Shown: in pieces, positions 1 through 40,810 of the stretch
Position numbering within the stretch: position 1 is the stretch's first letter
Layout of the letters: each line of letters opens with the position of its first letter
Virus record (IMG/VR): IMGVR_UViG_3300035156_000145
Span: 1 to 40,810 of that record
Source of the DNA: a virus
Direction: 5' to 3' (one strand)
DNA length: 40,810 bases
Notes under the pieces: model-generated
The model's input: only the letters and a program-made list of their open reading frames with translations
Told to the model about the DNA's origin: nothing
Databases searched by the model: none
Translations under genes and position numbers: made by a program

Positions 1-127
1 AGCAGCGCATCCCGGCCGGCGATCATGTGGGCGCGGAACTCGTCGCCAATGCCTTGCTCGCACATGACGTTACCCATGTTGACCGCGCCAACGAGCAAAT
101 CCCACGATGCACGGTCGCCCCGGCCTT
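1..127. repeat. Terminal direct repeat, copy A (identical to 40684-40810); circular-assembly overlap
   Basis: Read base by base: 1-127 matches 40684-40810 exactly. Both ends lie inside the same minus-strand ORF. Confidence 0.95.
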
Positions 128-278
128 GAACGATTGCCGCCATAGCGCCGTGGTTGCGGATATTCAGCCGGCGCAAATGGTCAGCATGGTCGCCTGAGAG
201 TCCGCCGAAGAATGTCGACATGACGTTTTTCGCCACGTACTTAGGACCTTGGTATTTCTTGTTTCGCTTGGCCTTCAT
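1..278 (-). CDS. 5' part of a 163-aa hypothetical early protein that spans the circular junction (continues at 40683-40470)
   Basis: ATG at 278 overlaps the helicase stop (ATGA). Hand translation MKAKRNKKYQGPKYVAKNVMSTFFGG... stays open to base 1 and is in frame with ORF 40470-40781 (278-98=180 nt). Confidence 0.7.
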   Translation of the reverse strand, partial: MKAKRNKKYQGPKYVAKNVMSTFFGGLSGDHADHLRRLNIRNHGAMAAIVQGRGDRASWDLLVGAVNMGNVMCEQGIGDEFRAHMIAGRDAL

Positions 279-1183
279 GCCGCCCTCCGTACCGGTGTGG
301 TCATTGGGTAGCGAATTGCGTGCACGCCTTGAGTCTCAAGGTACTGTTGCGAGTCGACGTCGAACCAGAACCCGAACTTGCCCTCGAACTCGCCATTGCG
401 CTGCTTTTCGCACGACAGGATGCACGTTGCCTCGCCGTTGCCGCTTTGCTCGGCCTGCTTGTTGCGCCACACGATGAACACGTTGTCCACCATGTCAGTG
501 ATTGCGCCCGCGCCCTTGATATCGAACTTGCCGGGTGTCTTATGCTCGCTCTCGCCCTTGCGGACGTGGTGCACCAGATGGATGTGCACGTTGTGCGCTT
601 GGGCGAACGCGCATAGCTCGTTGACGAAATCCTTTTGGCCGTTGTAGTCGTCCTCGCCCTTGACGCACTTCATCAGGCTATCGACAACGAAATGGGTAAT
701 GCCGAAGTTCTTTCGGGCGTAACGCATGACGGCGATGACCTTGCGCCATTCGACTGCACCAACGTGGTCATACAGCCACAGGCGCTCGTCGGTCCATGCG
801 TGGAAGCGGTTGAGCAGGGCGATTTCCGGCTCGCGGTCTGCGCACGCCTGGCGGCTCATCCGGTGCATTTGCTTCACCGGCCGCATTTCAAAGCTGGCGA
901 TCATGACGCGCTCGGACTGCATGCACAGGTCAAGGCTCACTTGCGAGAGGAACATGCTTTTGCCGTGGCCGTTGACGCCGGCCCAAATCGAGACTTCACC
1001 CGGGCGAAACTTCACCTTGTCTTTGGTCTTGGCCCACAGCATCGTAGGAACCGGCGCGGTATTGGCCGGCAGGTAGAAACTGTCGATAGTCTCGGCAAGC
1101 CAGGATGAAGCGGGCAACACGTTATGCTTCTGCGTGTCTTCCATGTATTCGCGGAAGTCGATTGTGTCAGTGATCAACTGCAT
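275..1183 (-). CDS. Replicative DNA helicase, DnaB/T7-gp4 C-terminal (RecA-type) family
   Basis: Walker A GVNGHGKS. DnaB/RepA-like motifs (HFVVDSLMK, HIHLVHHVRK). Start moved to ATG 1183, which has an AAGGGA RBS. Confidence 0.85.
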   Translation of the reverse strand: MQLITDTIDFREYMEDTQKHNVLPASSWLAETIDSFYLPANTAPVPTMLWAKTKDKVKFRPGEVSIWAGVNGHGKSMFLSQVSLDLCMQSERVMIASFEMRPVKQMHRMSRQACADREPEIALLNRFHAWTDERLWLYDHVGAVEWRKVIAVMRYARKNFGITHFVVDSLMKCVKGEDDYNGQKDFVNELCAFAQAHNVHIHLVHHVRKGESEHKTPGKFDIKGAGAITDMVDNVFIVWRNKQAEQSGNGEATCILSCEKQRNGEFEGKFGFWFDVDSQQYLETQGVHAIRYPMTTPVRRAA

Positions 1184-1607
1184 AAGGCATCCCTTTCTCG
1201 CTGCGCGCATAGGTGCGGCCGGTCATGAAATCTTGATTCTGGAATGGCATCCATTCGAGGAAGTCCAGTTCGTACAGCCAGTCCTTGACCGGATACGACA
1301 GGTCATCCATCGTCGGGACCAGGTAGACCTTTGCGCCCCACTGCTCGAACGTGTTCCAGATGTTCAGGTGTGCGGGACGTTGCAGGGCGATGGCCTTGAG
1401 CGTGTCGACCCAATCGCTTGTCGCGCCGATGTGCAGGCAGATATCGAGGTCACGGGTCCAGCGCCAGTCGTAGGCAAGAGCGGGGTCGGCGTAGACAACG
1501 TGGTTGCCGTGGCAGATCGAGCCAACCAGGGAAACGCGGATCAGTTCGGCAGGCTTGCGGCCCTTGAGGCGAGCAGCGATGATCGGCTCGGCATTGGTGG
1601 GGATCAT
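1167..1607 (-). CDS. Hypothetical protein (146 aa) between replication initiator and helicase
   Basis: ATG 1607 overlaps the upstream stop (ATGA coupling). No recognisable motifs. Confidence 0.6.
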   Translation of the reverse strand: MIPTNAEPIIAARLKGRKPAELIRVSLVGSICHGNHVVYADPALAYDWRWTRDLDICLHIGATSDWVDTLKAIALQRPAHLNIWNTFEQWGAKVYLVPTMDDLSYPVKDWLYELDFLEWMPFQNQDFMTGRTYARSEKGMPYAVDH

Positions 1608-2296
1608 AGGTAATCCCTCGCTGCCGGGCCAGCAGGCGGCGCTAGGTCCTCGGGCTTGAGCCAGGACGCCTCGAATCCAGTCCAACCCCGTCTGCAGGAA
1701 ATCGTAAGCGCACGCTCCAACGTCATGTTCGCTTTGTCGGCCTGCTTGACGATATCGCCCAATGCCGTAGCCGTGACGATGGCCTTTTTCTGCTTGCGAA
1801 GCTTGAGCCAATCGCCTGCAGTCTGCGAAGTGACGCCATGAGCGGCGAGTTCTTCGACGGGGTTGAAGGTGGCAGGAGCCGGAGGCGACGACGCGTTGTT
1901 CGAGTCCTTCCCTTCCTTCCCTTCCTTCCCTTCCGCTTTCACGCGTGCCTGACGCGTGCCTGACGCGTCGCTGTGGCGTGAAGGAATAAGGCTCTGCGAC
2001 TCCCGATTATTGATAACTTGGTGTTCAGTGAAGGTCGGAATCTCAGCATATTGTTTGCCGTCGACCGTGTAGAGGATGATCAGTCCCTTGACGACCAGTT
2101 CCTGTGCAAGCACGTGAACGTCACAGGAATCGCCAGGGAGGTAGCGCAGCTTGAATGTGCTTGGCTTCCACTCCATGCGACCTTCGCGGTCGCTCTCACA
2201 CCACAGGGACACGTAAAAGAGGCGTGCAAGCGGCGACATGGACACGATGTCGTCGCTTGAAAAGAACTCAGGCTTGATTGTGCGGATGCGGCTCAT
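1604..2296 (-). CDS. Putative replication initiator / replisome organiser
   Basis: Sits in the lambda O position, upstream of the helicase. N-terminal IRTIKPEFFSSDD motif is typical of phage replication-organiser proteins. Contains internal iteron-like DNA repeats. Confidence 0.6.
   Translation of the reverse strand: MSRIRTIKPEFFSSDDIVSMSPLARLFYVSLWCESDREGRMEWKPSTFKLRYLPGDSCDVHVLAQELVVKGLIILYTVDGKQYAEIPTFTEHQVINNRESQSLIPSRHSDASGTRQARVKAEGKEGKEGKDSNNASSPPAPATFNPVEELAAHGVTSQTAGDWLKLRKQKKAIVTATALGDIVKQADKANMTLERALTISCRRGWTGFEASWLKPEDLAPPAGPAARDYL
1905..1934. repeat. Tandem 9-bp pyrimidine tract (ccttcccttx3+), encodes (GKE)n linker
   Basis: Read directly: tccttcccttccttcccttccttcccttcc. Translates to EGKEGKEGK in the initiator protein. 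Confidence 0.85.
1941..1973. repeat. Three tandem 11-bp iteron-like repeats (acgcgtgcctg x2, acgcgtcgctg); candidate ori iterons
   Basis: Direct repeats at one-helical-turn spacing inside the initiator gene. A further ACGCGT lies at 1891 and a more AT-rich stretch follows (about 1980-2060). Confidence 0.5.
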
Positions 2297-2451
2297 ACCG
2301 GCGATACCTGCGCCAGGTCAACACGCTGGCCGGCCGATGGTCCATGATAGAACTCATCGGCGGCTTGGTCGTAACCCTGCAGCCAGTCGTAGAATGCGTT
2401 AGCGCCACGCTTTTGCATGGTGGCACGTGAAATGATCGACTCGTCAGCCAT
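2293..2451 (-). CDS. Small hypothetical protein (52 aa), below the ORF-track cutoff
   Basis: Hand translation MADESIISRATMQKRGANAFYDWLQGYDQAADEFYHGPSAGQRVDLAQVSPV. Its stop overlaps the initiator ATG (ATGA). Confidence 0.45.
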   Translation of the reverse strand: MADESIISRATMQKRGANAFYDWLQGYDQAADEFYHGPSAGQRVDLAQVSPV

Positions 2452-2638
2452 GATGGCCCCCGACGATTTCGCTTACGTCGCCATTCCAGCCCTTGACCAT
2501 ATGGCCCAGGGTGCGCTTGCAGTTGTGTTCGGCCGTCTTGAGTTTGTCTTTTTTCATATCGTCTTCACAGGCGTCTATCTGCTGCTGGATGCTTTTCCAC
2601 TTCACCAGCTGCTGCCCTATCTCCCCTTGTTTGCTCAT
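2444..2638 (-). CDS. Small hypothetical protein (64 aa)
   Basis: ORF preceded by a GGAAGG RBS. Lies in the early-right operon. Confidence 0.55.
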   Translation of the reverse strand: MSKQGEIGQQLVKWKSIQQQIDACEDDMKKDKLKTAEHNCKRTLGHMVKGWNGDVSEIVGGHHG

Positions 2639-2689
2639 CGTTGATTACCTTCCAATTTGTGATTGGCGCTTTTTGCTCTGCGCCTCGAT

Positions 2690-2932
2690 TCAGCAGCGGA
2701 TCGGGATCGGAGTGCCCCCGCGACGACCAGGGAAAGCTGTGCCTACTTTGGTACTAGCGCGGCGTGGAGTCGGGCCGTAAGATTCGCGACGTTGGTGCAG
2801 GGCAGCGTGAACAGATTCGCGAACCAGGCGGCTCTGTGAAATGTTCTTTGCGGTGCAGTACGCGGCCATCCTTTCGAACAGCGTTGCACTGAAGTAGCTC
2901 TTTACCGGGATGTCTTTGTTGTTGATGCTCAT
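2690..2932 (-). CDS. Ribbon-helix-helix (CopG/Arc-like) DNA-binding protein in the cII position
   Basis: N-terminal beta-alpha-alpha pattern (VKSYFSATLFERMAAYCTAKNISQSRLVRESV), basic tail, immediately downstream of cro. Confidence 0.6.
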   Translation of the reverse strand: MSINNKDIPVKSYFSATLFERMAAYCTAKNISQSRLVRESVHAALHQRRESYGPTPRRASTKVGTAFPGRRGGTPIPIRC

Positions 2933-3028
2933 ATCGTTTCCTTTTTGTGGTACAGGATTGGGTGGATTCAGGTCAATTTATTTTCAGCAACTCTTTAGGC
3001 GCGACGAAGCGCCCGGCACGCTAAGGTG

Positions 3029-3295
3029 TCAGGGCGGCGTCACTTGGGCGCGGCGTGGCTTTGTTGCTGGCAGCTTTGTAAGCTCGGGCCAGATCGCCTG
3101 CCAGTTCTCGGGGCAAAGTTCCTGGCGCGTCACTTCGCCGCCAGTCGCTTGCTCGATCTGAACGCAACGTTCAGGGGAGATTGGAGCCTTGCCGCTTGCC
3201 ATCTGCGACAGGTACGAAGTTGAGACGCCGACAAGCTGCGTGGCTAACCACGTCGCGCGTCCGCGCTCGGCTGATAGGTAGGTTTTGAGGTTCAT
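3029..3295 (-). CDS. cro: Cro-like HTH regulator (YdaS/Cro family)
   Basis: HTH segment ATWLATQLVGVSTSYLSQMASGK. Divergent from the cI-like gene across an operator-containing 72-bp spacer. Confidence 0.75.
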   Translation of the reverse strand: MNLKTYLSAERGRATWLATQLVGVSTSYLSQMASGKAPISPERCVQIEQATGGEVTRQELCPENWQAIWPELTKLPATKPRRAQVTPP

Positions 3296-3302
3296 GAGCC
3301 AC

Positions 3303-3332
3303 AGTTTAGCGTCTACTAAACCACGAAGTCAA
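3303..3332 (-). promoter_or_regulatory. PR-like promoter for cro operon: TTGACT-N18-TAAACT
   Basis: -35 is the reverse complement of 3327-3332 and -10 the reverse complement of 3303-3308. The -10 lies inside operator 1. The cro ATG is only 7 nt downstream and has no SD. Confidence 0.55.
3304..3321. promoter_or_regulatory. Operator 1: GTTTAG-CGTCTA-CTAAAC
   Basis: Perfect 6-bp inverted arms separated by 6 bp. Same TTTAG-N6-CTAAA core as 3344-3359 and 4609-4624. Confidence 0.65.
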
Positions 3333-3342
3333 GTGAATACTA

Positions 3343-3360
3343 ATTTAGAAGAGGCTAAAC
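3343..3360. promoter_or_regulatory. Operator 2: ATTTAG-AAGAGG-CTAAAC (overlaps PRM-like -10 TAAACT 3356-3361)
   Basis: TTTAG-N6-CTAAA core. The cI ATG (3368) follows 6 nt after the TAAACT hexamer and has no SD. Confidence 0.6.
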
Positions 3361-3367
3361 TTCCAAT

Positions 3368-3751
3368 ATGGACATAGTTGAAACTAGGCGGGAGAACCTG
3401 CGGCGGTGGATTCGAAAGAATGGCACGCCAAAAAACGAGAAGAGCATGTTTTCTCAGCTCAAAGGAACGGCGTCATTCGGGGAGAAGATTGCCCGCCGTC
3501 TTGAGGATGCGTACGGGATGGGTGCGGGATATTTGGACACGCCTAACGCGCCGGTTGCTGTGGTTGCGCCGCCTGCTGATACTGATCTTGAAGCTATGTT
3601 GAAGCTAACGATCCAAACCGCCGAGGAGATGCGAGTGCTAATCACCTATAGGCGTAGCGGCCCGGATGGTAAGGACATCATCAACGGGGCTGTCGAGAGT
3701 GCGCTCGGGCTGATAAGGGAGGGCGCGCGGGACGAGGGTGAGTCTCGGTAG
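3368..3751 (+). CDS. cI: cI-like repressor, HTH only (no S24 peptidase domain)
   Basis: Divergent from cro. Segment FSQLKGTASFGEKIARRLEDAYGMGAGYLD resembles an XRE/434-type HTH. At 127 aa there are no Ser/Lys autocleavage motifs. Confidence 0.65.
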   Translation: MDIVETRRENLRRWIRKNGTPKNEKSMFSQLKGTASFGEKIARRLEDAYGMGAGYLDTPNAPVAVVAPPADTDLEAMLKLTIQTAEEMRVLITYRRSGPDGKDIINGAVESALGLIREGARDEGESR

Positions 3752-3983
3752 CGGTGCCGCTAATTTTGCAGACCGTATACGCAAAAGCGCTTTGCCAGTG
3801 GCAAGCCACATTTCCCTCGCAGTAGGGTCGAGGGCAGTATAGAGAGCAAGTAGTTCGGCAGTGGGCGGCATGAGAAATTCTAGATTACGCCGAATTTTGC
3901 TTACACACAATGCATGTTGCAACTAAATGTAACGATGTACGTACATGTAATTTACAGTTTCGAACTACGGAGACGAGTGTTTA

Positions 3984-4529
3984 ATGTTCAATATCTTTGA
4001 GGGTGCTCGCCGTGTTGCCCTGCTTGTTGTTGGGCTTAGTATGATCGGTGGAGTGGTAGCTGCTTGGAATGCCGAGCCGCGCGTTGAGCTTCGGTATAAC
4101 GTATCGTTCTATGGCGCGACGCCAACGAAAGCGGAGAATTGCGCCTATGAGGATGGGGAATACACTGATCCTCGCCAGTTGCCAGGCGGGCAGACATATT
4201 ACTTGGAAATATGCTTCTCATCCTCAAGGGCCGATAACGGGGAGGTCTTAGTTCCGTACGCGCCCACCACAGATGGGAGGGTATTCATGGAAGATCGCTA
4301 TAGCGACGAAGTGAAGAACTATATGCGCGCGACTGCCGGGAAATTTGCCCCCTCGACCGCTGATCTGGATGACGCAAAAGCCGAGTACTGGAAGCAAACC
4401 TTTACGAAGCGGCTGTCCGTCATTGGATATACGCTTTTAGGAGTAATGCTGTTCTGGTTAGCAGTTTCCGCGATGGGCTGGATTGCCAGAGGATTTTTCG
4501 GGATACCGGCAGGGGCAGATCACAAGTAG
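3984..4529 (+). CDS. Membrane protein moron (181 aa; N-terminal and C-terminal TM segments, Cys-containing central domain); candidate superinfection-exclusion/defence protein
   Basis: Hydrophobic segments VALLVVGLSMIGGVVAAW and VIGYTLLGVMLFWLAVSAMGWIA. Visibly AT-richer than its flanks, downstream of cI, followed by its own terminator. GGAG RBS. Confidence 0.7.
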   Translation: MFNIFEGARRVALLVVGLSMIGGVVAAWNAEPRVELRYNVSFYGATPTKAENCAYEDGEYTDPRQLPGGQTYYLEICFSSSRADNGEVLVPYAPTTDGRVFMEDRYSDEVKNYMRATAGKFAPSTADLDDAKAEYWKQTFTKRLSVIGYTLLGVMLFWLAVSAMGWIARGFFGIPAGADHK

Positions 4530-4548
4530 ACAATCGTCGCCAACAACA

Positions 4549-4575
4549 GAACCTGCACTCAGCAGGTTTTTTTTC
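4549..4575 (+). terminator. Rho-independent terminator after the moron
   Basis: Stem AACCTGC/GCAGGTT, 5-nt loop, then a run of 8 T. Confidence 0.85.
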
Positions 4576-4596
4576 GTCGCTATGTTTAGTAAATGC

Positions 4597-4626
4597 TTGA
4601 CACATGTGTTTAGTGTTTGCTAAAGT
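4597..4626 (+). promoter_or_regulatory. PL-like early promoter TTGACA-N18-TAAAGT
   Basis: Consensus -35 at 4597-4602 and -10 at 4621-4626. Drives the plus-strand early operon starting at 4673. Confidence 0.7.
4609..4624. promoter_or_regulatory. Operator 3 (OL): TTTAG-TGTTTG-CTAAA, overlapping the PL -10; partial extra site at 4585-4600
   Basis: Same half-sites and spacing as the two PR/PRM operators. The upstream partial copy TTTAG-TAAATG-CTTGA overlaps the -35. Confidence 0.6.
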
Positions 4627-4672
4627 GTGTCTATCGGTTCAGCAACAACGAACCTTCAGCCAGGAGCAGACC

Positions 4673-4921
4673 ATGAACGCCAGCAACCAAGTTGAAATCC
4701 CCGCCGACCAGTTCTTCGCCGCGCTCGACGCGATGGCACCGGCCAAGCCAGCGCTGCCTGAGTTCTCCGTCACGCTGAACTTTCGCAAGTGCGCTGCCTT
4801 CTCGCAGAAGGTGAAAGCCGCTGACAAGCAATCGGCTATCACGCTGGTCCGCTGCTTTGCTGCTCAATGCGGCTTCTCCGGTGCTGAGAGCAAGCCTCAT
4901 GTGTATGAGGTGATGGCATGA
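4673..4921 (+). CDS. Hypothetical early protein (82 aa), first gene of PL operon
   Basis: ATG 4673 is preceded by an AGGAG RBS. The longer ORF-track start at 4604 would lie inside the promoter. Confidence 0.6.
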   Translation: MNASNQVEIPADQFFAALDAMAPAKPALPEFSVTLNFRKCAAFSQKVKAADKQSAITLVRCFAAQCGFSGAESKPHVYEVMA

Positions 4922-5109
4922 GCGGGCCGAAGTGCTTTGCATGCGGGAAGTCGATCCGCAGCACAGCGCACGAGATTGGAACGCGCGATGGTCAGACCGC
5001 ATATGTCGGCCCGGAGTGCTTCAAGTTGATCGTTCGTAGCGGGGAGACTGGCTATCAGCCTCCAAAAGGCGGCCCGCGCTTATTCCAAATTGCAGGAGAG
5101 CCGAAATGA
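4918..5109 (+). CDS. Small Cys-containing protein (63 aa; CxxC...C)
   Basis: ATGA overlap with the upstream gene. Contains CFACGK and GPEC motifs. Confidence 0.55.
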   Translation: MSGPKCFACGKSIRSTAHEIGTRDGQTAYVGPECFKLIVRSGETGYQPPKGGPRLFQIAGEPK

Positions 5110-5360
5110 CCGGCTTCGCCATCCGCGCCTTCGACCACGCAGGCGTATCGCTGAATCTGTACGGCTACCGCGACGAATACGAGTGCGTGATTGAAATCGT
5201 GACCGCTGCCGATAGCGCGATTGACCTGATCGAGCTTTTCCCGGTCAACACACTTGTTCGTATGGGCGAGATTGTCGATGCGCAGTTGAGCCGGGAAGCG
5301 AAGCAGCACAACGCCGAAGCGCGCGCCGAACGTGCAGCGCATAGCCGCGCGATGGCTTGA
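5106..5360 (+). CDS. Hypothetical protein (84 aa)
   Basis: Start overlaps the upstream stop. Consistent operon packing. Confidence 0.55.
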   Translation: MTGFAIRAFDHAGVSLNLYGYRDEYECVIEIVTAADSAIDLIELFPVNTLVRMGEIVDAQLSREAKQHNAEARAERAAHSRAMA

Positions 5361-5392
5361 GCCTGAATGCATTAATAACAACGGAGAACAAC

Positions 5393-5803
5393 ATGCTTTT
5401 TGAAAAAATCGGGACTCAAGACAAGCTGTCGGACAAGCAGGCAATCGCCAAATATTGGGGCGAGAAAATTTCGTCCATTCCTCATCCGAAATACCGCTAT
5501 GGATGCGACGTTCACCCGCACGGATGGGCGGAAATAACGCAAGAGGAATTCACGCAATCGAATTTCTTCCGCTACACCGCACTGGCTACTGCTTGGTCGC
5601 GAACGGCTCTTGGCGACGCGCGCATGTACTTCATGCACGACGACACAGGATTTGCCTTGATTGGTGACTACCACGGCAAAAAGCTGAGCGTATTCAAGTT
5701 TGGATGTCAGCACGATTTCGACAGCGAGAACGTCGGCCACTGCCTGACCAAGTACACCTGCAAGAAATGCGGCTTCGTGCAGACATTCGATTCGTCAGAT
5801 TAA
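5393..5803 (+). CDS. Hypothetical protein (136 aa) with C-terminal Cys cluster
   Basis: ATG 5393 has a GGAGAA RBS. C-terminal CQHDF...CLTKYTCKKCGF. Confidence 0.55.
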   Translation: MLFEKIGTQDKLSDKQAIAKYWGEKISSIPHPKYRYGCDVHPHGWAEITQEEFTQSNFFRYTALATAWSRTALGDARMYFMHDDTGFALIGDYHGKKLSVFKFGCQHDFDSENVGHCLTKYTCKKCGFVQTFDSSD

Positions 5804-5854
5804 TCGCTCGGCCACCACACCGAATAACTAAGCGCCGAGTGCGCACAAGGGGAA

Positions 5855-6325
5855 ATGATGGACGGTTTCAAACTGGTGCCGGTTGAGCCAACGAGCGGAA
5901 TGCTCGGCGCAATGCGCAAGGTAATCGAGCAGCACTACAACCTTGCGAACTATTCGCATATGTTCAAAGAGCGTCACGCTTACACGGCCATGCTCGCCGC
6001 TGCTCCTGCCGCACCTGTAGCCGCACAAGCGCCGAGCGAGTGGATTAGCGTGGATGAGCGGATGCCGGCAGATGAGACACCCGTACTGGTATTTCGCGCT
6101 GATCAAATCCAAGTGGGCGCTGTTTTCCTTGAACATGAGTCGTGGGAAGAAGGCGGCAGGACTATTCGATATTGGGATGACCCGCACGACGACGGAAAAG
6201 TGTGGGACGACGTCAATTATTGGATGCCACTGCCTGCTGCGCCCGACCCCTACGCCGGCATCGCAGCCGATTTCGCCTCGCCAGCCATGCTCACCGAACA
6301 GGAGCCACCATGCGCCAATACCTAA
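5855..6325 (+). CDS. DUF551-domain protein
   Basis: C-terminal WISVDERMPADETPVLVF...YWMPLPAAP pattern is typical of DUF551. AAGGGGA RBS. Confidence 0.7.
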   Translation: MMDGFKLVPVEPTSGMLGAMRKVIEQHYNLANYSHMFKERHAYTAMLAAAPAAPVAAQAPSEWISVDERMPADETPVLVFRADQIQVGAVFLEHESWEEGGRTIRYWDDPHDDGKVWDDVNYWMPLPAAPDPYAGIAADFASPAMLTEQEPPCANT

Positions 6326-6432
6326 TCGCTTGCGCAGTTGCTATCGCCCTGTGCGGTGGTCTGTTCGTAGCCTGCGACGCCGAGAAGGGCAAGCAGACCG
6401 ATTACTTTCAGCGCGTGGGCGGTGTGAAATGA
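6310..6432 (+). CDS. Small membrane peptide (40 aa)
   Basis: ATG 6310 is in frame with ORF 6202-6432. Hydrophobic YLIACAVAIALCGGLFVAC. Confidence 0.4.
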   Translation: MRQYLIACAVAIALCGGLFVACDAEKGKQTDYFQRVGGVK

Positions 6433-6626
6433 GCAACGAGAACAGCGGCGGCTCGGCTTTCCCTGACTTTCGGCAGGATGGCATGACACTGCGCGACTAC
6501 TTTGCGGCGAAGGCGATGGCTGCAATGCTTACCGATCCTTCATGGAAGGGACACACCATCGGCACGGCAGCCGAGACTTCATACCAGATGGCCGACGCCA
6601 TGCTTGCGGAAAGGATGAAGCCATGA
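6429..6626 (+). CDS. Small hypothetical protein (65 aa)
   Basis: ATG 6429 overlaps the upstream stop. LRDYFAAKAMAAML motif is common in small phage proteins. Confidence 0.5.
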   Translation: MSNENSGGSAFPDFRQDGMTLRDYFAAKAMAAMLTDPSWKGHTIGTAAETSYQMADAMLAERMKP

Positions 6627-6733
6627 TTCGCGCCCTCCTGTTCTTCGCCATGGACTATTGCGAGCAACGCCCCGCGCTGATGCTGGCCGGTGTTGCGGTG
6701 TGCGTGATCTTGAGCGGAGTGATCGACAAATGA
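6623..6733 (+). CDS. Small membrane peptide (36 aa)
   Basis: ATGA-type overlap. Hydrophobic PALMLAGVAVCVILSGV. Confidence 0.35.
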   Translation: MIRALLFFAMDYCEQRPALMLAGVAVCVILSGVIDK

Positions 6734-6876
6734 AAGCCATCCCGCGCATCAAGACAGTATCGCGCCACAGCCTGCCGCGCCGCATCTTTCGCGCAATGGA
6801 GCGCTCCTGGCTTCCGGCAATTCTGGTTTACGCATTCATTTTTGCGGCTATAGCGGCTGCGAGCTTCCCGGAGTAG
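6730..6876 (+). CDS. Small membrane peptide (48 aa)
   Basis: ATG 6730 overlaps the upstream stop. C-terminal TM segment WLPAILVYAFIFAAIAAASF. Confidence 0.4.
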   Translation: MKAIPRIKTVSRHSLPRRIFRAMERSWLPAILVYAFIFAAIAAASFPE

Positions 6877-6879
6877 GCC

Positions 6880-7080
6880 ATGAACACACGACTATCGCAA
6901 GACGCAGCCGACACGCTGCACGCCTACGAAGCGCAGCAGGCATTCCGCGAACGTGAGCGCGCCAGGTGGGCGAGGGCGCAGCCGCCGAAGATTGTCGGTC
7001 GCGTCGTGTTCCCCGAGCTGACACAGCAGGAGCACATAGAACGCGAGCAGCAGATTAACGAGGGATTGATTCCCTTCTGA
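6880..7080 (+). CDS. Hypothetical protein (66 aa)
   Basis: ORF in operon register. Confidence 0.5.
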   Translation: MNTRLSQDAADTLHAYEAQQAFRERERARWARAQPPKIVGRVVFPELTQQEHIEREQQINEGLIPF

Positions 7081-7106
7081 TTCACCCAACCACCTAGGCA
7101 GAGCAA

Positions 7107-7676
7107 ATGAAAACCTCCGACAGCATCAGTAACATCGCTGGCGCGCTACTCAAGGCGCAGCAAGAAATCACCTTCGCAGCGAAGGACAGCAAGAACCCGG
7201 CGTTTAAGTCGACCTACGCCAATCTGGAATCAGTCATCGAAGCCATCAAAGGGCCGCTGAACGCGCACGGCATCGTCTTCATGCAGACGTTCTCCCCATC
7301 GGCTCCCGGCTTCCTGGCGCTGTCTACGCGCTTGCTGCATACCTCCGGCGAGTGGATCGAGGACGAAATGACCGTGCCGCTGCAGAAAAACGATGCGCAG
7401 GGTTACGGCAGCGCCGCCACCTACAGCCGCCGCTATGCACTGGCCGCGATCACCGGGCTGTATCAGGCCGACGATGACGGGCAGGAAGCCGCCAAGCCGC
7501 GCGCCGAGCCTGCGATTGACCTGATGCCTATGCTCGCCAAGCTCGATAGCTGCGAATCCATTGGAGGCTTGAAGCTGGCATTTGGCGAAGTGTGGAAGGA
7601 AAGCCGGGGCCACGCGAGCATCAAAGCGCACTACGAAAAATTGAAGGCCCAACTCACCGAAGGAGTACCAGCATGA
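7107..7676 (+). CDS. erf: ERF-family single-strand annealing recombinase
   Basis: ERF signatures: NPAFKSTYANLESV and GSAATYSRRYALAAITG. Immediately upstream of ssb. Confidence 0.85.
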   Translation: MKTSDSISNIAGALLKAQQEITFAAKDSKNPAFKSTYANLESVIEAIKGPLNAHGIVFMQTFSPSAPGFLALSTRLLHTSGEWIEDEMTVPLQKNDAQGYGSAATYSRRYALAAITGLYQADDDGQEAAKPRAEPAIDLMPMLAKLDSCESIGGLKLAFGEVWKESRGHASIKAHYEKLKAQLTEGVPA

Positions 7677-8119
7677 ACAACATCACCATTGCAGGCCAGC
7701 TCGGCAAGGATTGCGAAAGCCGCTTTTTACCAAATGGCGATGCCGTCACGAGTTTTAGCGTGGCAGACAGCCAGGGGCGAGACAAGCCCACCATCTGGTG
7801 GAACTGCTCAATCTTCGGAAAGCGCGGCGAAGCTCTCGCCCAATACCTGACCAAAGGCCAAGCCGTGACCGTGGGCGGCTCCATCAGCGAGCGCGAATGG
7901 ACCGACAAGGACGGCAACAAGCGCAAGAGCATGGATATCCGCGTGGCTGACGTTGCTTTGCAAGGCGGCAAGCGCGAGGCGTCCGGGACCGAGGGCTACC
8001 AGGGCGGTACGGGGCAACGTGATGCAGCCGCACCAGCACCGAAGGGATATCAGGGCGCGCGCCCCGGCCCTAAGCCTGCGCCGAACTTCTCCGACATGGA
8101 CGACGACATCCCTTTTTGA
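7673..8119 (+). CDS. ssb: Single-stranded DNA-binding protein
   Basis: OB-fold N-terminus MNNITIAGQLGKDCESRFLPNGDAV, Gly/Pro-rich linker and acidic tip DMDDDIPF. ATG 7673 overlaps the erf stop. Confidence 0.9.
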   Translation: MNNITIAGQLGKDCESRFLPNGDAVTSFSVADSQGRDKPTIWWNCSIFGKRGEALAQYLTKGQAVTVGGSISEREWTDKDGNKRKSMDIRVADVALQGGKREASGTEGYQGGTGQRDAAAPAPKGYQGARPGPKPAPNFSDMDDDIPF

Positions 8120-8155
8120 TAACTAGGAGGGGCGGGGTAACTCCCGCCAGCGAAC

Positions 8156-8458
8156 ATGATCGACCTGACCAAAATTGACGATGACACGCTGATGGCCCGA
8201 GGGTCGTATGCGACCGTCCGAGGCGCGTTTGAGGACGAAAAGAAGAACCTGTCCATGCTGTGCGGCGAACTGTCCTCGACTTCCTCCAAGGTGCTGCGCA
8301 CGATGCAGCCGGATAACGACGCCTTGCCGGTGAGCGTGGATACGCTGATTGGGGCTGCGCGCCTGACGCTGGATGCAATCGAAGCGTGCGCAAAGCGTAT
8401 CGAGAGCCTGGCGCAGCAGAAGCACGATCTGAAAAGCCAGGCGTGGGGCCGCAAGTGA
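8156..8458 (+). CDS. Hypothetical protein (100 aa)
   Basis: ORF in operon register. Confidence 0.55.
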   Translation: MIDLTKIDDDTLMARGSYATVRGAFEDEKKNLSMLCGELSSTSSKVLRTMQPDNDALPVSVDTLIGAARLTLDAIEACAKRIESLAQQKHDLKSQAWGRK

Positions 8459-8850
8459 CCAAGCGCACATTCATCCTATCGCACATGGAAGCGCGCCGCA
8501 ATGCTGCCAACCATTGCCTGAATGCTCCTGATGGGCAGGTTGTCCGGTTTAGCGACCCTACTCGCAGCCTTGAGCAAAACGCGAAGATGCATGCGGTCTT
8601 TAGCGACATTGCTGCCCAAGCTAAGTATCTCGGGCGCTCGCTTTCGATGCCTCAATGGAAAACGTTGCTGATATCGGGGCACGCGGTCGCTACTGGCTTG
8701 GGCGTGGATATGGTTCCCGGCATCGAAGGGGAGTTCGTCAATATCCGCGAGAGCAGCGCGAACATGAGCGTAGGGCGCATGTCGAGCGTGATCGAATATT
8801 CCCTGGCATTCGGGGCAATGAATGGCGTGATCTTCGGGAGCGAATCATGA
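8455..8850 (+). CDS. ninB: NinB (Orf-family) recombination mediator
   Basis: Aligns by eye with lambda NinB: TKRTFIL...RSLEQNAKMHAVFSDIAAQ versus KKLTFEI...RSLDQNRKLWACLGDVSRQ. GTG start overlaps the upstream stop. Confidence 0.75.
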   Translation: MTKRTFILSHMEARRNAANHCLNAPDGQVVRFSDPTRSLEQNAKMHAVFSDIAAQAKYLGRSLSMPQWKTLLISGHAVATGLGVDMVPGIEGEFVNIRESSANMSVGRMSSVIEYSLAFGAMNGVIFGSES

Positions 8851-9194
8851 ACCTGCACATACCAGTCTTCAACCCTGTGCCGATCCCGGAGCATGGCCCG
8901 ATGGGATCGACCGAACTGGTGGCGTTGACCGGTTCGAAGATGAACACGATCCGCGAGTACATGAGCAAGCTTGTGAACGAGGGGCGCGCTTTATCGGAAC
9001 TGATCGCCAATCCGGTAAATGGTGGCAGAACTGTAATGGCGATCTATAGCGTAGGAGATGGAACGATTCCCCAAAAAGGCGAGGTAGCCAAGCGGGAGAC
9101 GGTGACGCAATACCCGCTGCACCACGTACGTGACTCCCTTGTCACTGCACTTTTCGGCCCCGCAAAACAACAACACGGAGACTTGACCAAATGA
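8847..9194 (+). CDS. Hypothetical protein (115 aa), winged-helix-like
   Basis: ATGA overlap. STELVALTGSKMNTIREYMSKLVNEGR...AIYSVG resembles the product of 12717-13019. Confidence 0.5.
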   Translation: MNLHIPVFNPVPIPEHGPMGSTELVALTGSKMNTIREYMSKLVNEGRALSELIANPVNGGRTVMAIYSVGDGTIPQKGEVAKRETVTQYPLHHVRDSLVTALFGPAKQQHGDLTK

Positions 9195-9964
9195 CCCTGA
9201 ACGAAGCAATGACCGCATACGCCGTCAGCCCGACCGAAGCGAACAAGATGGCGATTGTTGACACTGTAGCGCCTGAGTTGCGCGCACAGATCAAGGATAT
9301 GGCCGCCTGCATCGCCAAGCAGCAAGCGAGCCTGGTAGCCGCGAAACGGGAGTTGGATGCCGCGCTGGATCAGCCTGTGCCGAGCTTGCGCGCTGATGAA
9401 TTGCGGGCTGCGCTGTGCAGGGCGGCCACTGATTGCGGCCACTTCATCAGTACCGACGAGATGACTCTTTGCCGCGTCCCCGGGCAAGGCGGAAATGCAC
9501 TTTCCCAACTGCTTGACCGCCTTGTTGCCGCAGTTTCCGCCGCCGCGCCTGCGCCCATCCAGAGCGCCGAATTGGCCGAAATGGCACAGGTAATCGCGTT
9601 CCTCAACGGCGAAGGTCCGCTGGATGGATTCCACTTTGGTGACAGCGATACCGCACGCCCTCGCGCCCGCTACTGGTGGCGCAAACCGATGATGGCAGCA
9701 TGGCGCGCCCTCGCATCCCCTGCCGCAGCCCCTAAGCAGGCCAGCAGCGACGTAAACATGGCTAGTGGCTGGTGTATCGAGCGTGGGCCAGCATTGGCCC
9801 CGAACTATCTGCACGTGAACGGCGGTCTGCTGAACTGGACGCCTGACCACATGAAAGCCATGCGTTTTGCGCGCCGCGCTGACGCCGAACAGATCACGGA
9901 CATCGTAGAAGATGCCGACCGCATTGCGGAGCATGTGTGGACCAGCGAAGGGAGTCAGCAATGA
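9191..9964 (+). CDS. Hypothetical protein (257 aa)
   Basis: Long ORF in operon register with coupled starts and stops. No motifs recognised. Confidence 0.65.
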   Translation: MTLNEAMTAYAVSPTEANKMAIVDTVAPELRAQIKDMAACIAKQQASLVAAKRELDAALDQPVPSLRADELRAALCRAATDCGHFISTDEMTLCRVPGQGGNALSQLLDRLVAAVSAAAPAPIQSAELAEMAQVIAFLNGEGPLDGFHFGDSDTARPRARYWWRKPMMAAWRALASPAAAPKQASSDVNMASGWCIERGPALAPNYLHVNGGLLNWTPDHMKAMRFARRADAEQITDIVEDADRIAEHVWTSEGSQQ

Positions 9965-10296
9965 ACCTGCAATATATGGGGGCCAAGGAAGCGTCCGACA
10001 ACATCAACACGATGAACGTCGAGCTGAGCGATTTTGATATCAAGGCTGCGCTCATCAATGCGCTTGACCGGATTGCACAACTTGAAAAACTTCTCGCCTC
10101 AGCAGGTGGACAGTCCGAGCAAGAGCAGGCCAAGCCGACCGACTTGCAGGCGGCGATTATGGATCTTCCGTGCGAGCCGACTTACACCATCAAAATCAAC
10201 GTCATTTCGTACACCAAGGGTTTCCGCGAGGCGCAAAAGGCCGCCGCCGAACTGGTCGCCCGCCACCTTGGCGCTACTCCAGCGCAGGAAGGCTGA
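9961..10296 (+). CDS. Hypothetical protein (111 aa)
   Basis: ATG 9961 overlaps the upstream stop. Confidence 0.55.
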   Translation: MNLQYMGAKEASDNINTMNVELSDFDIKAALINALDRIAQLEKLLASAGGQSEQEQAKPTDLQAAIMDLPCEPTYTIKINVISYTKGFREAQKAAAELVARHLGATPAQEG

Positions 10297-10299
10297 GCC

Positions 10300-10425
10300 A
10301 TGAGCGACTTCTACCGCCGACTTCATGCAGCAATGCGCGAGCAGGTATCGATAGGGCACCAATTTTCGGCCCAATGGAGCGCTATGACAGCGTGGCAACG
10401 TAAATTTAAGAAGGACTCGAAATGA
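10300..10425 (+). CDS. Small hypothetical protein (41 aa), below ORF-track cutoff
   Basis: Hand translation MSDFYRRLHAAMREQVSIGHQFSAQWSAMTAWQRKFKKDSK. Its stop overlaps the next ATG (ATGA). Confidence 0.4.
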   Translation: MSDFYRRLHAAMREQVSIGHQFSAQWSAMTAWQRKFKKDSK

Positions 10426-11741
10426 CCCAACCTACCACCCCACCCGATACCGTGACAGTGCTGCGGGACATTGCCCGCATGTTGGATGGCTACGCCGAAT
10501 CCTACGATGCTATGGCGCGCCAGAACAAAGCTGACCCCAAGGTGTGCATGAGCAGTGTGGCCGCCGACATCCGGCAGAACATGGCCGACTATGTACGCGG
10601 CAAGATCAAGTCAGCCCGCGCAGCTATTCAACCTGCTGGCGATTACCCATATGACGCGCTGTTTCAGGCCATCGGGGATTCGCTTGATAGCACAGTGAAA
10701 ATTGCAGGCACTGGATTTTCCATATCGGTAAAAGCGTTTGTCGAGTCGATCCGCTCCAAAGGATTTGATATCGTTGCCGCCGCGCCAGTCTGCACACCTG
10801 TGCAAGCTGCGCCCGAGTTGACGCCAGGGTCGCCGTTCATGGTCAACATGGATTCGATGCTGCGCCACGCTGAGTCGTTCGGCAACGGTGATATCTCGAC
10901 TAAGTTCGTGCGCGCCCTGATCCTAAAGCATCAGGCGGCTGTGCAAGCTGCGCCACATGACCGGCAACACATGAGCCACGCTGAAATGCTGGCATTGTGC
11001 GCACCCGAGGTCAAACAGGATGCGAGCGCGCTGCCGCCGCTGCCTGAGCCGGAGTACGACTACTACGAAATCAAGGGCTACGACGAGGGGCAGATGCACG
11101 CCTACGTGCTGGCCGACCGTGCAGCCCGTCAGCCGAGCGCTGTTGATCTGCTTGCTGCCGTGTTTGACGCATGGGAGAACGGCGACGACTGCTACGAGGA
11201 AGGCGATGTGGACGGCAGTTATATGGGCAAAGCATTCCGGCTCGATGATGATGTATATGCCCAATGCTGCGACCTGCTGAACCGCGCCAACCCGCCGCGC
11301 AATGCTTCTGCGTACAGCGACCACGACGCCCGCGTATTGAAATTGGCACTGGAGAATCTGCTGTCGAATTCCATGCCAATGCCAATGATGAGCGCAAAGG
11401 AATTTAATGCTGCTGCGGTTGCTCATCGTGAGGCGACCGCCAAAGCACGCGCCGCACTCGACGCTCTTGCCGCTCGCTCGCCAGTTGCAGCGCCCACCGA
11501 AGCGCCCGATAGCGTCACGTACACCGTTGATGGCGTCCGCATGTCGCCTCTCGAATACATCAGCCACTTGCACGGGCTGCTGAAACCGGCCACACCGGAG
11601 AGCGCCGAGCGGAGCGCGGTCTGGTGCGACTATTGCGGCGTTGATCGCAGCAAGGAATTCTGCCCGCTCAAAGGAGGCCAAATGTGCCAGTTCGTCAGCA
11701 CGGCTCTTGCCACCAGTAGCGCAGCGAAGGGGGCGGCGTAA
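10422..11741 (+). CDS. Large early ORFan (439 aa) with C-terminal Cys cluster
   Basis: Longest early ORF. No recognisable catalytic motifs. C-terminal WCDYCGVDRSKEFCPLKGGQMC. Confidence 0.7.
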   Translation: MTQPTTPPDTVTVLRDIARMLDGYAESYDAMARQNKADPKVCMSSVAADIRQNMADYVRGKIKSARAAIQPAGDYPYDALFQAIGDSLDSTVKIAGTGFSISVKAFVESIRSKGFDIVAAAPVCTPVQAAPELTPGSPFMVNMDSMLRHAESFGNGDISTKFVRALILKHQAAVQAAPHDRQHMSHAEMLALCAPEVKQDASALPPLPEPEYDYYEIKGYDEGQMHAYVLADRAARQPSAVDLLAAVFDAWENGDDCYEEGDVDGSYMGKAFRLDDDVYAQCCDLLNRANPPRNASAYSDHDARVLKLALENLLSNSMPMPMMSAKEFNAAAVAHREATAKARAALDALAARSPVAAPTEAPDSVTYTVDGVRMSPLEYISHLHGLLKPATPESAERSAVWCDYCGVDRSKEFCPLKGGQMCQFVSTALATSSAAKGAA

Positions 11742-11932
11742 TGCGCGTCTTTCGATGGCTGCTGAAATTTCGAGCTTGCAAGCACGAATTCGACTACATG
11801 AAGGATATGACCCGTCGTGACGAGTCGGGCAACGTGTCTTGCCGCTGTCATAAGTGCGGCGAGGTTTTCAAAGCAGAATGCGGAATAGATTTGCCTGGGC
11901 GCCTCGTTCAACTACCAAAGGAACCGACATGA
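11741..11932 (+). CDS. Small zinc-ribbon-like protein (63 aa)
   Basis: CKHEF...CRCHKCGEVFKAEC pattern. Confidence 0.5.
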   Translation: MRVFRWLLKFRACKHEFDYMKDMTRRDESGNVSCRCHKCGEVFKAECGIDLPGRLVQLPKEPT

Positions 11933-12720
11933 ACAATCCCGCACCAACAAGCGCCGAGCAAGCCGCATTCGAAGCATGGGCTGAACCGCAAGGCTTTGAC
12001 CTGCGCCGCCCGAATAAGTCCTACCTGAACACCGTATGCGATTACGCTTGGCAAGGCTGGCAAGCGCGTGCAGCAATGCAAACCGCCGAGCCTGTGAACG
12101 TGAAGGCCATCGCCAAAGCCGCATTCGACCAGGTAATCACCGACTCGTGCGAGGACGGCGACGCGCAGACCAATGAGGACTTCTACTCAGGGAAGGTAGC
12201 CGGGATTCTTGCAATGAAAATGGCGGTCGAGCAAAGCCAAGCCGGCCCGGATCGCGCACCGAGCATTGCCCCTGAAGCTTCTGACGCCGACACGCTGAGC
12301 GCGCTTCTGTGGCTCTACCATCGTCTGCCGCATGGCTATGAGCGCCAGGAGCACATCGAGCGCACCATCAAGGCGCTGGCCGCCAAGACCGGCACCGACG
12401 TTGAATCGTGCTTGACCGAGCGCGCACCGAGCATTGACAGCGCGGCAGATGCGAAGGACTGGCGCAATGTCGACGAGTGCCTGCCGGAGTTCGACGTTCC
12501 TGTATGGCTATTTGAGCCGGGGCGCAATATCTGGATCGGGGCGCGCTCACACGAAGTCGAGGGGTGGCTGTGGGGGAACTGCTATGGCGCAGCCTACAGC
12601 CGACCGGATGGCACGTGGGACAGCGACACGAACGAGTGCGACGACGATTACCAGCCTACCCACTGGATGCCATTGCCCGGAGTTCCGGCTATCGCTGCAT
12701 TGCAGCCAGAGGGGGAATGA
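11929..12720 (+). CDS. DUF551-domain protein (second paralogue, 263 aa)
   Basis: C-terminal WRNVDECLPEFDVPVWLF...THWMPLPGVP. ATG 11929 overlaps the upstream stop. Confidence 0.7.
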   Translation: MNNPAPTSAEQAAFEAWAEPQGFDLRRPNKSYLNTVCDYAWQGWQARAAMQTAEPVNVKAIAKAAFDQVITDSCEDGDAQTNEDFYSGKVAGILAMKMAVEQSQAGPDRAPSIAPEASDADTLSALLWLYHRLPHGYERQEHIERTIKALAAKTGTDVESCLTERAPSIDSAADAKDWRNVDECLPEFDVPVWLFEPGRNIWIGARSHEVEGWLWGNCYGAAYSRPDGTWDSDTNECDDDYQPTHWMPLPGVPAIAALQPEGE

Positions 12721-13019
12721 TGGGCAGCTATGGAAGCATGACGTTCGCCTCCATGAGGGCAGAGGCAAAATTAAAACGGATTGAGGCGGCCCTAACAGGT
12801 GCTTCGATGACTGCGAGCCAATTGGGTGACGCTTTGTTTATGTCGCCAACCACAGCAAAAATATACCTGCAATATCTTATGAGCGAGCCGAAGCGAGTCT
12901 ACATAATTTCGTGGATTCACTGGGGGAAGGGTCGTGCTGCCGCGATTTATACAGCAGGGAATAAACAGGACACACCAGAGCGCACCGCCGCGCGAGACAA
13001 GAATGGTGGCCCTAAATGA
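12717..13019 (+). CDS. Hypothetical winged-helix-like protein (100 aa)
   Basis: MTASQLGDALFMSPTTAKIYLQYLMSE...AAIYTAG. AT-richer than its neighbours. Confidence 0.5.
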   Translation: MMGSYGSMTFASMRAEAKLKRIEAALTGASMTASQLGDALFMSPTTAKIYLQYLMSEPKRVYIISWIHWGKGRAAAIYTAGNKQDTPERTAARDKNGGPK

Positions 13020-13198
13020 GCTGGCCCATGATGCCTGAGCCGCAAGTTAAGCGTTTAATCGCTGGGTTCTTCGCGCGTACCAATGGCGGAAAAAAGTGGC
13101 AAGCGGCAGTAATTCGCAGCCTAATCAACGAGATATTCGCTCAGGGCTACGCCACTGGGCGCCAAGAGATAAGAGGGAAAGACAATGCCGAAGGCTAA
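13016..13198 (+). CDS. Hypothetical protein (60 aa)
   Basis: Coupled start (ATGA). Confidence 0.45.
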   Translation: MSWPMMPEPQVKRLIAGFFARTNGGKKWQAAVIRSLINEIFAQGYATGRQEIRGKDNAEG

Positions 13199-13388
13199 AT
13201 ACAAGCAGCGCATCGACAATGAGGGATTTGACATCCCATCAGGCGAAGTGTACCGGATGGCCTGCTGTGACTGCGACCTAGTGCATGACATGGTGTTTGT
13301 GTCTGGCGATGGCCAGCCCATTGGAGTAGCCGCTCGGAGAAATAACCGCGCGACGGCGCAACGTCGCCGGGGGCGTTATGGCAAATGA
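13185..13388 (+). CDS. Hypothetical protein (67 aa), Cys-rich with basic tail
   Basis: ORF with a GGGAAAG RBS region and an MACCDCDLVHD motif. Confidence 0.5.
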   Translation: MPKAKYKQRIDNEGFDIPSGEVYRMACCDCDLVHDMVFVSGDGQPIGVAARRNNRATAQRRRGRYGK

Positions 13389-13722
13389 AGCAGGCAAGGG
13401 CGACGATCCGCGCCCGATGGCGATCACGCGCGACGAGTTCAACAGCAATTGGGACAAGGCTTTCGCCAACGTCCCGCTTATTTGCACGGCATGCAATACC
13501 GAGCCTTGCGATTGCCAGGGAACCGAGGACGGGCCGGGGCAGGATGAGGCTGAGAGGTGGCCACATGACCACCACCCTAGAAGTGATACGAATCAATCGC
13601 TTAGCGCTGAAAAGGGTGCGAGTGACCACCAGCAGGTGGCCACCATTCCGGGGCAGGATGAGGCGAGCAAGGAAGTTAAGACGCATTACGAGCGGCGCAG
13701 GTTTGATAGGGAGGGTGTATGA
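13378..13722 (+). CDS. Hypothetical protein (114 aa)
   Basis: ORF in operon register. CTACNTEPCDC motif. Confidence 0.5.
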   Translation: MANEAGKGDDPRPMAITRDEFNSNWDKAFANVPLICTACNTEPCDCQGTEDGPGQDEAERWPHDHHPRSDTNQSLSAEKGASDHQQVATIPGQDEASKEVKTHYERRRFDREGV

Positions 13723-13964
13723 GTGCAGAAGAAATGCTTGCAGCTTTGCTTAAAAAGCTGTCGGAGCCGGCAGCTTTGCCGGTTGCAGTGGACTTGTGGG
13801 ATACAAAGCACATCGCAGCTTACCTGAAGCGCTCACTGTTCACCGTGCAAACGCGCATCGTCGTGCTGCCAACCTTTCCGGCGCCGATCCGGCTTCCGGT
13901 CGAGGGCAAGTCGCAGGCGCTATATAAGGCGCGCGAAGTGGTGAAGTGGGCTGAAAGCCAGTGA
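13719..13964 (+). CDS. xis: Excisionase / AlpA-like DNA-binding protein
   Basis: LWDTKHIAAYLKRSLFTVQTRIVVLPTFPAPIRLP...YKAREVVKW pattern of AlpA/Xis HTH proteins. Adjacent to the integrase. Confidence 0.7.
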   Translation: MSAEEMLAALLKKLSEPAALPVAVDLWDTKHIAAYLKRSLFTVQTRIVVLPTFPAPIRLPVEGKSQALYKAREVVKWAESQ

Positions 13965-13974
13965 TTCGGGGGTG

Positions 13975-14011
13975 TTCCCGGAAAAACCGGGATTCCCGGG
14001 GAATCCGGGAA
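13975..14011. terminator. Two tandem TTCCCGG/CCGGGAA hairpins between convergent xis and int (bidirectional terminator candidate)
   Basis: Read directly: ttcccgg-aaaaa-ccggga followed by ttcccgg-ggaat-ccgggaa. Confidence 0.5.
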
Positions 14012-14021
14012 ACTCCACAAA

Positions 14022-14999
14022 TCACAATTTTCCGGCGATATCCTCGGCTGATTCGTTGTAATAGATCATCAGCTTGCGGATATCCTTGTGCCCCACCATG
14101 CGCGCCAAGTCGAGAACATGCAGTTTCTTGGCTAGGCGCGTAATCGCTTCGTGGCGCGTATCGTGAAAGGTCATATCTTCGATCTTGGTTCGATCCCTGC
14201 GCGCAGTCCTGAACATCGCATCCAGTGACGCCGCCGTGATACCGAAGCCGTCTGGCACAAGCTTCAATATCTGAATGGCGCGAGGGGAGAGCGGTACATC
14301 GCGGGACTCGCCATTCTTGTTGATCGTCTCGGGGAGGTGAGCAACGCGCCCTTTAATCCAATCCGGCTGTAACGCACAAATCTCGCCGGCGCGCATCCCC
14401 GTTTCAATGGCGAACAGGAAGGCAGCGGCAATGCTCTGCTGCTTCGTAACTGGCGCCCGCTCACGCCACCCGAGCGCATGGCATATCTCTTTGATTTCCG
14501 CTTCGCTGATGCGCCGGAATCGAGGTTTGTTTCCCTTGGGGCGCTTTACATCTGTCGTCGGACTGCCTACGATCCATTTCCATTCTTTGCGCGCCACAGT
14601 GAACACGTTGGACATCAGGTTCATTTCGCGCTGAACGGTTGATCCTTGCACTGCGCGAATATCGGGGTCAGTAGGGTGTAGGCGCTCATCGCGCCAAGCG
14701 GCCACGTGGGAGGCGTCAACGTCCCGCATCCTCACATCACCCAAGGGTGTTCGCCCGAATGCCGCCAGGCGCAACGATTCCCACCTATGCCCCTTCTTTT
14801 TCTTCGATACTTCGCGCTCGTACTTCTCGAAAGCGTCCCTACAGGTTTGCGTGGTTGCGCCGCCTCCGGCGCTTGCTGTGCGCTGGCTGGCTTCCCATGC
14901 AAGTGCTGCTGCCTTGGTGTCGAAGGTGCCGGACGTGCGCTTGCCCTTCACCATAACCCGGTGCTGCCACTTTCCATCAACCTTGCGCGGTGCCGCCAT
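14022..14999 (-). CDS. int: Tyrosine site-specific integrase
   Basis: Catalytic-domain signatures: ETGMRAGEI, HDTRHEAITRLA and MVGHKDIRKLMIYY. Flanked by the attP-like region. Confidence 0.9.
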   Translation of the reverse strand: MAAPRKVDGKWQHRVMVKGKRTSGTFDTKAAALAWEASQRTASAGGGATTQTCRDAFEKYEREVSKKKKGHRWESLRLAAFGRTPLGDVRMRDVDASHVAAWRDERLHPTDPDIRAVQGSTVQREMNLMSNVFTVARKEWKWIVGSPTTDVKRPKGNKPRFRRISEAEIKEICHALGWRERAPVTKQQSIAAAFLFAIETGMRAGEICALQPDWIKGRVAHLPETINKNGESRDVPLSPRAIQILKLVPDGFGITAASLDAMFRTARRDRTKIEDMTFHDTRHEAITRLAKKLHVLDLARMVGHKDIRKLMIYYNESAEDIAGKL

Positions 15000-15011
15000 T
15001 TGCCAAATCCC

Positions 15012-15028
15012 TTGCCAATTTTTGGCAA
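15012..15028. repeat. Perfect inverted repeat TTGCCAA-ttt-TTGGCAA (candidate integrase arm-type/accessory site)
   Basis: Read directly. Related GGCAAAT copies lie nearby. Confidence 0.5.
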
Positions 15029-15057
15029 ATCATAGCAAAGAAAGGCAAATTTTCTAA
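15029..15057 (-). promoter_or_regulatory. Candidate int promoter TTAGAA-N17-TATGAT
   Basis: Hexamers read on the minus strand, 30 nt upstream of the int ATG. Confidence 0.3.
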
Positions 15058-15081
15058 ATGTTTTACTAAAAACGCAGGCGT

Positions 15082-15123
15082 AAAAAAACCTTGCTTTACC
15101 AATGAAAACAGGCATAAGCAAGG
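15082..15123 (-). terminator. Rho-independent terminator closing the late operon
   Basis: Minus strand: CCTTGCTT-(19 nt loop)-AAGCAAGG followed by TTTTTTT. Confidence 0.65.
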
Positions 15124-15151
15124 CTTATCAAATACAAGCAATTTCTTGTTC

Positions 15152-15172
15152 TGGTGCCCGGAACCGGAATCG
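15152..15172. other. Candidate attP core resembling the 3' end of a tRNA gene
   Basis: The reverse complement CGATTCCGGTTCCGGGCACCA reads as T-loop end, T-stem CCGGT, acceptor strand TCCGGGC, discriminator A and CCA. Confidence 0.5.
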
Positions 15173-15227
15173 TGTATTGATATATATCAATGACTTGCGG
15201 CGAAAAATGGCAAACCACTGCCAGAAA

Positions 15228-15638
15228 TTATGCGACGCCTTTTACCTTTTCTAGCGTCCTCATGCCACCCAAACCGAGCATCCCGAGCAGGATGGTGCTC
15301 ATTTCCGTGAAGTCTAGCACGGGCAGGTCAATTGGATTCCCGCTTGCCGCCATGATGAAGGCACCAGCCGGAGCAATGACAAACTTGTACGCGAACGCCG
15401 CGCCACAGGTCCAGCCGATGAACGGGCGCCAGGATGACGCGAACGTGTTTCCGCTCGCCGCCTCGGCCTTGTTCACTTCGATCTGCCCAGTTGCCAAGCG
15501 AACTTCCGCGTCCAGTTGCGCCAGCTCGCCACGCTGCGCCATTTCCATAATCTGCACCTTGGCAGCGGCAGCGGCTTGCGGGTCGGGGAAGAACTTGTCT
15601 ACGAGGGTGCCGAGCAGCGGCAGTAGGGCGGCGATCAT
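15228..15638 (-). CDS. Three-TM holin-like protein (GTA_holin_3TM-type)
   Basis: N-terminus LLGTLVDKFFPDPQAAAAAKVQ...NKAEAASGNTFASSWRPFIGWTCGAAFAY is typical of the 3TM holin family. Last gene of the lysis cassette. Confidence 0.65.
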   Translation of the reverse strand: MIAALLPLLGTLVDKFFPDPQAAAAAKVQIMEMAQRGELAQLDAEVRLATGQIEVNKAEAASGNTFASSWRPFIGWTCGAAFAYKFVIAPAGAFIMAASGNPIDLPVLDFTEMSTILLGMLGLGGMRTLEKVKGVA

Positions 15639-15640
15639 AA

Positions 15641-15769
15641 TTAACCTTTCGGGTTTGCGTTGAAGATTGCGCCAAGACGGCGCGGAACTGTGGCGAGTAC
15701 GTACAGCAGGCCAAGTGCCCCGGCGACCATGCCGACGACGAACGTCAGCAGGAAGCCGAGCCAGATCAC
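15641..15769 (-). CDS. Small membrane peptide (42 aa), unlisted in ORF track; possible holin/antiholin partner
   Basis: GTG overlaps the endolysin stop (GTGA). Hand translation VIWLGFLLTFVVGMVAGALGLLYVLATVPRRLGAIFNANPKG. Confidence 0.4.
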   Translation of the reverse strand: MIWLGFLLTFVVGMVAGALGLLYVLATVPRRLGAIFNANPKG

Positions 15770-16302
15770 GCGATGCCCACGCGCTTTTGCATCCAGCCGA
15801 AGAAGAACGCCTCGTTTGCCGGGCGCTTTTCCGTGATTTCCAGATACCGCGCGCCTTGGAGGCAGTTGAGCGTGCGCGCTATGACCGCCTCGCCCTCATA
15901 GCCGCGTTTGGCGATCAGCGAGCGCAGCGCCGCAATGGTTGCCGGGCCGATCTGCCCATCTACCACGAGGTCCGGGTATAGCTTGGCCTCTTGGTTCAGC
16001 GCGTTGAGGATGCGCTGCAGCCACGGCCCAGGCACGCTCACACCCATGTTGACGCCGGTGTCGATCATTTCCTCGGCAATGCCAGGGGAGACGGCCTGCA
16101 CCTTGGCAAAGCCCGGCTCATTGATGTACTGCCGCGTGTAGATCGCCACGGCCATATCGCGCTTAAAGTCGCGCATCAGGCCTGTGTAGCCATTCGCGCG
16201 CGCAACCGCCTCAGTGATGCCGTACGCGGTCGGCCCGCCACGGTCGGCCACGTGGTTGACGTAGCCGCCTTCCCGGTCAATTAGGTCATCGATAAGTTTC
16301 AT
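15766..16302 (-). CDS. Endolysin, glycoside hydrolase family 108 with peptidoglycan-binding domain
   Basis: REGGYVNHVADRGGPTAYGIT catalytic motif of GH108. C-terminal PG_binding_3-like region (DGQIGPATIAALR). Confidence 0.85.
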   Translation of the reverse strand: MKLIDDLIDREGGYVNHVADRGGPTAYGITEAVARANGYTGLMRDFKRDMAVAIYTRQYINEPGFAKVQAVSPGIAEEMIDTGVNMGVSVPGPWLQRILNALNQEAKLYPDLVVDGQIGPATIAALRSLIAKRGYEGEAVIARTLNCLQGARYLEITEKRPANEAFFFGWMQKRVGIA

Positions 16303-16592
16303 TTGCGCTGCGACCTTTCAAGGTTGTCAATACGTTGGGTGAGCAGGTCTTGCACGCGGCGTGCTTCGTATTGCGCGTCCTTGATCAACTCCACGCGGTT
16401 ATCGCGCTCGTCGACGCGCTTCTCCAACTTGGCTGTGTTGGAAATGAGCTGGTCGAGCTTGTTGGACTGGCCGGCGACGCTCCACACCATCGCGGCCATC
16501 GTCATCAAAATTGCGGCGAATGAAGAAATTAGCCAGGTAAGGGGTAGTTGCATATCAACGACTCTCGGTAAAGGTGGGGTAGGGGCTGTCAT
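16299..16592 (-). CDS. N-terminally anchored coiled-coil membrane protein (spanin- or holin-associated)
   Basis: TM segment LTWLISSFAAILMTMAAMVWSV followed by a charged coiled coil. First gene of the lysis cassette. An alternative start lies at 16553. Confidence 0.55.
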   Translation of the reverse strand: MTAPTPPLPRVVDMQLPLTWLISSFAAILMTMAAMVWSVAGQSNKLDQLISNTAKLEKRVDERDNRVELIKDAQYEARRVQDLLTQRIDNLERSQRK

Positions 16593-16651
16593 GGGTTGGC
16601 CTATCGTTTATGGGCTGTCGTAATCTGCGGGGATTGGGCAGGCTTGGGGTG

Positions 16652-17992
16652 TTACGCGCTGGTGGAATCCGTGATCAGACCGAGGTTGGAAAGGGCGGTG
16701 AGCAGGGAGGCTAGTGCAGCATTGCCGCCCCGCGAGCCGGTGACAGTTGGCCGGGTGGTGCCGCCCGCGCCGAAAAAACCAAGCCCGCCATCAGCCTTAA
16801 AAGTCAGGTGGCGAACGCTGAGGTCTGATTTTTCGATATGGCACCGGTCTGTACTTGGGTTCCAGTCGCACAGGAAATTGCCATCTGCTCGCGTTGTAAT
16901 GCGAATGCCCTGGCTCATTCGCGGCTTCAATGCGGGGAATTCAAGGATCGGGGCCACGCCAGCATAGGCGCGCATGTAGCAGTCGAACGCCGGCAGACCG
17001 GATGCCGTAGTTGCGAAATTGAACAACAGCCGGTCCGGCGTTTCCTCGTAGGTCACATTGAAGCGGTTGCCGCCTGGGTCAGCGGCGAGGGTGGAGCGCT
17101 GGAACAGCAAGTCGGTGCTGCCGCCCAACGTGCTCGGCTGCGCCTGCAAAAAGTGGCTGTCCGTAGTGAAGGCCAGGCCACGATAGAAGCCGGTTGCAGT
17201 GCCGGCTGCGCCGTTTTGCAGGTACATGACTGTGTTGCCTGTCGCAGCATCGATAATGTCGAGCTTTACAGCCGATGCCCGGTTGAAGCGCAGTCCACCC
17301 GAAATCGCGTTTGATGCGGACTTGCTGACGCCGCCAACGATCAGCGTTACAGCATCGCCCGAGGTGTAGGAGTCGGCGAACACGTCCGGCGAGGCGTCGA
17401 CCACGTACGAGCCGGGCGGGATGTGATATGCGCCATTGGTTGCCGCGCGCGCGAGGGTGAACGCGGCAGTATCGTTTGTGGTGCCGTCGCCCTTGGCGCC
17501 GAAGTCCTTGACGCTCTTGCGGCTGTCGCGCAGCTTGTCGCGCACGTTGCGCAAGACTGCGCCGGTGCTCGCCTGGATGAAGCCCATAAACGTCGAGCCG
17601 GCAGAAGTGGCGAGGTCTTGCAGCCATTTGCCCACTGTGTTGCTCCCGTACACAGTAGCGTAGAGGAAGCCCATCAGTCCGGCCCCGGCGGCGCCCGCGA
17701 GTGTGCCCGCCATGACGGGCGTCTCGAAGTTGTCGATGGGATATCCGGTCACCTGTACGCCGGCAGCGGTGCGCAAGTCAACCTTGTAGTTGCCTTCCCA
17801 ATAAATCAGCGCCTCGCCCTTGGCATCGAGCGTGATCGGGTTCTCATGCGGTACAGTGCCTTCCGCGTCCTGAAACGTCTCTTTGGGCGTACTTGTGCCC
17901 GCTTCGTAGGTGTAAAGCTTGCAGCCGGCAGCAGGAACGCCCGCGTTCGTCCAGCCACGGGCGCGGCCTGGCGGCATCAGAAAAGTATTCAT
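16652..17992 (-). CDS. Tailspike / tail fibre with pectate-lyase-like beta-helix depolymerase domain
   Basis: VKDFGAKGDGTTNDTAAF motif of Pectate_lyase_3-type tailspikes. N-terminal conserved fibre-head region. Confidence 0.75.
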   Translation of the reverse strand: MNTFLMPPGRARGWTNAGVPAAGCKLYTYEAGTSTPKETFQDAEGTVPHENPITLDAKGEALIYWEGNYKVDLRTAAGVQVTGYPIDNFETPVMAGTLAGAAGAGLMGFLYATVYGSNTVGKWLQDLATSAGSTFMGFIQASTGAVLRNVRDKLRDSRKSVKDFGAKGDGTTNDTAAFTLARAATNGAYHIPPGSYVVDASPDVFADSYTSGDAVTLIVGGVSKSASNAISGGLRFNRASAVKLDIIDAATGNTVMYLQNGAAGTATGFYRGLAFTTDSHFLQAQPSTLGGSTDLLFQRSTLAADPGGNRFNVTYEETPDRLLFNFATTASGLPAFDCYMRAYAGVAPILEFPALKPRMSQGIRITTRADGNFLCDWNPSTDRCHIEKSDLSVRHLTFKADGGLGFFGAGGTTRPTVTGSRGGNAALASLLTALSNLGLITDSTSA

Positions 17993-18000
17993 GGTGTCCC

Positions 18001-18030
18001 AATAAAAAAGCCCCGCACAAGGCAGGGCTG
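18001..18030 (-). terminator. Rho-independent terminator just upstream of the tailspike gene
   Basis: Minus strand: CAGCCCTGCCTTGTGCGGGGCTTTTTTATT. Confidence 0.65.
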
Positions 18031-18159
18031 TTGATGTGATTTCAGGTGAGGCGGGCGAACGGTGGTATTCTTATGGTATGGAATACATCGACTACATTTG
18101 GATTAAAGCTGGCTTAATCGTGCTTGCGGCCTTCCTATACGGGCTGTTCGGCGGCGACG

Positions 18160-19851
18160 TTAGCGATTAACCGCGACCGGGGCAGCGCCGTAGATACTTT
18201 CCAGCAGCTTGTTAGTGCGCGCAGACATAGGGCCAGGGCCATCAAGTAGCATGTTTTTTAAGCCATTGCTGTTCAGAAGCGCATTGGTGCCGCGCCCCAC
18301 GCCAACTCCAACAGCCAAGCCAGGCAATCCGCCTGTGACAGCGCCGCCGACTCCTAAAACAGCCCGTTGCATTGAGCCGTGCGCGCCTTCCCGAGCCTTG
18401 ACGAACTGAGCGGATATATCGGCCAACTCCTGCAAATCCTTATTGCCGATGTTCTTCATGTTCGCCAGCCGTGCAACTGAGATTTCGCCCTCGGCACCGT
18501 TCTTTGCCACCTTTTCAAGCGCCATCATGTTGCCGTACTGCTTGCGCGTTTCCGCGAAGGCGGCTGCTTTGGTCGGCCCGATTGAGCGGTTGAGTGCCTC
18601 AATTAATGCCTTCTTCATTTCGATAGCGTGGAATGCTTCCGGCGTGTTGCGGGCGCCGATCCGATCCAGTGTGCGCTTGATGTTGTAGGCTGCCTGTCCG
18701 TAGACTTCGCCAGTCGCGCCCTTTTCAAGCAGTTCGTCAATCTGCCCCTTGATGGCCTTGAAGCCGTCCGCGCCCAGCTCGCGGTTCGCTGCCGCCTCAA
18801 TTGAGCCGATTTCGTTCATGAAATCGTTGTCGATGCGTACCGTATTATTTTTCAGTACATCGTCGAACTTCGCGCCAAGCACATCCTGCGCCTTGCGCAG
18901 TGCCCCGGTCACATTGTCCGAGTCCTGCCCGAACGTGCGTGACAGTGCGCGGTTAAGCCCTGACTCCATCTTGTTCATTGTCCCAGCTCGGCCACTGAAC
19001 GGCACATAGTCCAGTGCGGACGCCAGTGCATTGAGCGGCTTGCTATTGGCGATTCGGTCCGCTGGGATCGTGATACCCAATTCTTTCGCGCGGCGAGCAA
19101 GCGCGGCCACCTCGGCGGACACCTTCCCGCCAACGACTGAGTTGCGAACTGCGCCGCCGATGGCACCGGCCAGCTTCGTTGCACCAGGCAGCACCGTACC
19201 GACACCAGCGCCGGTCAATCCGTTCTTTGGGTCAACCATCGTAGCCGACGCGCCGCCACTGATCGCGCCGCCTGCCATGCGGGTAAGCAGATTGCCGCCC
19301 GGACCAGCAGTAAAGCCACTCGTACGGACTGCGGTTGCCAGATTGTTGACAGCGGGCGCCGACATACCGACACGAGCGAGCACAGGAGCAGAGCGCACGA
19401 TACCCTGTCCGATTGCCCCGCCTGCGCCCATCGTGCCGGCCACTTCCGTAGCAAGCTTGCCAGTCTGGTACGTGAACGACTTTGGATCGGCGCCGGCATA
19501 TTCCAGGCCATCATCCATTGCTTGCCGGCGTTCCTCGTTGCGAGAAAGCTTCGGCTTACCAGTGACCAAACCTGAAATGCTCGGTCCACGGTCGTTGTAG
19601 TACGCGTCCTTTGCCTTGTCGAGAGGCCAGAGAATAGTTGCGCCAATGGAGCCAGCGCCGCGCAGGGCGCCGCCAACAAGGTTCCCGGCACTTTGCCCAA
19701 GCTCTCCGATTAGCGAAGGTTGCTCGATAACAATCGGAGTAGGCTTCACAGGCGTTGCGCTGACTACTTCGTCATCGTCCCAGGGGTTGGCGACTTTCTT
19801 TGCGGCCTTTGGCTTGCTGATAACCTCGTCGTTGTCCCAAGGATTAGCCAT
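18160..19851 (-). CDS. Internal virion / DNA-ejection protein (563 aa, Gly-rich)
   Basis: Large Gly/Ala-rich protein with repeated ANPWD(N/D)DEV N-terminal motifs. Position fits podovirus ejection proteins. Confidence 0.6.
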   Translation of the reverse strand: MANPWDNDEVISKPKAAKKVANPWDDDEVVSATPVKPTPIVIEQPSLIGELGQSAGNLVGGALRGAGSIGATILWPLDKAKDAYYNDRGPSISGLVTGKPKLSRNEERRQAMDDGLEYAGADPKSFTYQTGKLATEVAGTMGAGGAIGQGIVRSAPVLARVGMSAPAVNNLATAVRTSGFTAGPGGNLLTRMAGGAISGGASATMVDPKNGLTGAGVGTVLPGATKLAGAIGGAVRNSVVGGKVSAEVAALARRAKELGITIPADRIANSKPLNALASALDYVPFSGRAGTMNKMESGLNRALSRTFGQDSDNVTGALRKAQDVLGAKFDDVLKNNTVRIDNDFMNEIGSIEAAANRELGADGFKAIKGQIDELLEKGATGEVYGQAAYNIKRTLDRIGARNTPEAFHAIEMKKALIEALNRSIGPTKAAAFAETRKQYGNMMALEKVAKNGAEGEISVARLANMKNIGNKDLQELADISAQFVKAREGAHGSMQRAVLGVGGAVTGGLPGLAVGVGVGRGTNALLNSNGLKNMLLDGPGPMSARTNKLLESIYGAAPVAVNR

Positions 19852-21123
19852 TTATTTCTTCCTCATGATCTTGCCGTCAGGCGTGATGAATTCGGCGCCG
19901 GATGGCACGTTGTCGTAGTCGGCGGCGGTTTTGAGTTGTATCGGCGCGGCGGGAGGGCGGGGCGCTCCGGATTTCCCCGAGACACGATTCTTTGCTGCCA
20001 CCATGTCGGTAGTGATTCGACCGATGGATTCGCGGAACGCAGCCTCACCCATGTTCGGATTCAGCGCACCAACGGCGGCGGTCAGTTTCTTGCCTTCAGC
20101 ATCAGATAGTGCGCCCATTCCTTTGAGCTGGGAAACCATCGGAATGAATGCTTGCGACTGGAACGTGTCCAATTCCGCTTGAAAGTTAGCCGACTTCGAC
20201 CCTGGAAGGGTTGGGAACTTGCCGACAAGGCCAACCGAATTTGACAGACCCTCGTGCTTACTGAGGCGGTCAAGGGTGCCGAGCATCGTTTCAAAGCTGG
20301 CAACCTGGCTTGCTTTCGTCATATCCAGAACATCATTCTTCTGCTCGCGCTTTAGACGATTTTCTTCGACGCGGGTTCCGTTGAAGTCGCGCGCGCGGTC
20401 ATCGCTCATGTCCTGCCCACGCATCGATACACTACGCCCGGCTGCTGCGGTTGCCGACGTCATGTTCTGGCCCCTGACCTGAACCGCTGTTTGCTCTTTG
20501 TTGTTGCGCACAGTCTCGTCAAACTTCTGCACATCGAGGTCGAAGCCCTTGGCCTTATATCCTGCTTCAATGCGCTGCAATTCCGTCATCGACTGCTGAC
20601 CGGCCTGTGCCACATAAGCGGGGTCGTACTGCTCGGGGATTTGCGATACATCCATATTCCGAGCGGCCATCGCCTGCCGGCCTTGCGTGTATGTCACCTG
20701 GTCTTTGGCGGCACCGATCACTTGATTGATGAAGCCCATTTGCTCACGTGCCAGATCGAACTGCGCCTTCTCGGCTAGGCGCTGATCCTTGAGTGTCTTG
20801 GCGGCCGACTCGTCCAAATCGGCGTAGTTCTTCTGAATGCCGGGCAGCTTCGCTCCTAAGCCAGCTTGCGCGGCCCCTGTATAGAGTTTGTTACGATCCG
20901 TCTTGCCATCGGCTCCGACCGCCGAGCGATACACGTCCGCAAGTTGCGCCTCCTGCTGAATGCCACGCGTGTACTCTGCGGCTTTCTGCTGGTTGAGCAT
21001 CATGGCAAGCTTGTTCTGCTGCCCGGCCATCGCTTCCGCGTCTAGCTCGGCCACCGACTTAGGCGGGCGCAGGAGGTTGTTGTAAATGCTGGTGTCGACT
21101 TGTGCCATGCTTATGCGCTCCAA
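19852..21123 (-). CDS. Internal virion / ejection protein (423 aa, coiled-coil rich)
   Basis: Gln/Ala-rich coiled-coil composition within the ejection-protein cluster. An alternative start lies at 21108. Confidence 0.6.
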   Translation of the reverse strand: MERISMAQVDTSIYNNLLRPPKSVAELDAEAMAGQQNKLAMMLNQQKAAEYTRGIQQEAQLADVYRSAVGADGKTDRNKLYTGAAQAGLGAKLPGIQKNYADLDESAAKTLKDQRLAEKAQFDLAREQMGFINQVIGAAKDQVTYTQGRQAMAARNMDVSQIPEQYDPAYVAQAGQQSMTELQRIEAGYKAKGFDLDVQKFDETVRNNKEQTAVQVRGQNMTSATAAAGRSVSMRGQDMSDDRARDFNGTRVEENRLKREQKNDVLDMTKASQVASFETMLGTLDRLSKHEGLSNSVGLVGKFPTLPGSKSANFQAELDTFQSQAFIPMVSQLKGMGALSDAEGKKLTAAVGALNPNMGEAAFRESIGRITTDMVAAKNRVSGKSGAPRPPAAPIQLKTAADYDNVPSGAEFITPDGKIMRKK

Positions 21124-21905
21124 GAGCCGGGGGTGACGTTCTGTGCGCCCGCGTACTGCGGACGCTCGTTGTACTGATTCCAGGCGCTCAGGCCTTGATT
21201 GAGGGCGCCCGTCAGTGCATTACCCTGCGCAAGATAGCTAGACGCGCGCGCATTGCCGGCGCCGATCAGATTGTTTCCTGCGATCTGGCCCGAGTTCATC
21301 ATGCCGTTGCCTACATTGCTGCCAAGTTGCGCCGCGCCGCTGCCGTTCTGGTTGGCTGCGATCTGGCCGACGCCAGCGAGAGAGGCGAGCTTGTTGTATC
21401 GGCCCTCCTGATTGCCTTTGAAGCGCGCGAATGCGTTGCCGTATTCGTTGCTGGCGAAGTTCTGGTTGTACTGCGACGCGGCTTTCAATGCGGCGCCCGA
21501 GAGCAGGCCGCCACGAGCCGCCGCCGAGTTGGTAATGCCCTTCATACCCTCGGCCTGGCGGAAGGCGTAGCCGGGGTCCTGCTGAAAGTCGGACATGCCG
21601 AAATCGCGCATCAAGTCGCCGCCCTTGCCGGTTCCTTGCGTAAGCTGGTTCAGCGCGTTGCTGCCCGCCAGCCGCCACGGCTCACGATCCGCACGCGCCT
21701 GTGCATCCATGCGCTCCTGATATGCCCGCGCCTCACGTTCGGACTGCAACGTCTGCGCGCTTGCATCTCGCGCACTGTCGGCCTGCGTTTGCGCGGCCTT
21801 CTTTGCGCTGCGACCTCCAATAAGCCCCCCGACAATAGATGCTCCGCCACCGATAAGCGCGGCGACCCCTGGTGTTATTGCGGCAATTGCTGGCATGTTT
21901 TCCAC
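21111..21905 (-). CDS. Internal virion / ejection protein (264 aa)
   Basis: N-terminal Gly-rich hydrophobic segment and Gly/Asn/Ala-rich body. Clustered with the other ejection proteins. Confidence 0.55.
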   Translation of the reverse strand: MENMPAIAAITPGVAALIGGGASIVGGLIGGRSAKKAAQTQADSARDASAQTLQSEREARAYQERMDAQARADREPWRLAGSNALNQLTQGTGKGGDLMRDFGMSDFQQDPGYAFRQAEGMKGITNSAAARGGLLSGAALKAASQYNQNFASNEYGNAFARFKGNQEGRYNKLASLAGVGQIAANQNGSGAAQLGSNVGNGMMNSGQIAGNNLIGAGNARASSYLAQGNALTGALNQGLSAWNQYNERPQYAGAQNVTPGSWSA

Positions 21906-22351
21906 TCCTGTTTAGTAATTCCAAGCATGATCTGGTCGATCAATTCGCCGTTCCGCATGAAGCTGGCGCGGTTGATGCCCTCTTGCTGCATCCCGCCAGC
22001 CTTGGCAAAACGCAGGGCAGGGCGGTTGTATGCAGGCACGGTCGTAATCATTTTCTGGCAGTCAGTGTCCTCGAATGCCCAAGCAAGCAGCAGTTGAGCC
22101 GCGTCCTTAGCCTGCTGGCCCCAGGTGCGAGGCAGCAAGCACGTATGCATTTCGTAGCACACGGAGTTGTGCGCGTGGACCATGAACACGCCGGCCGGCG
22201 CGCCGTCATCGATCAGCATCCAGTGCACAGCCTCGTTGTCGAGGATCGGCACGAACTCCGCCGTTGCATCGTCGTGAATATGTGGCCAGATAGCAGGGTC
22301 GGAGACGATGCGGCCGACTAGCCCCATATCACGAGTCCGGGCCAGGATCAC
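21875..22351 (-). CDS. GNAT-family N-acetyltransferase
   Basis: C-terminal AYNRPALRFAKAGGMQQEG...GELIDQIMLGITKQEW matches the GNAT acetyl-CoA-binding core and tail. Confidence 0.7.
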   Translation of the reverse strand: MILARTRDMGLVGRIVSDPAIWPHIHDDATAEFVPILDNEAVHWMLIDDGAPAGVFMVHAHNSVCYEMHTCLLPRTWGQQAKDAAQLLLAWAFEDTDCQKMITTVPAYNRPALRFAKAGGMQQEGINRASFMRNGELIDQIMLGITKQEWKTCQQLPQ

Positions 22352-22680
22352 GTTACCTCGCGGCCCGATGCGCGAATGCTGATGCCCGTCGCGCTGGCAA
22401 GGGTGCTGATCAAGCCGCCAGCCTCTAGTACATGGCCCACGACCTCCGGGAATGTGTAGCTCAGCCCTGCGCCGATGTTTACGGTCTTGACGACGGTGTT
22501 GTCAGCCGATGCAGCGTCGCCGCTCGTGACAAGATTAACTGTCAGCGTTAGCGCGCCTGCCGTGGTATTGGTCGCGGTGAATTTGTCGACAATCGCGCGC
22601 AAGTTGATTGCTGCGTACTGTGTCGTTTGCGCAGCTTCTGCCATCTTGGCCGGGATAAGAACTTTCAGGGTAACGCTCAT
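22348..22680 (-). CDS. Hypothetical virion protein (110 aa)
   Basis: Coupled ORF in the structural module. Confidence 0.55.
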   Translation of the reverse strand: MSVTLKVLIPAKMAEAAQTTQYAAINLRAIVDKFTATNTTAGALTLTVNLVTSGDAASADNTVVKTVNIGAGLSYTFPEVVGHVLEAGGLISTLASATGISIRASGREVT

Positions 22681-23036
22681 GGTTTCAATCCTTGTTCAAT
22701 GTCGTTCATTTTGCCGCTCAAGACAGCGAGCAATTCGGAAAGCTGGCGTACTTCGGTTTGTAAAAACTCGATCTGCTCGACTATTTGCAGTGGTGGAATC
22801 AGGTATTCGTCAGTCAGCAATTGCGGTTGCGGCGCCGGGGCAATCTCCAAGGCATCTATGCTGATTGCGGTAGCCGGAATGCTCGGGGTATCGCTGCTAT
22901 CACCCACCTTGTTTAGTAGGTGTCGGAATGCTTCGACTGTCGGGCGATCCATACCCGCATTGAACAGCGTGTTCTCGCTAATCTGGAAGCGGGCTGGGCG
23001 CCGAGCTGGGCGCACGAAATCTTCATCAGAATTCAT
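22677..23036 (-). CDS. Hypothetical virion protein (119 aa)
   Basis: Coupled ORF in the structural module. C-terminal coiled coil. Confidence 0.55.
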   Translation of the reverse strand: MNSDEDFVRPARRPARFQISENTLFNAGMDRPTVEAFRHLLNKVGDSSDTPSIPATAISIDALEIAPAPQPQLLTDEYLIPPLQIVEQIEFLQTEVRQLSELLAVLSGKMNDIEQGLKP

Positions 23037-24442
23037 GACGTGCCTACCTGAGCTTCGATGAAGGCGCCTTGCAGCGCGATCTTGGCGTCTGCCGTGGTCG
23101 ACACTTCAAACACCCGATCACGACCGGAGCCGAGACGATTGAAGCAAGGCTTGTTGCGGAATTGCCCGGTCTTGCCGAGCGACACAGTCTGCAATGCGGA
23201 CCACGTATTCCCGCCATCGTCGGAGTAGCGCAACGACACCTGCGGGTCTGCATCGACCACGCCTACGCCAGCCTGCATGTCCAGCACCAGGCGGCTAAAG
23301 AACTGCCGTGCGCCGTCTGCGGTCATGTGCTGGAACGACTTCACTCGCGGGATTGCTGCGCCGTTGTCAGTGAAGGTATCGAGGTCAAGCTCATAAATCG
23401 CGCCACTCTCGTAGTCGCCAACGAGGTGCTTGCGGTCGTAGAACACATGGCAGTTGTCACGCACGCGCTCAAGCTGATTGCTCGGTGTGCGATATGCGCG
23501 CTCATGCCAGAGGGCCGTCGCAGCGTCGAAAGCCCAGGTCTTGCCGGCAGTCGGAAATGTCAGGACATAAAACGAGTGCCCCGCCTGCTGGTAGCTGTAG
23601 GCGAACGCGTCATCAATCCGCGCGTACTTGCGCATTTCTTCCTCGATTGCATGCGTGCTGATCCGCACAGCCTGATAGCCTTGTGCGCGCCATACCATCG
23701 CATCGCCACGCTCATCGGCGCCGACCCAAATTATCGAGTTATCCATGCGGACGGGCGAGTGAGGGGCAGCGCATCCAGCTTCCTGAGTAGCGCCGCCGAT
23801 TCGCTCAAGGATGAAGTCTGCGCCACTGGTAGCGAACACCTCGCCCGAGTTCTCGCCGAAGAACCACACTTCGTTGTGATCGCGGATCATGCGAACGATC
23901 TTGTCCGGGGAATACTCGGCGGATGCGAAATCGAGCGCGTCAAGCGTCAGATCATAGGCGCCAGTGGTGAAAAACTGCTGCGTACCGGGACGATTGAACA
24001 CGAAGAACCCGCTGACGAACTCCACGAAGTCAGAGCCATACCAGCCGTCGCCCGACATATAGCCGGTCAGGTAAGTTATCAGGTTGACGGTCGGCGCGCT
24101 TGTCGTCCCATCGGTGAACACAGCGCTTATGCCATTGTCGGCAGCGTAGACCGGGCCAGAAGTGGACGCCAGGCCGCACAGATCGACCCAGGCGCCCGCG
24201 TTGTAACGGTACAGACGCGACCCGCCAACCGCGTATAGGTCGCCCGTGCTGGCCTTCCACATGCCGCGAACAGGCGCAGCCGGCAGCGTGGACCACAGTT
24301 TGCGCCCCGGCGTGCCGTAGAAAGTCATCGGTGCTGCTGCGTCAGCCGGGTTGAGCTCCGGATACAGGTTAACGCAACGCTGTGCGGACGCAATCAGGCT
24401 GCGGCTCGTGTAAGACGCAGAGGCGAGGGTGACGCGGCGCAT
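23033..24442 (-). CDS. Head-completion / packaged-DNA stabilisation protein (P22 gp10-like position)
   Basis: 469-aa beta-rich protein directly after the adaptor gene. N-terminal CVNLYPE motif is seen in the phage stabilisation protein family. Confidence 0.5.
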   Translation of the reverse strand: MRRVTLASASYTSRSLIASAQRCVNLYPELNPADAAAPMTFYGTPGRKLWSTLPAAPVRGMWKASTGDLYAVGGSRLYRYNAGAWVDLCGLASTSGPVYAADNGISAVFTDGTTSAPTVNLITYLTGYMSGDGWYGSDFVEFVSGFFVFNRPGTQQFFTTGAYDLTLDALDFASAEYSPDKIVRMIRDHNEVWFFGENSGEVFATSGADFILERIGGATQEAGCAAPHSPVRMDNSIIWVGADERGDAMVWRAQGYQAVRISTHAIEEEMRKYARIDDAFAYSYQQAGHSFYVLTFPTAGKTWAFDAATALWHERAYRTPSNQLERVRDNCHVFYDRKHLVGDYESGAIYELDLDTFTDNGAAIPRVKSFQHMTADGARQFFSRLVLDMQAGVGVVDADPQVSLRYSDDGGNTWSALQTVSLGKTGQFRNKPCFNRLGSGRDRVFEVSTTADAKIALQGAFIEAQVGTS

Positions 24443-25098
24443 CAGTCGGCCACCGTGAAGCGGATAGGCGCGGTTTCAGCGGCCCATGCGAGCATCAGGC
24501 CACGCTTACCGAGGAAGCGGCGCTCTACATCGGCGCGCATATCACCAGGAACGCCAAACTTGCCGCATACCTCGTGAGCAAGCCATAGCGTCAGGCCACC
24601 GACCCACGATTGCACCACATCAGGCGTGACGAGCAGTTCAGCATCGAGCGTGACCGCCTGATAGGTTATCGACAGCGCCGGGTTGGATGTCGGAACCGGC
24701 CAGAGGTAGCCGATGTTGTTCGGGCCGATGTAAATATGCGTAGGATAGGTCGAGGTCTGAGCCGGCGCAGGGATGGCGTCGTAAGCAGCTTTCGCTATCA
24801 CGGTCAGATCGATGTTTGTCGCATCCTGCGTGAACGAGACTACAGGCACGCCAAAATAATCGGCAGGCATCGCCACTTGGCCGGGGGTGCCGCTAGACCA
24901 CGCCAGCGCGACCGGCGCCACGGTAATCTTCGGCCACGACAGTCCGTGCAGCGGCATTTCCTTGAGCACGTTCTGCAATGCGCGCAAGCACACATCGTAG
25001 TCTGTCGCGCTCGCGGTCTGACCAGCGCCCAAGACGCCGATTTCCAGCAGCGCGTCAGTGATGACCTCTTGCGCGGTCAGCGTCCAGGCGGTTGGCAT
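24442..25098 (-). CDS. Head-to-tail adaptor (P22 gp4-like position)
   Basis: 218-aa protein between the capsid module and the stabilisation protein. Assignment rests on synteny and size. Confidence 0.45.
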   Translation of the reverse strand: MPTAWTLTAQEVITDALLEIGVLGAGQTASATDYDVCLRALQNVLKEMPLHGLSWPKITVAPVALAWSSGTPGQVAMPADYFGVPVVSFTQDATNIDLTVIAKAAYDAIPAPAQTSTYPTHIYIGPNNIGYLWPVPTSNPALSITYQAVTLDAELLVTPDVVQSWVGGLTLWLAHEVCGKFGVPGDMRADVERRFLGKRGLMLAWAAETAPIRFTVAD

Positions 25099-25319
25099 TA
25101 GATTGCCTCGGTGGTGTAGCTGTACATCGGGATCTTGACGGACTTGCCATCGACCACAGTGTTGACCACGGCGTCTTTGAGGACGGCCAGGAAGTTTTCG
25201 TCGATGGTGGTTTCGACATTGCGCTTGTACAGGTTGAGCTTGAAGTTGTGCGCGATTTCAACGTCGCCACCTTCGCCATGGAAGGTGATCTTGTACTGTT
25301 TCAGGTCGGACTTTGCCAT
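25098..25319 (-). CDS. Small structural-module protein (73 aa)
   Basis: ATG 25319 has a GGAGAA RBS. Follows the post-capsid terminator. Confidence 0.55.
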   Translation of the reverse strand: MAKSDLKQYKITFHGEGGDVEIAHNFKLNLYKRNVETTIDENFLAVLKDAVVNTVVDGKSVKIPMYSYTTEAI

Positions 25320-25330
25320 TCTGTTCTCCA

Positions 25331-25362
25331 AATGAAAATGGCCCGCTGTTTAGGCGGGCCAT
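25331..25362 (-). terminator. Rho-independent (probably leaky) terminator after the major capsid gene
   Basis: Stem ATGGCCCGC/GCGGGCCAT with a 7-nt loop, followed on the minus strand by TTTTCATTT. Confidence 0.75.
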
Positions 25363-25383
25363 TCAGGTGACGCGAGCCGCTTA

Positions 25384-26376
25384 TTAGGCGGTTGCGAGGG
25401 TTTCCAGGCGAATCATCCACGCTTGGTTGAGAATCTGCGTGGTGGTCGTGGCTTTCCAGCCCACAGTCGAGCGCTGCTCCAGCGGATCGGCGGTGCCGGC
25501 GCTGCCCAGCGCCTTGACGTAGGTGTTCATCGCCTGGCCGGTGAGTGGGCAGATACCGTAGGCGTTGTCGGCAAAGATCAACGTGGCGTACACGTCGTTC
25601 TTACCCGAGCCGCTGAACTTGAAGCCAGCCGTGGTCGCGGTGGTGGCGTCTGCAAAGATCTTGCAGTTGGTCGAGGTGACGAAGCGGATATTCTTGTACG
25701 CGCCGATTTCGTCTTCGATCACGCCTTCTTGCGAACCGTAGTCGGACACCGCGCGATAGCCGGTGATCTGCTCCAGATCGTATTCGACGTCAGGATGAAC
25801 CAGGGCGATGTACGCCTTACGCACGGCGCCAGTGCCGACGCCATCCGACGAGGCAATGCCCATCTTGATAAACTTGGCGTTCTGGTTCTTGAGGAACCGG
25901 ATAGCCTTGTCCAGATCGGCGGCGCTGATCTTGGTGATGGTGGCAAGGCGGGTTGCGGCGCCGTTGGCGTACGCTACGTTCGTACCAGCAACCAGCACAT
26001 CGCGGCGGATCTGGTCGATGGTGGTGCCGGCCTGGTCGCCCAGCACGTCGGTAGCTTCGGTGACAACCGGGTCTTGGTTGGTCATCGAAACCATGTCCGA
26101 CAGCTGGATGTAGTCGCCGTACTGCGCCAAGGTGGCGGTAATGTCGGTCACAGCCAGGCTGGAGCCGGTCGGGGTGACGCCCTCGGTCAGAGGCGTGGTA
26201 GCCACTGCGAGTTGCGAGTAGCGACGGAACTTGATCTGATTGCCGTTACGCTGGGCGATTGGGCGTTTCTGGCCGAAGCGGCCATGGACGTCGTTTGGTT
26301 GGGCGCGCTCCAGCAGATTACGGTCGTAAAATGCTGCAACGCCTGGTGGGACTTGCGCGAGGCCGGTTTGTGGCAT
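25384..26376 (-). CDS. Major capsid protein (N4-gp56-type, HK97 fold)
   Basis: 330 aa. N-terminal FYDRNLLERA and overall pattern fit the N4-gp56 capsid family. Preceded by the scaffold gene and followed by a terminator. Confidence 0.8.
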   Translation of the reverse strand: MPQTGLAQVPPGVAAFYDRNLLERAQPNDVHGRFGQKRPIAQRNGNQIKFRRYSQLAVATTPLTEGVTPTGSSLAVTDITATLAQYGDYIQLSDMVSMTNQDPVVTEATDVLGDQAGTTIDQIRRDVLVAGTNVAYANGAATRLATITKISAADLDKAIRFLKNQNAKFIKMGIASSDGVGTGAVRKAYIALVHPDVEYDLEQITGYRAVSDYGSQEGVIEDEIGAYKNIRFVTSTNCKIFADATTATTAGFKFSGSGKNDVYATLIFADNAYGICPLTGQAMNTYVKALGSAGTADPLEQRSTVGWKATTTTQILNQAWMIRLETLATA

Positions 26377-26394
26377 GGTGAAACTCCTATCGGA

Positions 26395-27165
26395 TTAAAG
26401 CCCCAGCACTCTTGCTCGCTCTTTAGCGAACTCAGCGGGGGTCATACTGTGGATGCGCTGGACGCGCTCGACTTCGGGATCGGGTGCATCCTTACGGGCT
26501 GTGCCACCTCCGGCGCCGGGAACGCTCATCGCGGATTTTTCTTGCTGCTTGGCAGACTCAACGGCATACCGTTTGGCAATCTGCCGCTCGGCATGTGCGA
26601 GCTTTTCGGCGGAGATATCGCGGATTGCTACCAGTGGGTCATCCCACGCGCCGCCAGATGCATCACGCTTGGCAACCAATGCATTGACTAGTTCGGGGTC
26701 TGCGTCCGCGTCGAAGATTCCGGGGTGAGCCGTATCGATGGTGCGGAACCAGGCTTCTCGCTGGTCTTCTGCTTGCTGCTGTGGTGCCGGGTCGCTTGCC
26801 ACGTACTTGATTGCGTCGGCCAACTCGGGATTTGCATCCAGAATGGCGGGCCGATTGGCATCACGTTGGGCTTGCTCCTGCTCCCGCTTGATCTTGGCAA
26901 GTTCCTGCGCGGTTTTGGTTCCCCATGCTTGGTTATCCCGTGCCGCCTTCTCTGCCTTCTCAAGCTTTGCGCGTAATTCCGCCAGCTCGTCAACGACGAC
27001 CGGCGCTGCGTCTTCCTGCTTCGCTGGCTCGGCTTCGGTTGCCTTGACGGCTTCCGGCTCCATTGCGGTAGTGGTGTCAGGCTTGATGCCCGATGCCGCC
27101 GCGTCCAGTTCTGCTGCTGCTGCGTCGTACTGCTTCTGGTATTCCTCTTGCGATAAATCTGACAT
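26395..27165 (-). CDS. Scaffolding protein
   Basis: Acidic, Ala/Glu/Lys-rich helical protein between portal and capsid. Confidence 0.7.
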   Translation of the reverse strand: MSDLSQEEYQKQYDAAAAELDAAASGIKPDTTTAMEPEAVKATEAEPAKQEDAAPVVVDELAELRAKLEKAEKAARDNQAWGTKTAQELAKIKREQEQAQRDANRPAILDANPELADAIKYVASDPAPQQQAEDQREAWFRTIDTAHPGIFDADADPELVNALVAKRDASGGAWDDPLVAIRDISAEKLAHAERQIAKRYAVESAKQQEKSAMSVPGAGGGTARKDAPDPEVERVQRIHSMTPAEFAKERARVLGL

Positions 27166-27215
27166 TTGCTGCTCCTTGCTGGGCCTAATCCGATAGGAAA
27201 AGGTAGTCCGGGGTT

Positions 27216-27458
27216 TTATGCAGCGTCCGATTCCTCGGATAGTGCTGCGGCGTTTCCTTGACGCTCGTATTGCAGCGCCTCGGGTAAGTTAATGAGGGCG
27301 GTCAGGGCACGGATTGCCCCGCGTGTTTGTTCGTCGTTCGCGCTGATTAGCCGCGCTGTCAATTCCGCGATGTGCTCATTCAGGTGCGCTACCAGGGCGG
27401 GCGCCTTGAGCGCTGCTGTCAGGGCGTCAATCTGCGCAATGCGGTTGGCAAGGTTCAA
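27216..27458 (-). CDS. Hypothetical protein (80 aa, helical)
   Basis: ORF coupled to the portal stop. Confidence 0.5.
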   Translation of the reverse strand: MNLANRIAQIDALTAALKAPALVAHLNEHIAELTARLISANDEQTRGAIRALTALINLPEALQYERQGNAAALSEESDAA

Positions 27459-29608
27459 AGCTCAGGCTCCATCGGCGCTTCGGGCATAAAAAAGCCCGCG
27501 TCATCGGCGGGCTGTTCTTCTGCGGGCATTTCTTCTGGCAGCTCGGCCATCATTTCCGGCTCAGGCGGGGCTTCCTCCGTCTGCTCGGGCATTGGCTCCT
27601 GCTCCTGCTCGGCTATCGGCTCGTTCGGCGTGATATCCGGGCTAAGCGACAGATCAAGGCCAAGCTCGTTTGCAAGCTGCATAGCAGCGTCAGGCGTCAG
27701 GAATGGCACAAGAAGCTTCATGCGCTCGGTCTGCGCCTTGTAGGCATCAACGCGCAGCTTCTGCATCGCCTCATCGCGGCCGGCGTCGGCTTCGTTGTAT
27801 TTCTCGCCCAACTCTTGCAGCGACTGTTCGAGCATCTGGTTCTGCTGCTGCATCTGCTGCATCTCGGCCTGCACCTGTGGCGGGATCTTCTTGCCGTCTT
27901 CTGGCTTGAGGATAGGCGATTCCTTGCCGATCTGCATCACGTCCCAGGTCTGCTGCAACAGCTCGGTAACGTCCACCTTCTCAGCCGTCATCGGGTTGGA
28001 CAGGGCGAAGTCAGCGAAGGCGCGAAGCTTGTTCGTCAATACTTCCTTCTGCATGAAGGAGCTTGTACCAGTGGCCTGCCAATCCATGAAGCTTGACTTG
28101 CCAAATTCCTTGATCTGCGCCCACATCGCTGCGGCTTCGTCGCCGTGAATCTTCTGTACGGTCTGCGGCTCAAGATACTTGAGGTTCCACTCGATGATTG
28201 CCTCGACCATCGGCTCAATCCAGTTGGAATCAATGTGCTGGATGACTTCCTTAATCGGCAAGGACGAGGCAGACATAATCATGCTGATGCCGGTAGCCGT
28301 CTTATTCAGGTTGCTGGCGTCGTCGCCCTGCGTGTACTTGGTAATGCCGGTGTCGTCGTCGCTCATCTGCTCAGACACGCGCAGCACGTCCATCCAGCCG
28401 CCTGTAATGTCCGGCTCGGTATGTTCCATGATGGCGTTTTTGCGCTCGTCAGGGGACAGCCCCGGCTTGAACTGATACACCTTGCCGGGGAACTTGCGGA
28501 AGTCCTCCGTGGGCATAAAGCATGAGCGGTCAACCGATTTCGTACCAAGCAGGGCCATTGCCTTGCCTTCCATGAACAAGCGGAAAGCGGCGTTCGTTAC
28601 TTTCTGATGCGGCGCGTTGTTCTCGGCCACACCCACGCCCCAAATCTCGTGCGCGACTTCCTCGTAAGTGCAGGAGTGCGCCGGCATCTTCTGCCCGTAT
28701 GGCGACTCATTTACCTTTACGACGACGCCACCTGCCATGATGGCGACAACATCAACCATTTCAGCCATGTTGGCCTGCTCGTCTGGCTGATTGCCCTCGC
28801 TCAGGGCCGAGCGAGGCACCTTGCCAAAGAAGCGTGCGACCTTGATCCGTGCGTTGCGGTGCCAATACTCGACGTTGCCACGCATCTGGCCTGCAATCTC
28901 GCCGCCAGTCTCCGCGCCGGCAGAAGACGCGCCGCTGAGCGCCGCAACGATGTTCTTGTAGCTCTTATCGTTCTTCCAGGCTGCGACCGTGTGAGGGCTT
29001 TCCATCGTCACCCAAAACACGCCCAGGCCATCATTGAGGCGGCGCGCTTCCGGGTCCGGATACACGTCGAGCGTGTTGCTCAGTTCGAAGTAAGGGAAGT
29101 CGAATTCATACTTGCTTTCCTTGATCGCCATTACCCCAGCCGAGTTGTCGGCAGCGGTCTCGACCAAGCATTCCTTGCGTACGAACGGGCCGAACACAAA
29201 GCCGGTGCCATAGGTCGCCAGGGTGTCCACACCGTTCTTCAGCAGGTGCTTGAAGTCCATGCGCTCAAGCTGCTCGGTTAGGATATCCTCGACGGTATCG
29301 GCAAACTTCGCCAAACTCTCATCGCTGGGGGTGGTATCGAACGGCATCATCCCATTGCCGAACAGGGCATCGTTGATCTTGGCACGGGCTGCACGCACCT
29401 TGTTGCGAGTCGAGCCGATGAACAGGCCGGCTGTCTTGCTGCCCTTGGCCGCGCCACTGCCCTTTGTATCGTCGTCACGCGGGATGCGCATCACGTCCTG
29501 ATAGCAGTCGAGCATCTTCAACTCTTGCGGCTTGCGCGAACGCTCCCACTCCATCAGGCGTGATTCCAGCAGCGAAGCTAGCGCCGTGGTGGTGTGAATT
29601 TCGCTCAT
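27455..29608 (-). CDS. Portal protein
   Basis: 717 aa immediately after TerL, with an acidic Pro/Glu-rich C-terminal tail. Confidence 0.8.
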   Translation of the reverse strand: MSEIHTTTALASLLESRLMEWERSRKPQELKMLDCYQDVMRIPRDDDTKGSGAAKGSKTAGLFIGSTRNKVRAARAKINDALFGNGMMPFDTTPSDESLAKFADTVEDILTEQLERMDFKHLLKNGVDTLATYGTGFVFGPFVRKECLVETAADNSAGVMAIKESKYEFDFPYFELSNTLDVYPDPEARRLNDGLGVFWVTMESPHTVAAWKNDKSYKNIVAALSGASSAGAETGGEIAGQMRGNVEYWHRNARIKVARFFGKVPRSALSEGNQPDEQANMAEMVDVVAIMAGGVVVKVNESPYGQKMPAHSCTYEEVAHEIWGVGVAENNAPHQKVTNAAFRLFMEGKAMALLGTKSVDRSCFMPTEDFRKFPGKVYQFKPGLSPDERKNAIMEHTEPDITGGWMDVLRVSEQMSDDDTGITKYTQGDDASNLNKTATGISMIMSASSLPIKEVIQHIDSNWIEPMVEAIIEWNLKYLEPQTVQKIHGDEAAAMWAQIKEFGKSSFMDWQATGTSSFMQKEVLTNKLRAFADFALSNPMTAEKVDVTELLQQTWDVMQIGKESPILKPEDGKKIPPQVQAEMQQMQQQNQMLEQSLQELGEKYNEADAGRDEAMQKLRVDAYKAQTERMKLLVPFLTPDAAMQLANELGLDLSLSPDITPNEPIAEQEQEPMPEQTEEAPPEPEMMAELPEEMPAEEQPADDAGFFMPEAPMEPEL

Positions 29609-29617
29609 TGGTCAGCC

Positions 29618-30889
29618 TTAAAAGTACAAACCGGACGAATCCGGCTCTTGTTGTGGCAACGGAGGCAGCTTGCCCCAATCGTCGTTTGTCATCTTCTCGG
29701 CATTGATCGCCACATAGCGCAGGCAGTCAGCGCCGTGCGACCACTCGTCATGAAGCGGTGCGCCTGGCTCCTGCGTCTGCTGGTTGATGCTGCGGCGATA
29801 CCGCTTTGCGCACTGGACCAGGCGGGCCGCGTTCTTCTTGTCGAAGTACATGCGACCAAATGTCATGCGAGTCAGCCTGATACCGTCTTCAATGCTCATG
29901 TTCGGGGTGATCTTCACATCCCATCCGAGCGCCTTCATGACGTCTTCTGCGCTCTTGCCGGTCTGGATATTCTTGTGCCGGCCGTCGTGCGGCAGATACA
30001 TGTCACCCCAGCGGTACGAGCGCTTGCGCAGTTCGGCGCTGTAGTGATCAAGCGTCTTATGCGAGTCCTCGATGTTCTCGATGACCGCGATAGACGACAG
30101 GCTCTTTTGCACCAGGCTGATGCTCATAGCGTCGTTCCAACCCAAGTCCACCACCACATGCACCTTCAGCAGCGGGTCGTACGGCACATTGCAGATGCGG
30201 CCCGTTTCCTCAGCCTTTGCCACCTCTGCGAAGTAGATTGCGCCGACGACTGCCGGCATGCACTTGCCTTCCCAGATGTTCGCGTACTCGGCATCGGACA
30301 GCGTGGCCTTGGCGTGCAACCGTTCCTTCTCAAGCACCTCGGGGAACCAACGGTTATCCGTATAGTTCATATCCACGATGATGCAGTCTTCGGGCGCGTT
30401 GGTGATGAACCGGTCGTACGTCTCGTCGGTCTCCAGCTCAGGGTTGAAGCTGATCCAGATTTCGGAGCCGTCTTTACGAATGGTCGGGATTAGCGTCTTC
30501 CATGAGCGCTTGCTGACGCTCTGCGCTTCCTCGACCCAAACAATGTCGCAGCCCTCGAACGACTTGATGGAATCAACCGTCTGATCGCTCAGGCCGGAGA
30601 AGCTAAACTCCGTTCCGTTCTGCCCGCGAATCTCGTTCTCAAGCACCTGATAGAAGCGGCTCAGGCCCAAGCGCTCGATTTGGTCTTTCAGCAGCTTGTG
30701 CACCGACTGCTTGATCGACTTCTGCACCTCACGCGTACACAAGATGCGGAGCTTGCTCGTGCTGCCCAGGATTAGCAGCGCTTGTGCGAAACTCCACGAC
30801 TTAGCGCTACCTCGCCCGCCCTTGGCCCCCTTGTACCGGCACTTCTTGGTTAGCAGGAAGTCGAGCTTGGCCGGGAAATCAACGTTCAT
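29618..30889 (-). CDS. terL: Terminase large subunit (PBSX/Terminase_3-like)
   Basis: Walker A region YKGAKGGRGSAKS. ILCTREVQKSIKQS and VWVEEAQ motifs. Confidence 0.9.
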   Translation of the reverse strand: MNVDFPAKLDFLLTKKCRYKGAKGGRGSAKSWSFAQALLILGSTSKLRILCTREVQKSIKQSVHKLLKDQIERLGLSRFYQVLENEIRGQNGTEFSFSGLSDQTVDSIKSFEGCDIVWVEEAQSVSKRSWKTLIPTIRKDGSEIWISFNPELETDETYDRFITNAPEDCIIVDMNYTDNRWFPEVLEKERLHAKATLSDAEYANIWEGKCMPAVVGAIYFAEVAKAEETGRICNVPYDPLLKVHVVVDLGWNDAMSISLVQKSLSSIAVIENIEDSHKTLDHYSAELRKRSYRWGDMYLPHDGRHKNIQTGKSAEDVMKALGWDVKITPNMSIEDGIRLTRMTFGRMYFDKKNAARLVQCAKRYRRSINQQTQEPGAPLHDEWSHGADCLRYVAINAEKMTNDDWGKLPPLPQQEPDSSGLYF

Positions 30890-31316
30890 CCGGTGCGACG
30901 AAGTTAATGGACCAGTTCATCGGAGCGCCACCCGGTCCGGAATGCTCGGTCTTGTCCGTGAACATCTTGAGATGCTTGCCCAGCAGTTCGGCGCCCTTGA
31001 GTACCGCCGCCGCGTCAAACTTGTATTCGCCTGTTGCGCTGCCGTCGCGCATGACCGGCTCAGCCTGTGCGCAGCGCTCGATGGTCGCTTTGATCGTGGT
31101 CAGCACGTATTTAGCGTCAATGCCCAGGTCATCCGAGCGCTTATCCATTGCAATTTTGACAGCTTCTGCTACCTTAGGATTACTTAAGAGTTGTGAAGCG
31201 GTCGCCTCCGCGCTGTTCCCTTGCCCCTTATAGCCAGCGCGCTTATACGCAGCCGTTGCATTCAGGTCGATAAGGTACTCAGCAACAAAGCGCTGCTGCT
31301 TCGCGGTCAGGCTCAT
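30879..31316 (-). CDS. terS: Terminase small subunit (Terminase_2-like)
   Basis: LTAKQQRFVAEYLIDLNATAAYKRAGY is the hallmark N-terminus of this family. Confidence 0.85.
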   Translation of the reverse strand: MSLTAKQQRFVAEYLIDLNATAAYKRAGYKGQGNSAEATASQLLSNPKVAEAVKIAMDKRSDDLGIDAKYVLTTIKATIERCAQAEPVMRDGSATGEYKFDAAAVLKGAELLGKHLKMFTDKTEHSGPGGAPMNWSINFVAPDER

Positions 31317-31633
31317 TACGCATTCACCGTAAAGCTGGTCGTCTCTGTCAGATGCAGCGGCGTTGGGTCGGTGTAAGACAGTCGAACGAGGTATTCTCCT
31401 GGAACGGTCAAGTCGCCTTCCTGCATGCTGTACAGCGTGTACTTGTTGGCTGCGAGCGTGCCAGCGTCCAGCGTGACCAATGGCGAGGCGCTGATGCTCA
31501 CTGCCGGATTGGTGCGGGTAAACGTTGTACCGTCCGGGCGCGTGATCACAAGCTCAAGCTGAGAATACGAGCTAAGATCGTAATTGGCATTAATGACAAG
31601 CCGCTTGCCAATCTCACTGACGTTCATTGTCAT
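31316..31633 (-). CDS. Small beta-rich (Ig-like?) protein (105 aa)
   Basis: Coupled ORF with beta-strand-like alternation. Part of the pre-terminase block. Confidence 0.5.
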   Translation of the reverse strand: MTMNVSEIGKRLVINANYDLSSYSQLELVITRPDGTTFTRTNPAVSISASPLVTLDAGTLAANKYTLYSMQEGDLTVPGEYLVRLSYTDPTPLHLTETTSFTVNA

Positions 31634-32145
31634 TACAAGCTCACAGTCAAAATGGTGTCAGCGCTCGACATGTGCGCTTGAATGGTTGTCGGGCGGTTGC
31701 TGATAATCGTTGCAATGACTTCATCGAGGATGGCGCCACCAGGGCCATTGATCACCGATGCAGTTGCGCTAATAGTTTCGCTTCCTTCGGCCCAGCTCGC
31801 GGTGATCGTTACCGATGGCGTACCGAACGTCATGGACAGCGCTACCGGGCTGCCAATAGGTACGTAGTCGACATACAGCTGATACAGCGCGTTGTACGTG
31901 CCATCCGCTCCGGAGGCGGTCAAGCTGCCATCTTCGTAAGCGAACAGGGTCAGGCCGGGCGGAACATAGGTGAATCGCCCGCAAATCTCTTTGCCGTTGT
32001 CGGCCGGCAGGGTTACATCGTTGGCGAGATAGCCATCGCCGTTGTCGCCAGTGGTTGCCAGCGCTTGCGCTAGGACGCCGCCGCCCGTGTTGCCGATGAG
32101 CAGGGCGCCAGGAATCCACGGCGAAGTATCGATGCGCAGACTCAT
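31633..32145 (-). CDS. Hypothetical protein (170 aa) carrying one copy of the SVT-x-AxW-x-EGSE module
   Basis: ORF with ATGA coupling. Module TPSVTITASWAEGSETISATASV. Confidence 0.55.
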   Translation of the reverse strand: MSLRIDTSPWIPGALLIGNTGGGVLAQALATTGDNGDGYLANDVTLPADNGKEICGRFTYVPPGLTLFAYEDGSLTASGADGTYNALYQLYVDYVPIGSPVALSMTFGTPSVTITASWAEGSETISATASVINGPGGAILDEVIATIISNRPTTIQAHMSSADTILTVSL

Positions 32146-32657
32146 GACGCGACCGCTACCGGAAGAATCCGCCCGTTGGCGGTCAGCACTACCTCATATG
32201 CATATGTTGTCGCAGCGACAATCAATGCGTCATTTACAGTCACGATCCCGCTTGCATTGCTGGTCAAGCCAGTCTTACGTACCACGAGCGCGCCGGTCGT
32301 GACGTTGTAGATGTTGACCACCACGCCCGTTTCGTTCGCAAGCAGCGTGCCGGTGTTGTTCTTGAGTTCTGGCGTGACAAATGACCCTGTACCCGGCGCC
32401 GAGACCGTGCCCGTTGCGGCAATAGTATCGCTGCCCTCGGTCCAGGCTGCTGCTGCGGTGATTGGGGTCGGCCCACCACCTCCGGCAACTGTGCCCGTGA
32501 CCGCGATAACTTCGCTACCTTCGGTCCATGCGGCTGCAAGGGTTACGCTCGGGGTGCCACCGGACGTTTCATTGAGCGTGCCACCTGGTGTGACGTACTG
32601 GCGCGCGCCGGTTTCGTTGACAACTCCTACGCCGGGCAGGACGTACTCGCGGGCCAT
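32142..32657 (-). CDS. Hypothetical protein (171 aa) carrying two copies of the AAAWTEGS-x-x-IA-x-TGTV module
   Basis: Internal repeats VTLAAAWTEGSEVIAVTGTV and ITAAAAWTEGSDTIAATGTV. Confidence 0.55.
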   Translation of the reverse strand: MAREYVLPGVGVVNETGARQYVTPGGTLNETSGGTPSVTLAAAWTEGSEVIAVTGTVAGGGGPTPITAAAAWTEGSDTIAATGTVSAPGTGSFVTPELKNNTGTLLANETGVVVNIYNVTTGALVVRKTGLTSNASGIVTVNDALIVAATTYAYEVVLTANGRILPVAVAS

Positions 32658-32658
32658 C

Positions 32659-33993
32659 TTAGCTTACCTTGTTGCAAACGTAGACAGTCTTACTGGCAAT
32701 GAACAGCACAGGCGTAATGGTCCACGGCCCCTTGCGCGTGGGCGTGTAGGTGATCGCCAATTTCTGTTTGACCGGTGTTACCAAGCCCGTGGTAGTCCAC
32801 GTTGCCGAGCTGGTCGCGTGATCAGCGGCCGCGACAATGAAATCCGCCTTGATGTTGGTAACGAAACCCCCCGGGCCGTAAATTTTGGCCGCCATGTCAG
32901 CATTGGTCAGCGCGCCGCCAGCACCCGAGCCTTGCGAATCGTGCGCGACTTCCACATAGCGGGTCACCGGCGAGCCGGTCGTGTCCTCGAATACGGTAAT
33001 CGGCGCGCCTTCAAGCGGGATCGTGGGATATTCAGCGTCCGCAGTCGATACCATCTTCATAGAATAGACAACGCCGTCATCAGTTGAACCACCAGTGCGG
33101 ACAATGGTCGTCTCGTCCCGAACCTGCCCAGAGTAGTAGTGTGTCCAGTAGCGTAGCTTGGCCGTTCCAATGGCGCTATCGAATACTTCGACGCCGATGC
33201 CGGGCGCAGTCGGGGTAGCGCTCCAAAGCGCGCCTGACCACGAAGCTGGCAGCAGGATATTGCGAAACTTTGCAACGAAAGAATTGCCGCCGACATTCTG
33301 CGCGAACAGGTTGAAGGCTGTGCCGATATTTGACGAAAAGTCCACGTTACTAACGAGGAAATCGCCCATGCCACGCACGCCGCTCGTAAAAACGCTGCCC
33401 GGTGAAGCGCTTCCTGAAACGAAAGAGCCGCCTTCCCACTTGAAAGCACAAGCCACCTTCACCCGATGGTTCACCCCGCCGAATTTGAGAGTCGTGTTGC
33501 GCAGCGTGATGCGAGCGGAATCCGTCCGAGTTTCATCGCCAAAGGTCATCGTAGCCACGCCCGTGCCGGTCGTGAGCAGTTGGATAGAGCAGTTGTCGTA
33601 TTGCTGATTCGTGTTTGCTGCGCCGCTTCCTGAGTTGAAGCTCTGCGTCGCGCTGGCGCCAGAGCCTGGCCGAAAGGTAATGCCCTGGAACAGCGCCGAG
33701 CCGGCCATTACGATAGTGCTCACCGATGTGATGGTCGCACCTGTTGCTGCTGCCGCTGGCGTGTCCGCCGAATCGTTCACACAGAGAACTTTACTTGGGG
33801 CCGCAGGCGTGCCGGCGAAAGTCACGGTCAACGATGCGGCATTGGTCTCTGCGTGCGCCTGCGACAGATAGATCGTGTCGCCAGCGGCAGGCGCATCCAC
33901 GTTCGCGCCTGCCAGGTCGAGATTTGCCAAAGCCCAGGTTGAGCCGTCATTGGTGTTCACCCCGGTAGTGCTGCGTGCGCGTGCGTTTGCCAT
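32659..33993 (-). CDS. Beta-helix-like protein (444 aa), probable glycan-binding or glycan-degrading virion appendage
   Basis: Gly/Ser/Thr/Asn-rich periodic sequence typical of right-handed beta-helix proteins. Adjacent to the esterase. Confidence 0.5.
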   Translation of the reverse strand: MANARARSTTGVNTNDGSTWALANLDLAGANVDAPAAGDTIYLSQAHAETNAASLTVTFAGTPAAPSKVLCVNDSADTPAAAATGATITSVSTIVMAGSALFQGITFRPGSGASATQSFNSGSGAANTNQQYDNCSIQLLTTGTGVATMTFGDETRTDSARITLRNTTLKFGGVNHRVKVACAFKWEGGSFVSGSASPGSVFTSGVRGMGDFLVSNVDFSSNIGTAFNLFAQNVGGNSFVAKFRNILLPASWSGALWSATPTAPGIGVEVFDSAIGTAKLRYWTHYYSGQVRDETTIVRTGGSTDDGVVYSMKMVSTADAEYPTIPLEGAPITVFEDTTGSPVTRYVEVAHDSQGSGAGGALTNADMAAKIYGPGGFVTNIKADFIVAAADHATSSATWTTTGLVTPVKQKLAITYTPTRKGPWTITPVLFIASKTVYVCNKVS

Positions 33994-34002
33994 GCTATTC
34001 CT

Positions 34003-35511
34003 TTACGAGACTGATATAGCCGCGAACGGCTGCAACGGGCATCCGACCGTGCTGTTGTGGTAAGTAGCGTTGTCGCACGGGATGGACGCGGCAATTGGGA
34101 CGCCCGTTGCGCTGTTTCCCGTGTTGTGCGGGTTGTTTGCCATCGCATACGCCACACGCAGCGGTCCGACTGGCGTCGTTGCCATCGTCAAGCTAATAGA
34201 TGAAGCCGACGGGAAGCTCGTAGCCGACACCTCGATTACTGCGCCGCTCGCGCCATCGTCGTAAATCTGAAACCCTGTCAGGGCCGTTCCGGTGCCGCCT
34301 GCGCCATCAGTAAGCAGCGTGCCGCCACTATGCGCGATTGCCAGGATGACATTCTGCCCGTCACGTGTTGCGCCTGTCACGCGCGGCCCAACGCTGACGG
34401 TGCCAACCCCGAGCGATGCGATCAGGTTGCGCGCTCCCCGGCGGTCGATTTCGCTGATACTTGCCGCCGTCAGGTGCACGCCGTCACCCGTGTACCCGGT
34501 GTGCGCGGTAGCGTAATAGAACGCGCCTGCGGTGTTGTTTGCGTACTGGCGGTGCGCCTCGCGCATCCGGCCGAAATCACCTTCAACCGACCCACCGAAG
34601 GAGCCAACGCCCAAGGAGGCGACGCCAAAGCGGAAGTTCGCGTTGGTCCGCCCATTCAGGGTTTTCAGCTTGGAGTGGAGCGTGCCCAGCTTGGTCACCA
34701 TTGATGCGGTCGTGGTGCCATTCGCGTTGCTCTCGCCTTGGTGCCAGATTGCGGCCTCAAAATCGCCGCCTGCCGCCGCAACCGCTGCGGCCATGGCATC
34801 CCAGTTCGCGCCGGTGGTGAGCAGGTCGATTGTCTGACCATTTACCGCCCGCTCTATCAGTAGGACGGGGCAATTCATTGCCTGAGCGGTCAAGTTGGCC
34901 ATGTAGACAAAGCCATCGCCGGCCTTGCCCACGTCCTGAATGTACCCGCCGCCCGTTCCGTACCCGGTCTGATCCGATTCAAGGTTGGCGGCGCGCAGGT
35001 CGTTGATATTGCCGACGCGCTCAAGGACGTTCGATGCATTGAGGAACATCGCGCGCTTGTCACCCAGCGGGCGCTTGACGCCATTGCCAGGGCGAAGATG
35101 CATGTTCGACTGGCCGTACAACAGCACCGCGATACCTACGCCTGAACGAGTCGTTGTGCTCGACGTAAGCGAGGTATTTACGCCATCGCGGATTTCAATC
35201 TTGTCCCAGCCGCCGCGCGGATAGGTCACGTTGGCGTTAAAGCTCGCCGCCGGCTTGGTGATCAGAGTTGTCCAGCTTGTCCGTGCTAAGCCAGTGTAGT
35301 AGTCCACCAGCCGCCACTCAATCAGCGAAGGATTTCCCGTACAGGAGCCGGTAAGGCTGACCGTGCGGCTGTCGGAGTCATTGCGCTGGTAAAACGTATA
35401 GTCGGGCAGGCTGTTGATGGTCACGCCAGTGCCCGCAACCGCAGCAGATCGACCGGCGTAGATCGTTAGCCCACTCCCGACCTGATACGCGTTACCTACT
35501 GGCGACGGCAT
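34003..35511 (-). CDS. SASA/DUF303-type carbohydrate (sialate-like) O-acetylesterase domain protein (502 aa)
   Basis: LLYGQSNM and WHQGESN motifs are characteristic of the SASA esterase family, flanked by N- and C-terminal beta-rich domains. Confidence 0.7.
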   Translation of the reverse strand: MPSPVGNAYQVGSGLTIYAGRSAAVAGTGVTINSLPDYTFYQRNDSDSRTVSLTGSCTGNPSLIEWRLVDYYTGLARTSWTTLITKPAASFNANVTYPRGGWDKIEIRDGVNTSLTSSTTTRSGVGIAVLLYGQSNMHLRPGNGVKRPLGDKRAMFLNASNVLERVGNINDLRAANLESDQTGYGTGGGYIQDVGKAGDGFVYMANLTAQAMNCPVLLIERAVNGQTIDLLTTGANWDAMAAAVAAAGGDFEAAIWHQGESNANGTTTASMVTKLGTLHSKLKTLNGRTNANFRFGVASLGVGSFGGSVEGDFGRMREAHRQYANNTAGAFYYATAHTGYTGDGVHLTAASISEIDRRGARNLIASLGVGTVSVGPRVTGATRDGQNVILAIAHSGGTLLTDGAGGTGTALTGFQIYDDGASGAVIEVSATSFPSASSISLTMATTPVGPLRVAYAMANNPHNTGNSATGVPIAASIPCDNATYHNSTVGCPLQPFAAISVS

Positions 35512-35904
35512 TTAGGCGTCGGCAGCGGTGATAGTGAAGCCGGTAATCGACACTGCGCCGCCGCTCGTGATTGACAGCGAGGATAGATTGATCTGCGCGC
35601 CCGATGTGCCAACAGTCAGGTCCATTACAGCCGTGCTGCCGTCCGCCTTGTTCAGACGCGCCCAGGTCGCGGTGCCAGTTGCGGCGCCGGTCGTTGCCGA
35701 TGGCAGGGAAGGCGATTGCACGCCACCAGAGGCGGCAGGCGCGAACGGGCTGCCCATAGTGAAGGTGGCAAGCAGGGTGCCCTCTGCATTGGCGGTGCCG
35801 GCAACGTCCGTAGTCGTGCCGTAAATTTCCAGCTTGGCCGCGTTGCCTGCAATGGTGGCGTTCGCGTCGAGCTTTGCATTGCGGAGTTCGGTACTGTAGG
35901 CCAT
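35512..35904 (-). CDS. Hypothetical protein (130 aa), first gene after the late terminator
   Basis: ATG 35904. Ala/Thr/Gly-rich beta-type sequence. The longer ORF-track start at 35958 would overlap the terminator. Confidence 0.55.
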   Translation of the reverse strand: MAYSTELRNAKLDANATIAGNAAKLEIYGTTTDVAGTANAEGTLLATFTMGSPFAPAASGGVQSPSLPSATTGAATGTATWARLNKADGSTAVMDLTVGTSGAQINLSSLSITSGGAVSITGFTITAADA

Positions 35905-35914
35905 TGGCGGTTCC

Positions 35915-35951
35915 AAATAAAAATGCCCCGTCGCAGTGATGCGGGCGGGGC
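35915..35951 (-). terminator. Rho-independent terminator T2 of the late leader
   Basis: Minus strand: GCCCCG-CCGC-atcact-GCGA-CGGGGC followed by ATTTTTATTT. Confidence 0.7.
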
Positions 35952-36153
35952 GAAACATCGTCTTGGTAGGCGATGGGGAGAGTTGGGTTGCTGGTTGGCG
36001 GCTACGTGCACTTTCAATCCGCGCCCTCCTGAAAGGTTCTTCGGCGGATGACCCATTACAGATTCAGTTCTCACCAACAAGTAAGGCGGCTCCGGCATCC
36101 CCGCTCAGGCATGCCCTGCTGCAGCAGTTTGGAGCGGCCTTACTTCTTGGCTC

Positions 36154-36246
36154 TGGTCGGGGCAGGCGGGATTCGAACCCGCGCACACTATGTGAAAAGT
36201 CGCGTTGTCAGCGGCTAGCGACATTGACCACTCGTCCACCGCCCCG
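36154..36246 (-). tRNA. tRNA-like gene, class-II-like (long variable arm), isotype undetermined; non-canonical anticodon arm
   Basis: Reverse complement has:
- 7-8 bp acceptor pairing (GGGGCGG/CTGCCCC)
- Ser/Tyr-type D arm GAC-GAGTGGTCAAT-GTC
- variable stem CACA-TAG-TGTG
- perfect T arm GCGGG-TTCGAAT-CCCGC
- ACCA end
The anticodon arm has 3 extra nt, a C-A mismatch and no U33. Confidence 0.55.
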
Positions 36247-36259
36247 GTAATCTGTGCTG

Positions 36260-36427
36260 CTAATCCTGCACCTCCCGATCCCCGCCATTGATCGGCAGTA
36301 GATCGAACCCGAGCTGGCGGCGAACTTCATCGTCCGTTAGCGGCTCGTGGTCTTCCTGATGCGTGCGGCTTTCCATATGCTCAACTGTTTCCGCTGGTGG
36401 TGGCCTGCGGTATCTCGTTTTAGCCAT
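36260..36427 (-). CDS. Possible small protein (55 aa) between the two late-leader terminators
   Basis: Hand translation MAKTRYRRPPPAETVEHMESRTHQEDHEPLTDDEVRRQLGFDLLPINGGDREVQD. GAGG lies 7 nt upstream. No homology recognised. Confidence 0.3.
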   Translation of the reverse strand: MAKTRYRRPPPAETVEHMESRTHQEDHEPLTDDEVRRQLGFDLLPINGGDREVQD

Positions 36428-36455
36428 GGTCGGCCTCGCATTGTTTGCGTTAAAT

Positions 36456-36490
36456 GCAAAAAGCCCCGAGCTTTTGAGGGCTAGGGGCTT
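36456..36490 (-). terminator. Rho-independent terminator T1 of the late leader
   Basis: Minus strand: AAGCCCC-(16 nt)-GGGGCTT overlapping a TTTTT run. An alternative AGCCC/GGGCT pairing is also possible. Confidence 0.65.
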
Positions 36491-36558
36491 CCTTGACTTG
36501 CTCCGCTGTCGGGTCTACCTCCCATCGGGAAGCAGACGCGTCAAATAGACGGAGGCAA

Positions 36559-36600
36559 GTTGTAGAACTGCATCGTAGCAACATTCCTAATGGAAATCAA
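36559..36600 (-). promoter_or_regulatory. Late (PR'-like) promoter TTGATT-N17-TACGAT with downstream -10-like repeat TACAAC (candidate sigma70 pause / Q-loading site)
   Basis: The -35 (36600-36595) starts 14 nt after the Q stop and the -10 is at 36577-36572. A second -10-like hexamer lies at 36564-36559. Flanked by TGGAAAT direct repeats and GGAAAT-T-ATTTCC. Confidence 0.55.
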
Positions 36601-36613
36601 GTCCTATTGGAAA

Positions 36614-37066
36614 TTATTTCCACTTGTCTACAACAGCCGCTATCGCCTGTTGCGCGCCTTCAATCTCGCGCTTCCAGTGGATAGCAGGCCAGTGCTTGAT
36701 ATCCATTTCGCGGCAAATGACATTGACCGGGCGTCCGAGGGCGTAAAGGTCGCGCAGCAACAGTTTGTGCCTGACGCTCAGGACGGCGTACGCTCGCATG
36801 AGAGTAGCGGCGTCCTCAAAGTCAAGCTTGGATTGGGTGTGTGCGCCCCCGGCTGGCGCATTGGCCTGCATCCTGAGCATGTGGCAGATGACGGCGGTCA
36901 TGCATTGGTAGCCGCCACCGCCATAGGGCGAGGTGCGCCGACTCTCGCGCGCTGTCATCGCGCCACCAGTTCGCCCGCGCTGGCACTGCCCCCAATTTTC
37001 CAGGCGGGTGACAATATCCATTTCGGCCATCGGAACGCGGCGCAGGTTGCTTGCTTGTGTCATCAT
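36614..37066 (-). CDS. Q: Late-gene antiterminator Q (phage 21/82-type Phage_antitermQ family)
   Basis: LENWGQC and the C-terminal DFEDAATLMRAYAVLSVRHKLLLRDLYALGRPVNVICREMDI...REIEGAQQAI parallel LERWGAW and the DDDAMII...KRLQKAEGIIEG layout of Q21. Promoter and terminators lie downstream. Confidence 0.7.
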   Translation of the reverse strand: MMTQASNLRRVPMAEMDIVTRLENWGQCQRGRTGGAMTARESRRTSPYGGGGYQCMTAVICHMLRMQANAPAGGAHTQSKLDFEDAATLMRAYAVLSVRHKLLLRDLYALGRPVNVICREMDIKHWPAIHWKREIEGAQQAIAAVVDKWK

Positions 37067-37281
37067 TGCCCCTCAAGGATGCGTTTCTTGCAGACTTCAA
37101 GCAGCCAAATGGCATTGCCGCCGTCCGCGTAGCTGCTTGCCGCGTAGAACTCCCCCTCTTGGTCGAAACCGATCACAATCACGCCTTGCAACTTACCCTT
37201 GGCACCGTCGAGGATGCGATCGGGTGGCAGGTCTAGCTTTGTGATGCCATCGAATATGAATATTTCAGCGCTCATGCTCAT
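37063..37281 (-). CDS. Hypothetical protein (72 aa)
   Basis: ORF coupled to the Q start. Confidence 0.55.
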   Translation of the reverse strand: MSMSAEIFIFDGITKLDLPPDRILDGAKGKLQGVIVIGFDQEGEFYAASSYADGGNAIWLLEVCKKRILEGQ

Positions 37282-37297
37282 CCCCTTATAGTTATAT

Positions 37298-37675
37298 TTA
37301 CAGCCAGTCGTACGACTCAGGCAGCACGCGGCGACCAGTGCCGAACAATCCCAGCCCCTGCAACAGTTCTTCGTCCTGCCGAATCTCTGCCCACACCTGA
37401 GCGCGCTCGGTCACGATCTTGAGCGACCATGGCAGCGTGTAGAGGTGCGTGAGGTGTTTGCGGTTGTCGACTAGGCGCTGCTGTACCTCGGCGCCTATCT
37501 CGTGCGCTAGCTCGTCCTGCGTGCGGACCAGGGCGTCATGCTTGGCGGCGAGTTCGTCTATCTCCCGGCGCTCGTGGCGGGGCACAGGCTTGGCAAACGC
37601 CATGACAAAGATGACGCACACGAGGAAGCACAGAACTGCAAGCGCGCCACTCTGGATAGTTTCGAGCGTGATCAT
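37298..37675 (-). CDS. N-terminally anchored membrane protein (125 aa)
   Basis: TM segment ALAVLCFLVCVIFVMAFA followed by a charged helical region. Confidence 0.55.
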   Translation of the reverse strand: MITLETIQSGALAVLCFLVCVIFVMAFAKPVPRHERREIDELAAKHDALVRTQDELAHEIGAEVQQRLVDNRKHLTHLYTLPWSLKIVTERAQVWAEIRQDEELLQGLGLFGTGRRVLPESYDWL

Positions 37676-38007
37676 TGCTCACCCTTGGCGGCGTCGTCCC
37701 ACTTGAGCGCCTTGGATATGTCTGCCAAGCCTTGTTGCTGATCGCGCCAGCGGCGGTTATGGGCCATGCTGGCAGCCACGTAATCACCCCTCAGCCCTTC
37801 GGCCATCTGCTCGGGCGTGTAGATTTCGGGGAGCGGTGAAGGCGCTGCCTTGGCTCTGTCAATGAGTTCTTCTGCCGCAACAAGCAGCCGCATGTGAGCC
37901 TCAACCTCGGCTTTCAAGGCTTTCCGCGCATCGCGCAATTCGGCATTCAGCCAAACCGTCAAGGCAAGCCACGCCGAAAGTGCGAACCCAAGAGCTACGT
38001 TTTCCAT
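37672..38007 (-). CDS. N-terminally anchored membrane protein (111 aa)
   Basis: TM segment ALGFALSAWLALTVWL followed by a coiled-coil-like region. ATGA coupling to the next gene. Confidence 0.55.
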   Translation of the reverse strand: MENVALGFALSAWLALTVWLNAELRDARKALKAEVEAHMRLLVAAEELIDRAKAAPSPLPEIYTPEQMAEGLRGDYVAASMAHNRRWRDQQQGLADISKALKWDDAAKGEQ

Positions 38008-38054
38008 ATCTTCCTTTCAATGTGCCGCGCAGTGTGAGTGCGCGGCAGGTTGGT

Positions 38055-38366
38055 TTACTGTTCGGTTTTGGCCGGCATGCCCATCGCTTCCGAAATCAGC
38101 AATGGAATCAGTTTGTTTGCGGCCTTTTCGTCATGGTCGTCAAGGTATCCGTCCTTGTCGATTACGCCCTTGATCGCACCAGCCTTGACTAGTGGCGCGA
38201 TAATGTCGTATTCCCACCCGCTATTGCCGAACGGTCGCTTACCGCTAAATGACTCGCCTTCGCGCCACATCGCTTGCAGCAGCGCATGCAGGTATGCACG
38301 AATAGTCACGGTCTTGCGAAGATCATCACACTTGAAGCTGACTTCGAGCATTTCTTGATGCGTCAT
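38055..38366 (-). CDS. Hypothetical protein (103 aa)
   Basis: ORF followed by the GCCGCGC/GCGCGGC hairpin at 38024-38046. Confidence 0.55.
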   Translation of the reverse strand: MTHQEMLEVSFKCDDLRKTVTIRAYLHALLQAMWREGESFSGKRPFGNSGWEYDIIAPLVKAGAIKGVIDKDGYLDDHDEKAANKLIPLLISEAMGMPAKTEQ

Positions 38367-38422
38367 GTTGCTATCTCCCTTGTGCTGCGGTTGTCGTCCC
38401 CGCGATTACGAGGACGTTTGCG

Positions 38423-39022
38423 CTATGTGCGCGAATTGGTGAGGGCGCGAAGCCGTGCGCGATACTCGTCCTTCATGGCCTGTAGCTCGGGGATCGTCCA
38501 TTTCTGCTGAGTGGTGTCGCCCTCTAAAGCTTCGACTGCGGCTAGCCCGATCCGAGCAATCAGGCGCGGTCGGTACTCGCGGATGTTCCCCGACAGGTGG
38601 TTGTTGCAAATGCTGCAAGCCTTGTGAATGTTCGCCTCACAGAATCGCGTACCCGGCGAGCTGCCCACGCTGCGGTAGTGCGATGCATGCCATTGACCGT
38701 CCCATGTGGCCGGCCGGTCGCAGCTCACGCACGGCAATTCCGCGTCTCTGGCTCTGATCCAAGCATTCAGCGCTGTCTGAGCTTCCTTGAGGTAGTCCGC
38801 GCGGCGCTTGAGCTTGGCAAGCCCCTCCTGGCGCTCCTTGCGGTCTTTGCGGACGCGCTCAGCCACAGCGAACAGGGCAGCGCAGATCGGGCCACAGCAC
38901 TTATGGGTCATCGAGCGCGGCTCGAATGGCTGGCGGCACGACTTGACGGCACACTTGCGAACTCGCACCTTTGGCTCTTTGCTCGGCACGGTGCGGACAA
39001 ACTGCGAGCGGGTGAGGGTCAT
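38423..39022 (-). CDS. ninG: NinG/Rap-family recombination endonuclease
   Basis: Cys clusters (CAVKSC...HKCCGPIC; PCVSC...HASHYRSVG...CSICNNHLSGN) match the lambda NinG family layout. Confidence 0.8.
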   Translation of the reverse strand: MTLTRSQFVRTVPSKEPKVRVRKCAVKSCRQPFEPRSMTHKCCGPICAALFAVAERVRKDRKERQEGLAKLKRRADYLKEAQTALNAWIRARDAELPCVSCDRPATWDGQWHASHYRSVGSSPGTRFCEANIHKACSICNNHLSGNIREYRPRLIARIGLAAVEALEGDTTQQKWTIPELQAMKDEYRARLRALTNSRT

Positions 39023-39042
39023 GCGGCCACCCGTGCGCTAAA

Positions 39043-39086
39043 TATATACACAAATAATTCTTGCATTCTTATTTGGTGTGTATATA
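39043..39086. promoter_or_regulatory. Long imperfect inverted repeat bracketing the cassette promoter (candidate operator)
   Basis: TATATACACA (39043-39052) pairs with TGTGTATATA (39077-39086). Inner arms CAAATAA (39051-57) pair with TTATTTG (39069-75). The repeat is centred on the -35. Confidence 0.6.
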
Positions 39087-39088
39087 AT
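39061..39088 (+). promoter_or_regulatory. Near-consensus sigma70 promoter TTGCAT-N16-TATAAT, opposite to surrounding operon
   Basis: Read directly in an AT-rich gap. Followed by an AAGGGGA RBS and ATG 39125. Confidence 0.7.
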
Positions 39089-39124
39089 GAAGTCATTGCA
39101 GCACACAACCAAAGGGGAACCAAA

Positions 39125-39373
39125 ATGAAAAGGCAAATGCAAAACACGATTTCGCGCAAGTGGTCTGATGCAAGCGGGGACCGCACCCATAAGTTGACGA
39201 CCATCGTTGAATTTGAGGGCTGCAACTTCGTTACCTTGGCTATCGTTTCCGAGGAAGGCCGCCCACCGTTTGCAGCTGACCCGCTCGAAACTACAGGTGC
39301 AGTCGCTGCCAATTTCATCAATAATCCGGCGATGCTGAAGGCTCTTGGGTTCACACCTATCGCAGCAGCATAG
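39125..39373 (+). CDS. ORFan (82 aa), first gene of the opposite-strand cassette
   Basis: ATG with an AAGGGGA RBS downstream of the strong promoter. No TM segment and no recognised motif. Confidence 0.6.
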   Translation: MKRQMQNTISRKWSDASGDRTHKLTTIVEFEGCNFVTLAIVSEEGRPPFAADPLETTGAVAANFINNPAMLKALGFTPIAAA

Positions 39374-39382
39374 GAGGCTGAA

Positions 39383-39583
39383 ATGTTGAAGACCGATTCC
39401 ACCAAAGCCACTGATGGGGCATCTGATGAGGCTGCGAATGCGCGAGGCCGCCCTGCTTCCATGGTCAATGGCAAGCGCGTCAACGTGTACCTCGATGCGG
39501 CCAGCTTGGAGCGAGCGGCAAAGCTTGGCGATGGCAATGTCAGCGAGGGCATCAGGCGATCGCTCATGCTGCCTCCAACATAA
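39383..39583 (+). CDS. Ribbon-helix-helix (CopG/Arc/ParG-like) DNA-binding protein, second gene of cassette
   Basis: Perfect AGGAGG RBS. RHH core KRVNVYLDAASLERAAKLGDGNVSEGIRRSL after a disordered N-terminal tail. Confidence 0.7.
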   Translation: MLKTDSTKATDGASDEAANARGRPASMVNGKRVNVYLDAASLERAAKLGDGNVSEGIRRSLMLPPT

Positions 39584-40250
39584 GAGAGCGATCCGGGCGG
39601 TTTGCCTCGAACGCCGCACGCGCGAATCCGCAAGGTGTCGCGCTGCGGAAGTTTGAGCGCTCCGGACCGGGTGGCGCCGCGTGGATGCGGTTGTCTGGCT
39701 CGCCAATACCAGTGAGCAGGAACGGGTCAGGCATAACAAAGCCGCCCCCAGTCCATAGGCAAGTCGTCTTCGTATAGTTGTCGTCCGCGCAATAGCCGGT
39801 GTACTGGTGCGGGTGGAATGTGTGCTGCGGTTTGCCGAAGATGGACGAGAACACGCTCACCGGGTTTTCGAAGCCCCATGCGCAGCCGGCCAGCATTCCC
39901 ACAGTGCGGCACTGCTCCGCCACAATCGCGGCTTTCTCCTGAAACTTCGGGTCGACCTTGCGCTTTTCCTCGAACCAGCGGGCGCCCGACACGGCCACAT
40001 CGGTGCATGGCGGGAAGCCGAACACAAATACAACACGCTCGCGCCGGATGATTTCACCCAAGCGAGGCATCGCGTCCAGAATGGTGCCGGCGATGCGTTC
40101 GACCATCCCGCTATTGCTGCTCACTTGGTGTTGAGGGTCAACCAGCACGATGCGGTAGCCGGCCTCAAGCCACGGTTGCGCCATATTCATGGTCAGGCTG
40201 CACAGGAAGATCGCAGTACCCTTGCCGAAGAAATCCATTTGAGTAGTCAT
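39564..40250 (-). CDS. Minimal DNA (cytosine-5)-methyltransferase-like protein (228 aa)
   Basis: FGFPPCTDVAVSG (motif IV PPC-like), GFENPVS (motif VI ENV-like) and C-terminal RSATPCGFARA. Start set at ATG 40250 (MTTQMDFFGKG). Confidence 0.5.
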   Translation of the reverse strand: MTTQMDFFGKGTAIFLCSLTMNMAQPWLEAGYRIVLVDPQHQVSSNSGMVERIAGTILDAMPRLGEIIRRERVVFVFGFPPCTDVAVSGARWFEEKRKVDPKFQEKAAIVAEQCRTVGMLAGCAWGFENPVSVFSSIFGKPQHTFHPHQYTGYCADDNYTKTTCLWTGGGFVMPDPFLLTGIGEPDNRIHAAPPGPERSNFRSATPCGFARAAFEANRPDRSLMLEAA

Positions 40251-40354
40251 GCAAACCTCAGCTTCAGACGAATACGCGTCATCAGCATCCTGTAGATAAT
40301 CTCGGCTGTCGCGTGCGAGCGGTCGTAGTTCAGATACTGGAATCGGGCAGTCAT
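40247..40354 (-). CDS. Micro-ORF (35 aa), translationally coupled on both sides
   Basis: Hand translation MTARFQYLNYDRSHATAEIIYRMLMTRIRLKLRFA. ATGA overlaps at both ends. Confidence 0.35.
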   Translation of the reverse strand: MTARFQYLNYDRSHATAEIIYRMLMTRIRLKLRFA

Positions 40355-40473
40355 TGGACGGCTCCTGCGTTACGTGATGTGAATGCGGCGTACGGGCAGC
40401 GCGCCAGGTGCGCCACACCTTGAGCCATGCCGCAGCCGGCGCAACGGGTCGCTGATCGGGTGATGTAGGTCAT
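40351..40473 (-). CDS. Micro-ORF (40 aa), Cys-containing (CxxC...C)
   Basis: Hand translation MTYITRSATRCAGCGMAQGVAHLARCPYAAFTSRNAGAVQ. ATGA overlaps at both ends. Confidence 0.35.
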   Translation of the reverse strand: MTYITRSATRCAGCGMAQGVAHLARCPYAAFTSRNAGAVQ

Positions 40474-40810
40474 GCTGCCTCCCGTTCCAGCTCAGCCCGC
40501 ACGTTTGTCGTGTTGACGCCGTGCCGGATACGGCGCAATACCTCGTCCGATGCGCGCTCCACGTCGATAGCGCGGATGTTCTCGAGCTGGGCGTCGTGGC
40601 ACTCAAGCGCCAAGTTCATCGCTTTGAGTTCGTCGCCCGTGAAGCCAAATCGCCCCGATTTCAGAGCGCGCTTGCCCACTTCAAGCAGCGCATCCCGGCC
40701 GGCGATCATGTGGGCGCGGAACTCGTCGCCAATGCCTTGCTCGCACATGACGTTACCCATGTTGACCGCGCCAACGAGCAAATCCCACGATGCACGGTCG
40801 CCCCGGCCTT
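40470..40810 (-). CDS. 3' part of the junction-spanning 163-aa hypothetical protein (5' part at 1-278)
   Basis: The frame stays open to the window end. Residues from 40781 downward match ORF-track entry 40470-40781. The upstream part is supplied by 278-128 after circular closure. Confidence 0.7.
   Translation of the reverse strand, partial: GRGDRASWDLLVGAVNMGNVMCEQGIGDEFRAHMIAGRDALLEVGKRALKSGRFGFTGDELKAMNLALECHDAQLENIRAIDVERASDEVLRRIRHGVNTTNVRAELEREAA
40684..40810. repeat. Terminal direct repeat, copy B (identical to 1-127)
   Basis: Exact identity read directly. Confidence 0.95.

Follow-up and report, generated by a model that had tools for sequence, protein, structure and literature searches.

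A two-gene phage cassette with a predicted ribbon-helix-helix autoregulator, a bracketing operator and a candidate anti-defence protein

We have found that two small genes on the plus strand of a temperate phage belong to a family of loci in which a single predicted ribbon-helix-helix (RHH) regulator and a single promoter-operator module go with some 45 kinds of cargo, which are small genes, or N-terminal domains fused to the regulator, unrelated to one another. We lean towards the view that this cassette is a horizontally acquired accessory unit built like an anti-CRISPR/Aca operon, and that its cargo is most likely anti-defence. A preliminary description of the window, by which we mean the whole stretch of viral DNA that was analysed (40,810 nucleotides), had already placed a promoter, an inverted repeat, two ribosome-binding sites (RBSs) and two genes here, and a direct check of the sequence bore out each of these coordinates (Table 1): TTGCAT-N16-TATAAT lies on the plus strand, AAGGGGA precedes the first gene (ORF1), and AGGAGG, the RBS of the regulator gene, is found at 39372-39377, where it overlaps the ORF1 stop codon. 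The AT-rich gap of about 100 bp that had been described measures 102 nt and is 40% GC (22% in a 50-nt core) compared with 58.5% for the window. At its other end the cassette runs into the convergent methyltransferase gene, with which the 3' end of the regulator gene overlaps by 20 nt. The GC content at third codon positions (GC3) is 0.58 and 0.64 in the two cassette genes and 0.73-0.76 in the flanking genes, as would be expected of an acquired cassette. Searches of a phage database with the DNA of the cassette region and with both proteins (tblastn) gave no matches, and neither did a search with a 502-aa ORF of the window that is a possible terminase.

Table 1. Positions of the cassette, its elements and its neighbours in the window
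Feature	Position	Strand	Basis or remark
NinG gene	38423-39022	-	Pfam E 8.8e-50; flanks cassette
Promoter-operator, ORF1 and RHH gene	39043-39583	+	Features located in sequence
Left operator arm	39043-39053	+	TATATACACA is the perfect arm (39043-39052); upstream of -35
Left arm, family register, ATATACACAA	39044-39053	+	22-nt gap; 1 mismatch to reverse complement of right arm
-35 hexamer, TTGCAT	39061-39066	+	Sequence; relatives carry TTGCAA, TTGCAT or TTGACA-type at the equivalent spot
Right operator arm, GTGTGTATAT	39076-39088	+	Overlaps -10 TATAAT
-10 hexamer, TATAAT	39083-39088	+	16-nt spacer after TTGCAT
Leader with RBS AAGGGGA (39112-39118)	39095-39124	+	Transcription start predicted near 39095 from position of -10
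ORF1, 82 aa, pI 6.5, candidate anti-defence effector	39125-39373	+	Small homologue family
66-aa RHH regulator gene	39383-39583	+	Homologue family; AlphaFold strand-helix-helix topology
DNA methyltransferase gene	39564-40250	-	phrog_757, E 6.8e-66; flanks cassette

The operator is the best-defined part of the module. As had been claimed, the arms of an inverted repeat overlap the -10 element and flank the -35 element; TATATACACA is matched perfectly over 10 nt by the inverted copy TGTGTATATA (39077-39086), the two arms being separated by 24 nt, and the repeat can be lengthened only by allowing a 3-nt indel (AAATAA / TTATTT). When the gap was shuffled 3000 times with its dinucleotides preserved, 14 of the shuffled sequences contained a perfect repeat of this length, and the only exact copy of GGTGTGTATATAAT in the window is the right arm itself. 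Among related loci the right arm is kept almost throughout, and 48 distinct contexts share the signature ATACACAC-N-cTTGCA-N-GTGTGTATATAAT. Set against the right arm read in reverse complement, the left arm has at most two mismatches in 34 of these 48 promoters, with an inter-arm gap of 22 nt in 27 of the 34. The arms also covary, the paired position being T:A in 21 contexts and C:G in 14, with three exceptions, and a column consensus of the related promoters singles out both arms and the -35 and -10 hexamers as the conserved elements. The shuffles, together with conservation in 48 contexts with covarying arms, place the promoter and the inverted repeat beyond what chance would be expected to produce. 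We considered whether the operator might be a LexA box and rejected this by eye, there being no CTGT-N8-ACAG.

It is this conservation, and not a match to consensus, on which the promoter call rests. TATAAT is kept in 34 of the 48 contexts and, at the same spacing, the -35 equivalent is TTGCAA in 14, TTGCAT in 5 and TTGACA, TTGACT or TTGACG in 7. To call the promoter of the window near-consensus, as the preliminary description did, was too strong, since its -35 agrees with TTGACA at three of six positions and the promoter does not appear in the list returned by a sigma-70 scan. We treat it as a predicted sigma-70-type promoter whose -35 is weak by consensus. The leader that follows is nearly identical in two of the related loci, L001 and L003; in the window it contains no RNA structure (z = +1.55) and no Rfam match, and a search within the window for a second regulated promoter found none.

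The 66-aa protein is probably an RHH protein, an assignment that draws mainly on the topology of an AlphaFold model and also on a sequence motif. From its N-terminus the protein consists of a disordered segment, an RGRP motif and KRVNVYLD-AASLERAAKLG-DGNVSEGIRRSL; the model has an extended segment (residues 31-37) and two helices (39-48 and 53-62), with a pLDDT of 89-95 over residues 30-62, while the N-terminal 29 residues are variable and modelled at low confidence. The chain ends 4-5 residues past the second helix. The topology upholds the fold that had been proposed, but the databases do not add to it: no significant match to the regulator was found in Pfam, in the PDB or with Foldseek (for which the query was a monomeric model), and none was found in PHROGs, NCBIfam or PADLOC. 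Comparison of PDB sequences with the family profiles of both the regulator and ORF1 returned only designed repeat proteins, or nothing. The regulator family comprises 43 protein homologues and 79 loci (66 viral and 13 from genomes), in phages and prophages mostly of Betaproteobacteria. Across the alignment columns the RHH core is nearly invariant, with the conserved motif GRPxxMxGGKRVNVYLD...GNVSEGIR, and in the related loci the RHH always comes last, either as the final gene of the operon or as the C-terminal domain of its final protein; in most relatives it is fused to unrelated N-terminal domains. The protein is predicted to bind DNA and, very probably, to repress the promoter of its own cassette.

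What this module accompanies varies greatly. Clustering by BLASTP of the genes from about 45 operons gave 46 clusters, one of which is the RHH gene, leaving about 45 cargo clusters in which Pfam or PHROG annotation is almost absent. The site that the cassette occupies in the window, between NinG and methylase genes, illustrates the exchange: in L001 it holds a homologue of ORF1, and in L003 a gene of 84 aa unrelated to ORF1, although promoter and RHH are the same there. Only one of the cargo types is a recognised anti-CRISPR: in P0023 (locus L087) an N-terminal AcrIE4-like domain (Pfam AcrF31, E 4.9e-26; PDB 7VZM, AcrIE4-F7, E 3.9e-15) is fused to the RHH of this family, is controlled by the family operator and promoter, and adjoins a Tad2-like gene. 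No known Acr family was found among 44 cargo representatives, a set from which P0023 was left out, a scan of 150 flanking ORFs for known anti-defence genes gave matches to 48 families, of which the 25 most frequent were all ordinary phage module genes, and no solved structure matched the common fused N-terminal domains or the cargo of L003. Two other cargo types are a NinX and a MucR/Ros-like protein, so that more than one sort of accessory gene may be under the control of the module, which counts against a purely anti-defence reading.

It is also possible, if rather unlikely, that the cassette is an RHH-controlled "moron" with the same regulation but with cargo that serves superinfection exclusion, host takeover or lysogen fitness and not anti-defence. 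The near absence of annotation among the cargo, NinX-like and MucR/Ros-like proteins included, would fit such an element, as would the low GC3 of the cassette, the lack of Acr homology in ORF1 and the position of related cassettes, like that of morons, at module boundaries, where they adjoin integrases, lysis genes, terminases and methylases. Against this, the one type of cargo whose function is known is an anti-CRISPR domain, the neighbours include orphan methylases of the anti-restriction type as well as the Tad2-like gene, and a conserved autorepressor accompanied by hypervariable small early genes is the architecture of acr-aca operons (PMC13551039).

ORF1 had been described as an ORFan. 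It indeed belongs to no Pfam, PHROGs, NCBIfam or PADLOC family, but it is not alone, having about seven close homologues, among them P0053, P0054, P0060 and P0061 (54-59% identity) and P0055 and P0059 (33-36%), as well as more distant ones. This family emerged from exhaustive HMMER and profile searches; a word-indexed protein search returned ORF1 alone. The AlphaFold model of ORF1 is confident (pLDDT 91, pTM 0.75), and a Foldseek comparison of the model, a check that the preliminary description had proposed, found no significant neighbour in the PDB or BFVD (best PDB hit E 0.27, TM 0.26). Homology to known Acr or other anti-defence proteins was not found in any of the four family databases or among PDB sequences and folds. 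Homologues of ORF1 in other phages sit behind unrelated promoters, and those in L083, L088 and L089, together with distant ones in L090 and L091, have no RHH gene in the fetched DNA, although some of these contigs are short. The protein is near-neutral, unlike many acidic Acrs, and this counts against an anti-defence reading. Since dozens of related phages have this control module with different small cargo genes, one of which is a known anti-CRISPR, we consider that the 82-aa protein may well be a new immune inhibitor and is a good candidate for one.

If the cassette is an anti-defence operon, its working can be sketched as follows. The sigma-70-type promoter would fire when the phage enters a cell, or weakly in the lysogen, and the transcript would give the 82-aa cargo protein and, by translational coupling, the 66-aa RHH protein. 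RHH dimers might then bind the two 10-bp arms, which are about three helical turns apart from centre to centre, so that one bound arm would lie upstream of the -35 and the other would cover the -10. Binding would keep RNA polymerase off the promoter, and we infer that expression is brief and high at first and then settles at a low, steady level. Repression would also prevent head-on transcription into the minus-strand replication-nin-late operon of the phage. The cargo protein, we suggest, would most likely inhibit a host defence system. The preliminary description had taken a strong promoter and a palindromic operator, joined to a small effector of no recognised family and a small RHH autoregulator, as the marks of such a locus, and the comparative data strengthen this general reading; the weak -35 counts against it. 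It had left three locus types open, and the comparison favours the acr-aca-like one, given the roughly 45 unrelated cargo types behind one module and the AcrIE4-like domain fused to the RHH in one relative.

Among known systems the closest parallel is Aca14 of the csx20-aca14 operon of Pasteurella multocida, the only RHH Aca to have been described. The Methods of the report on it give this RHH Aca a length of 66 residues; its binding site is an inverted repeat, rich in AT, that overlaps the -10, and the operon that it represses is its own (Feussner et al., NAR 2026, PMC13551039). The regulator described here is likewise a small RHH protein of 66 residues, and in both systems its gene closes a short operon whose other small genes are anti-defence genes or have no known function. 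In both, too, the -10 is overlapped by an inverted repeat that is AT-rich and has TGTATA at its core; autorepression has been demonstrated for Aca14. The two proteins nevertheless have no detectable homology (hhalign probability 0.3%, E 0.22; BLASTP E 3.3), and we rejected membership of the regulator in the Aca14 family on these grounds, with the proviso that WP_005725436.1, taken from the preprint supplement, was compared as a single-sequence template with the profile of the regulator family, which leaves room for a link through intermediate sequences. Their operators differ as well, that of Aca14 being a compact 20-bp palindrome, TGTATATG-N4-CATATACA, between the -35 and the -10, whereas here the -35 lies between two 10-bp arms that are spaced by 22 nt. 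The model of Aca14 has a helical extension at its N-terminus and our regulator has a disordered N-terminus with a conserved GRP motif; unlike Aca14, most members of the regulator family are fusions, and their hosts are mainly Betaproteobacteria.

Operons controlled by helix-turn-helix (HTH) Aca proteins, such as Aca1 of JBD30 and Aca2 of ZF40, also have a promoter that is strong and early, an inverted repeat as its operator, and variable small cargo genes upstream of a conserved autorepressor; repression in these operons reportedly protects neighbouring phage transcription (Stanley et al. 2019; Birkholz et al. 2019). The fold of the regulator here is RHH and not HTH, however, the window holds no validated Acr and ORF1 is no homologue of one by any of the searches, the AcrIE4-like domain being confined to the relative P0023, and the leader in the window has no RNA motif. 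The many relatives in which a variable domain, in one case AcrIE4-like, is joined to a DNA-binding domain recall self-regulating anti-CRISPR fusions (AcrIIA1, AcrIF25 with its RHH domain, and AcrIE10). In the present family the RHH is C-terminal, whereas the anti-CRISPR activity of AcrIF25 resides in its C-terminal domain, so that its dispensable RHH is presumably N-terminal; moreover, the RHH profile has no relative among PDB sequences, and the cassette of the window encodes its cargo and its regulator in two genes.

A different possibility, which we regard as improbable, is that ORF1 acts as a small antirepressor, or otherwise on the choice between lysis and lysogeny, and is silenced by the RHH protein in the way that Arc and Mnt, themselves RHH repressors, act on ant in the immI region of P22. 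Like the phage of the window, which is temperate and has an integrase gene at 14022-14999, P22-like and lambdoid phages are temperate, and in immI too operators for RHH repressors lie over a strong promoter. The window also has a Cro-like gene (3029-3295) and, divergent from it, a 127-aa ORF (3368-3751; no Pfam match) that is too short for a LexA-type cleavage domain. ORF1, on the other hand, has no homology to Ant, KilAC or BRO proteins, and the window has one RHH gene and one operator, in place of the two RHH genes and divergent promoter pair of immI. The exchange of cargo at the same site in L003, and some 45 cargo types for one regulator, would not be expected of a repressor-specific partner, and the homologues of ORF1 behind unrelated promoters point the same way.

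That the genes form a type II toxin-antitoxin pair (compare CcdAB, ParDE and RelBE), with ORF1 as a toxin encoded first and the RHH protein as its antitoxin, is very improbable, for although the two small genes are presumably co-transcribed and are overlapping or coupled, the promoter is palindromic and probably autoregulated, and the RHH of three fused relatives weakly matches the CcdA N-terminal domain (E 0.15-0.23), the gene order differs, the short tail and the variable, disordered N-terminus of the RHH leave no toxin-binding or neutralisation domain, the RHH is fused to unrelated domains in most relatives, the cargo is not specific to the regulator, ORF1 resembles no known toxin fold or Pfam or PADLOC toxin family, and pairing is not obligate, the occurrence of ORF1 homologues with no RHH in the fetched DNA itself arguing against a toxin role.

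Lastly, we tentatively put forward a wider reading of the anti-defence cassette, to which we give somewhat less than an even chance. The regulator would then found an RHH-type Aca family that is independent of Aca14, the second of its type, and that has an operator geometry peculiar to it, namely covarying 10-bp arms, 22 nt apart, that bracket the -35. In phages of Betaproteobacteria it would be the marker of a hypervariable hot spot for anti-defence genes; its 82-aa cargo would be the first known member of an immune-inhibitor group with a new fold, and a catalogue of further inhibitors would lie in the other cargo families, roughly 45 in number. Conserved Aca regulators are the main handle by which new anti-CRISPR and other anti-defence proteins are found through guilt by association. 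If the module described here regulates anti-defence genes, then the DNA signature ATACACAC-N-TTGCA-N-GTGTGTATATAAT, which is easy to search for, together with the conserved protein motif would provide a new marker of this kind. Such a marker would open up poorly sampled hosts, the environmental Betaproteobacteria, and would flag about 45 uncharacterised small protein families, the confidently folded 82-aa protein among them. It would also mean that RHH regulators have been recruited to the Aca role more than once.

The plus-strand cassette of the preliminary description, which lies between the NinG and methyltransferase genes, is real and non-random, and it is present exactly as described, at the same coordinates. 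The window, 40.8 kb long, is a contig from a temperate phage with a P22-like or lambdoid layout, and the minus strand holds all of its plausible genes from 40781 down to about 36600. GC content is 40% in the 102-nt gap ahead of the cassette genes, 22% in the core of that gap and 58.5% in the window, and GC3 is 0.58 and 0.64 in the cassette genes and 0.73-0.76 in the flanking genes; the cassette thus looks foreign in composition. The promoter had been called near-consensus, and both hexamers are indeed there, but the -35 element shares just 3 of 6 positions with TTGACA, and a consensus scan did not report the site. Because the AGGAGG of the ribbon-helix-helix (RHH) gene overlaps the stop codon of ORF1, the 82-aa cargo gene, the two may be translationally coupled. 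We note that the left operator arm lies only ~20 nt from the NinG start codon (39022-39030), and that a tRNA-like gene called by ARAGORN, with a four-base anticodon (agcc) and no assigned identity, has the nin/Q-like region on one side and the packaging genes on the other.

Features of the window and of related loci (L numbers)
Feature	Location	Strand	Remark
Helicase gene	275-1210		
Cro-like YdaS/HTH_3 gene	3029-3295	minus	divergent from 127-aa ORF
127-aa ORF	3368-3751	plus	
Integrase gene	14022-14999		
Ejection protein gene	18160-19851		
Portal gene	27455-29608		
tRNA-like gene	36154-36246	minus	
NinG	38423-39022	minus	Pfam E 8.8e-50
Perfect 10-nt inverted repeat	39043-39052, 39077-39086		TATATACACA + TGTGTATATA
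-35 TTGCAT	39061-39066	plus	16-nt spacer to -10
-10 TATAAT	39083-39088	plus	
ORF1, 82 aa	39125-39373	plus	AAGGGGA ahead of start
RHH ORF, 66 aa	39383-39583	plus	AGGAGG
DNA methyltransferase	39564-40250	minus	phrog_757, E 6.8e-66
AcrIE4-like-RHH fusion	L087:299-832	minus	
Tad2-like gene	L087:992-1288	plus	PF11195
MucR/Ros-type and NinX-like cargo	L065:794-1246, L070:3134-3571		approximate, placed from the sequences
Distant ORF1 relatives P0062-P0065	L090:483-836, L091:366-719		
Conserved leader	L005:98-169, L022:3235-3304, L074:1500-1570, L065:533-605, L034:3402-3464, L070:3054-3136		
77-aa ORF and 48-aa RHH ORF	L084:5247-5601		same in L085, L086

The same promoter recurs upstream of related RHH genes in 48 distinct sequence contexts, with the consensus tATAC(A/G)CACAAAA..CTTGCAa..N..TTTtGTG(T/C)GTATATAAT. 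In 34 of these contexts the 10 nt just ahead of the -35 element differ at no more than two positions from the reverse complement of the stretch of 10 nt overlapping the -10, the arms being 22 nt apart in 27 of these 34. A variable arm position covaries (T in one arm goes with A in the other in 21 contexts and C with G in 14, with 3 exceptions), and the window's operator matches the family register with one mismatch. Shuffling the window's gap produced a perfect 10-nt repeat in 14 of 3000 trials, and the window has no second copy of the operator sequence. A repressor that acts as a dimer of dimers to keep out RNA polymerase would need just such an operator, with covarying half-sites spaced by some three helical turns and one of them on the -10, which suggests that the regulator binds here.

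In the protein collection, 43 relatives of the regulator share a near-invariant core (GRPxxMxGGKRVNVYLDxxSLxxAxxLGxGNVSEGIRxAL), and profile scans matched 66 viral contigs and 13 genomes, the latter mostly Betaproteobacteria (among them a Cupriavidus plasmid, Janthinobacterium, Noviherbaspirillum, Undibacterium, Dechloromonas, Chitinilyticum and a Rhodocyclaceae genome). AlphaFold predicts a disordered N-terminus followed by an extended segment and two helices (core pLDDT 89-95), a modelled topology that is ribbon-helix-helix; the fold is assigned from topology and motif, as Pfam, PDB sequences and Foldseek gave no significant match. Many related operons also have a conserved 60-85-nt leader, absent from the window, that aligns with the aca10-associated 5'UTR RNA probe of PMC13551039 (..ACCACCG..CCNGG-CGGGTT-CCNGG..GATAAAGGAG). 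Its hairpin stems vary by locus with complementarity kept (CCGG/CCGG, CCAGG/CCTGG, GCCAG/CTGGC, CCGGT/ACCGG), and the aca10 leader stem is CCCGG/CCGGG (PMC13551039). L029-L042, L046, L073 and L078 have a leader of a second type, and RNAalifold predicted no structure from a crude alignment of 18 leader sequences.

Between promoter and RHH domain, gene calling finds one to three small genes, the RHH always last; most loci have it as the C-terminal domain of a protein of 115-150 aa with a variable N-terminal domain. All-against-all BLASTP sorted the cargo genes and N-domains of about 45 operons into 46 clusters; one of these consists of the RHH gene, and nearly all the others lack Pfam or PHROG annotation. 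At the window's NinG-methylase site one relative (L001) carries an ORF1 homologue and another (L003) an unrelated 84-aa gene, with promoter, leader and RHH nearly identical. Flanking genes across loci include integrases, lysis genes, terminases and orphan methylases, so the cassettes lie at module boundaries, a siting like that of acquired accessory genes. In one fusion protein, P0023, an N-terminus joined to the module's RHH matches the full Pfam AcrF31 model (E 4.9e-26) and residues 2-53 of PDB 7VZM (AcrIE4-F7; E 3.9e-15); on its contig, L087, the module's operator and promoter lie immediately upstream of the fusion, which has a Tad2-like gene as its neighbour. By these matches P0023 links the RHH module to anti-defence, and L087, a 1.3-kb metagenomic contig on which the two genes are divergent, may be a small anti-defence neighbourhood. 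Cargo behind the conserved operator also includes one zinc-finger protein of the MucR/Ros type (E 5.2e-15) and one protein resembling P22 NinX (E 4.3e-16); which cargo genes gave these two hits was judged from the sequences themselves.

ORF1, described earlier as an ORFan, is not strictly one. A word-indexed search returned ORF1 itself only, and exhaustive HMMER and profile searches yielded a small family, with four homologues at 54-59% identity (P0053, P0054, P0060, P0061), two at 33-36% (P0055, P0059) and more distant relatives that have the motif VEIVSESGRPPFA in common. Among the latter, P0062-P0065 (114-119 aa) have VEIVSESGRPPFA, longer N-termini and a different C-terminus and promoter, with no RHH nearby in L090 or L091. 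Searches of Pfam, PHROGs, NCBIfam, PADLOC and PDB sequences gave no match for ORF1. A confident AlphaFold model from the family alignment (pLDDT 91, pTM 0.75) has three long antiparallel strands and then short helices, and Foldseek found nothing significant for it in PDB (best E 0.27, TM 0.26) or BFVD (best E 0.23, TM 0.43). In L001 and L084-86 the homologues come with this same promoter and RHH; in L083, L088 and L089 they are the first gene after an unrelated sigma-70-like promoter, and the DNA fetched around them holds no RHH. ORF1 therefore behaves as mobile early-gene cargo that need not travel with this regulator. Downstream of the homologue in L084-L086, a 77-aa ORF ends ...RGRP* and, across five consecutive G, a 48-aa RHH ORF begins in a different frame; the pair resembles an N-domain-RHH fusion that has been split or frameshifted.

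On balance, we read the cassette as an acr-aca-type accessory operon that represses itself, the best fit of the three locus types proposed in the preliminary description. Firing of the promoter would give a burst of cargo and regulator, followed by shut-off. Unrepressed transcription should disturb the minus-strand operon, because the RHH gene ends 20 nt inside the convergent methyltransferase gene (39564-39583) and a plus-strand scan downstream gave no terminator-like site; repression would also avert head-on transcription into the phage's nin and late operon. A need for such repression is said to be known for Aca1, from work by Stanley et al. in 2019. This regulatory half of the acr-aca explanation is well supported, and it is shared by a possible though clearly less probable reading in which the cargo is something other than anti-defence; ORF1 is, by association, a candidate for an anti-defence role. 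That ORF1 is an antirepressor seems improbable. In its favour, the 127-aa ORF beside the Cro-like gene is a candidate short repressor that has no Pfam match, in agreement with the earlier suggestion of a cI-like repressor lacking a LexA-type cleavage domain; against it, the cargo is swapped between relatives and ORF1 has no Ant homology. A toxin-antitoxin pair is more improbable still, given an RHH with no neutralising tail, non-specific cargo, and an ORF1 that lacks a toxin fold and has homologues standing alone.

Of the described systems, Aca14 comes closest to this acr-aca-like cassette. It is an RHH Aca, 66 residues long by the paper's Methods (about 67 as printed in the preprint supplement, from which we took its sequence and operator); it binds an inverted repeat that is AT-rich and overlaps the -10, and it represses a neighbouring operon as well as its own (PMC13551039). 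The window's regulator has no detectable homology to Aca14 (hhalign probability 0.3%, BLASTP E 3.3), and Aca14 has a compact palindromic operator, TGTATATG-N4-CATATACA, whereas the module's has two arms 22 nt apart. By analogy the regulator would act like an Aca14, and by the sequence tests available it appears to fall outside that family. The self-regulating Acr fusions AcrIIA1 and AcrIF25 offer a precedent for the fused RHH relatives. What is new within the acr-aca kind is the RHH regulator family, the operator geometry and an ORF1 whose fold has no neighbour in PDB or BFVD. The RHH module is a marker that can be used at once for many uncharacterised candidate anti-defence genes.
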